A stretch of DNA of 63,208 nucleotides, the filler included, from Octopus bimaculoides (lineage: Eukaryota): the NCBI RefSeq assembly GCF_001194135.2. It is 5 parts of 4 records of this genome, joined end to end, with 100 filler letters (N's around TTAATTAATTAA, not from the genome) between each part and the next. Parts side by side here need not be neighbours in the genome. Positions count along the whole stretch, not along the records: positions 46,595 to 63,208 come from NC_068981.1; 4 more parts are not named here. The stretch is one strand, 5' to 3'. A program made the position numbers and the translations under genes. The notes beneath the pieces are model-generated. The model searched no databases. It was given only the letters and a program-made list of their open reading frames with translations, and was not told where the DNA came from. Positions 1 through 63,208 of this stretch are shown here, in pieces; position 1 is the stretch's first letter, and each line of letters starts with the position of its first letter.

Positions 1-11899: not shown

Positions 11900-14422
11900 T
11901 GTAGACTGCATTGTATATTGTCTAAGTAACATAAATGAAAGCTTAACCTAACGTTAGTTTTTAGGCAGCTGGTGATCACATATATTTTTCTCTCACATGA
12001 AATATAATTTTAGAAGTTATGAACTTCATTGTATTATTAGTTTATTAGCTATAATGTAGCAATCTTGTGCTCGGATAGCACATATACCTGTAATAATCAT
12101 ATTTACTTCTTACAGGTTAAACTTCTTGAATGTTTTACATATTTTGACAGTTCCAAAAATAGCTTGTAATTGTAATTTCTTAATTAGCTGTATCCTTTCT
12201 ATCAGGTTGAGTAAAAAGAAAGCAACGTTTTGAAACATGAAATTCATCACAATATATTTCAACAACGAGGAAATTTTATTCATCAAAATAAGTAGCATTA
12301 TAATCAATGCATTTTTGTCAACGAGCGACAAGTTTGTTTATTTCGGTAACATGAAAATCTGGAGTTCTGGAACTGATGAACTCTTTGAACGAATTTTCAA
12401 CATCGGTTTAATTTTTGAACTCCTCCTCTCGCTGGAAGCCATCAAGGTGCTTGGAAAAGTGATTGTCGGTAGAAGAAAGGCCTAGGGAATAAGCTGGGTA
12501 ATTTCGTGGCCAAGTTTCCTCAACATCTGGAGCGCCATTAGAGAAACGTGCGTCGAGCATTGTCATGAAAAATGATTGGTCCTCTTCTGTTGACCAGTCT
12601 AGGAGTACAGTCTTCCGTTCATTTTGGCAATTCCATGACAATATGTTTCTGCAGTAATGGTTTTTGCGGGTTTTAAGAAGTTGTATTGGATGAATCCAGC
12701 AGTACGCCACCAAACAGTCATCATAACCTTCTCTTTGAAGAACTCGGATTTAGGGAAGATTTCCGATACTTCATTTTGGTCCCACCACTGCCAAGAACTT
12801 TTTATATTATTGTACAGAATCCACTTTTCATCGCAAGTTACAATACGGTCGAGAAATGGATCAGTCTGGCTACGGAGAAGAAGCGACGAGCATATTTCAT
12901 ATCTGTACATTTTCTAATTTTCATTCAAATCTGTGCTGCCCATTTGTCGAGCTTTTTGATTTTCCGATCGCATGCAAATGGTTGCAGGCAGTTTACTGCC
13001 TAACTTGAAGTTCTTTTGCTAGTTCATGAGTGGTTTTACGTGGATTCTTCTCAATGACGATCTTTAATTGACCATTATCGATGACAGATGGGCGTCCACT
13101 ACGCTCATGATCTTCAAGGCTCAGGTCTCTACTGCAATATCGTTTAAACCATTTTGGAGCTGTCCACTGATTGGTTATTTCCACAACAAACGTTTCGTTG
13201 ATATCGCAAGCAGTTTCAGCTGCTTTACGTTCTTTTTTGAAATTGAATAGCAAAATTTTCTCGAAAATCGCGCATTGACAGTTCCATTTCAGATGACTGT
13301 AACAACGATGAAAAAAGTAATGTTAATTTATTGATGTATTTGGGAAAATCTATAACTGTATTATGAGAAAATTGCAAAAAATGTTTTGAAAAATACTAAA
13401 CTCTGCAAAAATTCTTCATGGTCCAAAACGCTGCTTACTTTTCATTCAGCCTGATAATTTATGAAGGTAAGATAATCAAGACTGAAGCCAGTAAACCTAG
13501 TTGCATAACCAAGTGCCAAAAACTTCACTTATAAACGTAAAGCTATATAATCTGATAGGAGTGTTTACTGATTTCTCATTAGTTTGATACAGATTATTTT
13601 ATAAGCAGAAAGCCTTTCATTTGCTGCTACATAGTTGTACAACTTCTCCGGGTGTGTATCCCTGGTCATCTGTCAAAGAATACTTTTCGCGGATCTCCTT
13701 TCTAACTTTCATGATATAAACATGATATTTGGATACACTTCGATGCTGGGTGTCTGTAGATCGTATGGATAAGATAAAATGCTGTTTCGTGTAATGTGAA
13801 GTTTCTGCATCCTTACTCTTATTTTAAGTTGAGATAGTCAATATCGTTATTCATGTAGAAATTTTGGGAGATGTTAATAGTTTTCAGGTTTTCACATCTC
13901 AGGTTTGGATCTCATGTAGCATCCATGCTATCGAAATGTTAGTGTGATAATTGGTACAGAAAACACATTATGAGTCACAAGTTTTATAGTATTTAGAGAT
14001 GATAATATATTTTAATCAAAGTATTATGTTCTTGGTTACTTATTCCCTAGTACGAAACTTACCATGTGACATATTTTCATCAATACATAAGTACCAAAAG
14101 CATTCCTCGTTTGATATCTGAGAAACAGTCACCCATTATTTGTGGCATTGCTAAACTGGTTTGTAGTTTCCATGGTTTTACAATTATGAAGGAATATTTA
14201 TCTTGACTAAATTCCATTCCTATATCCTTTGAGTAAGCTGTAACCACATCAAGATTCTTCTTCATGCCATTCTTATACTTAGCATATGCTTTCAAGTCAC
14301 CACATGGAAAATATGAGATAAGTTTATTGCTCTAACTTCCTTTGAATCGATTACATACTGTTCAGATTTCCCTTGCACAAAGGATAAATGATCCACTTTA
14401 TCATAAAAAGATTGTCTCACTG
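11900..14422 (-). mobile_element. degenerate R4-clade RLE retrotransposon, interrupted by mariner
   Basis: RT remnant MKAYAKYKNGMKKNLDVVTAYSKDIGMEFSQDK (14080-14295). An ALGYA remnant lies near 13500 and the C-terminus ERIQLIKKLQLQAIFGTVKICKTFKKFNL* lies at 12110-12199. The left boundary is uncertain. Confidence 0.65.
12202..13454 (-). mobile_element. full-length mariner element with TIRs and TA TSD (pseudogene)
   Basis: The left TIR tcaggttgagtaaaaagaaagcaacgttttgaaacatga matches the reverse complement of the right end, tcaggctgaatgaaaagtaagcagcgttttggaccatga (7 mismatches). TA flanks both ends. Remnants KWAAQI, RIVTCDEKWILYNN, KVMMTVWW and HDNAR. Length 1253 bp. Confidence 0.92.
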
Positions 14423-14495
14423 GTATGTATGTATGTATGTATGTATGTATGTATGTATGTATGTATGTACGTACGTATGTATGTATGTATGTATG
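14423..14495. repeat. (TATG)n microsatellite between two R4-clade copies
   Basis: Direct reading. Confidence 0.95.
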
Positions 14496-14980
14496 CCATT
14501 ATTAGGTTTTATTTCAACATTTCTTGCCAATACAGAAACTAAATCCATTGATCCTTCATTGGAATTTCAGTAACATCAACAGGGTAGTTTTGCATATATG
14601 TGTTTATGTGTAGTATTTGGAGTCAATACGTGTGTAGATTTGCATGTTTTGTTTTACGTATGTATTTTCATGCACATAGTTGCATATCTAGACATGCAAA
14701 TGTATACTTAAATGATAAACTTCTGAAAAGTATATCAGATTTTTACAGTTCCAGTGATGGCTTGGATCTGTAGTCTCCGAATCAGCCTTTTTCTTTCTGG
14801 TTATCAGATGCCTAATCTCTGAAGATTGGTATTTAGGCAGTGTGTGCCCCTAGAATTACAGGTATAAGCCTGTACTTGTAATCTGGGTAGAGTAACTGTA
14901 GACTTCTCAATAGGTCAGCGTATATATTTGCATTTTGGCTAAACTTTAGCTTTATATTAATATCCACCGGGTAGCTGATT
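14496..14980 (-). mobile_element. 5'-truncated R4-clade RLE retrotransposon (CATA-associated family)
   Basis: Minus strand EISYPVDINIKLKFSQNANIYADLLRSLQLLYPDYKYRLIPVILG...LIRRLQIQAITGTVKI..FQKFII*, plus a 3' UTR homologous to 53949-54150. CATA repeats lie on both sides. Confidence 0.85.
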
Positions 14981-15320
14981 TAATGTATGTACGTATGCAT
15001 GTTCATACCCAGGTTCGTTTGTATGCATGTATGCATGCATGCATGCATGTATGTACAGACCCACGTACACATGTATGTATGTATGCATGCATAGTTGTAC
15101 AGATACCTCCATACATGTATGTATGACTATATATATATGTATATGTGCATGCATGTATGCATGCTTGAATGTATGCATGCTTGTATGTATGTATGCATGC
15201 ATGCATGCATGTATGTATGTATGTATGTATGTATGTATGCATGCATGTATGTATATATGTATGTATGTATGTATATATGCATGATGTATGTACATGTATG
15301 TATGCTCGTATGTATATGTC
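14981..15320. repeat. (TATG)/(CATG)n degenerate microsatellite
   Basis: Direct reading. Confidence 0.9.
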
Positions 15321-15475
15321 TTCTTTGAATTCTACTTATAGTAAAAAAGGACTATTTCTAACTAGGAAATAAAGTTTCATGGGTAGAATTTAGATCACAA
15401 GAAGTACGATTAAAATCCATACTGAATTCCAAAAAGCATGCGACATTTTCTCTGTTCCACTAGTAGACTGAAGTT

Positions 15476-15695
15476 AAGGCGTCGAGCTGGTAGAAACGTT
15501 AGCACGCCGGGCGAAATGCTTAGCGGCATTTCGTCTGCCGTTACGTTCTGAGTTCAAATTCCACCGATGTCGACTTTGCCTTGCATCCTTTCGGTGTCGA
15601 TAAATTAAGTACCAATTATGCACTGGTGTCGATATAATCGACTGGCCCCCATTCCCCCAAATTTCGGGCCTTGTGCCTAGAGTGGAAAAGACTAA
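15476..15695 (+). mobile_element. SINE family A, full length with perfect 12-bp TSD
   Basis: aggcgtcgagctggtagaaacg...cgggccttgtgcctagagtggaaaag. TAGACTGAAGTT occurs at 15464-15475 and 15696-15707. Confidence 0.9.
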
Positions 15696-16548
15696 TAGAC
15701 TGAAGTTGTAGAACACGAGTTAAATTCTCTTTTCGTTTATTTTTCTAAAAACACAGCATTCCCATACTATTACACGAACATTTATTAACAAAACTAACCG
15801 TACCATTGACTATAAAGTGTGTATGATTATCATCCATTATAGATTACAATCTGGAATTCGAAGAAGTTGTCCATAAATATTCTCTTTCTCACCTATTTCG
15901 AAGGAAATATTCACCTAGGTTGGCCGCCAAAACAGTTCAAAATTTCCCTTAAAATTCTTGTGAATAACTAAATCACTGATTTGCGGCTTTTCTTTCGATT
16001 TAGTTGTTCACTTACATATCAGTAAGATATTGAAAATAAATGCATTTTCATAACTCTTTGTCCACTGATATAGCAAACAATCGTTTAGTTTTGGTTCATA
16101 CTTTTACATGCACACCTTTAAAGGAAATTACAAATGCTATAAGAAACAGTTATATAAGTTTTCACCGAAATTAACGAATAAATGTTACGTGCATTATCTT
16201 TTCTTGAATTATGGGAATTGTTCCTATCAGAAAAGCATTGGTTTCTAACAAATAAACAAAATTCCATCGCTGGAACTGCATAATAAAAGTGGTATATACT
16301 ACATGTTGAACTTCACATCTTGTGTTACATACACACTCTGGCATTTTATAGCTGTACGAAGCAAAATATATTCAGATGATCGTTTTTGCCCTGCATAGAG
16401 ATTATATTAGAAAAGCGTGTGTTAGTTTAAGTCTAGGTTTTCTAGATTGTTACTTAGACACTAATAAACAGGCAAATATCTCAAACAAACGGTATACATG
16501 TGAAAATAAAAAGTAGGGACGCTTAGGTTACGAAGCAGTTTTGTGTGT

Positions 16549-16620
<72 letters not shown>

Positions 16621-16982
16621 CATTTATATATGGAAACAGTACTAACACCAAAAGGTAATAATCATATACAAATTAATATGCAGGATTCAAATGCTGTATC
16701 GTGTAATGTGAAGGAGATATTAATTCATGTAGAAATTTTGGGAGATATTAATATGAATATTTTGTTAGAAAATTGAATACTGCGTTATCACTTTGATAGA
16801 TCCTCTCACAAAGGCGATTGGTGCATAAAAATCACGCGAATAGACTGTAACATAAAAAGATTCGTCCGTCATAGGCGCCAGACCTGCTATATGACGTGAT
16901 TTCATTCTACTGGAAATCATCAGTAGGTGTCCGGTTACCCCATGCCAATCAAAACTCGCTACTGTATAGACACACACGCACG

Positions 16983-17031
<49 letters not shown>

Positions 17032-17895
17032 NNNNNNNNNNNNNNNNNNNNNNNNNNNNNNNNNNNNNNNNNNNNNNNNNNNNNNNNNNNNNNNNNNNNN
17101 NNNNNNNNNNNNNNNNNNNNNNNNNNNNNNNNNNNNNNNNNNNNNNNNNNNNNNNNNNNNNNNNNNNNNNNNNNNNNNNNNNNNNNNNNNNNNNNNNNNN
17201 NNNNNNNNNNNNNNNNNNNNNNNNNNNNNNNNNNNNNNNNNNNNNNNNNNNNNNNNNNNNNNNNNNNNNNNNNNNNNNNNNNNNNNNNNNNNNNNNNNNN
17301 NNNNNNNNNNNNNNNNNNNNNNNNNNNNNNNNNNNNNNNNNNNNNNNNNNNNNNNNNNNNNNNNNNNNNNNNNNNNNNNNNNNNNNNNNNNNNNNNNNNN
17401 NNNNNNNNNNNNNNNNNNNNNNNNNNNNNNNNNNNNNNNNNNNNNNNNNNNNNNNNNNNNNNNNNNNNNNNNNNNNNNNNNNNNNNNNNNNNNNNNNNNN
17501 NNNNNNNNNNNNNNNNNNNNNNNNNNNNNNNNNNNNNNNNNNNNNNNNNNNNNNNNNNNNNNNNNNNNNNNNNNNNNNNNNNNNNNNNNNNNNNNNNNNN
17601 NNNNNNNNNNNNNNNNNNNNNNNNNNNNNNNNNNNNNTATATATATATATATATATATATATGTATGCGTGCGTGTTACACACACATAGATCTATCTACA
17701 TATATTTATACAAATGTACAAATAAGTATATGCATAAACAACCGCATTCATTCGCACGCCTCCTTATTTTATTTCACATCTCCAAACAACTTATTAATCT
17801 ATCAATGCAAACACGCAGCTCGCCACCAACAGAAACGCACAAGCTTATAGATATGTACACAATACATATAAAACAATACATATATAAAAAAAAGC

Positions 17896-18194
17896 AACAC
17901 TCTGTCGGCTGCGTCGACGAGGGTTCCAGTAGATCCGATCAACGGACCAGCCTATACGTGAAATTAACGTGAAAGTGGCTGAGCACTCCACAGATATGCA
18001 TACTCTTAACGTAGTTCCCAGGTAAAAAGGTTAGCCCTTTGAAGTACAGGTACTACTCATTTTTGTCAGCTGAACGGACAGGAGCAACACGAAATAAAGT
18101 GCCTTGCCCAAGAGGCACAACGCGCCGCCGCGAGACGAATTTACAACTTTACCATCGTGAGTCTAACACCGTAACCACTAAGCCACGCGCCTTC
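17896..18194 (-). mobile_element. tRNA-derived SINE with CORE-like central box and family C tail
   Basis: Head gaaggcgcgtggcttagtggtta, central ttgggcaaggcactttatttc..ttgctcc...cagctg..aaaaatgagtag, and the same 3' tail as 1720-1900. Confidence 0.75.
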
Positions 18195-19762
18195 TGTTAT
18201 ATACACATATAAAAGACAATACATGCACATGCGCGCACACATATACATATATACATACATACATACATACACATTACCATAAGGAAAGAGCAAGTACTTA
18301 TAATATCGATCTGTAGGCTCAATAAGCAGTAAATGGGTCGTGATTTCGATAAAAGATTACATCCGTGGAGATTGACTTTAATTTAAATGTTATTGATAAT
18401 TCAACTAGTGGAAACTACTTTGGTCTGCCTCAAATGCAGAAATAAACGGTGTTGTGACTCAATGTGTCATCCTTTTTGTTTGCTTTAGACGTTATGATGT
18501 AGTTGTACTGTTCCCATAAGGACAGAAACTTCCGGTATGCCCGACAGCACAGTATTTGTTTGGCTAAAATTATATAACTTTAAATGATTGTAAAAAATTC
18601 TAATTTTTAACTTTTAGTAAAAACTGCGATTTTCGTCATCTGCGAACAAAACTATATCAGAAATAGTTTTCGAAAATAATTTGAGCGCACTATTCCGTGT
18701 TCTAACAGCACATTCATGTTAAGTTGGATATAAAGATTATCTTTGGATATTAATACTACTTCCGTCAGTAATAATGAATTTTTCATAGGCCTGCTAGCTA
18801 TTTGCGATATCAGTATCTGAAAAGATGCTTATATTTTATATATCTTAGCAACGACGTTTGCTTGGCATGCAGTGATTGGACGCCTTGCACTGAGCCTCCA
18901 ACTGATGATTTCCAATAGAAAGGAATCACATAATATTGAAGTTCCGGTGCCCATAACGGACGACTCTCGTCTGCTGCGATCCATGTGTGTGTGTGTGTGT
19001 GTGCATTTTATGCAACAGGCGCCTATATGAAAGAATCTCACAAGGCTAATAACACTGTATTCGCTGTTCCAACAAGACATCCATGTTAAGCTGGATATAA
19101 AAATTACTATTTGGAAGAAATTTATCAAGAACCTTCATGGAAAAAATTACAGAATCCGAAGTAACTAGCTACGAGATGAGTCTCCACAAAAAAAGTTTCT
19201 AAAGGTAAATTATAAAGTTTGTTTTCTAAAGTTCGTATGTCTTTGAGAGAAAATTTTTTCTGATCTTTCGGACGGAGTCTTTTTACGGAGAAGGAGAAGA
19301 AGAAAAAAAAAATACAGAAAGTTTAAAGTTATTTTTATGTCTTTAGTTCACGGAAGTGTGCAAAAAAGTGAAGCATTAGAACTAGTTTCTGCGGAAGTGG
19401 TGGAAAGAAGTAGTGGGAAAAGGGGAAAGTTCAAGGTTTAGATATAATAAGAATGAGCAGGGAGAAGGAGAATTATTGATCGTTTTATGATAGGTGTAGG
19501 TGGGAAACTCAGAGGTCAGTGGATTCGTAAACAACTTAAGTCAATAACAATTTACGCGTTCCTATATGGATATAGACATACAGACAAGCGTGTTCACATA
19601 AATATAGGAATGACTGAAATAAAACCACCAACCCGTACTTGCACATACATGAGCACGCGCATATTCACAAAGCTACACAATCATCCCCTAAACAACAATA
19701 ACAACGACATATATGTGTATGCAAATATATATTATATAAACACATATATATACTTATGTAAG

Positions 19763-19857
<95 letters not shown>

Positions 19858-21243
19858 TAATGCGTGTATATACACAGACATATATATAATCTATACTTAT
19901 GTATAAATGTATTATTTGCGTGCATGGATACATACATACACACATACGTACACATATACATACGTACATACATACATATGTGTGTGTGTGTGTGTGTGTG
20001 TGTGTTTGTGTGTGTATGTATGTGTGTATGTAAGTGTGTGTGTTTGTGTTTGTATATAAGAATATCCGGCTAATTTCAGCTATTTTTATGTATGCGTATG
20101 TCAAAAGGTGAATGATTACGTATATTGTTGTCGAAAAGTTATTTACTGAGAACCCCTCTCCCAATCTCTCCCAGCCATACCTTGATCAATAATCTTCCCC
20201 GACATTCTATTCCCTTTCCACTTTCAATGCTGTTCTTTCCTAATTTCTTTTATATTCTCCCATCTTTCTCTCTCCAAGATTGAAGAAACGAGTCCTTCAC
20301 CATTTCTGCCCAGTCTTGGACAAAGAAAAAGTTTTCCAGTTTTTCGTAGAAGAAATTGGTTCGAAGCCACCGGAAACGGCTCTCCTAACGGTCTGCGAAA
20401 CAGAATAAAAAAACTTAACCAAAATAAACAACTTTTGCCGATGCACGGCATCTTTCATGGCTTCTGTTTTAAGCGATGTACATATATATATATATATANN
20501 NNNNNNNNNNNNNNNNNNNNNNNNNNNNNNNNNNNNNNNNNNNNNNNNNNNNNNNNNNNNNNNNNNNNNNNNNNNNNNNNNNNNNNNNNNNNNNNNNNNN
20601 NNNNNNNNNNNNNNNNNNNNNNNNNNNNNNNNNNNNNNNNNNNNNNNNNNNNNNNNNNNNNNNNNNNNNNNNNNNNNNNNNNNNNNNNNNNNNNNNNNNN
20701 NNNNNNNNNNNNNNNNNNNNNNNNNNNNNNNNNNNNNNNNNNNNNNNNNNNNNNNNNNNNNNNNNNNNNNNNNNNNNNNNNNNNNNNNNNNNNNNNNNNN
20801 NNNNNNNNNNNNNNNNNNNNNNNNNNNNNNNNNNNNNNNNNNNNNNNNNNNNNNNNNNNNNNNNNNNNNNNNNNNNNNNNNNNNNNNNNNNNNNNNNNNN
20901 NNNNNNNNNNNNNNNNNNNNNNNNNNNNNNNNNNNNNNNNNNNNNNNNNNNNNNNNNNNNNNNNNNNNNNNNNNNNNNNNNNNNNNNNNNNNNNNNNNNN
21001 NNNNNNNNNNNNNNNNNNNNNNNNNNNNNNNNNNNNNNNNNNNNNNNNNNNNNNNNNNNNNNNNNNNNNNNNNNNNNNNNNNNNNNNNNNNNNNNNNNNN
21101 NNNNNNNNNNNNNNNNNNNNNNNNNNNNNNNNNNNNNNNNNNNNNNNNNNNNNNNNNNNNNNNNNNNNNNNNNNNNNNNNNNNNNNNNNNNNNNNNNNNN
21201 NNNNNNNNNNNNNNNNNNNTGTATGTATGTATGTATGTTTGTA

Positions 21244-21288
<45 letters not shown>

Positions 21289-21301
21289 ATACATGTATGT
21301 A

Positions 21302-22226
21302 TTAGGTCATCCCATAAATAATGTGGTTTTTAATACTTTTATTTTTCAAAATTAAGAGAAACAATGTTCTTTTTTAATCTAAAATATACTCTTCATTTTC
21401 TACAATGCTCTTCCATCTTTCTGGTAGACTTGCAAGGCCCGCTTCCAAAATTCACTTGTCCATGATGAAAAATACTCCTCTAGTACTGTTCTGACCTCGT
21501 TTACATAATTCATATTTTTCCGTCCAAATGATTTTGAAGACTGCAGAATAAATGATAATCTGATGGGGAAATGTCCGGCGAATATGGTAGGTGGGGGCAT
21601 CGTTTCCCATTCAAAATGCTCCAGTCTTTGGAATGTCATCCTCGCTGTATGTGGCCGGGCATTATGCTGATGGAAGAACACCTTTCGTCATGAAACCAAA
21701 GATAGTCTTTTTCCTTCTAGCGTTGACTTGAGCCGCTCAAGCTGCTAACAGATCTCCTTTGTTATCGCTTGATTTGGGCTTAAAAGTTCAAAGTGGACTA
21801 AACCTTTCATATCCCACCAAACGGAAAACAACATCTTACGTGGGTGAAGCCTGGGTGCCGGTGTTTCTCCTTTTCTTACCCACTGTCTTTAGCGCTTGAC
21901 ATTTTTATAGAGAACCTATTTCTCGTCACCAGTCACTATTCAGTTAAAAAAAATGTTCATTCGTGAGACTTGACAACAAAGAAGAACACACGTTCACTCT
22001 CTGCACGCGATTAGACTCGGAAAATTTGTGAGGAACCCATTGACCCAATTCGGTGACTTTTCCTATCCACACAGATGTCGATGAATGGTTGAATGACCAA
22101 ATCCAAGCTTCTCTGCTAGTTCTTCAACAATTACGATGGAATTTTGTTCTACCGAGATTTGAAGATCTCGTCGAGCTTTACAGATTTTCCCGGACGAAGC
22201 TCGTCTTCTAGGCTGTAGTTTCCGGC
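21302..22226 (-). mobile_element. mariner element (second family), one TIR visible, runs into a gap
   Basis: TA followed by TIR-like ttaggtcatcccataaataatg at 21302. Remnants HQHNARPHTAR, a WVPHKF-like segment and EDELRPG. Confidence 0.85.
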
Positions 22227-22270
22227 NNNNNNNNNNNNNNNNNNNNNNNNNNNNNNNNNNNNNNNNNNNN

Positions 22271-22282
22271 TTAATTAATTAA
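22271..22282. other. assembly linker TTAATTAATTAA inside an N gap (also 29340-29351, 36773-36784, 46539-46550)
   Basis: The identical 12-mer sits centred in N runs of about 100 bp total, four times. It has stop codons in all six frames. Confidence 0.9.
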
Positions 22283-22326
22283 NNNNNNNNNNNNNNNNNN
22301 NNNNNNNNNNNNNNNNNNNNNNNNNN

Positions 22327-22380
<54 letters not shown>

Positions 22381-22713
22381 TTAAAAGAAAGGAGAGAAAG
22401 AGAAACAAGTAACTTTGAGTACATTACAGTTTAAATATGTGTTGTGTCTGCGCGTGTGTATGCATATATGCATTTAAACGGAGGGAGAGAAGGAAAGAGA
22501 GTGAGAAATGTGACAACGTGTCATACATCGAATATTTACTTTTTCTAGTTTTGTAGCATTAAACAAACAAAACATGGAAAAGCCACCCGAATCGATCATA
22601 TCATTACACAACACAAATGCACTACACACACCACAGACGTACTACACATACATATACAATGCTTATGAAGAATAGATTTTATTTTTTTATATTTGCACAA
22701 ACGGGCGCATGTA

Positions 22714-23940
22714 CAGTAACGACCATAATATAAGGGTCAGTAAGAACAAGTGTATTGAACTATTTATCATAGATTAACAAAACCTTGAAACTAGATGTTT
22801 TGCACATATTTAGATATATATGATATATATCTTTCCTGACAATTTTAAGTCAAGGGAATAAATATTGCGTAAGTAATGAGGAAATAAACAAATAATATTC
22901 CAACCTGCATCGGTCAAATGTTCTGGGTCACTTAGAAAAACAATGAAAAATGGAATGTAACCCTTATTTTTACCACTGGACTGCAATTAATTTCTTGCAA
23001 AATGATGGAATAATATTGTTCCACTTTTTTTTTTCATAATTCCCAGAAATCATATTGGTTCTTTGGATTTCTCCTTCGTGCCCCATCTCCAATAATCTTC
23101 CAAGCGTTTTCTATAGGGCTGAGATCGGGACTTTGAAGTGGCCTGTCCATGAAATCAACCCTTTCATCACTCAAAAAATCTTTGACTCTCTTCGCAGTGT
23201 GATAGGGAGCGTTGTCCTGCATGAAGATAGGAGTTTGAACTGCCGAGGATCGGAGATGTGGAAAGGCATGATGTCTAAGAATCTGCTCGTAGATTTCAGC
23301 ATTGACAGTCCCTTGTAGGCGAATTAGTGAACCAGGACCAGTAGCAGAGATCACTACTCTTGCCATTACACTGCCTCCTCCATATTCCACTGTCTTCTTC
23401 ATATATGCACGGGTTAACATTTTGCCACTTCTTTGTTGCACATACATTCCGCCATCGGAACCGACCACATTAAACTTCGATTCAACGCTAAAATTAACCT
23501 GCGACCACTGTTTTTTGTCCAAACGACATGTTGGTGAGCGAAACGAAGACGGGTGGTTTCTTTGCCGGTGTCCGAGCAAGCCACCCATGACCTCATAAGC
23601 TTCGGGAAAATGTTTTGCGCGATACGTTGACATCGGAAGTGGAGCTAAACTCGCGGGATATCTCAGCAGCACTCATAAATCTATCCTTCAGTGACATTCT
23701 AACCATAATATGATTTTGTCTTGGTGAAGATTTACGAGGTCTACCGGTTTTAGGTTTAGCATCGTTCGACCCGGATTACTTAAAACGAGCTACAATTCGT
23801 TGGACAACACTTCTAGAACTTCCTATAATAGTTGCTATCACAGAATCTGACATGCCCTCTCGTTGAAGGCATACAATCCTTTGTTTTTCATAACAGGATA
23901 TCAGTCATCTATCACAAGCCGCCATGTTGAGAGTTGAATG
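22714..23940 (-). mobile_element. Tc1-family DD34E transposon, 5' TIR missing (pseudogene)
   Basis: HTH region ..KTGRPRKSSPRQ.., then FSVESKF (first D lost), KTVEYGGGSVM and FMQDNAPYH...SPDLSPIENAW with 34 residues between D and E. TA followed by TIR-like cagtaacgaccataatataagg at 22712-22735. Confidence 0.88.
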
Positions 23941-23942
23941 TT

Positions 23943-24479
23943 CTAATAATGCTTCATTTCAATGATGGATTTCCTGTATTGTTGAGCAAATATGTGGTCT
24001 TCAAATTCTGTTTCGACATCATTTTCCTGGCTGTTTTTCCTAGGGTCATTATATTCTCCTTTTCCTTCAGGCTCTTGAGTGGTTTCGGCAGATAGTCGCC
24101 TTTCAGTCAATGCTTGTGGTCCAACATTCCTCTCCTCTTCTTCATTATTTCTTTCTTGACTTATATTTAGGTCATTCTGTACCACGTTTTTAATAGAGGT
24201 TAATTCTGCATCTGTGAGTCTGGTATTTCTGAAGATATCTCTTCTAACATTTACTAATCTGTTTTCATCCAGGTTTGGGCTGCTAGCTGGATTTCGGCTC
24301 CTCCGAATTCTGTAGGAGTTTGCGATGTGTTTCTCTTGGGTTGGCCTACTTAATGCAAAGTAATAAGCGTATATTACTTCTTTATATTCTTCCCGGTTCC
24401 ATTTAGTTCTTTTACATTTTTGATTATCCCTCGGTTCCTTTCTCGTAATTGTTTCGCTAATCCAGTAACAACAATACAA
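23943..24479 (-). mobile_element. N-terminal coding fragment of an R4/Dong-clade retrotransposon
   Basis: KRTKWNREEYKEVIYAYY...RNPASSPNLDENRLVNVRRDIFRNTRLTDAELTSIK resembles the N-terminal Myb-like module of R4/Dong ORFs. Confidence 0.7.
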
Positions 24480-24484
24480 AGTAT

Positions 24485-24622
24485 ATATTATTTATTTTTG
24501 ACGGATATGTGTCCTCATCTTGTTCGTTGTTAACACGTTTCGGCTGATATACCCTCCAGCCTTTATCAGGTGTCTTGGAGAAATTTCGAACCTGGGTACT
24601 CATTTCTAAGGTATTTTTCGAT
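24485..24622 (-). ncRNA. hammerhead-ribozyme-bearing repeat unit, copy 1 (degenerate core)
   Basis: Minus strand gacac-ctgataa-aggctg(gagggtatat)cagcc-gaaacgt-gtt. Homologous to 25300-25420 and 63041-63180. Confidence 0.7.
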
Positions 24623-24666
24623 ATTGTTATTGTTATTATTATTATTATTATTATTAATATTATTAT

Positions 24667-24705
<39 letters not shown>

Positions 24706-25290
24706 TATACAGATAAATATGTGTTAGTATGTATAGATATACATGTGCCAATGTGTAAATGCTTTAATTTGAATACATATTTTTTAAATATATTGATGAA
24801 TAACGATTTATAAGTAAGACTTAGAAAATAAATACTATAACGGTCAACTTTTCAAACTTTCATCTATGCTTGATTTTCAATATGACGCATATTGATGAAA
24901 TCGCCACTCAAGTATAGTTTACCTGAACCCTGTCTATTAACAAACCAATAGAGATAATTTATTTTTATATACAACCGATGAATATCTAATCTATCCTTCA
25001 TTTATTTTATTATATAATTATATTCCCTTGCATATTTAAGTAGTATTACTTTTCTTTTTATTTACATTTTATGCTATATATATTCTACATATATACATTT
25101 TTTCTTCAATTTCTATTATTTTATTTTTATCCTTCTTAATTTCTTTCTTTAGCCTTATTATTTTAGGTTACTTCTATTTTTTTGATTTTTAATTTTATTT
25201 TTATTTAATTTATTTCTTTACTACACTATGACATCTCTACTAATATCTATAACTCACCACCTCGATACATTCACATTATATATACATACA

Positions 25291-25601
25291 TACATTATTT
25301 ACATTATTTACATTTGACGGATATTTCTCCTCATCTTGTTTGTTGTTAACACAGCGTTTCGGTTGATATACCCTCCAGCCTTCGTCAGGTGTCTTGGGGA
25401 AATTTCGAACCTGGATTCTCATTCCTAACGATGTTACTATTATTATTTATTATTATTATTACTATTATTAATCAGGTCGCTGCCTGTGAATCGAACTCGG
25501 AACCTTGGGGTTAGTAGCCCGCGCTCTTAACCACTACGCCATATGCCCGTGGGCAATTATGGGGTGAATTTTAAGGCTTATAAATCTATTATTTTTCTAT
25601 C
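25291..25601 (-). mobile_element. tRNA-like Pol III head + (AAT)n + hammerhead unit, copy 2, at the 3' end of a PLE
   Basis: A-box tggcgtagtggtt (25529-41), B-box gagttcgattc (25488-98), an AAT run, then acac-ctgacga-aggctg..caacc-gaaacgct-gtgt (25349-93), and a tail (tgtaaataa)x2. Confidence 0.75.
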
Positions 25602-26114
25602 NNNNNNNNNNNNNNNNNNNNNNNNNNNNNNNNNNNNNNNNNNNNNNNNNNNNNNNNNNNNNNNNNNNNNNNNNNNNNNNNNNNNNNNNNNNNNNNNNNN
25701 NNNNNNNNNNNNNNNNNNNNNNNNNNNNNNNNNNNNNNNNNNNNNNNNNNNNNNNNNNNNNNNNNNNNNNNNNNNNNNNNNNNNNNNNNNNNNNNNNNNN
25801 NNNNNNNNNNNNNNNNNNNNNNNNNNNNNNNNNNNNNNNNNNNNNNNNNNNNNNNNNNNNNNNNNNNNNNNNNNNNNNNNNNNNNNNNNNNNNNNNNNNN
25901 NNNNNNNNNNNNNNNNNNNNNNNNNNNNNNNNNNNNNNNNNNNNNNNNNNNNNNNNNNNNNNNNNNNNNNNNNNNNNNNNNNNNNNNNNNNNNNNNNNNN
26001 NNNNNNNNNNNNNNNNNNNNNNNNNNNNNNNNNNNNNNNNNNNNNNNNNNNNNNNNNNNNNNNNNNNNNNNNNNNNNNNNNNNNNNNNNNNNNNNNNNNN
26101 NNNNNNNNNNNNNA

Positions 26115-26480
26115 TTTTGAGGGGGCAACATGTTTCGCCTTTGTATAATCTACCACAGCTGCATGGGATGGAGTACACGCAGTTTTTGGTCATATTCTTT
26201 TCTGTTGGTGGTTTTACCCGAAGGAGATATTTGTGAAGTGTTGTATTGCTCTTGAATACTGCCCTGATGTCATATGGGCCGCATATCTTTTGTATCTTTT
26301 CGGAGAGGCCTTTCACATAGGGTAGACAGACTGTAGACAGTTTATTGGTTTCATCCTCTCTTTTCTTCATAATTGGAGTAGATAGTATGTTCTTGGGGTA
26401 GTTGTTTCTTAATAGATTGTTACTGAGCTTGATCATTTCCTCGTGGTGGGTATCACGTGGTGGGTAGCGATCGTGATACA
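26115..26480 (-). mobile_element. Penelope-like element, Poseidon type, RT-thumb/GIY-YIG fragment
   Basis: VCLPYVKGLSEKIQKIC...VFKSNTTLHKYL..VK...NCVYSIPCSCGRLYKGET. Confidence 0.88.
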
Positions 26481-26774
26481 TACATACATGCATACATACA
26501 TACATATATATACACATATAAACAAATGTGTAGTATGTACTCGTAAATACACACACGCGTATATCAGCACAATTTATATACATATTTGTCTATTTGTCTT
26601 TTCTCCGGGTGCTGTATGAATACTTGATGTGGTTTTAGAGTCACGTTTTGACTGCTAGCATGGCGATATCTTTTAGATACCCTTAATTATAATTTTGATA
26701 ATACCTACTACCTATAAGATTTCTATTCCCATGCTGGCCACTTGATATGATCGGTATTTTAAATAGCGATCTTT

Positions 26775-26964
26775 ATAAGCTCCAATATATAATTTACAAT
26801 GGAATATAGCAATGAACAGCTCTCATTTCTGGACATTTTGATTATAAAAATATCCAACAACCAAATTGCAACCGACATCTACTACAAACCAATAGATTCA
26901 AGACAGTATCTCCTTTTCAGCTCATGCCATCCTAAACACACCAAAATGAATATCCCATTCAATC
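26775..26964 (+). mobile_element. Penelope-like RT C-terminal fragment
   Basis: FTMEYSNEQLSFLDILI...TDIYYKPIDSRQYLLFSSCHPKHTKMNIPFN. Confidence 0.85.
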
Positions 26965-27065
26965 NNNNNNNNNNNNNNNNNNNNNNNNNNNNNNNNNNNN
27001 NNNNNNNNNNNNNNNNNNNNNNNNNNNNNNNNNNNNNNNNNNNNNNNNNNNNNNNNNNNNNNNNA

Positions 27066-27560
27066 TCTATCACATTCGAAAACGCTCACAAACCTGCTAA
27101 CTTTCTTGACGAAAGTCACCTAACAATACTAAAGTGTGTGACGTTCCTAGAAAATTCTCTACGCTTCTGAAATAGTCAAAATGCTCAGCTCCACAGATAG
27201 CATAGGCAGCCACCAACCTGAAGGCCTTACGACTGTTGTGCGTTACATCTAAGACGACCAAGCTGCCCTCCTGATCTACAAATTTAGTTATTAACTCTAA
27301 ATCCAGATTTTTCCTCAGTAGAAATGCAACTCCTCCTCACCATCCGGGATGGCTTGGAGAAATAAATCTCGCGTAGCCATTNNNNNNNNNNNNNNNNNNN
27401 NNNNNNNNNNNNNNNNNNNNNNNNNNNNNCAGTAGTAACTACTAAGTCCAATATATGCCACCTGAGGTCGTCAAGGAGGTAACTTTGCTTCCAATCCGAG
27501 CCTAGGCCGCGCACATTTATGCAACCTAAGTTGAGCGAGAACATAAAGTAACTTTACCTT
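27066..27560 (-). mobile_element. L1/Tx1-clade AP-endonuclease fragment
   Basis: LNLGCINVRGLGS at the ORF2 start, then GSLVVLDV...FRLVAAYA...VLLGDF. Confidence 0.75.
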
Positions 27561-27830
27561 TAGAGGATGGAGGAAAGTAACTCCTCCTCATCCGCTTTTT
27601 CTTATGTTGTAGTTTACGGGCGGAGGAGGGGGTGGGGCTTAATGAATTTTTGATACAGGTGGGATGAAAACTTTTTTGAAATGGGCCGACATCTTCTTGG
27701 AATGAGTTTTTTAAATGATGAGTAACTTATGGAGCCTAGTTCTATAAACTGTATGTGTGATGGGATAGTTGGGTTCTCGGGTCGTGGAATGGGGTGACAA
27801 ATGCAATTTTGTTAATGACTTGTACGAGTT

Positions 27831-28965
27831 TTAAGAAGTTCTAGAAGTAATGTTTATATAATAGCCTACCATTCCCAAGAATCTCATAAGTTCTCTCTTA
27901 GACTGAGTTACTGGAGACTGTACAATTGCTTCAACTTTAGCATGAACTGGCTGAACCAGATCGAGACCTACAACATGCCCTAAAAATACAACTTGTGCCT
28001 TCCCAAATTCACACTTGGCAAGGTTCACAATTACTCTTGCTTCAGACAGTCTTTCGAAGAAAGCACGAATTCTCTTTGGATGGTCTTCCCACCTCATGGT
28101 GTATGTGATGTCATAACCCATGTAGGCTTCGAAACCATCAATACCGGATGTGACATGGCTGACGAGTCTCTGGAATGTTGCTAGAGCGTTCTTCAGATCG
28201 AATGGCATCACTTTGTACTGATATAATCCATCTGGTGTAACAAAAGCAGATATTTTCTTCGCACGGTCTGTGAGAGGGGTCTGTCAGAAGCCCTTCAATA
28301 GCTCAAACTTACATATGCATTGAGCTCGACCAATGTGATCAACGCAATCGTCCACTCTCGGAATTGGATAAGAATCAGTTCTTGAGAGCACATTGACGGC
28401 TTTAATGTCGGCACAGTAGCGCCAACCACCTCCACCACTCTTCGGCATAAGTACTCAAAGCGAACTCCACGGATTGTCACTGGGTTCAATAGTATCATTG
28501 TCAAGCATATACTTCACTTCTTTCTGCAGAGTTTCACTTTTCACGCGGTTCATCCGATACGGATGTTGTTTAACAGGCACAGCATCACCTACATCTATAT
28601 CAAGGCTAACAATGTCAGTTCGGCCAAGCACATCGAGAAATAAATGAGTTTTCTGCTCAAGGGATAAATGTGACAATTTCTCATCAAGGTGAGATAATAC
28701 AGCAGAACTTCTTAATTTAGGTGAAACATTGTCACTAAGGTCATCAAACTTCACATTGCTAAGATAATCATCAACATTGTCAACACGGTCAACTTTGTCT
28801 ACAGTACAATCAGTAACTGGGGAGGTTGTGGCAATACAAGAGACCTGTTTGGTTCCTACCCTGTCATGGTATGACTTAATCATGTTTATATGACACAACC
28901 TTTTTTCTTACGATGGCCAGGAGTCAGGACAACATAGCCTGTGTCGTTATCCTTTTTATCAACGA
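27831..28965 (-). mobile_element. Ty3/gypsy pol fragment with Gmr1-like domain order (integrase C-terminus upstream of RT)
   Basis: GYVVLTPGHRKK.LCHINMIKSY, then DIDVGDAVPVKQHPYRMN, IEPSDNPWSS, DSYPIPRVDDC, MPFDLKNALATFQRL, NLAKCEFG and LMRFLGMVGYY. Confidence 0.85.
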
Positions 28966-29396
28966 GATATGGACAAGATATGTATGTATATATGTATGTA
29001 TGTATGCATGCATGCATGTATGCATGTATGTATGTATGAGTGTATGCCTGTGTGTGTATGCATGCATGTACCTATGTGTGCATATGTATCTATTTGTGTG
29101 TACATTTGTATGTATGTATTCTGCATATTCATGTGTTTGTATGTCTGAGTGTGTTTGTGTGTGTTTTGCAACTATGCACCGTGCTTGTATGTATGGATGT
29201 GCATCTCCATATGTGTAAGTGTGTTAAATTATAAGGCACAAGAGAGAATGACTCTCCCCAGAGACGACAGTATATATATATATATATATATATATNNNNN
29301 NNNNNNNNNNNNNNNNNNNNNNNNNNNNNNNNNNNNNNNTTAATTAATTAANNNNNNNNNNNNNNNNNNNNNNNNNNNNNNNNNNNNNNNNNNNNA

Positions 29397-32300
29397 AGGG
29401 CCTTATACCATCCTCTCCCCTACCCTGGGTTTTATCGATCTTATAGCGCATAAAGATGGTATAGTGTATGCAGGTTGTAGGCATTGTTTTGTTTATGAAT
29501 TCTGCCAAATGCAAGCATTCTTTTCAGGTACATGACACTGCTTTCCCCCATCTCAGGGTCTCATAGGCCCACACCTCCAACACCCACACCGTCAGAATTG
29601 GCACTCTCAACGTCAGCACACTGAAAGTTAGGTCTGGTGAGATTTTTGAGATGCTTGAACGGAGACCCGTAGATTTGTGCTGCATCCAAGAAGTAAGGTG
29701 GAGAGGAGGTTTCACGAGGTTCCTCAGAAGCAAAGAACACAGGTACAAGATTTTCTGGGCAGGGAACACTGACGGGGTCGGGGTCGGGGGAGTACTTCTA
29801 GCAGAGAAATGGGTTGATAAGGTAATCGAGTTAGTCAGAGTATGTGACAGAGTACTTAAGATTAGACTAGTGCTCCGCCATAGGTTAGCTACCGTCATCT
29901 CGGTCTATGCCCCTCAGCCGAGGCTACCGGATGGGCAGAAAGACCAATTCTACAACACCCTCTTGTAAACTACCTCATTGACGAATGACAGGGACCTCCT
30001 CTTTGTGGCTGATGATTTCAATGGTCATGTTGGACGACATGCAGAGGGCTTCCCTGGTGTACATGGAGGCTATGGCTTCGGTTCCCGCAATGAGGAGGGA
30101 ACCAGGCTGCTGGAGTTCTGTGATGCAAACGATCTTATGGTTTGCAATACCAACTTCAGGAAAACTGCCTGTCACCTAGTCACCTACCGTTCCGGCAGAC
30201 ACACTAGCCAAATCGACTACATCCTCGCCAGAAATAGGGAAAGAGGGCGGCTTATAAATGCCAAAATGCCAAAGCCTTCCCTGGCGAAGAATGTACCCCT
30301 CAACACAGATTAGTAGTTAGCGACTTCGGGATCAAAACAAAATGGATGCCCAGAAGTAGACCAGCTTGGAGGAGAAGGGTTTGGAAGCTTAAAGAGCCTG
30401 CAAATGGACAGAGATTTAGAGACATATTACTCGAAGCATTTGAGGAAATAGAAGGGGATATATCATCACGCAACGTGGAAGACAATTGGAGGTTTCTACG
30501 GGACAACCTGCTGAGAGCCACCGACCAGATCTGTGGCTGGTGCAAAGTCTCCTCTCGACCCAAAGTAACGTGGTGGTGGAACAATGTGGTTGACAGGGCC
30601 ATTAGACAAAAGAAACAGGCTTGGAAGGACTGGAAGAACGCAGGTAGCAGGGAATCATATCAGACTGCCAGAAGAAAAGCTAGGAGACAGGTTTACTTAG
30701 CCAGAGGGGAAGCAGATAAGAAAAAAATTTGCCACTGTTCTGCACCATGAGGACCAAAGACTTGAAGTATTTCGTGTTGCAAGACAATGTGTAAGACAGA
30801 ATCGTGATGTAGTAGGTGAGAAATGTGTCCGCTTGGATGATGGCTCACTTGCACTAAACGAGGCTGCAAAGAGAGAGGTCTGGAGACGCCACTATGAAAG
30901 GTTGCTTAATAAAGAGAATGAATGGGAGGAAGAAAGTCTGCCGCATGTCGACCCAACAGAGGGACCAACTATCCTAACTGACAGTACCTTAGTAGATAAA
31001 CCGATCAAGAGTATGAAGACAGGGAGAGCCCCTGGCCCATCAGAAATCACTGCAGAGATGCTCAAAATATCTGGCAGTGTCGACTATAGCCTAATGACCC
31101 GTATACTTAATCAGGTGATACACGAAGGAGTCATACCCAATGACTGGTGTAGCAGCACCATAGTCAACTGCTACAAAGGTAAAGGTGACGATCTAGACAC
31201 AAACAATTACAGAGGTATCAAGTTGTTGGACCAGGTAATGAAGGTCACAGAGAGGGTCATAGCCCAACAAATTAGGGAGAGAGTTAGTTTAGATGAGATG
31301 CAGTTTGGGTNNNNNNNNNNNNNNNNNNNNNNNNNNNNNNNNNNNNNNNNNNNNNNNNNNNNNNNNNNNNNNNNNNNNNNNNNNNNNNNNNNNNNNNNNN
31401 NNNNNNNNNNNNNNNNNNNNNNNNNNNNNNNNNNNNNNNNNNNNNNNNNNNNNNNNNNNNNNNNNNNNNNNNNNNNNNNNNNNNNNNNNNNNNNNNNNNN
31501 NNNNNNNNNNNNNNNNNNNNNNNNNNNNNNNNNNNNNNNNNNNNNNNNNNNNNNNNNNNNNNNNNNNNNNNNNNNNNNNNNNNNNNNNNNNNNNNNNNNN
31601 NNNNNNNNNNNNNNNNNNNNNNNNNNNNNNNNNNNNNNNNNNNNNNNNNNNNNNNNNNNNNNNNNNNNNNNNNNNNNNNNNNNNNNNNNNNNNNNNNNNN
31701 NNNNNNNNNNNNNNNNNNNNNNNNNNNNNNNNNNNNNNNNNNNNNNNNNNNNNNNNNNNNNNNNNNNNNNNNNNNNNNNNNNNNNNNNNNNNNNNNNNNN
31801 NNNNNNNNNNNNNNNNNNNNNNNNNNNNNNNNNNNNNNNNNNNNNNNNNNNNNNNNNNNNNNNNNNNNNNNNNNNNNNNNNNNNNNNNNNNNNNNNNNNN
31901 NNNNNNNNNNNNNNNNNNNNNNNNNNNNNNNNNNNNNNNNNNNNNNNNNNNNNNNNNNNNNNNNNNNNNNNNNNNNNNNNNNNNNNNNNNNNNNNNNNNN
32001 NNNNNNNNNNNNNNNNNNNNNNNNNNNNNNNNNNNNNNNNNNNNNNNNNNNNNNNNNNNNNNNNNNNNNNNNNNNNNNNNNNNNNNNNNNNNNNNNNNNN
32101 NNNNNNNNNNNNNNNNNNNNNNNNNNNNNNNNNNNNNNNNNNNNNNNNNNNNNNNNNNNNNNNNNNNNNNNNNNNNNNNNNNNNNNNNNNNNNNNNNNNN
32201 NNNNNNNNNNNNNNNNNNNNNNNNNAAGACCTGGCAAGGCAAGTGAGAGCATAATCTGTGATCTCTGCCAGAAGTGTAGCCAGCTCACTAATCCGTACCT

Positions 32301-32905
32301 TTACTTCATTGGACACTAAAAACCCTGCTTGCGAAGACCTGTTGAGGCAAGTGAATTTGGAATTTGAAATTTGAAATCTGAAATCGATATCGAACCGAAT
32401 CCGATGACTGGCACCCATGCCAACCTCTCCTTCATTGGACACTAAACTCTGCTTGCGAAGACCTGTTGGGGCAAGTGAAATCGTAATTGAACCATACTCG
32501 ATGACTGTTCACCGCGCCAGTGGATCACTAACAGCACTGTCGAGCGTGTTCATTGCCAGAGCAGCTGTCTGGTTTCCTTGCTAGTGGCCCGTAAATAGCA
32601 CCATTAGAGCGTAATCGTTACCAGCGTTGCCTTCTAGCACTTGTGCTGGTGGCATGTTTAGAAAATCATTCGAGCGAGGTCATTGCCAGTGCCGCTGGAC
32701 TGCCTCCCGTGCAGGTGGCACGTAAAAAACACCTTTTTGAGCGTGGCCGTTGCCAGTACCCTGTGACAGATCCTCGTGCCGGTGGCACGTAAAAGCACCC
32801 ACTACACTCTCGGAGTGGTTGGCGTTAGGAAGGGCATCCAGCTGTAGAAACTCTGCCAGATCAGATTGGAGCCTGGTGCAGCCTTCTGGCTTGCCAATCC
32901 TCAGT
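29397..32905 (+). mobile_element. RTE-clade LINE (APE + RT, repetitive 3' UTR), gap in RT
   Basis: IGTLNV, IQEVRW, ISVYAPQ, DDFNGHVG, NEEGTRLLEFC, QIDYIL and NYRGIKLLDQVMKV..LDEMQFG. The 3' UTR has ggtggcacgtaaaagcac..cactctcggagtggttggcgttaggaagggcatcc. Confidence 0.92.
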
Positions 32906-33620
32906 NNNNNNNNNNNNNNNNNNNNNNNNNNNNNNNNNNNNNNNNNNNNNNNNNNNNNNNNNNNNNNNNNNNNNNNNNNNNNNNNNNNNNNNNNNNNNNN
33001 NNNNNNNNNNNNNNNNNNNNNNNNNNNNNNNNNNNNNNNNNNNNNNNNNNNNNNNNNNNNNNNNNNNNNNNNNNNNNNNNNNNNNNNNNNNNNNNNNNNN
33101 NNNNNNNNNNNNNNNNNNNNNNNNNNNNNNNNNNNNNNNNNNNNNNNNNNNNNNNNNNNNNNNNNNNNNNNNNNNNNNNNNNNNNNNNNNNNNNNNNNNN
33201 NNNNNNNNNNNNNNNNNNNNNNNNNNNNNNNNNNNNNNNNNNNNNNNNNNNNNNNNNNNNNNNNNNNNNNNNNNNNNNNNNNNNNNNNNNNNNNNNNNNN
33301 NNNNNNNNNNNNNNNNNNNNNNNNNNNNNNNNNNNNNNNNNNNNNNNNNNNNNNNNNNNNNNNNNNNNNNNNNNNNNNNNNNNNNNNNNNNNNNNNNNNN
33401 NNNNNNNNNNNNNNNNNNNNNNNNNNNNNNNNNNNNNNNNNNNNNNNNNNNNNNNNNNNNNNNNNNNNNNNNNNNNNNNNNNNNNNNNNNNNNNNNNNNN
33501 NNNNNNNNNNNNNNNNNNNNNNNNNNNNNNNNNNNNNNNNNNNNNNNNNNNNNNNNNNNNNNNNNNNNNNNNNNNNNNNNNNNNNNNNNNNNNNNNNNNN
33601 NNNNNNNNNNNNNNNNNNNN

Positions 33621-34530
33621 GTGATTGGTATACCAAGTTCAAAAATGGAAATTTTGACCTCAAAGTCGCACCTCGTTCTGGCTGTCCAGTTGAGGTCGAT
33701 GAAGAGCAATTAAACCAACTTTTGCACGAAAATTCTCGTCAAATGACGAGAGAACTGGCAGAGAAAGGGGAATGCTCCCACACTGCTATAGAGAAGCATC
33801 TTCACTCGATGGGAAAAGTCCAGAAGTATGGAGCATGGGTTCCGCATGCTTTAACTGACAACAACAAAAATCAACGAGCCTTAATCTCCTCTGGTTTGCT
33901 TGCTCGTCACCGCTCAGCTCATGGACACAAGCAATGATTTCTTTAACGAATCGTTACTGGCGACGAAAAATGGTGCCTGTACATCAATATGAAGCAGCTT
34001 AATGAATGGCTTAGTCCCGGTAAACAAGCGACACAGCACGTGAAACAAGATCTTCATCCGCGTAAAACGATGTTGTGCGTATGATGGGACTGGGAAGGGA
34101 TTATTCATTACAAATTGCTTGAACGGAACCAAATGATCAACGCGGACCTCTATGTTCAACAGATGGCACGACTCAACACGGCTATTCAAAAGAAAAGACC
34201 TAATCGGCAGCACGGAGTTCTTCTGCTGCATGACAACGCCCGCCCTCATATCGCCAATATGATCAAGGAAGCCATTCAAACGCATGGCCGGGAAATGCTG
34301 TCACACCCACCGTACTCTCCTGATTTGGCACCAACAGATTTCCACCTCTTTCGATCTCTTTCAAATGCTATGTGCGGAGTTTCATTCAATACTGATGTAG
34401 AACTGAGAGCTTGGTTGAATAAATTTTTCGAGTGGAAAGCGGGTGATTTCTAGTAACGAGGCATTGAAAATCTTGTTGAACGTTGGGAAGAAGTTCTAAA
34501 CAACAAGGGTGAATACATTATTGATTAATT
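33621..34530 (+). mobile_element. mariner DD34D transposase pseudogene (third family)
   Basis: WVPHAL, IVTGDEKWCLYIN and HDNARPH...PPYSPDLAPTDFHLF, with 34 residues between the two D residues. In-frame stops; both ends lie in gaps. Confidence 0.93.
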
Positions 34531-36073
34531 AGTTNNNNNNNNNNNNNNNNNNNNNNNNNNNNNNNNNNNNNNNNNNNNNNNNNNNNNNNNNNNNNNNNNN
34601 NNNNNNNNNNNNNNNNNNNNNNNNNNNNNNNNNNNNNNNNNNNNNNNNNNNNNNNNNNNNNNNNNNNNNNNNNNNNNNNNNNNNNNNNNNNNNNNNNNNN
34701 NNNNNNNNNNNNNNNNNNNNNNNNNNNNNNNNNNNNNNNNNNNNNNNNNNNNNNNNNNNNNNNNNNNNNNNNNNNNNNNNNNNNNNNNNNNNNNNNNNNN
34801 NNNNNNNNNNNNNNNNNNNNNNNNNNNNNNNNNNNNNNNNNNNNNNNNNNNNNNNNNNNNNNNNNNNNNNNNNNNNNNNNNNNNNNNNNNNNNNNNNNNN
34901 NNNNNNNNNNNNNNNNNNNNNNNNNNNNNNNNNNNNNNNNNNNNNNNNNNNNNNNNNNNNNNNNNNNNNNNNNNNNNNNNNNNNNNNNNNNNNNNNNNNN
35001 NNNNNNNNNNNNNNNNNNNNNNNNNNNNNNNCCCTACACACACATATATACGCACGCACCTGAGAATATGCTGTAACAGATGTATATTACCTGAAAAAGC
35101 AATAATATGCAGAAGCACTATTTATTATTTCCTGTTGTTTTTGTTGGCTTATATTGTCAGACAAAACTGAAAATATGTTTAACAGAAATAAAATTGAGAA
35201 AAACAATGAAAAAAAAAACATGAAAATCACATAAGAGAAAAAGAAAAAATGTAGTTAAAAAACTAGAAGGAAAACAGTAAAAATGGAGAAGAGATATAAT
35301 TAATGAAACATATTCTCTATCTTCTCGGAATTCTGAAGATCATTGCTATTTTATGTGTTTCGATGTAAAAAAAAAAAAAAGCAACAAAAGAGATAGGCTG
35401 TGGTTACTGCAGACAGGCGGGCAATGAAAAAGAAATTTGTTAGACGACAGATTATAGCGGGAAGTATGAAGGGAAGGACATAAATTCTGTCAAATTAATG
35501 AATAAAATCTCAATAAAACTTACATGAAAAATCAATAAACACATAATTGAAAGTCGTGTTTGACGTTGTTAAGTAATGAAAACTCGAAGTCTTCAAACGA
35601 AAGAGGAGATAGACAGTAGTGCAGTAAATAGAGTAAATTTTATACGGTTATAACTGAATGAGAACTAACTTAAGAAAATTGGATAAATAGAAGGAGAAAT
35701 CAATGAAATACATTCAATAAATAAATTGAAAACGATGTTCAGTAAATATATATACACACAAATAATAATAAATAAATGTAATAATACAAAACAATAATTT
35801 AATGTAATAACATAATTGAAGTAATTAGTTCATTTATTAATTCAATAGCTTAAATATATTAATAAATGAAAGATCCCAGAATTAGGGTAATTTCTTATGA
35901 AAATGAGTGAAAGTCAAGTAGAGGTTCGATTTACGTATAGCTTTTATGAAACGTTTTCTTTTCAAAATGAATATAATATTGAGTAAATGAATAGATAAGT
36001 AAAAGACGTAATAGTTTTCGTTAGTTTCAAATATGACAGAATTAAAAGAAGCAGGAAACATAAAGAATTACTA

Positions 36074-36261
36074 GTTTCAAATTTTGGCACAAGGCCAGCA
36101 ATTTCAGGTTAGGAGCATAAGCCGATTACATCGATCACAGTGCTCAACTAGTACTTATCTAATCGATCCTGAAAGGATGAAAGGCAAAGTCGAATGAAAA
36201 GATATGCAATGCCGCTAAGCATTTCGCCCTGCATGCTAACGATTCTGCCAGCTCGCCGCCT
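36074..36261 (-). mobile_element. SINE family A (small internal deletion)
   Basis: Head ggcggcgagctggcagaatcg and tail ggccttgtgccaaaatttgaaac. Confidence 0.8.
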
Positions 36262-36282
36262 TTATATGTAAAGAAATATTAA

Positions 36283-36411
36283 TTTCAAGTTTTGGCACAA
36301 GACTAACCAGTTCCGGAGAAGTGTAAGTCGATTACATCCACCCCAGTACTCAACTTTATAGACTCCGAAAGGATGAAAGGCAAAGTCGACGATTCTGCCA
36401 ACTCGCCGCCT
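36283..36411 (-). mobile_element. SINE family A with the B-box region deleted
   Basis: ggcggcgagttggcagaatc is joined directly to gtcgactttgcctttcatcctttcgg. Confidence 0.8.
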
Positions 36412-36828
36412 TATCTATATACGTATGAAGAAATATCAAAAGATTTCTCACTTAATGATATCGAAAAAAATTATAGTCAGTGATAGCAATTTGATGGCAC
36501 CAAGTATATAACTGGTACTTTATTTAAAAGTGATTAAGGAATCGGGATGTGTGTACGAAAGTGAGTAATGTGACACGTATACAACGTTTTACGGTTTCGG
36601 TTTATCTCCATAGCGCCCCCTACAAATATTAATAGAAAACAAGTAAGTTTTTTTGACCAAGATTTGCTTAAAAAGTGAAATGGTTGCAGAAATATCTTAT
36701 CAGCTTCATGGTTGAATGTTTTGGCAAANNNNNNNNNNNNNNNNNNNNNNNNNNNNNNNNNNNNNNNNNNNNTTAATTAATTAANNNNNNNNNNNNNNNN
36801 NNNNNNNNNNNNNNNNNNNNNNNNNNNN

Positions 36829-37140
36829 TTGTAAGCCTAGTACTTATTCTATCAGTCTCTTTTGCCGAACCGCTAAGTTACGGGGACGTAAACACACCAG
36901 CATCGGTTGTCAAGCGATGGTGGGGGAACAAACACAGATACACAAACACACATACATATATATATACATATACATATATACGACAGGCTTCTTCCAGTTT
37001 CCGTCTACCAAATCCACTCACAAGGCTTTGGTCGGCCCGAGGCTATAGTAGAAGACACTTGCCCAAGGTGCCACGCAGTGGGACTGAACTCGGAACCATG
37101 CGGTTGGTAGGCAAGCTACTTACCACACAGCCACTCCTGC
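36829..37140 (-). mobile_element. SINE family B (internal microsatellite), 3' end in a gap
   Basis: Head gcaggagtggctgtgtggtaagtagcttg...gagttcagtcccactgcgtggcaccttgggcaagtgtc. Confidence 0.88.
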
Positions 37141-38982
37141 ATCTATATATATATGCAGTGAGAAAGAGAGAGTGAGTGAGAGAGTGAGAGATACTGAGAG
37201 TGAGAGGAGGTAGATGCAGAGAGAGAGAGGGGCAGCGAGAAAGGAAGATATGTTAATACATGTGTCAAACTTGGAAAATTTCAGTACATTTTGTATCACT
37301 TCACGTTAGTCTACTGGGAATCCTACTGAATATATAATAACACTAAGCTCTAATCAGATGATCTACAGGTGAGATGATAATTTTTTTTGTTATAATTTTT
37401 ACACCATTTTTCTACACAATAAAAATAGATAGAATGAATGATTGGTTCCCCGAGGAAAAACAAATATCGGAACTTGAATTATATTTCATGAAAGAGGTTC
37501 GTGACTGAGAGAGACATAATAGCTTAAAGTAATTTAGTGAGGATGGAAGAAAAATGTATACATGACTGAAACACATATGTGAAAAGACAAAGGAAATGCG
37601 AGGGCACATCAAATAAGTAAATAACTTGAAAGTAAACATATTTTACAATATGCTTTTGTGAAGAAATAGCATTTCTAAGTAATTTGTCCTTACTTTCTGT
37701 ACACAAGTGACCTTCAAAATAAGGATTGGAATAAAATATATTGATTTCTGTTGATATCACATGAAGTTGTTCTGGAGTTATGCTCGATTTATTGCTACGT
37801 ATTTGCTTATTCAGAGAATTGTATATGAAAAAGCCCAAAGGCTGCCTATGGATAAGCTGAAATTCTGAACCAGCATGCATAAATCAGTTAAATCCGCTTA
37901 TCTACGATTTTTTTTTGGCATGCTGCATCATTCAGCAGTAATTCTTTATTATATACGCGACAATGACTACAAAAGAGGCTAGAATTGTGAAGTTCTAACA
38001 TTCATGCATTTTTAACACAAAATAGAAATTCGATCGTGATGGCAGTATGTCAGGAAATTAGGGAATACTGGTTATAATTACGAATAAGATAATGAAAAAA
38101 AATATAGATCAGTTAATGAAAGAAATGATTACGAAGGTAATATGTGTGATTCCTACTGATTAGATACACGATTTAATTAAAGTGAAAAGCAATAGAAAAC
38201 TGATTTTTTAAAAAATTCGGACAACGTTGTTATTCTTTTTAAATAATGTTATTGATTTAGTTGTGATCCTATGGACAAGTGCGTGGTCTTCGTTTCCCTC
38301 TTCAATTTATCTTCTTATAATCTGCTGCATATGACAGCACACTGTTTAAAATAACATGTAGCAAAAGCTATATTTCCTTTAAGGACATCTACGGTTAATT
38401 TCTGTCTGATTATCCTGCTTTTTATTATTTACTTTCTGTTATTCTTCAGTGTGTAATATATGTCATTAAATTGATCTTAGACACGTGCGCGCACGCGCAT
38501 ACACAGAGCAAACAATTACAAAGAATACAGAGTCTGGTACATCTTCAAATATTTCTTTTAATTTAACAGTTGGTCACACAGCATAATTAGTTGGTTAAAA
38601 TGACCGACGCAACTTCACATTTCAGTGCAGCACAAACACGGGCCGGTCATTTTTGGCCATGNNNNNNNNNNNNNNNNNNNNNNNNNNNNNNNNNNNNNNN
38701 NNNNNNNNNNNNNNNNNNNNNNNNNNNNNNNNNNNNNNNNNNNNNNNNNNNNNNNNNNNNNNNNNNNNNNNNNNNNNNNNNNNNNNNNNNNNNNNNNNNN
38801 NNNNNNNNNNNNNNNNNNNNNNNNNNNNNNNNNNNNNNNNNNNNNNNNNNNNNNNNNNNNNNNNNNNNNNNNNNNNNNNNNNNNNNNNNNNNNNNNNNNN
38901 NNNNNNNNNNNNNNNNNNNNNNNNNNNNNNNNNNNNNNNNNNNNNNNNNNNNNNNNNNNNNNNNNNNNNNNNNNNNNNNNNN

Positions 38983-39035
<53 letters not shown>

Positions 39036-39059
39036 ATATATACTTATATATATATATAT

Positions 39060-39108
<49 letters not shown>

Positions 39109-39800
39109 TACATAGATAGATAGATAGATAGACAGATATATATAAGGTGAGTATATAGGGATGTGTGTGTGTGTGTGTATGAATGCGCATGCGCATATAC
39201 CCACACATGTATAAATGTAACATGCGTCCTTGTCAATTTCTATGGTATATGAATATTGTATTGTATGTCATAAATTTGGTTTTACAACTGTGTTTATGAC
39301 TGCTGTTTATTTCAAAGAAGTAAATAGCTTCACCTCGAATACATCTCGGTAGCCTTGCCTAGACTACTAGAGCTGGCCTCACAGCTGGTTGTTATGCACA
39401 ACTCAGTGACTTGGAAATTCAAAAACCCAATATTTCTCTATCCAAAATATCACCTTCGAGACATGAGCTAATCACGCTATTCTGGTTTGTTTTTGTTTTT
39501 TTCGAACAACTTCTAATTAATATTTGAATGCAATCTTAGTACACGCCTGTTTACCAGATAATAATCTCGTTAACTTTCTAATATACACTGTGATCACTAA
39601 AATTTTAATGTTTTCCCATTTGTCTCTAATTGACTGTCTGTATGTCTATATTTACTTTACATCAAAAATAGAACTCTCCATCTCTCTTTCAAAATATTTT
39701 TGTCTTCACTTTTATTAGAAAGCATTGTCCTTACCAAATTTGCATAGAGAATACTCCTCTCTCAACTCTTATTCATTCCATTTGCTCATCGTTATCTCAT

Positions 39801-39866
<66 letters not shown>

Positions 39867-40136
39867 CTNNNNNNNNNNNNNNNNNNNNNNNNNNNNNNNN
39901 NNNNNNNNNNNNNNNNNNNNNNNNNNNNNNNNNNNNNNNNNNNNNNNNNNNNNNNNNNNNNNNNNNNNNNNNNNNNNNNNNNNNNNNNNNNNNNNNNNNN
40001 NNNNNNNNNNNNNNNNNNNNNNNNNNNNNNNNNNNNNNNNNNNNNNNNNNNNNNNNNNNNNNNNNNNNNNNNNNNNNNNNNNNNNNNNNNNNNNNNNNNN
40101 NNNNNNNNNNNNNNNNNNNNNNNNNNNNNNNNNNNN

Positions 40137-40173
<37 letters not shown>

Positions 40174-40965
40174 GAATGTATGTCACCCTGTATGAATCTA
40201 TGTATGAATATTTTTTGCCGAAGAAAATGTGACGAACATTTTCGTGCTTTCAATTCTTAATTCAGAATAGAAATTAACTACTTTTAAAAATCACCTTTTT
40301 GTATTATTCACATTTCATGCTATTCACTTCTCTCTTTATTTTTTCAATATAGAAGAATAATTCACCTCTTTCTCAGGGTAGAAGGAATTATTTATTGCTC
40401 AATGTAAGTTATACATTGAAATTCTCGAACCTATTTTCAATGTCGTCTTATGCATTGTGTTTGCAAAATATAATTATTTTCTTTTCAGCATTTGCATTCA
40501 TCTTCAATATAAATATATCATGAATGCTCAAATTAGAGTTAAGTATTCAGCATATATATATTTTTTTATTTCTGTCATCTGTTGATGCAAGTTTCAATAT
40601 CTTTATATGATGTCAGCAGAGTTCATATAAGATTATATTTATATTTTTGGGAATGTATGATGAGGTGAGGCTTTTCAAAAGGATGCATAAAACACAATCG
40701 CCCCTAAAATAGAAGAGCTACACTCGTGTCCACTATACTGCAGAAAGATAAAACCGATAATATATGGTTTGTTAACAAGTGTATGCTTACACATTGTTGC
40801 ACCACAATGGGGTAGTATGATAGAAGAGAAGATGGAAGAAGAAATGAACAGGCAGAGAGAGAAATGACCTGTAAGGAATTTAGTCGTGAGCTAAATACGA
40901 CAATGACAAAATTATATTTTAAGTTCTCATCAAATAATTTACTTATGTTCATATTTTTGAGTTAT

Positions 40966-41100
40966 TTTCCGCCGAGGTCAACTTTGCTTTTCATCCTTTC
41001 GGGTTCGATAAATTAAGTACTAGTTGCGTACTTGGGTCGATCTAATCGACTGGTCCCATTCCTAAAAATTTCGGGCCTTGTACCTAGAGTAGAAAAGAAT
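40966..41100 (+). mobile_element. SINE family A, 5'-truncated
   Basis: ttccgccgaggtcaactttgcttttcatcctttcggg...gggccttgtacctagagtagaaaag. Confidence 0.8.
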
Positions 41101-41231
41101 AATTTTGAGGTACCTTAGTGAAACTTATATTGTTAGTGACATTTAGACTAGAATTCAGAATTTAAATCAATTTTTTTGACAACCTTAGTCATTTGTCTAG
41201 CTCATAAGAAGTTTCCTTTCCGACTTCATAC

Positions 41232-41345
41232 TTCCGGGTTCAGTTCACTGTTTGGCTTCTAAGACGGGTGTCTTCTAGTCTCGGCTCGACCAACGCCCTG
41301 TGAGTTGCTTGGGCAGTCGCAAACCGGAGAGAGGTGTGACTCAGT
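41232..41345 (+). mobile_element. degenerate SINE family B head fragment
   Basis: ccgggttcagttc..gtgtcttcta..ctcggc.cgaccaa.gcc.tgtgag. Confidence 0.4.
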
Positions 41346-41433
41346 GGAACTATAAATTTTACATTGCAATATATATTCTAGAACTTTTCTATGTATGTAT
41401 GTATGTATGTATGTATGTATGTATGTATGTATG

Positions 41434-41466
<33 letters not shown>

Positions 41467-41519
41467 GTATACATCTATGTATGTTTCTATGTCTGGCTGT
41501 ATGTCTCACTCTCTTCCTT

Positions 41520-41567
<48 letters not shown>

Positions 41568-42304
41568 CTCTCTCTCTCTACAAACACATACATAAATGCG
41601 TATTAGTCTTAATGAACCTGCAGTAAAGTACTCAATACCATAGCAGAGTACAATAATTTACGTTAATCGAATAGCTTGTAACTCTGCAATTTGTCCGTAG
41701 TTTAATTCACTCCTTGGGTAAGTGAAAATACTGAACACTAGAGCGTACAGGGAGAGCTTTTCACTACGACGACTAATAGACTCGAATACACGATTAGCTG
41801 AACTTTTATACTGGGTTCTGGCCTGGATCATTAGAGGAGAACCCGAAAGCAGAAGGTGCCTGATAAATGCACATACATCAGCGTGCATGCATACTTATAT
41901 ACCAAGAAAGATGGAAGCAAGTAAGTAAGTCATACATGTGGGAAAGCATAGCTACATATTCAGAAATTCATACAGAGCCCGTAGTTGCCTGCCAGCTATT
42001 GCAAAGATGGACTCCGGAGATAAAAAGGGAAAATGAATGTTCTGTTGGCACAACATACTAAGTCCGATGTCAACACAAGCATACACGCTATAGACTAAAA
42101 TAGAATGACGAAAATATAAATAAAAAGTGAAAGAAAGTAAAGACAAGGGTAGGAAGACACATACACACACATGTATGTATGTATGTGTGTATATATGTAT
42201 GTATGTACATATGTATATACGTATGTATGTATGCATGTATGTTTGTGTAGTATATATCTCTCTCTCTCTCTCTATTTATGTCTGTCTATCTGTCTGTCTG
42301 TCTG

Positions 42305-42693
42305 CCTGAAGCCATGCCGAAGCACCGACTTGAAGAGTTTTATCGACCTCAGGGGTTACTTTTTAAAGCCTGGAACTTAATCTATCGGATAATTTTGTTG
42401 AAACGCTAAGTTACAGAGTCGTAAACACACCAACACCGGTTGTCAAGCGGTGGAGTGGGGTGGAGGTCAAACACAGACACAAACACATGCGCGCACGCGC
42501 ACACACATACACACGCGCGCGCGCACACACACACGACACTTCTTTCTGCTTCCGTCTACCGAATCTGCACACAAGGTTTTTGTCGGCTCGAGGCTATAGT
42601 TGAAAACATTTGCCCAAGGCGCTACGCAGTGGGATTGATATCGGGAACCATTGGTTGGGAAGCAAGCTTCTTATCATACATTCACGCCCGCAC
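42305..42693 (-). mobile_element. SINE family B, diverged full-length copy
   Basis: Collinear with 36829-37140. Confidence 0.8.
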
Positions 42694-43404
42694 CTCTCCC
42701 TCTCCCTCTCTCTCTCTTTATGTATATATTCAAAAAGATACATAAATACATCTATATATACGTTTATGTGCGCGTCCGTATTTGCTCATATGTATGCACC
42801 AAAAAAAACCCAGACTCGGCCACTAAGCCACTAAATCACTACATACACTAGAAATGTAAGCATTGAAAATAGAGAAAGCAACAACATAAAACATTAAATT
42901 TAAAAAATAAATAAATATAATGCTATCAATCTCGACACACCTATATAACGCGCCGAATAAAATAAAATCACTTCCGATGTAACTTTCGTCTCCACACATA
43001 ATTATCACACATCAGTTGGTAAATAATTCCCTAAAGCTCATCTGGCCGCCTGGCCATCACTATAAAATCACTCTCACATCACTGAATTAAACTTTCACGA
43101 ACTTCCACAATGCCCAGCGGAAGAATCATCAAGTTATACTCAACAATATAATTATTGACACTTCTTTGAAAAAACATATCAGTAGGCAAGTATAACGCAT
43201 AACGTGAATTACATGAGTGACCAAGGCGACCGGATAGAAAGTAGAAACAGCCGGTAATACACTACCCACGCATTTATACCATAGCATAAACCCCTAGTTA
43301 GCATTAAAATACTATACAAAATAAGTACCAGTGCAATTAAATCTCTCAGTAGCCACGCCACAGTAAGTCTGATAATAAGTCTAAATAATTTACTCATACA
43401 CCAA

Positions 43405-43640
43405 AGGCAACGAGCAGGTAGAATCGTTAGTATGCTGGGCGAAACACCGCTAAAAACATCGTCTGAGTTCGAATTCCGCTAAAAACACGTGCTGAGTTCG
43501 AATTCCGTGGAAATCAACTTTGAGTTATATCCTTCCCGGGTCGATAAAATAAGTACTAGTTGAAAGCTGGGGTGGGTTGTTGTAATCGACAAACCCATTC
43601 CTTCGAAATTGTTGGTCTGTGCCAAAACCGGAAACCAATA
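43405..43640 (+). mobile_element. SINE family A with a tandemly duplicated B-box
   Basis: A 29-bp unit ccgctaaaaaca....ctgagttcgaatt occurs twice. CTC(A/G)TACACCAA flanks both ends. Confidence 0.75.
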
Positions 43641-44195
43641 TGCTCGTACACCAACCAGAAAGAAACAATATTCGGAAAATCTTGTTGCTAAATTCAGTTT
43701 CTAGAAAAAAAGACCCCAAAGAAGGTAGAAATTAACCGTAAAAAAAACGCACGTTCTAATTAAGCTGTTTTAATTAAGTAAAGAGCCACAAGAGAAAACG
43801 TACGATTTTAAAAGCCTCAGGTTCTGAGAAAATCATATGCGTTCAACTGAGACTGCAAGTAATTGTTGTACAGGTCAATATGCTAAACGCGTTGTGTGAA
43901 CCCTGCAAATTCCGAAATTAACAAAATTGAGAAGATTTATAACAACTCCGAATAAAAAATTCTTGAATAAGCATAACTGAAAGGCATTGCACTTCTATTA
44001 AAGACCTCAAAATTGTAGGACCCAACCTGGCGTTCGAGGTTCTTTTTGTAGTAAAAAGAAGTCGTAAAACATACTTTATTTGGTCACCGAAAGTTTACTG
44101 AATGTTTTGATACCTCATACGTCAAAATCGGTAAGTTTTCAATCCATAAGGAACATATGCATCACGCACGCACGCACACACATACACACACTCTA

Positions 44196-44243
<48 letters not shown>

Positions 44244-45189
44244 GCGTGTGTGTTGTGTATATTAAGTATATATATATGCGTGTGTATTGTGTATATTATA
44301 ATCTATATATAATATAGATGTTTAACATTGGATTTGTGAATAATTGACAAAAAATGTCCGACACTAGCTTTCGAATACTTACAGCTTCGATCAATCGACC
44401 AAGATGCCGTGTGTTATTTTGGCGGAATAAGAAGAAATCTGGGTTCTCATTTAAAACGTCAAGTGCTAAAATAAGAGTGATATGTTTACTAATCACAAGC
44501 ACACTGATTTACTTTTTATAACCAGGAAGAAAGCTGGAATCATCGCATCAAAAGAGAATCTAAGACTACCGACCAACGAGTCACATTTGGTCCCAATAAA
44601 TAAACAATCCAACATCGATTGAATACAGGCGACGTATGTACTTTCGTGCTTATATACGTTTCTTTTACCAATACATACGCATGCATTATCTGTGTGTACA
44701 ACTGGGTGTATTATTCGAAAGTATTTGTATAGTAGACTATTTTACAATTAATTCATATCTATTGTTAACTAAACTGACATTAGATTCGAATCAAAACACG
44801 AACTTTTGTCTGAGAGTTTCGATTCTTCTGTAAAGGTCAAACATAAGTTATTTATATGAAGTTTACTTTTTCTAAAGTTATTGAAACGTACTGTAAGATA
44901 CAGTTTATTACAGAGTTTTTCGTGTGCGTTTTTTCTTCACTGATATTTATCTCCTTTTATCACATCTGTTCAATACCCACATTAGTATATAATATATGTA
45001 TATATAAAATATTTACATGGAATACGTTAGGTATATAAGAAAATAAGTAAAATATTGAAAACATAAAGCTTACTGTTAAAGTGTATATCCATGTATAAAT
45101 ATTTATGTATAGCTGGTGAATTGCAAACATAACCTCTATGGACGTTGTCATAATATATCTTTCTTATGGACTCTTCATTTTTATCACTC

Positions 45190-45229
<40 letters not shown>

Positions 45230-45382
45230 GATTCTCTTCTCTCTTTGTCTCTTCCTCCTCTTGCTCATTATCATCATCATCATCATCATCATCGTCGTCG
45301 TCGTCGTCGTCGTCATCGTCAACATCGTCGTCGTCGTCGTCGCCGTTGTCATCATCATCATTATCATCAGCATCATCCACTT

Positions 45383-45529
45383 GGCAAGGTGGCAGAATTG
45401 TCATTTCGTCCGTCTTTAAGTTCTGATTTCAAATTATGCCGAGGACGACTTTGCCTTTTTATCCTTTTCGGGGACGATTTAATCAACCCACCCCGCCCAC
45501 GAAATTGCTGACATTGTGCCAAAATTTGA

Positions 45530-45530
<1 letters not shown>
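45383..45530 (+). mobile_element. SINE family A, internally deleted
   Basis: ggcaaggtggcagaattg..tttcgtccgtc..ccgaggacgactttgcc..ttgtgccaaaatttgaa. Confidence 0.7.
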
Positions 45531-45577
<47 letters not shown>

Positions 45578-45611
45578 ATTATTATCATTATTGTTGTTGT
45601 TGTTGTTGTTA

Positions 45612-45823
45612 AGGCGGCGAGCTGGCAGAATCGTTAAGACGCTCGACGAAATGCTTAGCGGTATTTTGTCCGTCGCTGTGTTCTGAGTTCAAATTCCGCC
45701 GAGGTTCACTTTACCTTTCATCCTTTCAGTCTGGATAAAATAAGTACCATTTGAACACTGGGACCGATGTAAAAGACTCATCCCCTCTCGCAAAACTGCT
45801 GCCATCGTGGCAAAATTTGAAAC
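45612..45823 (+). mobile_element. SINE family A, full length
   Basis: ggcggcgagctggcagaatcg...aaaatttgaaac, between trinucleotide repeats. Confidence 0.85.
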
Positions 45824-45827
45824 GACT

Positions 45828-45858
<31 letters not shown>

Positions 45859-46046
45859 TTATTATTATTATCATTGTTGTTGTGCATATTGTCATCATCG
45901 TCGTCATTGTTGATGTTGTTATTCACAACGTTTCCACTCCCTACATTTCATACTGCATTTATACTTCCAAAAGTCAAGAGTAGTCATAATTTATGTCCTA
46001 TTCAGCAGTAGAATGCAGGCTTCTGTATATCGTTGTTGATGTAGCA

Positions 46047-46092
<46 letters not shown>

Positions 46093-46451
46093 ACATAAAT
46101 GCATACCCATATATACACATGCTCCATCTCACAATTCCACAAATGCAAACACCTACACTAGCACATCTAATGCATAAACTCACAAACGCATATTAGTTGT
46201 TATGCTTAGGATTAAGTATAATGTTACAAGTTTATGCACTGGTATGAAGATAGAGGTTTAGTGTGTCGTAAATATGGTGTATCTGCACATGATGCGAACG
46301 TGTTGAGTTTTATAGTCAAATGTATGTAGGATGGTTACATGAAGGTGTTTTTCATTGGCGCCAAATAAGATTGGGAATTTATCCATCCCTTTCTATGGGA
46401 GCGCGGCGGTGAATTGAACACAAAAGCCAATGCGCCAGCATGCGTGCTTGA

Positions 46452-46494
<43 letters not shown>

Positions 46495-47110
46495 NNNNNN
46501 NNNNNNNNNNNNNNNNNNNNNNNNNNNNNNNNNNNNNNTTAATTAATTAANNNNNNNNNNNNNNNNNNNNNNNNNNNNNNNNNNNNNNNNNNNNTCTTGA
46601 CGAACGCCAGATGGAGGCAGCCGATCTGGTCGACAACAGACTAACAGCGCTGGAAAGGAAAAACAAATATGTTTATAAAACAAACATATTAATCTTAGAT
46701 TGTTTTTCTTTTCTCATCCTTTTTTTTTAACGTTGTCTTTTGTTTTTATTTTCGTATTTAGTCAACTAAAAAAGAGCAGGAGAGAGTAAGGGGTGTGAAT
46801 GGAAGGAAAGGATGAGGAGAAGGTGGAGGAGGTCATTGTTAATGAGAGGGGGGGGGGGGTTATTATTTTTTTTTTTAATCATTTTAACCTCGACTTTTGA
46901 CATCGTTCCATCACCAGTGAAGAAAAAGAGGAAAGAACAACAACACTCTTTATAAGAAACATCAACACACTAAAAGTTCAGTGCAGCAACGCCGTTGCTC
47001 CGTTTCATCACACTTCCAGCCACTGCTGTCTCTACTACTACTACTACTACTACTAATCATAATAATAATAAATAATAATAATGATAATAATAGTATAACA
47101 ATGATAATGA

Positions 47111-47327
47111 TTTCGAATTTTGTCACAAGGCCAGCAAGTTCGGTGGTTGAGTGAAGTCGATATTAGAGATTGATCCCAGTGTTTAACTGGTACTTATTTT
47201 ATCAACTCCGAAAGAATGAAAGACAAAGTCGATCGACCGCGGCGGAATTTGAACTCGGAACGTAAAGACGGATGAAATACTGCTAAGCATTTTCCCGGCG
47301 TGCTAACGATTCTGCTAGCTCGCCGCC

Positions 47328-47329
<2 letters not shown>
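47111..47329 (-). mobile_element. SINE family A, full length
   Basis: Head ggcggcgagctagcagaatcg, flanked by AAT repeats. Confidence 0.85.
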
Positions 47330-47370
<41 letters not shown>

Positions 47371-47376
47371 TAATAC

Positions 47377-47718
47377 TGCTGTGACCCCTTTCGGTCATGA
47401 CTGACCATGGGATTGCACCTAGAAAGTTACCCTCCCAGGCACAAGTCCGGGCAAGGTTGTTTAGGGAAGACCAGCAGTCGCCCATGCATACCAGCCTCCC
47501 CTCTCCACGCCACCAGTGTTATCCAAGGGAGAGGCAAAGGGGCCGATAGAGCTTGGCACCTGTGACGTCGCAACTCATTTCTACAATTGAGTGAACTGGA
47601 GCAATATAAAAAAAAGTATCTTGCTTAAGAACACAACACGCAGCCCGGTCCGGGATTCGAATTCGCAACCTCACGATCGTAAGCTCGACGCTTTAACCAC
47701 TGAGTCATGCGCCTTCAC
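47377..47718 (-). mobile_element. tRNA-derived SINE with CORE-like box and a different (RTE-like) tail
   Basis: Head gtgaaggcgcatgactcagtggtta..gcgaattcgaatcccgg, central ttgctccagttcactca..aaatgagt, tail ctaggtgcaatcccatggtcagtcatgaccgaaagggg. Confidence 0.8.
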
Positions 47719-47793
47719 ATAATAATGATAATAATAATAATAATTAATTCGTTTTATTGACCACAAGGGCTAATATCAATCAATATCAAAATT

Positions 47794-48080
47794 AAAAGAA
47801 GAGTGCCATTGTTATCTAGTGAACGATATTTCGACATCTTGTGTGTCTTCAACGGGTTCAGAAAATAAATTTGTCAATCTACTTCATTTTGGTTAATTTA
47901 TAAAGGATTGGGTTAATTCCTCCAGAAGATATAGAGTCAAAATTAAAAGAAGAGGAGTTACCTCAATCCTTTCTATATTAACCAAAATGAAGTAGATTAA
48001 CAAATATATTTTTTGAACCAGTTGAAGACACACAAGATGTCGAAATATCGTTCACTAGATAACAATGGCACTCTTCTTTT
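47794..48080. repeat. long inverted repeat: 129-bp arms, 29-nt loop
   Basis: 47794-47922 is the reverse complement of 47952-48080 with 9 mismatches by my count; the outer 60 bp are perfect. Confidence 0.95.
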
Positions 48081-48384
48081 GCCTGTCCAAAGCATTTTCA
48101 CATGTTTGTCCTTGCTTGTTTTCAGACTTTTCGTCAGTCTTTCTTTCATACGTTCTGAGTAATACAAAGCTTTTTCATAATTTCCAAGTTACTCTGGTGG
48201 GTGAAAAATATTATGGATGTGCATCATGTATGATGCATGGATGTCAGGGAAATATCTCTTGTGTATCGCATGCGATCCTTTGGACAAGCAAAGGGTGAAG
48301 TATATTACACGGAGATGGCTTTGCTAATAAATAGGGATAATGCAAGCATGGTTGCATATATAAAGATAGCTTAGCTACCTCGTA

Positions 48385-48575
48385 ATTTGGAATTTAATCC
48401 CACTGGATCAGGAACGCGTTGTGTTCTTCACAAGGCACTTCATTTCACATTGCTCCAGTCCACTCGTCTGGCAAAATTGAGTAATCCTGCGACGGACCGG
48501 CGTCCTATCCATGTGTTATATATACATGGACCAGGAGACCGGTCCCTGTGAGACTATATGACACGGGAAGGATCT
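48385..48575 (+). mobile_element. degenerate CORE-like SINE with a third tail type
   Basis: gttgtgttcttcacaaggcacttcatttcacattgctccagtccactc..ggcaaaattgagtaatcctgcgacggaccggcgtcc. Confidence 0.6.
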
Positions 48576-49409
48576 TTATCCTATCCTATCTATTATCCTG
48601 CATCTCACTGGACTAGTTTATCTACCACAGCCTCAGGTCAAGCAGAACCTTTGTATGTGAGAGTTGATAGAGAGGGTGAAGTGTGCAAAGGCTTGTCTAA
48701 AAGACTATTCGTGTTCAGCGGTGTTAGTCATAACCTGTCGCCAGTTTTAACATTACCAGCTGGTCTTTTGATGCTTTTAACAGAGTTCACACTGTTACAA
48801 GTATTCGGTAGGGTATCTATCTGGTCGAGGAATAATTTCGTTTTTGCTTTCCACAAGTTTTAGGGAACCTGAAAGTGGCACAATCTCTGTACTCGCATTT
48901 TCTAACCGAATCATTTAAACAACGACCATCAAGTCTCCTATTCACGAAGAAGCCATTATTTCCTAGTGATTCCTTCAGTAAACTTACCAATCGTTTACTG
49001 TTAAGAGCATTAAGGATTAAAGGAAAAGACGAGTTGTTTTGGGAGTTGAAAGTCAAAAATCTGTTGATGTCATGCATCGAGTTTATCATTCATATATACA
49101 CGTTTATATATTTATTTGTATATTTGTTATCGCCATCGTACATACCCACATACACATGCCACCCCAATCGCTCAAACACACACGTCTTTATTACGGGTGT
49201 CAAGCATTTCATAAACGAAAGCTGTCTAAATATTGAAATTCATTAATCAGTCTTAATTGCCCTAATATCATTCAAATTTATATTTATAATTATGTATGAA
49301 AGAACGCCCATACACGCAGAGACACACGCGTGTGTAGATATATGCATGTGTAGATATATGCGTGTGTAGATATACATACATAATTGGATTAACACATATA
49401 AATATGGCA

Positions 49410-49523
49410 CAAAATGGCTGTGTCGTAAGAAGTTTGCTTCCCAACCACATGGTTCCTGGTTCAGTCCCACTTGGGCAAGTGGATTTGGTATACGGAAACT
49501 GAAAGAAGCCCGTCGTATATATT

Positions 49524-49574
<51 letters not shown>

Positions 49575-49780
49575 TTGTGTGTCTGTGTTAGTCCCTACCC
49601 CCACTATTGCTTAACTACCGATGTTGGCGTGTTTACGTCTCTGTAACTTAGTGGTTCGGTAAAAGAGGCCGATAGAATAAGTATTAAGCTTTCATACAAT
49701 ATGTCCTGGGGTGGATTTGTTCGACTAAAGGCAGGGCTCCAGCATGGCCGCAGTTAAATGACTGAAAGAAGTACAAGAAA
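49410..49780 (+). mobile_element. SINE family B with internal deletions
   Basis: ggctgtgtcgtaagaagtttgcttcccaaccacatggttcc...ccagcatggccgcagttaaatgactgaaa. Confidence 0.85.
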
Positions 49781-50419
49781 TGAAAGAAATAACAGAAATA
49801 TACCTTCGTATTGTAACTTGTAAATTTTTATTTCATAAAATCGAATCGAGTGAATTTATAATTCACCGTGGGTTATTTCATATCGATTTTTTCATATCGA
49901 TTTATGTATTTTTATATATTTACGTGTTCGTATGTCTATGTATGATTTTATCCTTGTATTATTTGGAACGTTTATATTGTTTTATTAATGTGGAAGAATA
50001 TGCACATATATGTTGAATCTTCTGCTGGATAATTGGTCATGTTCCGTTAGTTTTCCGCTTACTTTGCCTCCATTCGAATTATAAAAAGTAGATATATATA
50101 TCGCTCAACCTGAAGTTATAGAAAATGGCACTCGGGAACGAACCCAGTACTTCGTGGTTGCGAAATGAACTTCTCAACCCCTCATCCCACGTAAGACATT
50201 GTAAACAACATATACAGAAAACCATAGGAATAATACGTGTGTGTGTGTGTGTGAGGGTCAAAATGAACGTACGTTTTAGATGTGTAAGCGTATTGTTTTT
50301 CATACCGTCGTTCTCTCCTTCCTCCAAATAAACGTTAGTATGTGAGAATATGTCGGAATGCAGAAGGAAACTTTAAATACTTCTGTAACAGCATAACTTA
50401 ACATTATATAACGATGTAG

Positions 50420-50850
50420 TGAGTGCAGCCTAATGTACGAACTGCAACTTAATAGAGTGTCAGTAATTTTATGAAGAGGTTGAAAGTTGTTTAATGATGC
50501 GACTGTAGCTTTGATGTTCCGACCGAATGCTAATGAACGGACTAACTACATTTTAATGGACTGACTACAGCTTAATGGACTCAATAGGCACTGATGAACA
50601 CTTTGGCTTTTATAGCTCAATGTTGAGACTACAGCTTAATGTATTAGTTCCAGCTCAGTGAGCAAACTACATTTTAATGGACTGGCTGCATTTTAATAGA
50701 CTAATCGCAGATGAATGAGTATACTGATCATTACTTTAATGGACTGACGGTAGATTCACAGGCTGCCTGGACTAGCCACATTTTAATTGACTTACTGCAG
50801 ATTAATATATTGACTTCAGCTTAATGAGTTGATTGTAGCCCAGGACTGCT
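50420..50850. repeat. degenerate ~19-bp minisatellite (consensus ~ACTACAGCTTAATGGACTG)
   Basis: Adjacent units actacattttaatggactg/actacagcttaatggactc and actacattttaatggactg/gctgcattttaatagacta. More units lie near 51055-51110. Confidence 0.75.
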
Positions 50851-51379
50851 TTTTCATTGAGAGTTGGGTGGCAAAAATACCATGCCAATTTGCTTAGCAT
50901 GCTTATTGTAATTTGTCTAACACAAATCAATGGTGAAGAGAGAAGACTTGTATGGATGTACAGTCTGTTTTGTGTCTTAACAAAAAATAATGGGGACAAA
51001 CGTTTCTGTAATGTTTTGATGAAAGTGAGGATTGGTATTTGTCGATTTGTAAACCATTGACTGCTTTAATGGATTAACTGCAACATAATAAGCTCACTGT
51101 AGCGTAAGTGTTCTACGAAACTTATGTGTGAATTAATAGTCTCTTTCCTATCATTTGCTTTCAGTTGTATTTTATAAAACTATACAAATTATACATTAAA
51201 TATATAAAAACGTACAGACATAAATGGCGATCGCTCCATCTTGACAGATAATAGCCATCTCAGTAAATCTGTGCCATCGTGATACTCTCCATCACGTCCG
51301 TGGGCTCCCAGATGACTCTTTAGCCACAGGACAAGATGAACCAGGTGGGATAAAGACATCCGTGCGTCACTGGATTAAT

Positions 51380-51600
51380 GCGACATACACTTGTACAATA
51401 CGTGTGTTTTGCTTCTTTCAAGTCCCTCCCGGCTTTTAAGTATCCTGTGGTGGGAAAAGTCTCAGAAGGCTCTATCAGTAACTTGGATGCAGTTACAAGT
51501 ATTACAAAATGACTGGCCGGTAGGACTTCAAAGAGCCTTCTTAGACTTTTCTCTGCAAAGGATACTTAGAAGTCAGGAGGGACATGAAAAAGGCACAACA
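51380..51600 (+). mobile_element. possible highly degenerate RTE-type LINE C-terminal fragment
   Basis: YNTCVL...LQRILR weakly recalls the RTE motif YxxCVLSxLLY..LRRILxI. Confidence 0.25.
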
Positions 51601-51776
51601 ATTTGCACACAATTGGATGGCCGTTGACTCTCATGGGTTCAGCCATCATTTACGCAAGCAGCGTATATACATACATTCAGCTAGTCATCAGTCTACTACT
51701 ACGTTTGTATACATACCTTTGTATGCCTGTAACTCTACATTATTCCACTTCCTATTCCAGTGCTGCTGAGGTCGAC

Positions 51777-51944
51777 TTGGCTCAGCGGCATTTCGTCTGT
51801 CTTTAGGTCCTGAGTTCAAATTCCGCCGAGGTCTACATTACCCTTCATCCTTTCGAGTCGATAAAATAACTACCGGTTGAGTGCTGGGGTCGATGTAATC
51901 CGCTTACCCAACTGCCCCGAAATTGCTGGCCTTGCACCAAAATT
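51777..51944 (+). mobile_element. SINE family A, 5'-truncated, fused tail-to-tail to an R4 fragment
   Basis: gcggcatttcgtc..gagttcaaattccgccgagg..aaattgctggccttgcaccaaaatt. Confidence 0.8.
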
Positions 51945-52344
51945 CCCAGGGCTCCGACAATTATTGGTACTACTGCTACCTTTTTCATCAACCACAACTG
52001 TTTAACTTCCCAAGCTAACCTGTCATATCTCTCGACTTTTCTTTCTTCCTTATCGCATACCTTGTTGCCAGCTGGGCATACTATATCTATGATCCAGCAT
52101 AGTTTGTTTTCTTTCTCAATTAAGACTATGTCCGGCTTCCTATTCTCAGTCTCATGGCCGCATTGAATCATAAAATCCCATCGGATTTTTGCATTTCTAT
52201 TTTCAACGATGCCTTCAGGTTTGTGGTCGTAATAATTTTTTGCTCTGTCAAGTCCATACCTGTTGCAAAGTGTCCAATGGACAAGCCTGGCTATATTGTC
52301 GTGGCGTGTCTTATATTCCTTCTGGACTAGTGGCGTACATTGTA

Positions 52345-52345
<1 letters not shown>
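51945..52345 (-). mobile_element. R4/Dong-like RLE domain fragment (copy 2)
   Basis: CTPLVQKEYKTRHDNIARLVHWTLC..YDHKPEGIVEN..KIRWDFMIQ..NRKPDIVLIEKENKLCWIIDIVCP..EKVERY..VPIIVGALG. Confidence 0.9.

Positions 52346-52402
<57 letters not shown>
52346..52402. repeat. (TTA)n/(TAA)n microsatellite between Dong-like copies
   Basis: Direct reading. Confidence 0.95.
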
Positions 52403-52405
<3 letters not shown>

Positions 52406-53150
52406 TAGTTTTATTTTTATAACGTGCTTTCACTTCACTACCGAGCGCAGCTCTGTGCGCCTTGGGTATGTGCTGTGGTGCTCTTATGTTTACTGTATTG
52501 AAAGTGTTTTGCGTAGAATGTGTGCAGTACCCAGTAGGGCAATTTTCTGTATGTTATATATATTTGTAAGTCCTGGTGTTTTTGTTATGTATTTGTCNNN
52601 NNNNNNNNNNNNNNNNNNNNNNNNNNNNNNNNNNNNNNNNNNNNNNNNNNNNNNNNNNNNNNNNNNNNNNNNNNNNNNNNNNNNNNNNNNNNNNNNNNNN
52701 NNNNNNNNNNNNNNNNNNNNNNNNNNNNNNNNNNNNNNNNNNNNNNNNNNNNNNNNNNNNNNNNNNNNNNNNNNNNNNNNNNNNNNNNNNNNNNNNNNNN
52801 NNNNNNNNNNNNNNNNNNNNNNNNNNNNNNNNNNNNNNNNNNNNNNNNNNNNNNNNNNNNNNNNNNNNNNNNNNNNNNNNNNNNNNNNNNNNNNNNNNNN
52901 NNNNNNNNNNNNNNNNNNNNNNNNNNNNNNNNNNNNNNNNNNNNNNNNNNNNNNNNNNNNNNNNNNNNNNNNNNNNNNNNNNNNNNNNNNNNNNNNNNNN
53001 NNNNNNNNNNNNNNNNNNNNNNNNNNNNNNNNNNNNNNNNNNNNNNNNNNNNNNNNNNNNNNNNNNNCATTTAGTTTAGCCCAGTATTTACCATGTAGGG
53101 GCTTTTCTTGCCATCGTTTTATCATGGTCCGTTGCTGTTCTAGTTTTAGT
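52403..53150 (-). mobile_element. 5'-truncated R4/Dong-like retrotransposon (copy 1) in (TAA)n
   Basis: IKRWQEKPLHGKY...(gap)...IQKIALLGTAHILRKTLSIQ*, a short 3' UTR, then (AAT)n. The 5' junction is also (AAT)n (53151-53209). Confidence 0.88.
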
Positions 53151-53153
53151 TTG

Positions 53154-53209
<56 letters not shown>

Positions 53210-53210
53210 G

Positions 53211-53425
53211 AGGCGGCGAGCTGGCAGAATCGTTAGCACGCTGGACGAAACGCTTAGCGGCATTTCTCCTATCACTGTGTTCTGAGTTCAAATTCCACCG
53301 AGGTCGATTTTGCCTTTCATCCCTTCGGTGTCGATAAATTAAGTACCAGTCATGTACTGTGGTCGATGTAATCGACTTACCCCTTCTCCACAAATTTCGG
53401 GTCTCGTGCCTATAGTAGAAAGGAT
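53211..53425 (+). mobile_element. SINE family A, full length
   Basis: aggcggcgagctggcagaatcg...cgggtctcgtgcctatagtagaaagg. Confidence 0.88.
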
Positions 53426-53886
53426 TATAATTATTATTACGTTTCATCATTTGTAAATTACACTTTTCTTTCTGCATTCCCATTTCTGCTTGTTTAGTTA
53501 CCCCTCCCCCCTCAAGCCCGTCTACAGGGCCTGTTTCTGTCTGGACACTATAAAGACAATTTCACGCTCAAGCAGCGAGGAAGCTGTTTCAAATATAGCA
53601 ATGTGCAGTTGACACGTTAGGCAACTAGACATAAATGTCTGTTTTTATATGATGTCAAATGTAACTTTTCTGTCGTGGTCTACTTAAACAAAAGTAAATA
53701 ATTAAATGACAATAATTAAAAATAAATATCCAAATGAACTTAAAACTCTGAGACGTGAACCTTACAAATAGAAAATTTCGTTTCAATTTATTTAAATATT
53801 TCGGTATTTCAATAATTATGTCTTGCTATATTTGATATGGAGACAAATTAATTGGAATCACATTAAATATATTATATATATATTCA

Positions 53887-53923
<37 letters not shown>

Positions 53924-53948
53924 ACACACACACACGTGTGTGTATCAT

Positions 53949-54469
53949 ATGTCATTATTCAGTTTCTTTCATGATTTCTTGCCAATAGAGAAAGAACCGG
54001 TTTCTAACCTAGATCTAAGGCTCCATCATTGGAATTTCAACAACAGGGTATTTTTGTATGCATGGATGGATGGATGGATGTGCAAATTTGTATGATTTAT
54101 GTATGTATTCTCATGCATATAATTGCATATCTAGACATGCTTATATATATTTAAATGATAAACTTCCGGAAAGCTTTACGGATTTTTACAGTTCCAGTGA
54201 TGGATTGGATTTGTAGTCTTCGAATTAGCTTTCCTCCTTTCTGGTTTTGAGAAGCTTAATTTCTCACGATTGATATTTAGACAGTGTGTTACATATCCCA
54301 GGGCCCCAATAATTACAGGTATAAACCTGAACTTGTAATCTGGTTTGAGTAACTGCAGATTTCTCAATAGTTCAGCATAGGTGTTCTCTTTTTCACTGAT
54401 CAGCCTTATGTTAACATCCGCTGGGCAGTTAATTTCCACAACTTTGTACAGTTTCTCTTCTCTATCCCA

Positions 54470-54470
<1 letters not shown>
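53949..54470 (-). mobile_element. 5'-truncated R4-clade RLE retrotransposon (CATA-associated family)
   Basis: WDREEKLYKVVEINCPADVNI..SEKENTYAELLRNLQLLKPDYKFRFIPVIIGALGYVTHCL, plus a ~200-bp 3' UTR. The 5' junction abuts (CATA)n. Confidence 0.9.
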
Positions 54471-54500
<30 letters not shown>

Positions 54501-54537
54501 TGTATGTATGTATGCATGTATGTATAGTGTATGTACG

Positions 54538-54574
<37 letters not shown>

Positions 54575-55216
54575 NNNNNNNNNNNNNNNNNNNNNNNNNN
54601 NNNNNNNNNNNNNNNNNNNNNNNNNNNNNNNNNNNNNNNNNNNNNNNNNNNNNNNNNNNNNNNNNNNNNNNNNNNNNNNNNNNNNNNNNNNNNNNNNNNN
54701 NNNNNNNNNNNNNNNNNNNNNNNNNNNNNNNNNNNNNNNNNNNNNNNNNNNNNNNNNNNNNNNNNNNNNNNNNNNNNNNNNNNNNNNNNNNNNNNNNNNN
54801 NNNNNNNNNNNNNNNNNNNNNNNNNNNNNNNNNNNNNNNNNNNNNNNNNNNNNNNNNNNNNNNNNNNNNNNNNNNNNNNNNNNNNNNNNNNNNNNNNNNN
54901 NNNNNNNNNNNNNNNNNNNNNNNNNNNNNNNNNNNNNNNNNNNNNNNNNNNNNNNNNNNNNNNNNNNNNNNNNNNNNNNNNNNNNNNNNNNNNNNNNNNN
55001 NNNNNNNNNNNNNNNNNNNNNNNNNNNNNNNNNNNNNNNNNNNNNNNNNNNNNNNNNNNNNNNNNNNNNNNNNNNNNNNNNNNNNNNNNNNNNNNNNNNN
55101 NNNNNNNNNNNNNNNNNNNNNNNNNNNNNNNNNNNNNNNNNNNNNNNNNNNNNNNNNNNNNNNNNNNNNNNNNNNNNNNNNNNNNNNNNNNNNNNNNNNN
55201 NTATATATATATAGGA

Positions 55217-55493
55217 AGCTCACCGTCAGTTACGACGAGTAGGGTCCCAGCTGATCTGATCAACGGAACAGCACGTATATTAAATGTGCAAGTGGCTGAG
55301 CACTCCACAGACACGTGTACCCTTAACGTACTTCCCGGGGAGATTCAGCGTGATATATAACGTGACAAGTCCGGCCCTTTGAAATACAGGTGCTACTCAT
55401 TTTTGCTAGCTGAGTGGACTAGATTAACGTGAAATAAAGTGCGTCTTGCGCAAGGACACAACGCGCCACCGCCGGGAATCGAATTCGCGACCC
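55217..55493 (-). mobile_element. CORE-like SINE with family C tail, 5'-truncated within the head
   Basis: B-box gcgaattcgattcccgg, central ttgtgtccttgcgcaagac..aaaaatgagtagcacctgtatttcaaagggcc, and the tail shared with 1720 and 17896. Confidence 0.8.
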
Positions 55494-55711
55494 AAACACA
55501 CACAAACACACGCCACACATATATGTAATATGTATGTGCATGTGTGTTTGTATATATATATATGTATATATAAGTTCAAAAAAAAAGAAAAAGACAAAAA
55601 ACAACAACGTGAGGACGTGATACAGATTGTGTTACTAGACGCTCGGGAAAGGAAAGAGAGAGAGAGTATAAGATTTATATATATATATATATATATGCTG
55701 GNNNNNNNNNN

Positions 55712-57162
55712 GACGGCCTTACATAGAAGAAAAGGGAAAAAAAAAAGAAAGAAGCTGCGGGCTGGACAAAGACATAATGGTATGTGTAATGAAGGTGATA
55801 ATAATGAATAAACGGGGGGAAACAGCAACGCCCGCCGATTGCTTGATCGCCGAAAATATTGTTCTCATATATGAGGCAACAAGCCTCTTACAGATGTTCA
55901 TATTGTTCATGATATCTATCACTGAAGCATTTTCGCCTTTCATGCATAACCCTCCTCATCACTTGTGTGTCCAATTCCCATCAACGCCCACGCCCTCTCT
56001 AGGCACACCTCGAGTGGCGTGTCGACGTCGCCAGGCACCATGTAAAATATTTCTCTGAAGTCATATAGCTCCTGCACTGTGTCCCACATTAAGTCCTCCA
56101 CAATTATCTGCGGAAGCCATTCGGGATCCCGCATGCAAGCCATGGTTGCTCCCTTAGGATATTTTTCTATCTCCCCACCTCTGTAGAAGAAGACCAACGA
56201 TTCTTCTTCCTCCGGTAAAGAGATAGACTTTTCCACCGTCGGTGGCACAATTCCCAGCGGCGGTGGTTCAACATCCGTTGGCACCTTTTTCTTTTTTCCG
56301 GTGGGAGAAGGAGAGTCCTCCGGTTTACCCGGGGGACTCAATCCCTCTTCCAACTCTACATTTGTTTGAGGTTTCGGCGGGCTACTATTAATGCCCGCCT
56401 TTCTCTTCTTTCCTCTTTCTGTTGAAGCTACTGCCTCCTCATTTTTTTCCTGCAGAGCAGGACTACTTTTTTAAATGGGTGTCTGCTCCTGTGTCACTTT
56501 CGTGTCTTGGCGACAATCCTTCTTCACATGACCCGGCTCCAGGCATCTGTGACACCTGGAAGGTGGTCCTTAAAAAATTACAGGATACCTAGCTCCTGCC
56601 ATGGTCAAGTAGTCTGGAAAGACCAGACTGTCATCGTCTAACTGGGTCCACAACGTTAATATGGCCTTAGCCCCGACCCAGTCAGCAGATGGCAGCAATT
56701 TAACATTTAACAATTTAGTGTCTCTGGTGCCACCAAGTCCCCTTTGGATGGTTTCGGCCAACCAACTTTCTTTTAAATCCGGTGGCAACCCGCGGACAAA
56801 AGCCCGCTTACATTTCCTCCCACACTAAGAAGGGAGGAACAAGATTTTTCCCCCTTCAGGGGCTGACTGGCGAACTTACACACCATCTCCGGGGTTCCAA
56901 ACAGCAACCATATAGTTGCATATTTGGAACCCCTGGCGATATGCTCTATCGTCGGCATGTACCCCGCCAGCTCCTTTTCTATTTCTAGCCTAGGAAAGAG
57001 GGCAATGGTATCCAAGGACTTTGAATAAGTCCTTAGAACCACCGTCCTCTTTTCCAAATCTGTCACCCATTCTTTGGGTGGGTTAATTTCCCACACCAAA
57101 GCAGTGTTATTTTTTCTATTGTTCATATTTTAACTGCAAATAATAACAATAACAATAATAAC

Positions 57163-57203
<41 letters not shown>

Positions 57204-57724
57204 GATAACAGTTCAACAGTTCAAACAAACAATTTTCCGGCCACTAGTACTCCAGGCCACATGAACACGGAATCCTGCAACTGGAACGGCTTCCACAATT
57301 TTTCAAAAAAATTGTTAATAATGTTCAATTTCTTGGAGGCGGGATACGGTCCCAACACAACAATTTTCACAAAAACTATTCACTAAAAGTGAACAAATTG
57401 CTTTTGCATAATTTCACAAAATGTTCAACCACTTCTCGAGTCGAGATACGCTCCCAGAAAGGAAATCACAACACAAGCTTGCTACGCAAGCCTCAATACA
57501 CAAAAAACAGCGGCCACCGAAAGCAGGCAAAATTGTCCCATAGCTGTGAGTGATTTATTAACAAAAAATATACTATAATAAATTACTCCCAGCTTAGAAA
57601 AAAGACAAAATCACCTACCTCGCCGACCGTTCTCTGTTTTTGTTGTTCTTTTTTCTTTTTGGATGGAACGCAACTGGTTCACATCCACCTTGGTTCAGAA
57701 GAAACTAACTCACTGCGCAAGACC
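55712..57724 (-). mobile_element. L1/Tx1-like ORF1 (gag-like, CCHC knuckle) with 5' UTR, pseudogene
   Basis: Frameshifted ORFs 57126->56773, 56788->56570 and 56353->55940, with the zinc knuckle CHRCLEPGHVKKDC and a Pro/Lys/Glu-rich tail. ORF2 is not visible (gap). Confidence 0.65.
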
Positions 57725-57758
57725 GGAAGCAAACTTCTTACCACACAGTCACCTCTGC
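57725..57758 (-). mobile_element. isolated first 34 bp (A-box) of SINE family B
   Basis: gcagaggtgactgtgtggtaagaagtttgcttcc matches the heads at 37140 and 49410. Confidence 0.75.
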
Positions 57759-58419
57759 ATGTATATATATATAGATAGATAGATAAAACTTACTNNNNNN
57801 NNNNNNNNNNNNNNNNNNNNNNNNNNNNNNNNNNNNNNNNNNNNNNNNNNNNNNNNNNNNNNNNNNNNNNNNNNNNNNNNNNNNNNNNNNNNNNNNNNNN
57901 NNNNNNNNNNNNNNNNNNNNNNNNNNNNNNNNNNNNNNNNNNNNNNNNNNNNNNNNNNNNNNNNNNNNNNNNNNNNNNNNNNNNNNNNNNNNNNNNNNNN
58001 NNNNNNNNNNNNNNNNNNNNNNNNNNNNNNNNNNNNNNNNNNNNNNNNNNNNNNNNNNNNNNNNNNNNNNNNNNNNNNNNNNNNNNNNNNNNNNNNNNNN
58101 NNNNNNNNNNNNNNNNNNNNNNNNNNNNNNNNNNNNNNNNNNNNNNNNNNNNNNNNNNNNNNNNNNNNNNNNNNNNNNNNNNNNNNNNNNNNNNNNNNNN
58201 NNNNNNNNNNNNNNNNNNNNNNNNNNNNNNNNNNNNNNNNNNNNNNNNNNNNNNNNNNNNNNNNNNNNNNNNNNNNNNNNNNNNNNNNNNNNNNNNNNNN
58301 NNNNNNNNNNNNNNNNNNNNNNNNNNNNNNNNNNNNNNNNNNNNNNNNNNNNNNNNNNNNNNNNNNNNNNNNNNNNNNNNNNNNNNNNNNNNNNNNNNNN
58401 NNNNNNNNNNNNNNNNNNN

Positions 58420-58607
58420 GGGCCAGTTTCCGATACAGGGGGATCAATTACACCCCAGTGTCCAAGTGGTACTTTATATTTTATTGTTCCCGAAACGATG
58501 AAATGCAAAGCTGGCGTCGGCGGATTTTGAACTCAGGACGTAAAAGACGGACGAAACGCTGCGAAGCCTTTTTGTCAACGTGCTAACGATTCTGCCAGTT
58601 TGCAACG
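58420..58607 (-). mobile_element. SINE family A (diverged)
   Basis: ctggcagaatcgttagcacg..gagttcaaaatccgccga. Confidence 0.75.
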
Positions 58608-58622
58608 TCATAAATACATAAT

Positions 58623-58822
58623 AATTTTGCCATAAGGTTTGGGGAAGGGGTAAAGCCTATTTCATCTACCTCAGTATTCAACTGGTACTTATTTCATCGA
58701 CTCCGAAAGGATGAAAAGCAAAGTCGACCTCGGCGGAATTTGAACTCAGAACGTTAAGACGGATGAAAAACCGCTTAAGCAACTTGTCCGGCATCCTAAC
58801 CATTCTACCTCCTCGCTGCCTT
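58623..58822 (-). mobile_element. SINE family A (diverged), tandem with the previous copy
   Basis: ggcagcgaggaggtagaatgg..gagttcaaattccgccgaggtcgactttgc. Confidence 0.8.
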
Positions 58823-60235
58823 ACAAGTATAACTGAAATATTATTACGATAAAGAAGTAGCTTGTACTGACTTGACTTCCATGTCGCGTTTACTGTAAAC
58901 CTATTTTTACAGCATTTCTTTCCAAACCATCAAATTGTTTCTTAACAACTTCTCCGCCTCGAAAAAGAGAGAAAAAAAACATAATTCTTTGTGGGTAAGG
59001 AGAGATAAAAAGCCATCAATTTGACGGCTCCTCCAGTTGTCTGCACTGTTTTAACTACACGTGGTAACGGATCTGAGGAGGCAATCTTTATACATGCAAG
59101 GAGGTCTAATTAAGGATGTCATTTTACGGTAGAGGTTAACGGTAGAACTCTTGTTGGGGTTTAAGAGAGTGTATATAAAATGTGTGTAGAAAAATGTGGC
59201 TGACCACATTTGGTGCAAGATTATGTCGTCTTCAAACCGATAAAGGGTCGAATAAGGGAGAGGAACAAAGAAGAAAGGCGTGGGGGGTTAGGGAAGGAGG
59301 TTGTTTCAGGAAATAAATCCGCCATTGTGTATCTTACTAACGAAGAATTTGTGATGTTAACCAGATTTTCACATTAAAGCTTCTGGCTATCTGAAAGACA
59401 TGTATGTATTTAATGTACGTACGTATACAAGCATATATGTATGTATGCATATACACACACATATAGATATGCATATATGTGTGTGTGTGTGTATATATAT
59501 ATATGTATATATATAAATATATGTATATATATATATGTATATATATATATGTATGTATATATATATATGTATATATATATATGTATGTATATATATATAT
59601 GTGTGTATATATATATATATGTATATATATGTATATATATATATGTATATATATGTATATATNNNNNNNNNNNNNNNNNNNNNNNNNNNNNNNNNNNNNN
59701 NNNNNNNNNNNNNNNNNNNNNNNNNNNNNNNNNNNNNNNNNNNNNNNNNNNNNNNNNNNNNNNNNNNNNNNNNNNNNNNNNNNNNNNNNNNNNNNNNNNN
59801 NNNNNNNNNNNNNNNNNNNNNNNNNNNNNNNNNNNNNNNNNNNNNNNNNNNNNNNNNNNNNNNNNNNNNNNNNNNNNNNNNNNNNNNNNNNNNNNNNNNN
59901 NNNNNNNNNNNNNNNNNNNNNNNNNNNNNNNNNNNNNNNNNNNNNNNNNNNNNNNNNNNNNNNNNNNNNNNNNNNNNNNNNNNNNNNNNNNNNNNNNNNN
60001 NNNNNNNNNNNNNNNNNNNNNNNNNNNNNNNNNNNNNNNNNNNNNNNNNNNNNNNNNNNNNNNNNNNNNNNNNNNNNNNNNNNNNNNNNNNNNNNNNNNN
60101 NNNNNNNNNNNNNNNNNNNNNNNNNNNNNNNNNNNNNNNNNNNNNNNNNNNNNNNNNNNNNNNNNNNNNNNNNNNNNNNNNNNNNNNNNNNNNNNNNNNN
60201 NNNNNNNNNNNNNNTGGTCTTTTTCGCTACCCAGA

Positions 60236-60290
60236 TCACCACCACCACCACCACCACCACCTACTGCTGCTGCTGCCGCTGCAACAACAG

Positions 60291-60364
<74 letters not shown>

Positions 60365-60368
60365 ATTA

Positions 60369-60400
<32 letters not shown>

Positions 60401-60455
60401 ACTGCAACTACTACTACTACTACTACTACTACTGCTTCTGCTGCTGCTGCTGCTG

Positions 60456-60512
<57 letters not shown>
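60236..60512. repeat. compound trinucleotide repeat (ACC)n-(CTG)n-(CTA)n
   Basis: Direct reading. Confidence 0.95.
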
Positions 60513-61348
60513 TTGTATTGCTTTTAGTTATTGTTGTCGTTGTAGTGAATGTGAATTTACCAATGTGCTGTGCGTTTTGGGTGGAAAACTGAATTCGTAT
60601 TTTTTTTTCCTCTGTAACTTCGAAGTTCTGTGTATGACACACCGAAACCATTAGCAATGGAATGATGTTGTTGTTGTTGCTGTTGTTGTTGTTGATTTAG
60701 CCCCAAATTAACTCTGCTTGTGTAGATAAGACTTCAAGATCGAAGACGTTGCTTTTTCCAGCTCTGGACAAGTTAGGTTCATTTCTATAATATTTTACGT
60801 AGTTCAACCTACACAATTTAATGTGTGAAAAACAAAATAGGAACTTTGAAAAAAGTATCTATTAAACTAATTCTTAAACACCAAATGGCTATAGGGGTCC
60901 ACCATAATAAAATGACAATCGTGGGGTTTATAGATAAAAATAAAATGGTTTAGAATCACTACGATGTAACTAACAACCACAGGGAACTATTGTCCAGTAG
61001 TGTGTTACCGTTTTTACGACTTAACCAACCTCAACGCCATTTCGAAATAATACACAGTTCTGTAGATCATAAACCAATCCAGCAGGAATTATAGGACGAA
61101 AATAAATTTCTGTTTAACTTTGTTCTTTGTTTGTAACATAAGTTCCTATGTTATATATTTATTTACTTTTAAATTTTACTTTGTAACTGATCTTTGGCAA
61201 TTTTATTTCAAATTTACACAGAATTTCAATAGTTTTTCCTAAACATAATACTTTGAGCACACACAGGCTCATACACGCCTAAACACACATACATATATGT
61301 ATATATGAATATATGTGCTTATGTACGCATGTTTATAAACACAGCCAT

Positions 61349-61380
<32 letters not shown>

Positions 61381-61581
61381 TCGTGTATGTTTGTGTGTGT
61401 GTGTTCATGACTCTCCACAGTCATAAATCATTCACACTGTAGGCCTATTCTTTGCAGAAAAGAGATGAAACAGTGAATCAATTCTGAAATCTTCCCCTCG
61501 AGTTTCTTTCCGTATAAAGTATCTCGAATAGAAACACTTTTTTTAATAGAATTAGGTATTATGTACATATAACTATATTTA

Positions 61582-61634
<53 letters not shown>

Positions 61635-61690
61635 NNNNNNNNNNNNNNNNNNNNNNNNNNNNNNNNNNNNNNNNNNNNNNNNNNNNNNNN

Positions 61691-61736
<46 letters not shown>

Positions 61737-61867
61737 CCCTTCCGAGTATATTTGTCTACGCGTGTATGTGTCTATCTAAGTGTGTGGTGTGCGTGAGAGT
61801 GTGTGTGGTGTGTGTATATGAGTAAAGGATAATTGTGTTTATCTGTAACAACACCACTTGTGAGTGA

Positions 61868-61911
<44 letters not shown>

Positions 61912-62139
61912 ATGCCTGTGTTCATGTATATACTTTATATATGTACATAAAATGCAAGTCTTAAACTAATTTTGTCTCTCAAAGTACAATGGAGTCTTAT
62001 AGTTAACTTCGAAAACAGTAAGTAGTCAAGTAGTTCAGAAACCGTACCCACGAGCTTATGTTCGTTAACATAACAGCTTAACCCTCCGGTTATGACTTCA
62101 CGGGCACCAAAAACATTTAACGAAAGCATAGTACGTTAC

Positions 62140-62772
62140 AAAGTCACAAATAACGAAAAATGGGTTCTCTGTGATCATATTCAACGAAAACTACAATAGT
62201 CAGTATCCATTGATAAAAGAGTTACCCATCTCCAAACTAGGGCTACATTCACCAAAACGATAAGTTTTATTTGGTGGGATATAAAGTGAGCCATTTATTA
62301 TGAAGTGCTAAAACAAAACGAGAGATTACTGCCAAGTATTGGCAATTGGAAATATTACAAACAAATATGTTGAAAAATCGTCCATCGTTGGTCACTCGTA
62401 AAGGGGTGTTGTTGCTCAAGACTGCACGTTCCCCAAATAACTCAGAGAAAGATTACGACACTTAATACGGAAGATGTGCTTCAGCTTCTTTATTCGCCAG
62501 ACTTTGCTCCATCTGGTTGCCATCTTTTCAAATCATTGCAACAGGATTAAGAGGGGAAGCTGTTGATTAATCGTGAACAAACTGAAAATGATATTGAATG
62601 TTCGCGTTGAAACCTGAAGAATTCTACGCCCGAGAATCAGAAATTTGCGAAATATACGGGATTATGTTATCAATAATGAAGAGAAATATTATTTTGTATA
62701 TCCATTAAGACCAAGGAAGCTTTTGTTTCTTTGCCATCTTGAAATACGATTAGGCTTTTTAACTAATCCAAT
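62140..62772 (+). mobile_element. old mariner 3' fragment
   Basis: VTNNEKWVL, LHSPK..WWD and YSPDFAPSGCHLFKSLQ. TIR-like end ttaggctttttaactaatccaata followed by TA. Confidence 0.75.
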
Positions 62773-62923
62773 ATAAATATATTTAGCTATGTGCATGTGT
62801 GGGTATGTGTTTGAGTGTGTGAATGATTGAATGTATGTATGTATGTATGTATGTATGTATAAGCTTATATATATGTATATATACACATATACACGATATG
62901 TTGTTGTTGTTGTTATTATTATT

Positions 62924-63008
62924 CAGATTACTGCCTGGAATCGAACTCGGAATCTTGGGGTTAGTAGCCCGCGCTCTTAACCACTACACCATATGCCCAC
63001 GGGCATAT
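62924..63008 (-). mobile_element. tRNA-like Pol III head of the hammerhead unit (inverted relative to the ribozyme)
   Basis: Nearly identical to 25473-25555; ends in the palindrome atatgccc-ac-gggcatat (62991-63008). Confidence 0.85.
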
Positions 63009-63040
63009 AATAATAATAATGACAACAACAACAACAACAT

Positions 63041-63180
63041 CATCGAAAAATACCTTAGGAATGAGAACACAGTTTCGAAATTTCCCCAAGACACCTGATG
63101 AAGTTTGGAGGGTATATCAGCCGAAACGTTGTGTTAACAACAAACAAGATGAGCACAAATATCCGTCAAATGTAAATAAT
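63041..63180 (+). ncRNA. hammerhead-ribozyme-bearing repeat unit, copy 3 (intact core)
   Basis: acac-CTGATGA-agtttg(gagggtatat)cagcc-GAAA-cgt-t-gtgt at 63091-63134. Stem II has mismatches and stem III is a minimal palindrome. Confidence 0.75.
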
Positions 63181-63208
63181 ATACATACATACATACATAC
63201 ATACATAT

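What the first reader, a model, noticed from the sequence alone, without database searches (positions are those of the whole stretch)
11900..15000. R4-clade retrotransposon family apparently targeting (CATA)n microsatellites
Four copies of a related RLE family have their 5' truncation junction directly against (CATA)n on the element strand: 5111, 14422, 14980 and 54470. Two also end in CATA-like repeats at the 3' end (14496, 5362). At 14423-14495 a single (TATG)n run separates two copies stacked head-to-tail, the same geometry as the Dong-like pair in (TAA)n at 52 kb. A 5' flank comes from the target rather than the tail, so this points to sequence-specific insertion. R4-clade Dong elements are known to target TAA repeats; I know of no described (CATA)n-specific RLE family. 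Such a family could both exploit and help seed the abundant ATAC repeats in this genome. Caveat: ATAC repeats are very common here.
Basis: partly seen in the sequence, partly recalled or inferred. Interest (0 to 1): 0.85.

Follow-up and report, generated by a model that had tools for sequence, protein, structure and literature searches.

The report
Dong-like retrotransposons stacked in (CATA)n repeats
Several dead copies of a restriction-endonuclease-type LINE retrotransposon sit head-to-tail inside CATA microsatellites, which fits repeat-specific insertion: a known habit of this group, here with a repeat unit I found no description of.

Summary
The core observation holds, with corrections. 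On the minus strand, 15.3-11.3 kb reads: degenerate (CATR)n array | copy B (14980-14496) | (CATA)18 | copy A1 (14422 onwards, split by a mariner at 12200-13457) | copy A2 (~11860-11345) | SINE. A fourth fragment, C (5181-5362, + strand), lies downstream of a >450 bp (TACA)n array.

B and C end at the same nucleotide, followed by CATA x18 and CATC x3.5. A1's RT homology starts within 15-27 nt of the (CATA)18.

- The 5111 junction is not verified: 68 bp there match nothing.
- The cited peptides are not in this piece.
- A1 and A2 are not demonstrably the same family as B and C.

External support is strong. In another animal's assemblies, a full-length and a truncated copy of an R4-like family are each flanked on both sides by (CATA)n in sense orientation. 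Sister families there are flanked by (CTTA)n, with stacked copies.

A Logan contig reproduces the B-(CATA)n-A1-mariner arrangement at 82% identity, so it is old and not an assembly artefact.

Verdict: microsatellite-targeting Dong-like LINEs with a (CATA)n target. This is a new variant of a known kind. The genome-wide test is still undone.

The parts
14982..15315 (-). Degenerate (CATA/CATG/CGTA)n array upstream of copy B in element sense. Five degenerate units (14982-15001) touch B's 5' end. A 16-nt interruption follows, then a ~300 bp array.
   Evidence: TRF rows 15020-15315; degenerate-unit scan 14982-15001, 15070-15089 and 15184-15283. The sequence upstream of the array (15316-15470) does not resemble an R4 3' end (read directly).
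14496..14980 (-). Copy B. A heavily 5'-truncated R4/Dong-like LINE: the last ~90 codons of the RLE/ORF (broken by stops and frameshifts) plus a ~205 bp 3' UTR ending ...AAACCTAATAATGG.
   Evidence: tblastn 14979-14845 to P0014 aa 735-779 and P0016 aa 83-127; translation; 3' UTR homology to copy C.
14423..14495 (-). (CATA)18 microsatellite between B's 3' end and A1's 5' end. It is B's tail, the residual target, or both.
   Evidence: TRF: period 4, 18.2 copies, 97% matches. The related locus L012 has only 5 units at the same place.
13458..14422 (-). Copy A1, proximal part. A 5'-truncated R4-like LINE running from the RT palm motifs through the thumb, a deleted linker and a decayed RLE.
   Evidence: tblastn with RT of L002, L016, P0013 and P0014 from 15-27 nt after the junction to ~13729; 14340-14064 matched; P0001 76% identical.
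12200..13457 (-). Mariner (Mos1-type) DNA transposon inserted into A1's RLE coding region. TA duplication; 36/42 terminal inverted repeats.
   Evidence: Pfam HTH_48 8e-07 and Transposase_1 4e-17; TIR alignment; second copy at 3118-3707, 86% identical.
11861..12199 (-). Copy A1, distal part. The ORF end ...LQLQAIFGTVKICKTFKKFNL* has its stop at about 12119, followed by a 3' UTR whose end is unresolved.
   Evidence: tblastn of the C-termini of L002, L016 and P0014 across the mariner site; alignment with B's ORF end; no significant UTR similarity to B, C or A2.
11345..11860 (-). Copy A2. A third stacked R4-like fragment with RLE C-terminus IEVSWSSDVNI...SISGTVKHTKDS* (11853-11587). It starts at the same codon as copy B. 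The 3' end is unresolved (candidates ~11478 or ~11345).
   Evidence: tblastn 11838-11587 to P0016, 55%, E 3e-22; 5'-end alignment; 3'-end tests.
11108..11338 (+). tRNA-derived SINE lying tail-to-tail against A2. It is not part of the LINE, but it bounds the stack.
   Evidence: Three copies aligned: 290-489 (-), 11108-11338 (+), 15474-15700 (+).
5181..5362 (+). Copy C. A 3' UTR-only fragment of the B family, ending ...AAACTGAATAATGA.
   Evidence: blastn 5181-5374 against 14655-14478, 71%; alignment; 5113-5180 not assignable.
5363..5376 (+). CATCCATCCATCCA, a short degenerate CATA-type tail of copy C.
   Evidence: Alignments.
4646..5112 (+). (TACA/ATAC)n array in the same sense as copy C, containing an 88-N assembly gap. 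It ends 68 bp upstream of C's first demonstrable homology.
   Evidence: TRF 4646-4970 and 5067-5112; N run 4976-5063.

Best explanation
The region is a pile-up of dead, 5'-truncated copies of R4/Dong-like LINE retrotransposons. These have a single ORF with reverse transcriptase followed by a CCHC knuckle and a PD-(D/E)xK restriction-like endonuclease. The copies inserted one after another into a (CATA)n microsatellite.

Inferred mechanism, by analogy with R2 and Dong:
1. The element's protein recognises the repeat.
2. Its RLE nicks the (TATG)n strand.
3. The nick primes reverse transcription of the element RNA, whose 3' end carries or runs into (CAUA)n and can pair with the target.
4. Reverse transcription usually aborts early, giving 5'-truncated copies.
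5. The 5' end is joined back into the repeat.

Each insertion leaves CATA repeats on both sides, always CATA on the element's sense strand. These are fresh targets, so later copies stack head-to-tail (B, then A1, then A2).

Later events: a mariner split A1, a SINE landed next to A2, and the microsatellite between B and A1 changed length (5 versus 18 units in two genomes).

Shown:
- Identity of the fragments, their order and their orientation.
- The fixed 3' terminus of B and C followed by CATA-type units.
- A1's RT starting at the repeat.
- The age of the arrangement.
- In other genomes, R4-like families flanked on both sides by (CATA)n or (CTTA)n.

Inferred:
- That the window's own family chooses (CATA)n actively.
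- The nick and priming steps.
For: - Fragments are RLE-LINE derived. tblastn to full-length relatives with Pfam RVT_1 plus C-terminal CCHC/PD..E..K motifs. The best PDB matches of relative P0014 are R2 proteins, E 4e-27.
- B and C share one exact 3' terminus followed by CATA x18 and CATC x3.5.
- A1's RT homology begins 15-27 nt from the (CATA)18.
- B has CATA-type repeats on both sides. The 300 bp upstream array is not the tail of another detectable copy.
- In all CATA-adjacent cases the repeat reads CATA on the element strand: B, A1 and C in the window, and L015 and L016 elsewhere.
- Controls: 0 of 18 ends of other repeats in the window lie within 200 bp of a perfect CATA array. A random oriented junction abuts one with P of about 1.5%.
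- L016 is a full-length 3.9 kb element between (CATA)23 and (TACA)7(TACC)35(CATA)n. L015 is a 5'-truncated copy, 97.8% identical, at a different locus between (ATAC)~66 and (CATA)~58.
- In those same assemblies, other families are flanked on both sides by (CTTA)n (L002-L004), and stacked copies are separated by (CTTA)n (L006, L013). The flank motif is therefore family-specific, not a property of the genome.
- L012 reproduces B-3'end/(CATA)5/A1/mariner at 81.6% identity over 1.46 kb.
Against: - Only four decayed copies are available from the window's own genome.
- Copy C's 5' junction is unresolved.
- A2 has no clean CATA array at either end, and A1's 3' end is not defined.
- A1 and A2 cannot be shown to belong to the B/C family. 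Amino-acid identity among B, A1 and A2 is 33-45%.
- The (CATA)n-flanked family found elsewhere (P0029) is no closer to the window copies (45%) than the (CTTA)n families are (50%). It supports feasibility, not identity.
- The window is very rich in CATA-type repeats, and the pattern was picked post hoc.
- No empty-site comparison was made and no biochemistry exists.
Confidence: 0.7

Rival explanations
1. Tail only, no targeting. (CATA)n is simply the family's own 3' tail, as many LINEs carry a microsatellite tail. New arrays are seeded and expanded from tails. A 5' junction next to CATA arises only because one copy happens to lie downstream of another copy's tail.
For: The (CATA)18 that touches A1's 5' end is also B's 3' tail. 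The 3' association is the cleanest part of the pattern. Copy C's 5' junction is unverified. The array length is labile, 5 versus 18 units.
Against: B's upstream array (~300 bp) and C's upstream array (>450 bp) are not preceded by any R4 3' end. In the relatives, a full-length element (L016) and elements L002 and L003 abut long arrays at their 5' ends, and the far flanks of those arrays are unique sequence. Landing by chance directly behind another copy's tail, in the same orientation, is itself improbable (about 1.5% per junction).
Confidence: 0.15
2. Passive co-accumulation. Both the LINE debris and the CATA repeats pile up in a gene-poor, repeat-rich region. The adjacency is coincidence, sharpened by post-hoc selection.
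For: The window holds about 60 tandem-repeat rows and many TE fragments. Waldo-A and Waldo-B near CA repeats are explained this way in the literature (PMC3812793).
Against: The junctions are exact to the nucleotide, and the sense orientation is always the same. Other repeats in the same window do not touch CATA arrays (0 of 18). The same geometry recurs in unrelated genomes with family-specific motifs.
Confidence: 0.08
3. Assembly artefact. Short-read scaffolding collapsed or mis-joined microsatellite-bounded pieces, creating false juxtapositions.
For: Six N runs lie next to simple repeats, one of them (4976-5063) inside C's upstream array.
Against: There is no N gap between 11.1 and 15.3 kb. 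An independent Logan assembly (L012) has the same B-end/(CATA)n/A1/mariner order.
Confidence: 0.02

Closest known systems
Dong (R4 clade, RLE-type LINE; Bombyx, Anopheles, Biomphalaria, ostracods, cnidarians)
   Same: Single-ORF RT followed by a restriction-like endonuclease. Insertion into a microsatellite, head-to-tail stacking within the repeat, and frequent 5' truncation. 'Dong-R4' is the label given to abundant, partly young LINEs in octopus genomes (PMC13282606, PMC8967140, PMC9115989).
   Different: Dong's reported target is (TAA)n (PMC3812793, PMC7998251). Here the repeat is the tetranucleotide (CATA)n. Relatives found here use (CTTA)n.
Waldo (R1 clade, APE-type LINE of insects)
   Same: It targets (ACAY)n microsatellites, the same repeat class as (CATA)n (PMC3812793).
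   Different: Waldo uses an apurinic/apyrimidinic-type endonuclease at the N-terminus and belongs to an unrelated clade. The window copies encode the C-terminal PD-(D/E)xK type, so any shared target is convergent.
R2 (28S rDNA-specific RLE LINE)
   Same: Closest solved structures to relative P0014 (R2 proteins, E 4e-27). Same RT-then-RLE order, and it is the source of the TPRT mechanism assumed here.
   Different: R2 recognises one site in 28S rDNA through N-terminal zinc-finger and Myb domains. No rDNA is involved here.
HERO and Togen/NeSL-related microsatellite-specific RLE LINEs
   Same: Some HERO families are microsatellite-specific, and Togen is (TG)n-specific (PMC4640811). HERO is also reported in cephalopods (PMC10294476).
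   Different: Different RT clades by published phylogeny. I could not test which clade the window copies fall in, so HERO is not formally excluded.

Membership tests
RLE-type LINE (R2/R4/HERO/NeSL/CRE group) | Reverse transcriptase domain of non-LTR type | tested here: met
   Window 14408-13729 aligns to the RT of L002, L016, P0013 and P0014. Those relatives hit Pfam RVT_1 (1e-24 and 7e-29) and R2 structures. The window fragment alone is too short and decayed for Pfam.
RLE-type LINE (R2/R4/HERO/NeSL/CRE group) | CCHC knuckle plus PD-(D/E)xK endonuclease C-terminal to the RT | tested here: met
   Alignment A4 shows CRLC..H..C, KPD, E-x-S-C-P-A-D-x-N and EK motifs in 37 relatives. Window copies B, A1 and A2 retain the distal half in decayed form. 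The motifs were read from the alignment; no profile or structure test of the nuclease fold was made.
R4/Dong clade | RT phylogeny groups with R4, Dong and Rex6 to the exclusion of R2, HERO, NeSL and CRE | not testable with these tools
No reference R4, Dong or HERO sequences were obtainable.
R4/Dong clade | N-terminal divergent Myb/SANT-like domain without zinc fingers (PMC7998251) | tested here: inconclusive
   All window copies are 5'-truncated. The full-length relatives L016 and L002 have an N-terminal ORF part with no Pfam hit at E below 0.05. It is 38% identical between them, against 53-56% for RT and RLE.
R4/Dong clade | Insertion into rDNA or a microsatellite | tested here: met
   CATA arrays at B's two ends and at A1's 5' end. 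Arrays on both flanks in L015, L016, L002, L003 and L013.
Dong sensu stricto | (TAA)n target and tail | tested here: not met
   B and C end in CATA/CATC units. No (TAA)n lies at any junction in this piece. The only hint is L011, whose contig starts with (ATA)17.
Waldo (R1 clade) | N-terminal APE-type endonuclease | tested here: not met
   The copies carry a C-terminal PD-(D/E)xK-type region instead.

The most novel reading that the evidence does not exclude
R4/Dong-like LINEs of cephalopods and other invertebrates may form a radiation of closely related families. Each family would home to its own tetranucleotide microsatellite: (CATA)n, (CTTA)n and possibly (CTGA)n. The repeat unit at the element's 3' end would match the target, so specificity would be set largely by pairing between the RNA tail and the nicked repeat, with help from a fast-evolving N-terminal domain. 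It could then switch by small changes. That would make these elements a natural, RNA-tunable system for site choice in target-primed reverse transcription, and a major sower of tetranucleotide repeats in these genomes.
Probability: 0.3. Interest if true: 0.7.

Novelty: new variant of a known kind. Interest (0 to 1): 0.45.

Why it matters
Microsatellite-homing LINEs are a known 'safe harbour' strategy. The described targets are few: (TAA)n for Dong, (TG)n for Togen, and (TC)n, (TTC)n, (AC)n and (ACAY)n for APE-type elements.

A (CATA)n-homing RLE family, next to sister families homing to (CTTA)n, would be useful in three ways:
- It gives a set of close relatives with different targets, suited to asking what sets target choice in RLE LINEs. 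That question bears on R2-based gene-insertion tools.
- It would help explain why ATAC-type repeats are so abundant and so often TE-associated in this genome.
- It would warn annotators that 'Dong-R4' copies in cephalopods are not randomly placed.

It does not change the general picture of how these elements work.

Tried and rejected
- Pfam on the short window fragments: no hit, too short and decayed.
- The search for homologous proteins with a repaired B peptide and with A1's RT ORF: one hit each. Only the search seeded with the intact relative P0015 opened up the family.
- Scans of viral contigs by protein profile and by the B/C 3'-end DNA motif: nothing.
- Search for further B/C-type 3' ends next to the other CATA arrays in the window: none.
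- Tested whether 5113-5180 belongs to copy C: no.
- Tested whether the 3' UTRs of A1 and A2 match B: no. Only a weak terminal similarity for A2 (z = 3.6 in a restricted window, with an equally scoring alternative site).
- Considered that B's or C's upstream arrays are tails of further copies: the sequence beyond them does not resemble an R4 3' end.
- Considered that the external loci come from the window's species: they share no SINE or mariner with it, except L012.
- Six literature searches for a (CATA)n/(ACAT)n-specific RLE LINE: none found. Repbase itself could not be consulted.
- Pfam on the GC-rich ORFs at 6.3-8.8 kb and on the ORF at 21.4 kb: no hit.
Full report
WHAT THE PIECE IS

The 22.2 kb piece is AT-rich animal DNA (GC 0.30-0.38 over most of it). 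It has six short N gaps, about 60 tandem-repeat rows and many transposon fragments. It is not prokaryotic, so the ORF list is mostly noise from microsatellites. Relatives of its retrotransposon fragments come from a pelagic octopod (Argonauta hians) and from unnamed ENA and Logan assemblies. 'R4-Dong' LINEs are reported almost exclusively in cephalopods among molluscs (PMC10294476). A cephalopod origin is therefore likely but not shown.

CHECKING THE OBSERVATION

The (TATG)18 run at 14423-14495 is real.

Copy B. On the minus strand, 14979-14845 encodes the distal part of a restriction-like endonuclease. It reads ISYPVDINIKLKFSQNANIYADLLRSLQLLYPDYKYRLIPVILGA. tblastn aligns it to aa 735-779 of the 825-aa protein P0014 and to many shorter relatives, at up to 60% identity. 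The rest of the ORF end and about 205 bp of 3' UTR run to 14496.

Copy A1. Directly on the other side of the microsatellite, the minus strand encodes reverse transcriptase. 14340-14064 matches the YxDD and following motifs (GDLKAYAKYKNGMKKNLDVVTAYSKDIGMEFSQDK). With more sensitive settings, RT homology starts 15-27 nt from 14422. So a 5'-truncated copy does begin at the repeat.

Copy C. 5181-5362 on the + strand is 71-77% identical to B's 3' UTR. Both stop at the same nucleotide:
- B: AAACCTAATAATGG, then CATA x18
- C: AAACTGAATAATGA, then CATCCATCCATCCA

They belong to a copy elsewhere.
- The (ATAC)n array upstream of C ends at 5112, but 5113-5180 has no detectable similarity to B (z = -0.5 against shuffles). 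The '5111 junction' is unverified.
- The downstream 'copy' is two copies. A1 runs from 14422 to an ORF end...LQLQAIFGTVKICKTFKKFNL*, at about 12119. It has lost roughly 580 nt internally. It is split by a mariner at 12200-13457 (Pfam HTH_48 and Transposase_1; TA duplication and 36/42 inverted repeats).
- A second RLE C-terminus, IEVSWSSDVNIYFKVSEK...SISGTVKHTKDS*, lies at 11853-11587. This is A2.
- A + strand tRNA-derived SINE (11108-11338) lies tail-to-tail against A2.
- The 3' UTRs of A1 and A2 do not align with B or C. The three C-termini are only 33-45% identical to each other. Only B and C are demonstrably one family.
- A1's 3' end and both ends of A2 are not cleanly defined and show at most decayed repeat remnants.

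IS THE ADJACENCY MORE THAN CHANCE?

With a strict rule (3 or more perfect units), CATA arrays cover 1.8% of the piece. With a degenerate rule they cover 2.7%. A random oriented junction falls in or just behind a same-sense array with P of about 1.5%.

B has such repeats on both sides and A1 has them on its 5' side. In all cases, and for C's array and tail, the repeat reads CATA on the element's sense strand. None of 18 ends of the other recognisable repeats (three SINEs, two mariners, two other repeat pairs) lies within 200 bp of a perfect CATA array.

The array upstream of B (15020-15315) is not the tail of another copy. The sequence beyond it does not resemble the family's 3' end. The same holds for the array upstream of C.

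The sample is tiny and was chosen post hoc. Within its limits the pattern is not random.

INDEPENDENT CONFIRMATION OF THE ARRANGEMENT

A 1447-bp Logan contig (L012, SRR11869391) aligns to window 14448-13048 at 81.6% identity. It starts with the B-type 3' terminus TGAATAATGA. Five CATA/CATG units follow, then A1's first bases (ACCAGTGAGA...), and it continues into the same mariner insertion.

The nested arrangement therefore predates about 18% sequence divergence, whether L012 is an ortholog in a related species or an old duplicate. It is not an assembly artefact. The microsatellite has since changed from 5 to 18 units or the reverse.

EVIDENCE FROM RELATIVES

A search seeded with an intact relative (P0015) found 80 C-terminal ORFs. 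I fetched the DNA around twelve proteins and four metagenome hits.

(CATA)n-flanked family. L016 holds a 3.9 kb full-length element (2861-6759) with (CATA)23 immediately upstream. (TACA)7(TACC)35(CATA)n lies immediately downstream. L015, from another assembly and another locus, holds a 5'-truncated copy 97.8% identical to it. That copy lies between about 66 ATAC units and about 58 CATA units. In both loci the repeat is CATA on the sense strand, as in the window.

(CTTA)n-flanked families. In the same assemblies, other families are bounded by (CTTA)n on both sides:
- L002, full length (3039-7330).
- L003/L004, where the upstream array differs by 10 units between two assemblies.
- L006 and L013, which hold two stacked copies separated by (ACTT)11 and (ACTT)23.
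- L010, L011 and L017, which end in (CTTA)n.

The far sides of the upstream arrays are unique sequence, so those arrays are targets, not tails. The flank motif goes with the family, not with the genome. That is the signature of sequence-specific insertion.

These assemblies share no SINE or mariner with the window. Their CATA family (P0029) is no closer to the window copies (45%) than the CTTA families are (about 50%). The closest intact relatives of the window copies are P0016 and P0015 (55-58%). The external data therefore show that R4-like LINEs can be, and are, (CATA)n-specific. They do not prove it for the window's own family.

MECHANISM

The relatives have Pfam RVT_1. Alignment A4 shows a CRLC..H..C knuckle and KPD / E-x-S-C-P-A-D-x-N / EK motifs downstream. 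Their best matches among solved structures are R2 retrotransposon proteins (E 4e-27).

The likely cycle is that established for R2, with steps as in the best explanation: recognition of the repeat, an RLE nick in the (TATG)n strand, and priming from that nick on an RNA 3' end that carries or reads into (CAUA)n. Early termination and joining of the 5' end back into the repeat follow. This is inferred, not shown.

Between a CATA-flanked and a CTTA-flanked full-length element, the N-terminal region is 38% identical against 53-56% for RT and RLE. That fits the published idea that a divergent N-terminal Myb-like domain sets Dong's target (PMC7998251), but it is not a test.

COMPARISON WITH WHAT IS KNOWN

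[quoted passage not shown] (ACAY)n is the target of Waldo, an APE-type R1-clade element (PMC3812793). Togen is (TG)n-specific and some HERO families are microsatellite-specific (PMC4640811).

Dong-R4 LINEs are known to be abundant and partly young in octopus genomes. The papers I read say nothing about where they insert (PMC13282606, PMC8967140, PMC9115989). Six full-text searches found no (CATA)n- or (CTTA)n-specific RLE family. Repbase could not be checked.

I could not place the copies by RT phylogeny. 'R4 clade' remains an assignment by motif style and by the literature's labelling, and HERO is not formally excluded.

VERDICT

This is best described as a new variant (a new target repeat) of a known kind of element. 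It is of moderate interest to transposon specialists.

Noticed in passing
window 14975-14985 and 11855-11865 (minus strand): Copies B and A2 begin within a few nucleotides of the same codon, the E/I-x-S of the E-x-S-C-P-A-D nuclease motif. Random 5' truncation should not repeat a breakpoint. Possible causes are microhomology-guided 5' joining or amplification of a short ~500 bp non-autonomous derivative.
   Followed up: partly
L012 (Logan SRR11869391) against window 13048-14448: The same nested arrangement (B 3' end, CATA repeat, A1, mariner) occurs at 81.6% identity, with 5 repeat units instead of 18. It is an old ortholog or duplicate, and it shows the length lability of the microsatellite.
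   Followed up: yes
window 12200-13457 (-), 3118-3707 (+), 21400-21681 (-): Mos1-type mariner copies. The first is complete-looking with TA duplication and 36/42 inverted repeats, but its ORF is broken. The second is 86% identical. The third ORF carries a HQHNARPH-like DDE tail by eye, but gave no Pfam hit.
   Followed up: partly
window 290-489 (-), 11108-11338 (+), 15474-15700 (+): Three copies of a ~225 bp tRNA-derived SINE (GGC..GAGCTGGCAGAAACGTTAGCACGCC...GTTCAAATTCC...GGCCTTGTGCC). One lies tail-to-tail against R4 copy A2. None touches a CATA array.
   Followed up: partly
window 6300-8800: A GC-rich block (0.45-0.51 against about 0.33 around it, with strong GC skew) carries long minus-strand ORFs of up to 254 aa. 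By eye it looks like a Penelope-like or other retroelement remnant, but Pfam found nothing.
   Followed up: partly
window 16685-16755 against 13777-13879: A ~70 bp piece of A1's RT-thumb region is repeated at 96-97% identity, with a 38 bp deletion, right next to a (CA)34 run. It is far more similar than A1 is to L012, which suggests a recent local copy or conversion. The adjoining 16748-16927 is repeated in inverted form at 19089-18898 (69%).
   Followed up: partly
L007 6854-7099 and L014 6995-7184: Two copies have proteins 84-89% identical to the (CTTA)n family. Their 3' UTRs are cut short at different points and followed by (CTGA)49 or (CTGA)10 instead of (CTTA)n. No CTGA is seen at L007's 5' side. 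This could be a tail/target switch or a secondary event; it is unresolved.
   Followed up: partly
L015 3826-3840; window 5105-5118 and 14975-14990: Three independent 5' junctions read ...CATACATT|AA... (L015, copy B, and the end of the array upstream of copy C). In L015 the extra bases are not part of the element, as comparison with L016 shows. This may reflect a preferred second-strand cleavage or joining position within the repeat.
   Followed up: no
L016 2861-3851 against L015, and L002 3039-4058 against L003/L007: In both the CATA and the CTTA families, a copy lacking almost exactly the first ~1 kb (the N-terminal ORF part) exists. L003 and L007 share the same start (CGATATAAATTTGGG). This may be a recurrent truncation point or a shorter subfamily.
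   Followed up: no
window 15026-15125: The degenerate CATA/CATG array upstream of copy B has a 44-bp higher-order period (2.3 copies, 82% matches). This points to duplication of a compound unit rather than simple slippage.
   Followed up: no
L011 1-51 and 4134-4161: A metagenome contig with a full-length R4-like ORF starts with (ATA)17 and ends with (CTTA)7. Its two ends therefore carry different repeats, one of them the classic Dong (TAA)n type.
   Followed up: no

What the first reader, a model, noticed from the sequence alone, without database searches (positions are those of the whole stretch)
47786..48080. Long fold-back hairpin with a template-switch signature
The 129-bp arms flank a 29-nt loop. 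The outer 60 bp are perfect and all 9 mismatches fall in the inner 69 bp. An 18-bp direct repeat, TCAAAATTAAAAGAAGAG (47786-803 and 47937-954), brackets the left arm, and its last 10 nt are complementary to CTCTTCTTTT at 48071-80. This is what microhomology-primed inverted copying (FoSTeS/MMBIR or Pol theta templated insertion) would leave. If transcribed, it gives about 130 bp of dsRNA, a likely ADAR or Dicer substrate; coleoids are known for extensive A-to-I editing. The uneven mismatch distribution hints at arm conversion or selection.
Basis: partly seen in the sequence, partly recalled or inferred. Interest (0 to 1): 0.7.

Follow-up and report, generated by a model that had tools for sequence, protein, structure and literature searches.

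The report
Local inverted duplication forming a hairpin
A 287-bp fold-back repeat in a SINE-dense stretch of animal DNA looks like a replication copying error (template switching), probably built in two steps; nothing shows it has a function, and the mechanism is already well described.

Summary
The arms are 129 nt (47794-47922 and 47952-48080), 120/129 complementary, with a 29-nt loop. All 9 mismatches lie in the inner 69 nt. A perfect 18-nt direct repeat sits at 47786-803 and 47937-954, and its last 10 nt are complementary to 48071-80.

The junction anatomy fits microhomology-primed inverted copying. The 10-mer AAAAGAAGAG occurs three times in the window, always in this structure. Positions 47786-47853 equal the 18-nt repeat plus the reverse complement of 48021-48070, overlapping by that 10-mer.

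A single event does not explain 0 mismatches in 68 nt next to 9 in 69 (P about 1e-4). I favour an older imperfect repeat that a later switch extended or homogenised.

No target-site duplication flanks the repeat, the arms match no SINE in the piece, and there is no Rfam hit. That argues against a MITE, an inverted SINE pair or a known RNA.

Untestable here: genome copy number, the empty allele, read support, transcription, editing, and the coleoid origin.

A weak katanin MIT-like frame crosses the right arm's outer edge and remains inconclusive.

Verdict: a real feature, a new example of a known mutational process, of low to moderate interest.

The parts
47786..47803 (+). Direct repeat copy 1 (TCAAAATTAAAAGAAGAG). 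Its last 10 nt are the outer end of the left arm.
   Evidence: D3, 18/18
47794..47853 (+). Outer 60 nt of the left arm, a perfect reverse complement of 48021-48080. Together with 47786-47793 it forms a 68-nt perfect chimeric tract, which I read as the younger part.
   Evidence: (47786-47853 equals the direct-repeat copy plus rc(48021-48070) exactly)
47854..47922 (+). Inner 69 nt of the left arm, 60/69 complementary to 47952-48020. I read this as the older core of the repeat.
   Evidence: mismatches at 47854, 47861, 47868, 47875, 47898, 47901, 47911, 47913, 47917
47923..47936 (+). 14-nt filler CAGAAGATATAGAG between the left arm and direct-repeat copy 2. No template was found for it.
   Evidence: only the self match at up to 2 mismatches
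47937..47954 (+). Direct repeat copy 2. It lies in the loop and runs 3 nt into the right arm.
   Evidence: D3
47952..48080 (+). Right arm of the inverted repeat, probably the original (template) copy.
   Evidence: I5. The polarity is inferred from the microhomology geometry and, weakly, from the minus-strand reading frame that continues across 48080/48081.
48071..48080 (+). CTCTTCTTTT, complement of the last 10 nt of the direct repeat. Proposed annealing site for the template switch.
47997..48191 (-). Stop-to-stop frame *LGNYEKALYYSERMKERLTKSLKTSKDKHVKMLWTGKRRVPLLSSERYFDILCVFNWFKKYIC*. It has weak, sub-threshold similarity to the katanin p60 MIT domain and crosses the outer edge of the right arm. 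Possibly a relic exon or pseudogene fragment, possibly chance.
   Evidence: PF21126, E 0.0013, 18.8 bits, below the 23.1 cut-off; PDB 5lb7_B, E 0.004-0.012. Searches found no supporting relatives.
47378..47715 (-). tRNA-derived SINE ('SINE B') with an (ATT)n tail at 47329-47377. It lies 70 nt to the left of the structure. Context, not part of the hairpin.
48415..48470 (+). 5'-truncated relative of SINE B in the opposite orientation. It marks the right limit of the roughly 660-bp non-SINE island that holds the hairpin.
   Evidence: I2, I5

Best explanation
The hairpin is a locally generated inverted duplication. It is not a mobile element and not a known RNA gene.

Favoured polarity (inferred): the right arm and its right flank are the original sequence. 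A growing DNA strand that had just copied ...TCAAAATTAAAAGAAGAG left its template. It annealed by its last 10 nt to CTCTTCTTTT, about 120 nt ahead on the same-sense strand of the sister duplex or across the fork. It then copied that strand backwards, which wrote the reverse complement of the right arm. On return it landed 18 nt upstream of where it had left, duplicating the 18-mer, with 14 untemplated nt at the return junction.

The direct repeat and the outer 60 nt are perfect, while the inner 69 nt are 13% diverged. So the present structure was most likely made in at least two steps. First came an older imperfect inverted repeat, the inner core. A later template switch between the arms then extended or re-copied the outer part and laid down the 68-nt perfect tract 47786-47853.

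Shown: the repeat anatomy, the microhomology, the absence of a target-site duplication, and the age heterogeneity.

Inferred: the polarity, the order and number of switches, and that the structure is selectively neutral.

If the region is transcribed, either strand would fold into about 129 bp of near-perfect dsRNA. Nothing here shows that it is transcribed.
For: - Reverse-complement copy with exact boundaries.
- The 10-nt microhomology is shared by the direct repeat and the arm end, and that 10-mer occurs nowhere else in the window.
- 47786-47853 equals the direct-repeat copy plus rc(48021-48070) exactly.
- Perfect outer part against diverged inner part: P = 0.0027 and 2e-4. Including the 18-nt repeat, 0.87^68 is about 8e-5 (my arithmetic from the rate).
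- No direct repeat flanks the whole structure, and complementarity stops at the arm ends.
- The arms, loop and right flank are single-copy within the piece and unrelated to its SINE families.
- No Rfam family matches the region even at E <= 1.
- Published mechanism: template switching creates reverse-complement repeats in a single event and can fix, homogenise or extend existing imperfect repeats (PMC8794818, PMC5453318, PMC13100816).
Against: - No ancestral or empty allele, outgroup or second assembly could be obtained. The event is reconstructed from one sequence only.
- The 14-nt filler is unexplained.
- The two-step variants need three switches, or two separate events, and cannot be told apart.
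- The reverse polarity (left arm original, 3-nt GAG microhomology) is less parsimonious but not excluded.
- A templated tract of 60-126 nt is long for short-range template-switch mutations. The largest pattern mentioned in PMC8794818 is 59 bp.
- Genome copy number is unknown, so a mobile-element origin of the core repeat remains possible.
Confidence: 0.6

Rival explanations
1. It is one copy of a palindromic non-autonomous DNA transposon (a MITE or foldback-type element with about 129-bp terminal inverted repeats), present many times in the genome.
For: - The genome is very repeat-dense: five SINE A copies in about 14 kb.
- Palindromic Harbinger MITEs of about 220 bp that fold on themselves are documented in Xenopus, and octopus has an unusually high fraction of loci able to form long near-perfect dsRNA (PMC5625713).
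- Genome copy number could not be measured. The collections scanned lack even this piece's SINE.
Against: - No target-site duplication of any standard length (TA, TTA/TAA, TTAA or 8 bp) flanks the repeat. The flanks are TCAAAATT and GCCTGTCC.
- The only direct repeat brackets one arm, not the element.
- The sharp split between a perfect outer 60 nt and a 13% diverged inner part is not expected for transposon ends.
- There is no second copy or fragment in 14 kb of a repeat-rich piece, nor in 40 kb of a related genome.
Confidence: 0.15
2. All or part of the fold-back, especially the perfect outer 60 bp, is an assembly or library artefact of a short-read draft scaffold.
For: - The piece is a gapped draft with six N-runs of 10-627 bp, most of them next to microsatellites.
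- Perfect inverted joins are a known artefact class (general knowledge).
- The perfect part of the structure begins and ends abruptly.
Against: - The inner 69 bp carry 9 arm-specific differences, so at least the core repeat is two distinct sequences.
- The structure has an asymmetric 29-nt loop and an 18-nt direct repeat with microhomology. That is a biological junction signature, not what a chimeric read or graph mis-join gives.
- The hairpin lies inside 6 kb of gap-free sequence, 46595-52597.
Confidence: 0.1
3. It is a selected, transcribed hairpin-RNA locus: an endo-siRNA precursor of the Drosophila hpRNA type, or a hyper-edited ADAR substrate. Its outer stem would be kept perfect because it is functional.
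For: - Either strand folds into an almost uninterrupted 129-bp duplex, z = -25.
- Long near-perfect dsRNAs are the main ADAR targets across Metazoa, and octopus shows an exceptionally strong hyper-editing signal (PMC5625713).
- One arm may derive from a gene-like fragment, as hpRNAs derive from their target genes (from my own knowledge, not checked here).
Against: - There is no evidence of transcription, small RNAs or editing, and none can be obtained with these tools.
- There is no Rfam match.
- Selection for pairing would leave compensatory changes, not a 60-nt block identical to its partner next to an 18-nt perfect direct repeat that plays no part in the stem.
- The gene-like similarity is below the family threshold and unsupported by the large searches.
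Confidence: 0.07
4. It is one old inverted duplication whose centre has decayed faster than its ends. Repeated hairpin or cruciform processing and error-prone repair near the centre of symmetry would cause this.
For: - Mismatch density rises towards the loop: 0 in arm positions 0-59, 4 in 60-103, 5 in 104-128.
- Centre-directed rearrangement that stabilises palindromes is described in yeast and mammalian cells (general knowledge; cf. the review PMC7999016 listed, which I did not read).
Against: - The changes are base substitutions only, with no small deletions or insertions at the centre.
- The arms stay in perfect register, and a 29-nt spacer already exists.
- The perfect 18-nt direct repeat points to a young outer tract.
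Confidence: 0.08

Closest known systems
Template-switch mutations in DNA replication (Ripley 1982 model; Loytynoja & Goldman 2017, PMC5453318; Monttinen & Loytynoja 2022, PMC8794818; inverted-repeat expansion in yeast promoters, PMC13100816)
   Same: - A reverse-complement copy of adjacent sequence creates a hairpin-capable repeat.
- The switch happens at a short complementary stretch.
- An existing imperfect repeat can be extended or homogenised by a further switch, which fits the perfect outer and diverged inner parts seen here.
   Different: - Scale: a templated tract of 60-126 nt and arms of 129 nt. The cases in those papers are mostly a few to tens of bases (the largest pattern mentioned is 59 bp; yeast arms grow from 9 to 24 bp).
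- 10 nt of microhomology is long.
- The return junction carries an 18-nt duplication plus 14 untemplated nt.
- No ancestral state is available here.
FoSTeS / MMBIR and fold-back inverted duplications (PMC2621351; yeast fold-back inversions, PMC7467729 and PMC10622511; templated inverted insertions at breaks, PMC11724301)
   Same: - Microhomology-primed switching to a nearby template.
- An inverted copy next to its source with a short spacer.
- Complex junctions with small insertions.
   Different: - Those events are usually kilobases to megabases (copy-number variants, dicentrics) or very short (about 5-34 bp at breaks). This one is about 150 bp and interstitial, with both flanks intact.
- Simple snap-back of one broken end does not fit the strand geometry of the favoured polarity (inference).
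Palindromic MITEs such as the self-pairing Harbinger repeats of Xenopus (PMC5625713)
   Same: A 200-300-bp unit that folds on itself into near-perfect dsRNA without needing a partner copy.
   Different: - No target-site duplication and no recognisable terminal motif.
- An internal direct repeat that brackets one arm.
- No second copy in the sequence available.
- Copy number in the genome is untested.
Drosophila hairpin RNA (hpRNA) endo-siRNA loci
   Same: A long inverted repeat with a short loop. These arise by inverted duplication, sometimes of a fragment of a protein-coding gene.
   Different: No evidence here of transcription or small RNAs, and the derivation of the arm from a gene is only a weak sub-threshold similarity. 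This comparison rests on my own knowledge, not on a test.

Membership tests
Template-switch / microhomology-mediated inverted duplication | The new tract is the reverse complement of nearby sequence | tested here: met
   129-nt arms, 120/129 complementary, 29 nt apart. 47804-47853 equals rc(48021-48070) exactly.
Template-switch / microhomology-mediated inverted duplication | Microhomology at the switch junction | tested here: met
   The 10-nt AAAAGAAGAG is shared by the direct-repeat copy and the arm end. It occurs three times in the window, all in the structure, against 0.03 expected.
Template-switch / microhomology-mediated inverted duplication | The return junction is accounted for by a second switch | tested here: inconclusive
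   An 18-nt duplication fits a return upstream of the departure point, but 14 nt (47923-47936) have no template in the piece.
Template-switch / microhomology-mediated inverted duplication | The pre-event state is seen in an allele, outgroup or reconstructed ancestor | not testable with these tools
   No other assembly of the locus was reachable. The DNA collections lack this kind of genome. The related genome found is too distant.
MITE / foldback DNA transposon | Target-site duplication directly flanking the terminal inverted repeats | tested here: not met
   The flanks are TCAAAATT and GCCTGTCC. No TA, TWA, TTAA or 8-bp direct repeat sits at or within a few nt of the arm ends.
MITE / foldback DNA transposon | Multiple dispersed copies | tested here: inconclusive
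   None in the 16.6-kb piece and none in 40 kb of a related genome. The source genome itself could not be searched.
Inverted pair of SINEs (Alu-pair type dsRNA) | Each arm is a copy of a dispersed retroelement with its own tail | tested here: not met
   The arms match neither SINE A nor SINE B of the piece and have no tails. The two arms share identical boundaries.
Known structured RNA or miRNA family (Rfam 15) | Match to a covariance model | tested here: not met
   No match overlaps 47786-48080 even at E <= 1. All listed miRNA-like hits are microsatellite artefacts elsewhere and lie below their gathering scores.
hpRNA / long dsRNA substrate of Dicer or ADAR | A long, nearly perfect intramolecular duplex | tested here: met
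   -186 and -183 kcal/mol, z = -25, on either strand. 120 Watson-Crick pairs plus 3 (+) or 1 (-) G-U pairs.
hpRNA / long dsRNA substrate of Dicer or ADAR | Transcription, small RNAs or A-to-G clusters | not testable with these tools
   No expression data are available.
Katanin p60 (MIT domain exon) | Score above the Pfam gathering threshold for PF21126 | tested here: not met
   18.8 bits against a cut-off of 23.1, E 0.0013. PDB katanin chains give E 0.004-0.04.
Katanin p60 (MIT domain exon) | An intact exon (open frame, usable splice sites) and further exons of the gene | tested here: not met
   An in-frame TAA lies directly before LGNY. No other katanin-like segment exists in the piece. No protein in 5.8 billion shares words with the peptide, and no katanin was recovered by the exhaustive search.

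The most novel reading that the evidence does not exclude
The right arm is a relic of a katanin-like MIT-domain exon. Template switching turned it into a hairpin, and its transcript yields siRNAs against, or editing-dependent regulation of, a katanin paralogue. That would be a de novo hpRNA-type regulator born from its own target gene, outside arthropods.
Probability: 0.03. Interest if true: 0.65.

Novelty: new member of a known kind. Interest (0 to 1): 0.25.

Why it matters
If the reconstruction is right, this locus is a clean, large example of how template switching writes a long hairpin into an animal genome in one or two steps. Both junctions are still legible, and there is an internal age contrast that suggests stepwise growth of an inverted repeat.

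Such events are the raw material for dsRNA-forming loci: ADAR substrates, endo-siRNA hairpins and new miRNAs. If the source is an octopus, it would be one of very many loci able to form long dsRNA in that genome (PMC5625713). As a single locus without expression or population data it does not change what is known.

Tried and rejected
1. Katanin lead. The minus-strand frame across the right arm gave a sub-threshold katanin MIT hit.
   - The word-based search of 5.8 billion proteins found nothing.
   - The exhaustive HMMER search gave one hit, P0001. It is a four-unit tandem-repeat ORF on a 1.6-Mb prokaryote-type contig, and its E-value sums non-independent weak matches. I rejected it as chance.
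   - The katanin similarity stays inconclusive.

2. PiggyBac idea. From reading 'SSERYFDIL' I first suspected a piggyBac-transposase fragment. Pfam gave no such hit, so I dropped it.

3. Copy-number scans. Exact-pattern scans of the metagenome, prokaryote-genome and viral collections were all negative. The control scan with the piece's abundant SINE core was also negative, so these negatives say nothing.

4. Orthologous or alternative assemblies. Four exact-ORF look-ups near the hairpin were not on record.

5. Organism identification. The 137-aa ORF has no relatives. The LINE-like ORF has 66-75% relatives, and the two looked up lie on one ENA assembly. That assembly shares the LINE but none of the SINEs, so it is too distant to use.

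6. SINE tail next to the hairpin. I suspected that 47751-47785 was a SINE A-type 3' end. BLAST supports only the (ATT)n part, so this is not established.

7. Template for the 14-nt filler. None found at up to 2 mismatches.

8. Pfam scan of six ORFs in the piece. Nothing significant.

Full report
**Observation**

The finding is accurate at the stated coordinates. The repeat finder reports arms at 47794-47922 and 47952-48080. They are 129 nt long, 93% complementary and 29 nt apart (I5). Among the long inverted repeats listed for the 16.6-kb piece, it is the one well-matched pair that is not an N-run or microsatellite artefact.

A base-by-base comparison puts the nine mismatches at arm positions 60, 67, 74, 81, 104, 107, 117, 119 and 123, counted from the outer end. 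The outer 60 bp are therefore perfect. Complementarity stops abruptly outside the arms.

The 18-nt direct repeat TCAAAATTAAAAGAAGAG is present at 47786-803 and 47937-954 (D3). Its last ten bases, AAAAGAAGAG, occur exactly three times in the whole window: in the two repeat copies and, on the other strand, at 48071-80. Shuffles give 0.03 expected.

Folded as RNA, either strand gives an almost uninterrupted stem at -186 / -183 kcal/mol, against about -54 for shuffles (z = -25).

**Surroundings**

The piece is a gapped draft scaffold with six N-runs, most of them next to microsatellites. It is very rich in retroelements.
- A roughly 230-nt SINE ('SINE A') occurs five times in about 14 kb of resolved sequence.
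- A tRNA-derived SINE ('SINE B') lies at 47378-47715 on the minus strand, and a truncated relative starts near 48415 on the plus strand.
- Two LINE-like ORF fragments lie further right.

The hairpin sits in a roughly 660-bp island (47751-48414) between SINEs. Neither arm, the loop nor the right flank has another copy in the piece, and none resembles the SINEs. Rfam has no match over the hairpin even at E <= 1. The miRNA-like rows in that search are microsatellite artefacts elsewhere, all below their gathering scores.

**Junction anatomy**

On the plus strand the order is:
1. left flank
2. direct-repeat copy 1 (18 nt)
3. the rest of the left arm
4. a 14-nt filler, CAGAAGATATAGAG
5. direct-repeat copy 2 (18 nt, its last 3 nt already in the right arm)
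6. the right arm, ending in CTCTTCTTTT
7. right flank

The tract 47786-47853 is exactly the 18-mer followed by the reverse complement of 48021-48070. It is therefore a chimera of a direct copy and an inverted copy joined through the shared 10-mer. This is the signature of a strand whose 3' end ...AAAAGAAGAG annealed to CTCTTCTTTT on a same-sense template and was extended backwards.

Removing 47804-47954 (151 nt) gives a simple hypothetical ancestor. In it the 18-mer is followed directly by GAGTTACC..., and a 10-nt inverted microhomology lies 116 nt downstream. One switch out and one switch back, landing 18 nt upstream of the departure point, would produce the whole structure apart from the 14-nt filler. 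That filler has no template in the available sequence.

The reverse polarity would have the left arm as the original, the 18-mer copied first, and then a snap-back on a 3-nt GAG. It needs more steps and leaves the 10-nt overlap unexplained, but I cannot exclude it.

**Why one event is not enough**

If all 129 nt were copied at once, both halves should be equally diverged. The inner 69 nt differ at 13%, while the outer 60 nt and the 18-nt direct repeat are perfect.
- The chance that all nine mismatches fall in the inner part is 0.0027.
- The chance of no mismatch in 60 nt at the inner rate is 2e-4.
- With the direct repeat included it is about 8e-5.

The outer arm and the direct repeat therefore look younger than the core. 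Two readings fit.
- (a) An older imperfect repeat with arms of about 69 nt was extended outward by a later switch, which also laid down direct-repeat copy 1.
- (b) A single old insertion was later re-copied (homogenised) over its outer 60 nt. In that case the perfect 18-mer is a 0.08 coincidence.

Both processes are described. Template switching can create a reverse-complement repeat in one event and can also fix, homogenise or extend an existing imperfect one (PMC8794818, PMC5453318, PMC13100816).

A third possibility is faster decay near the centre of symmetry. It fits the rising mismatch density towards the loop. It does not fit the absence of any indel or the perfect direct repeat.

**Rivals**

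- MITE or foldback transposon. This is the main alternative because palindromic MITEs that fold on themselves are known (PMC5625713) and I could not measure copy number. Against it, there is no target-site duplication of any standard length at the arm ends, and the only direct repeat brackets one arm rather than the element.
- Assembly artefact. It cannot be excluded for the perfect outer block in a short-read draft. However, the arm-specific differences, the asymmetric loop and the microhomology junction look biological.
- Selected hairpin-RNA gene. This is compatible with the fold, but no data on transcription, small RNAs or editing bear on it.

**The gene-like frame**

On the minus strand a stop-to-stop frame (47997-48191) reads LGNYEKALYYSERMKERLTKSLKTSKDKHVKMLW... 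It resembles the first two helices of the katanin p60 MIT domain.
- Pfam PF21126: E 0.0013, 18.8 bits, below the 23.1 cut-off.
- PDB katanin chains: E 0.004-0.04.

The frame runs across the outer edge of the right arm. If the similarity is real, it supports the right arm plus right flank as the original contiguous sequence.

Against it:
- An in-frame TAA directly precedes LGNY.
- No other katanin-like segment is in the piece.
- No protein shares words with the peptide.
- The exhaustive search returned only a bacterial tandem-repeat ORF, which I reject as chance.

I treat this as an inconclusive lead.

**What could not be done**

- The public DNA collections open to me contain neither the hairpin nor the piece's abundant SINE. 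Their silence is therefore uninformative.
- Exact-ORF look-ups around the hairpin found no other assembly of the locus.
- The closest genome reachable shares only a LINE family, at 74-78% nucleotide identity, and none of the SINEs.
The SINEs look octopus-like to me from memory only.

If the source is Octopus bimaculoides, long near-perfect dsRNA-forming loci are unusually common there. About 4.4e-3 of random 50-bp loci can form them (PMC5625713), which lowers the surprise further.

**Verdict**

This is a real, non-random structure. It needs amending to at least two steps, and the functional suggestions remain untested. It is a new example of a known mutational process. Interest is low to moderate.

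Noticed in passing
47854, 47861, 47868, 47875 (partners 48020, 48013, 48006, 47999): The four outermost mismatches between the arms are spaced exactly 7 nt apart. Chance probability is about 0.01-0.03. I have no mechanism to offer.
   Followed up: partly
47997-48191, minus strand: A stop-to-stop frame with weak similarity to the katanin p60 MIT domain (LGNY...KD...W). It is below the Pfam threshold and has no supporting relatives. It may be a relic exon or chance.
   Followed up: yes
47105-47340 (-), 51780-51945 (+), 53199-53437 (+), 58454-58624 (-), 58672-58823 (-): Five copies of one roughly 230-nt SINE family (head GGCGGCGAGCTGGCAGAATCGTTAGCACGCCGGG, core GAGTTCAAATTCCGCCGAGGTCG) at 73-81% identity. 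Several of them abut an (ATT)n/(TAA)n run.
   Followed up: partly
47378-47715 (-) and 48415-48470 (+): A tRNA-derived SINE and a 5'-truncated relative in opposite orientation, about 700 nt apart. They form a second, weaker inverted pair (35 nt at 80%, 14 nt at 93%) around the hairpin island (I2 and I5). ARAGORN does not call the tRNA-like head.
   Followed up: partly
51845-52171 (-) and 54176-54517 (-): Two ORF fragments ending in the motif ...VPI(I)IGALG. Pfam finds no family in either, so the retroelement reading is my own. The first has 66-75% relatives; the two I looked up lie on megabase contigs of ENA assembly ERZ25066847, next to reverse-transcriptase ORFs.
   Followed up: partly
50402-50830: A degenerate minisatellite with a 19-nt period (about 14 units, 61-87% identical, unit like AACTACATTTTAATGGACT). 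The repeat finder sees it (D18), but TRF does not report it at score >= 80.
   Followed up: no
60291-60512: A long (CTA)n/(CTG)n trinucleotide tract, 74 units at 93%. It lies directly after an assembly gap.
   Followed up: no
52598-53067, 54575-55201, 55702-55711, 57795-58419, 59663-60214, 61635-61690: Six N-runs, most bordered by TA/TG/TATG microsatellites. They account for inverted repeats I1-I4 and most of the long 'ORFs' full of X.
   Followed up: yes
55940-56353 (-): A 137-aa ORF with balanced, protein-like composition but no Pfam domain and no relative in 5.8 billion proteins.
   Followed up: yes
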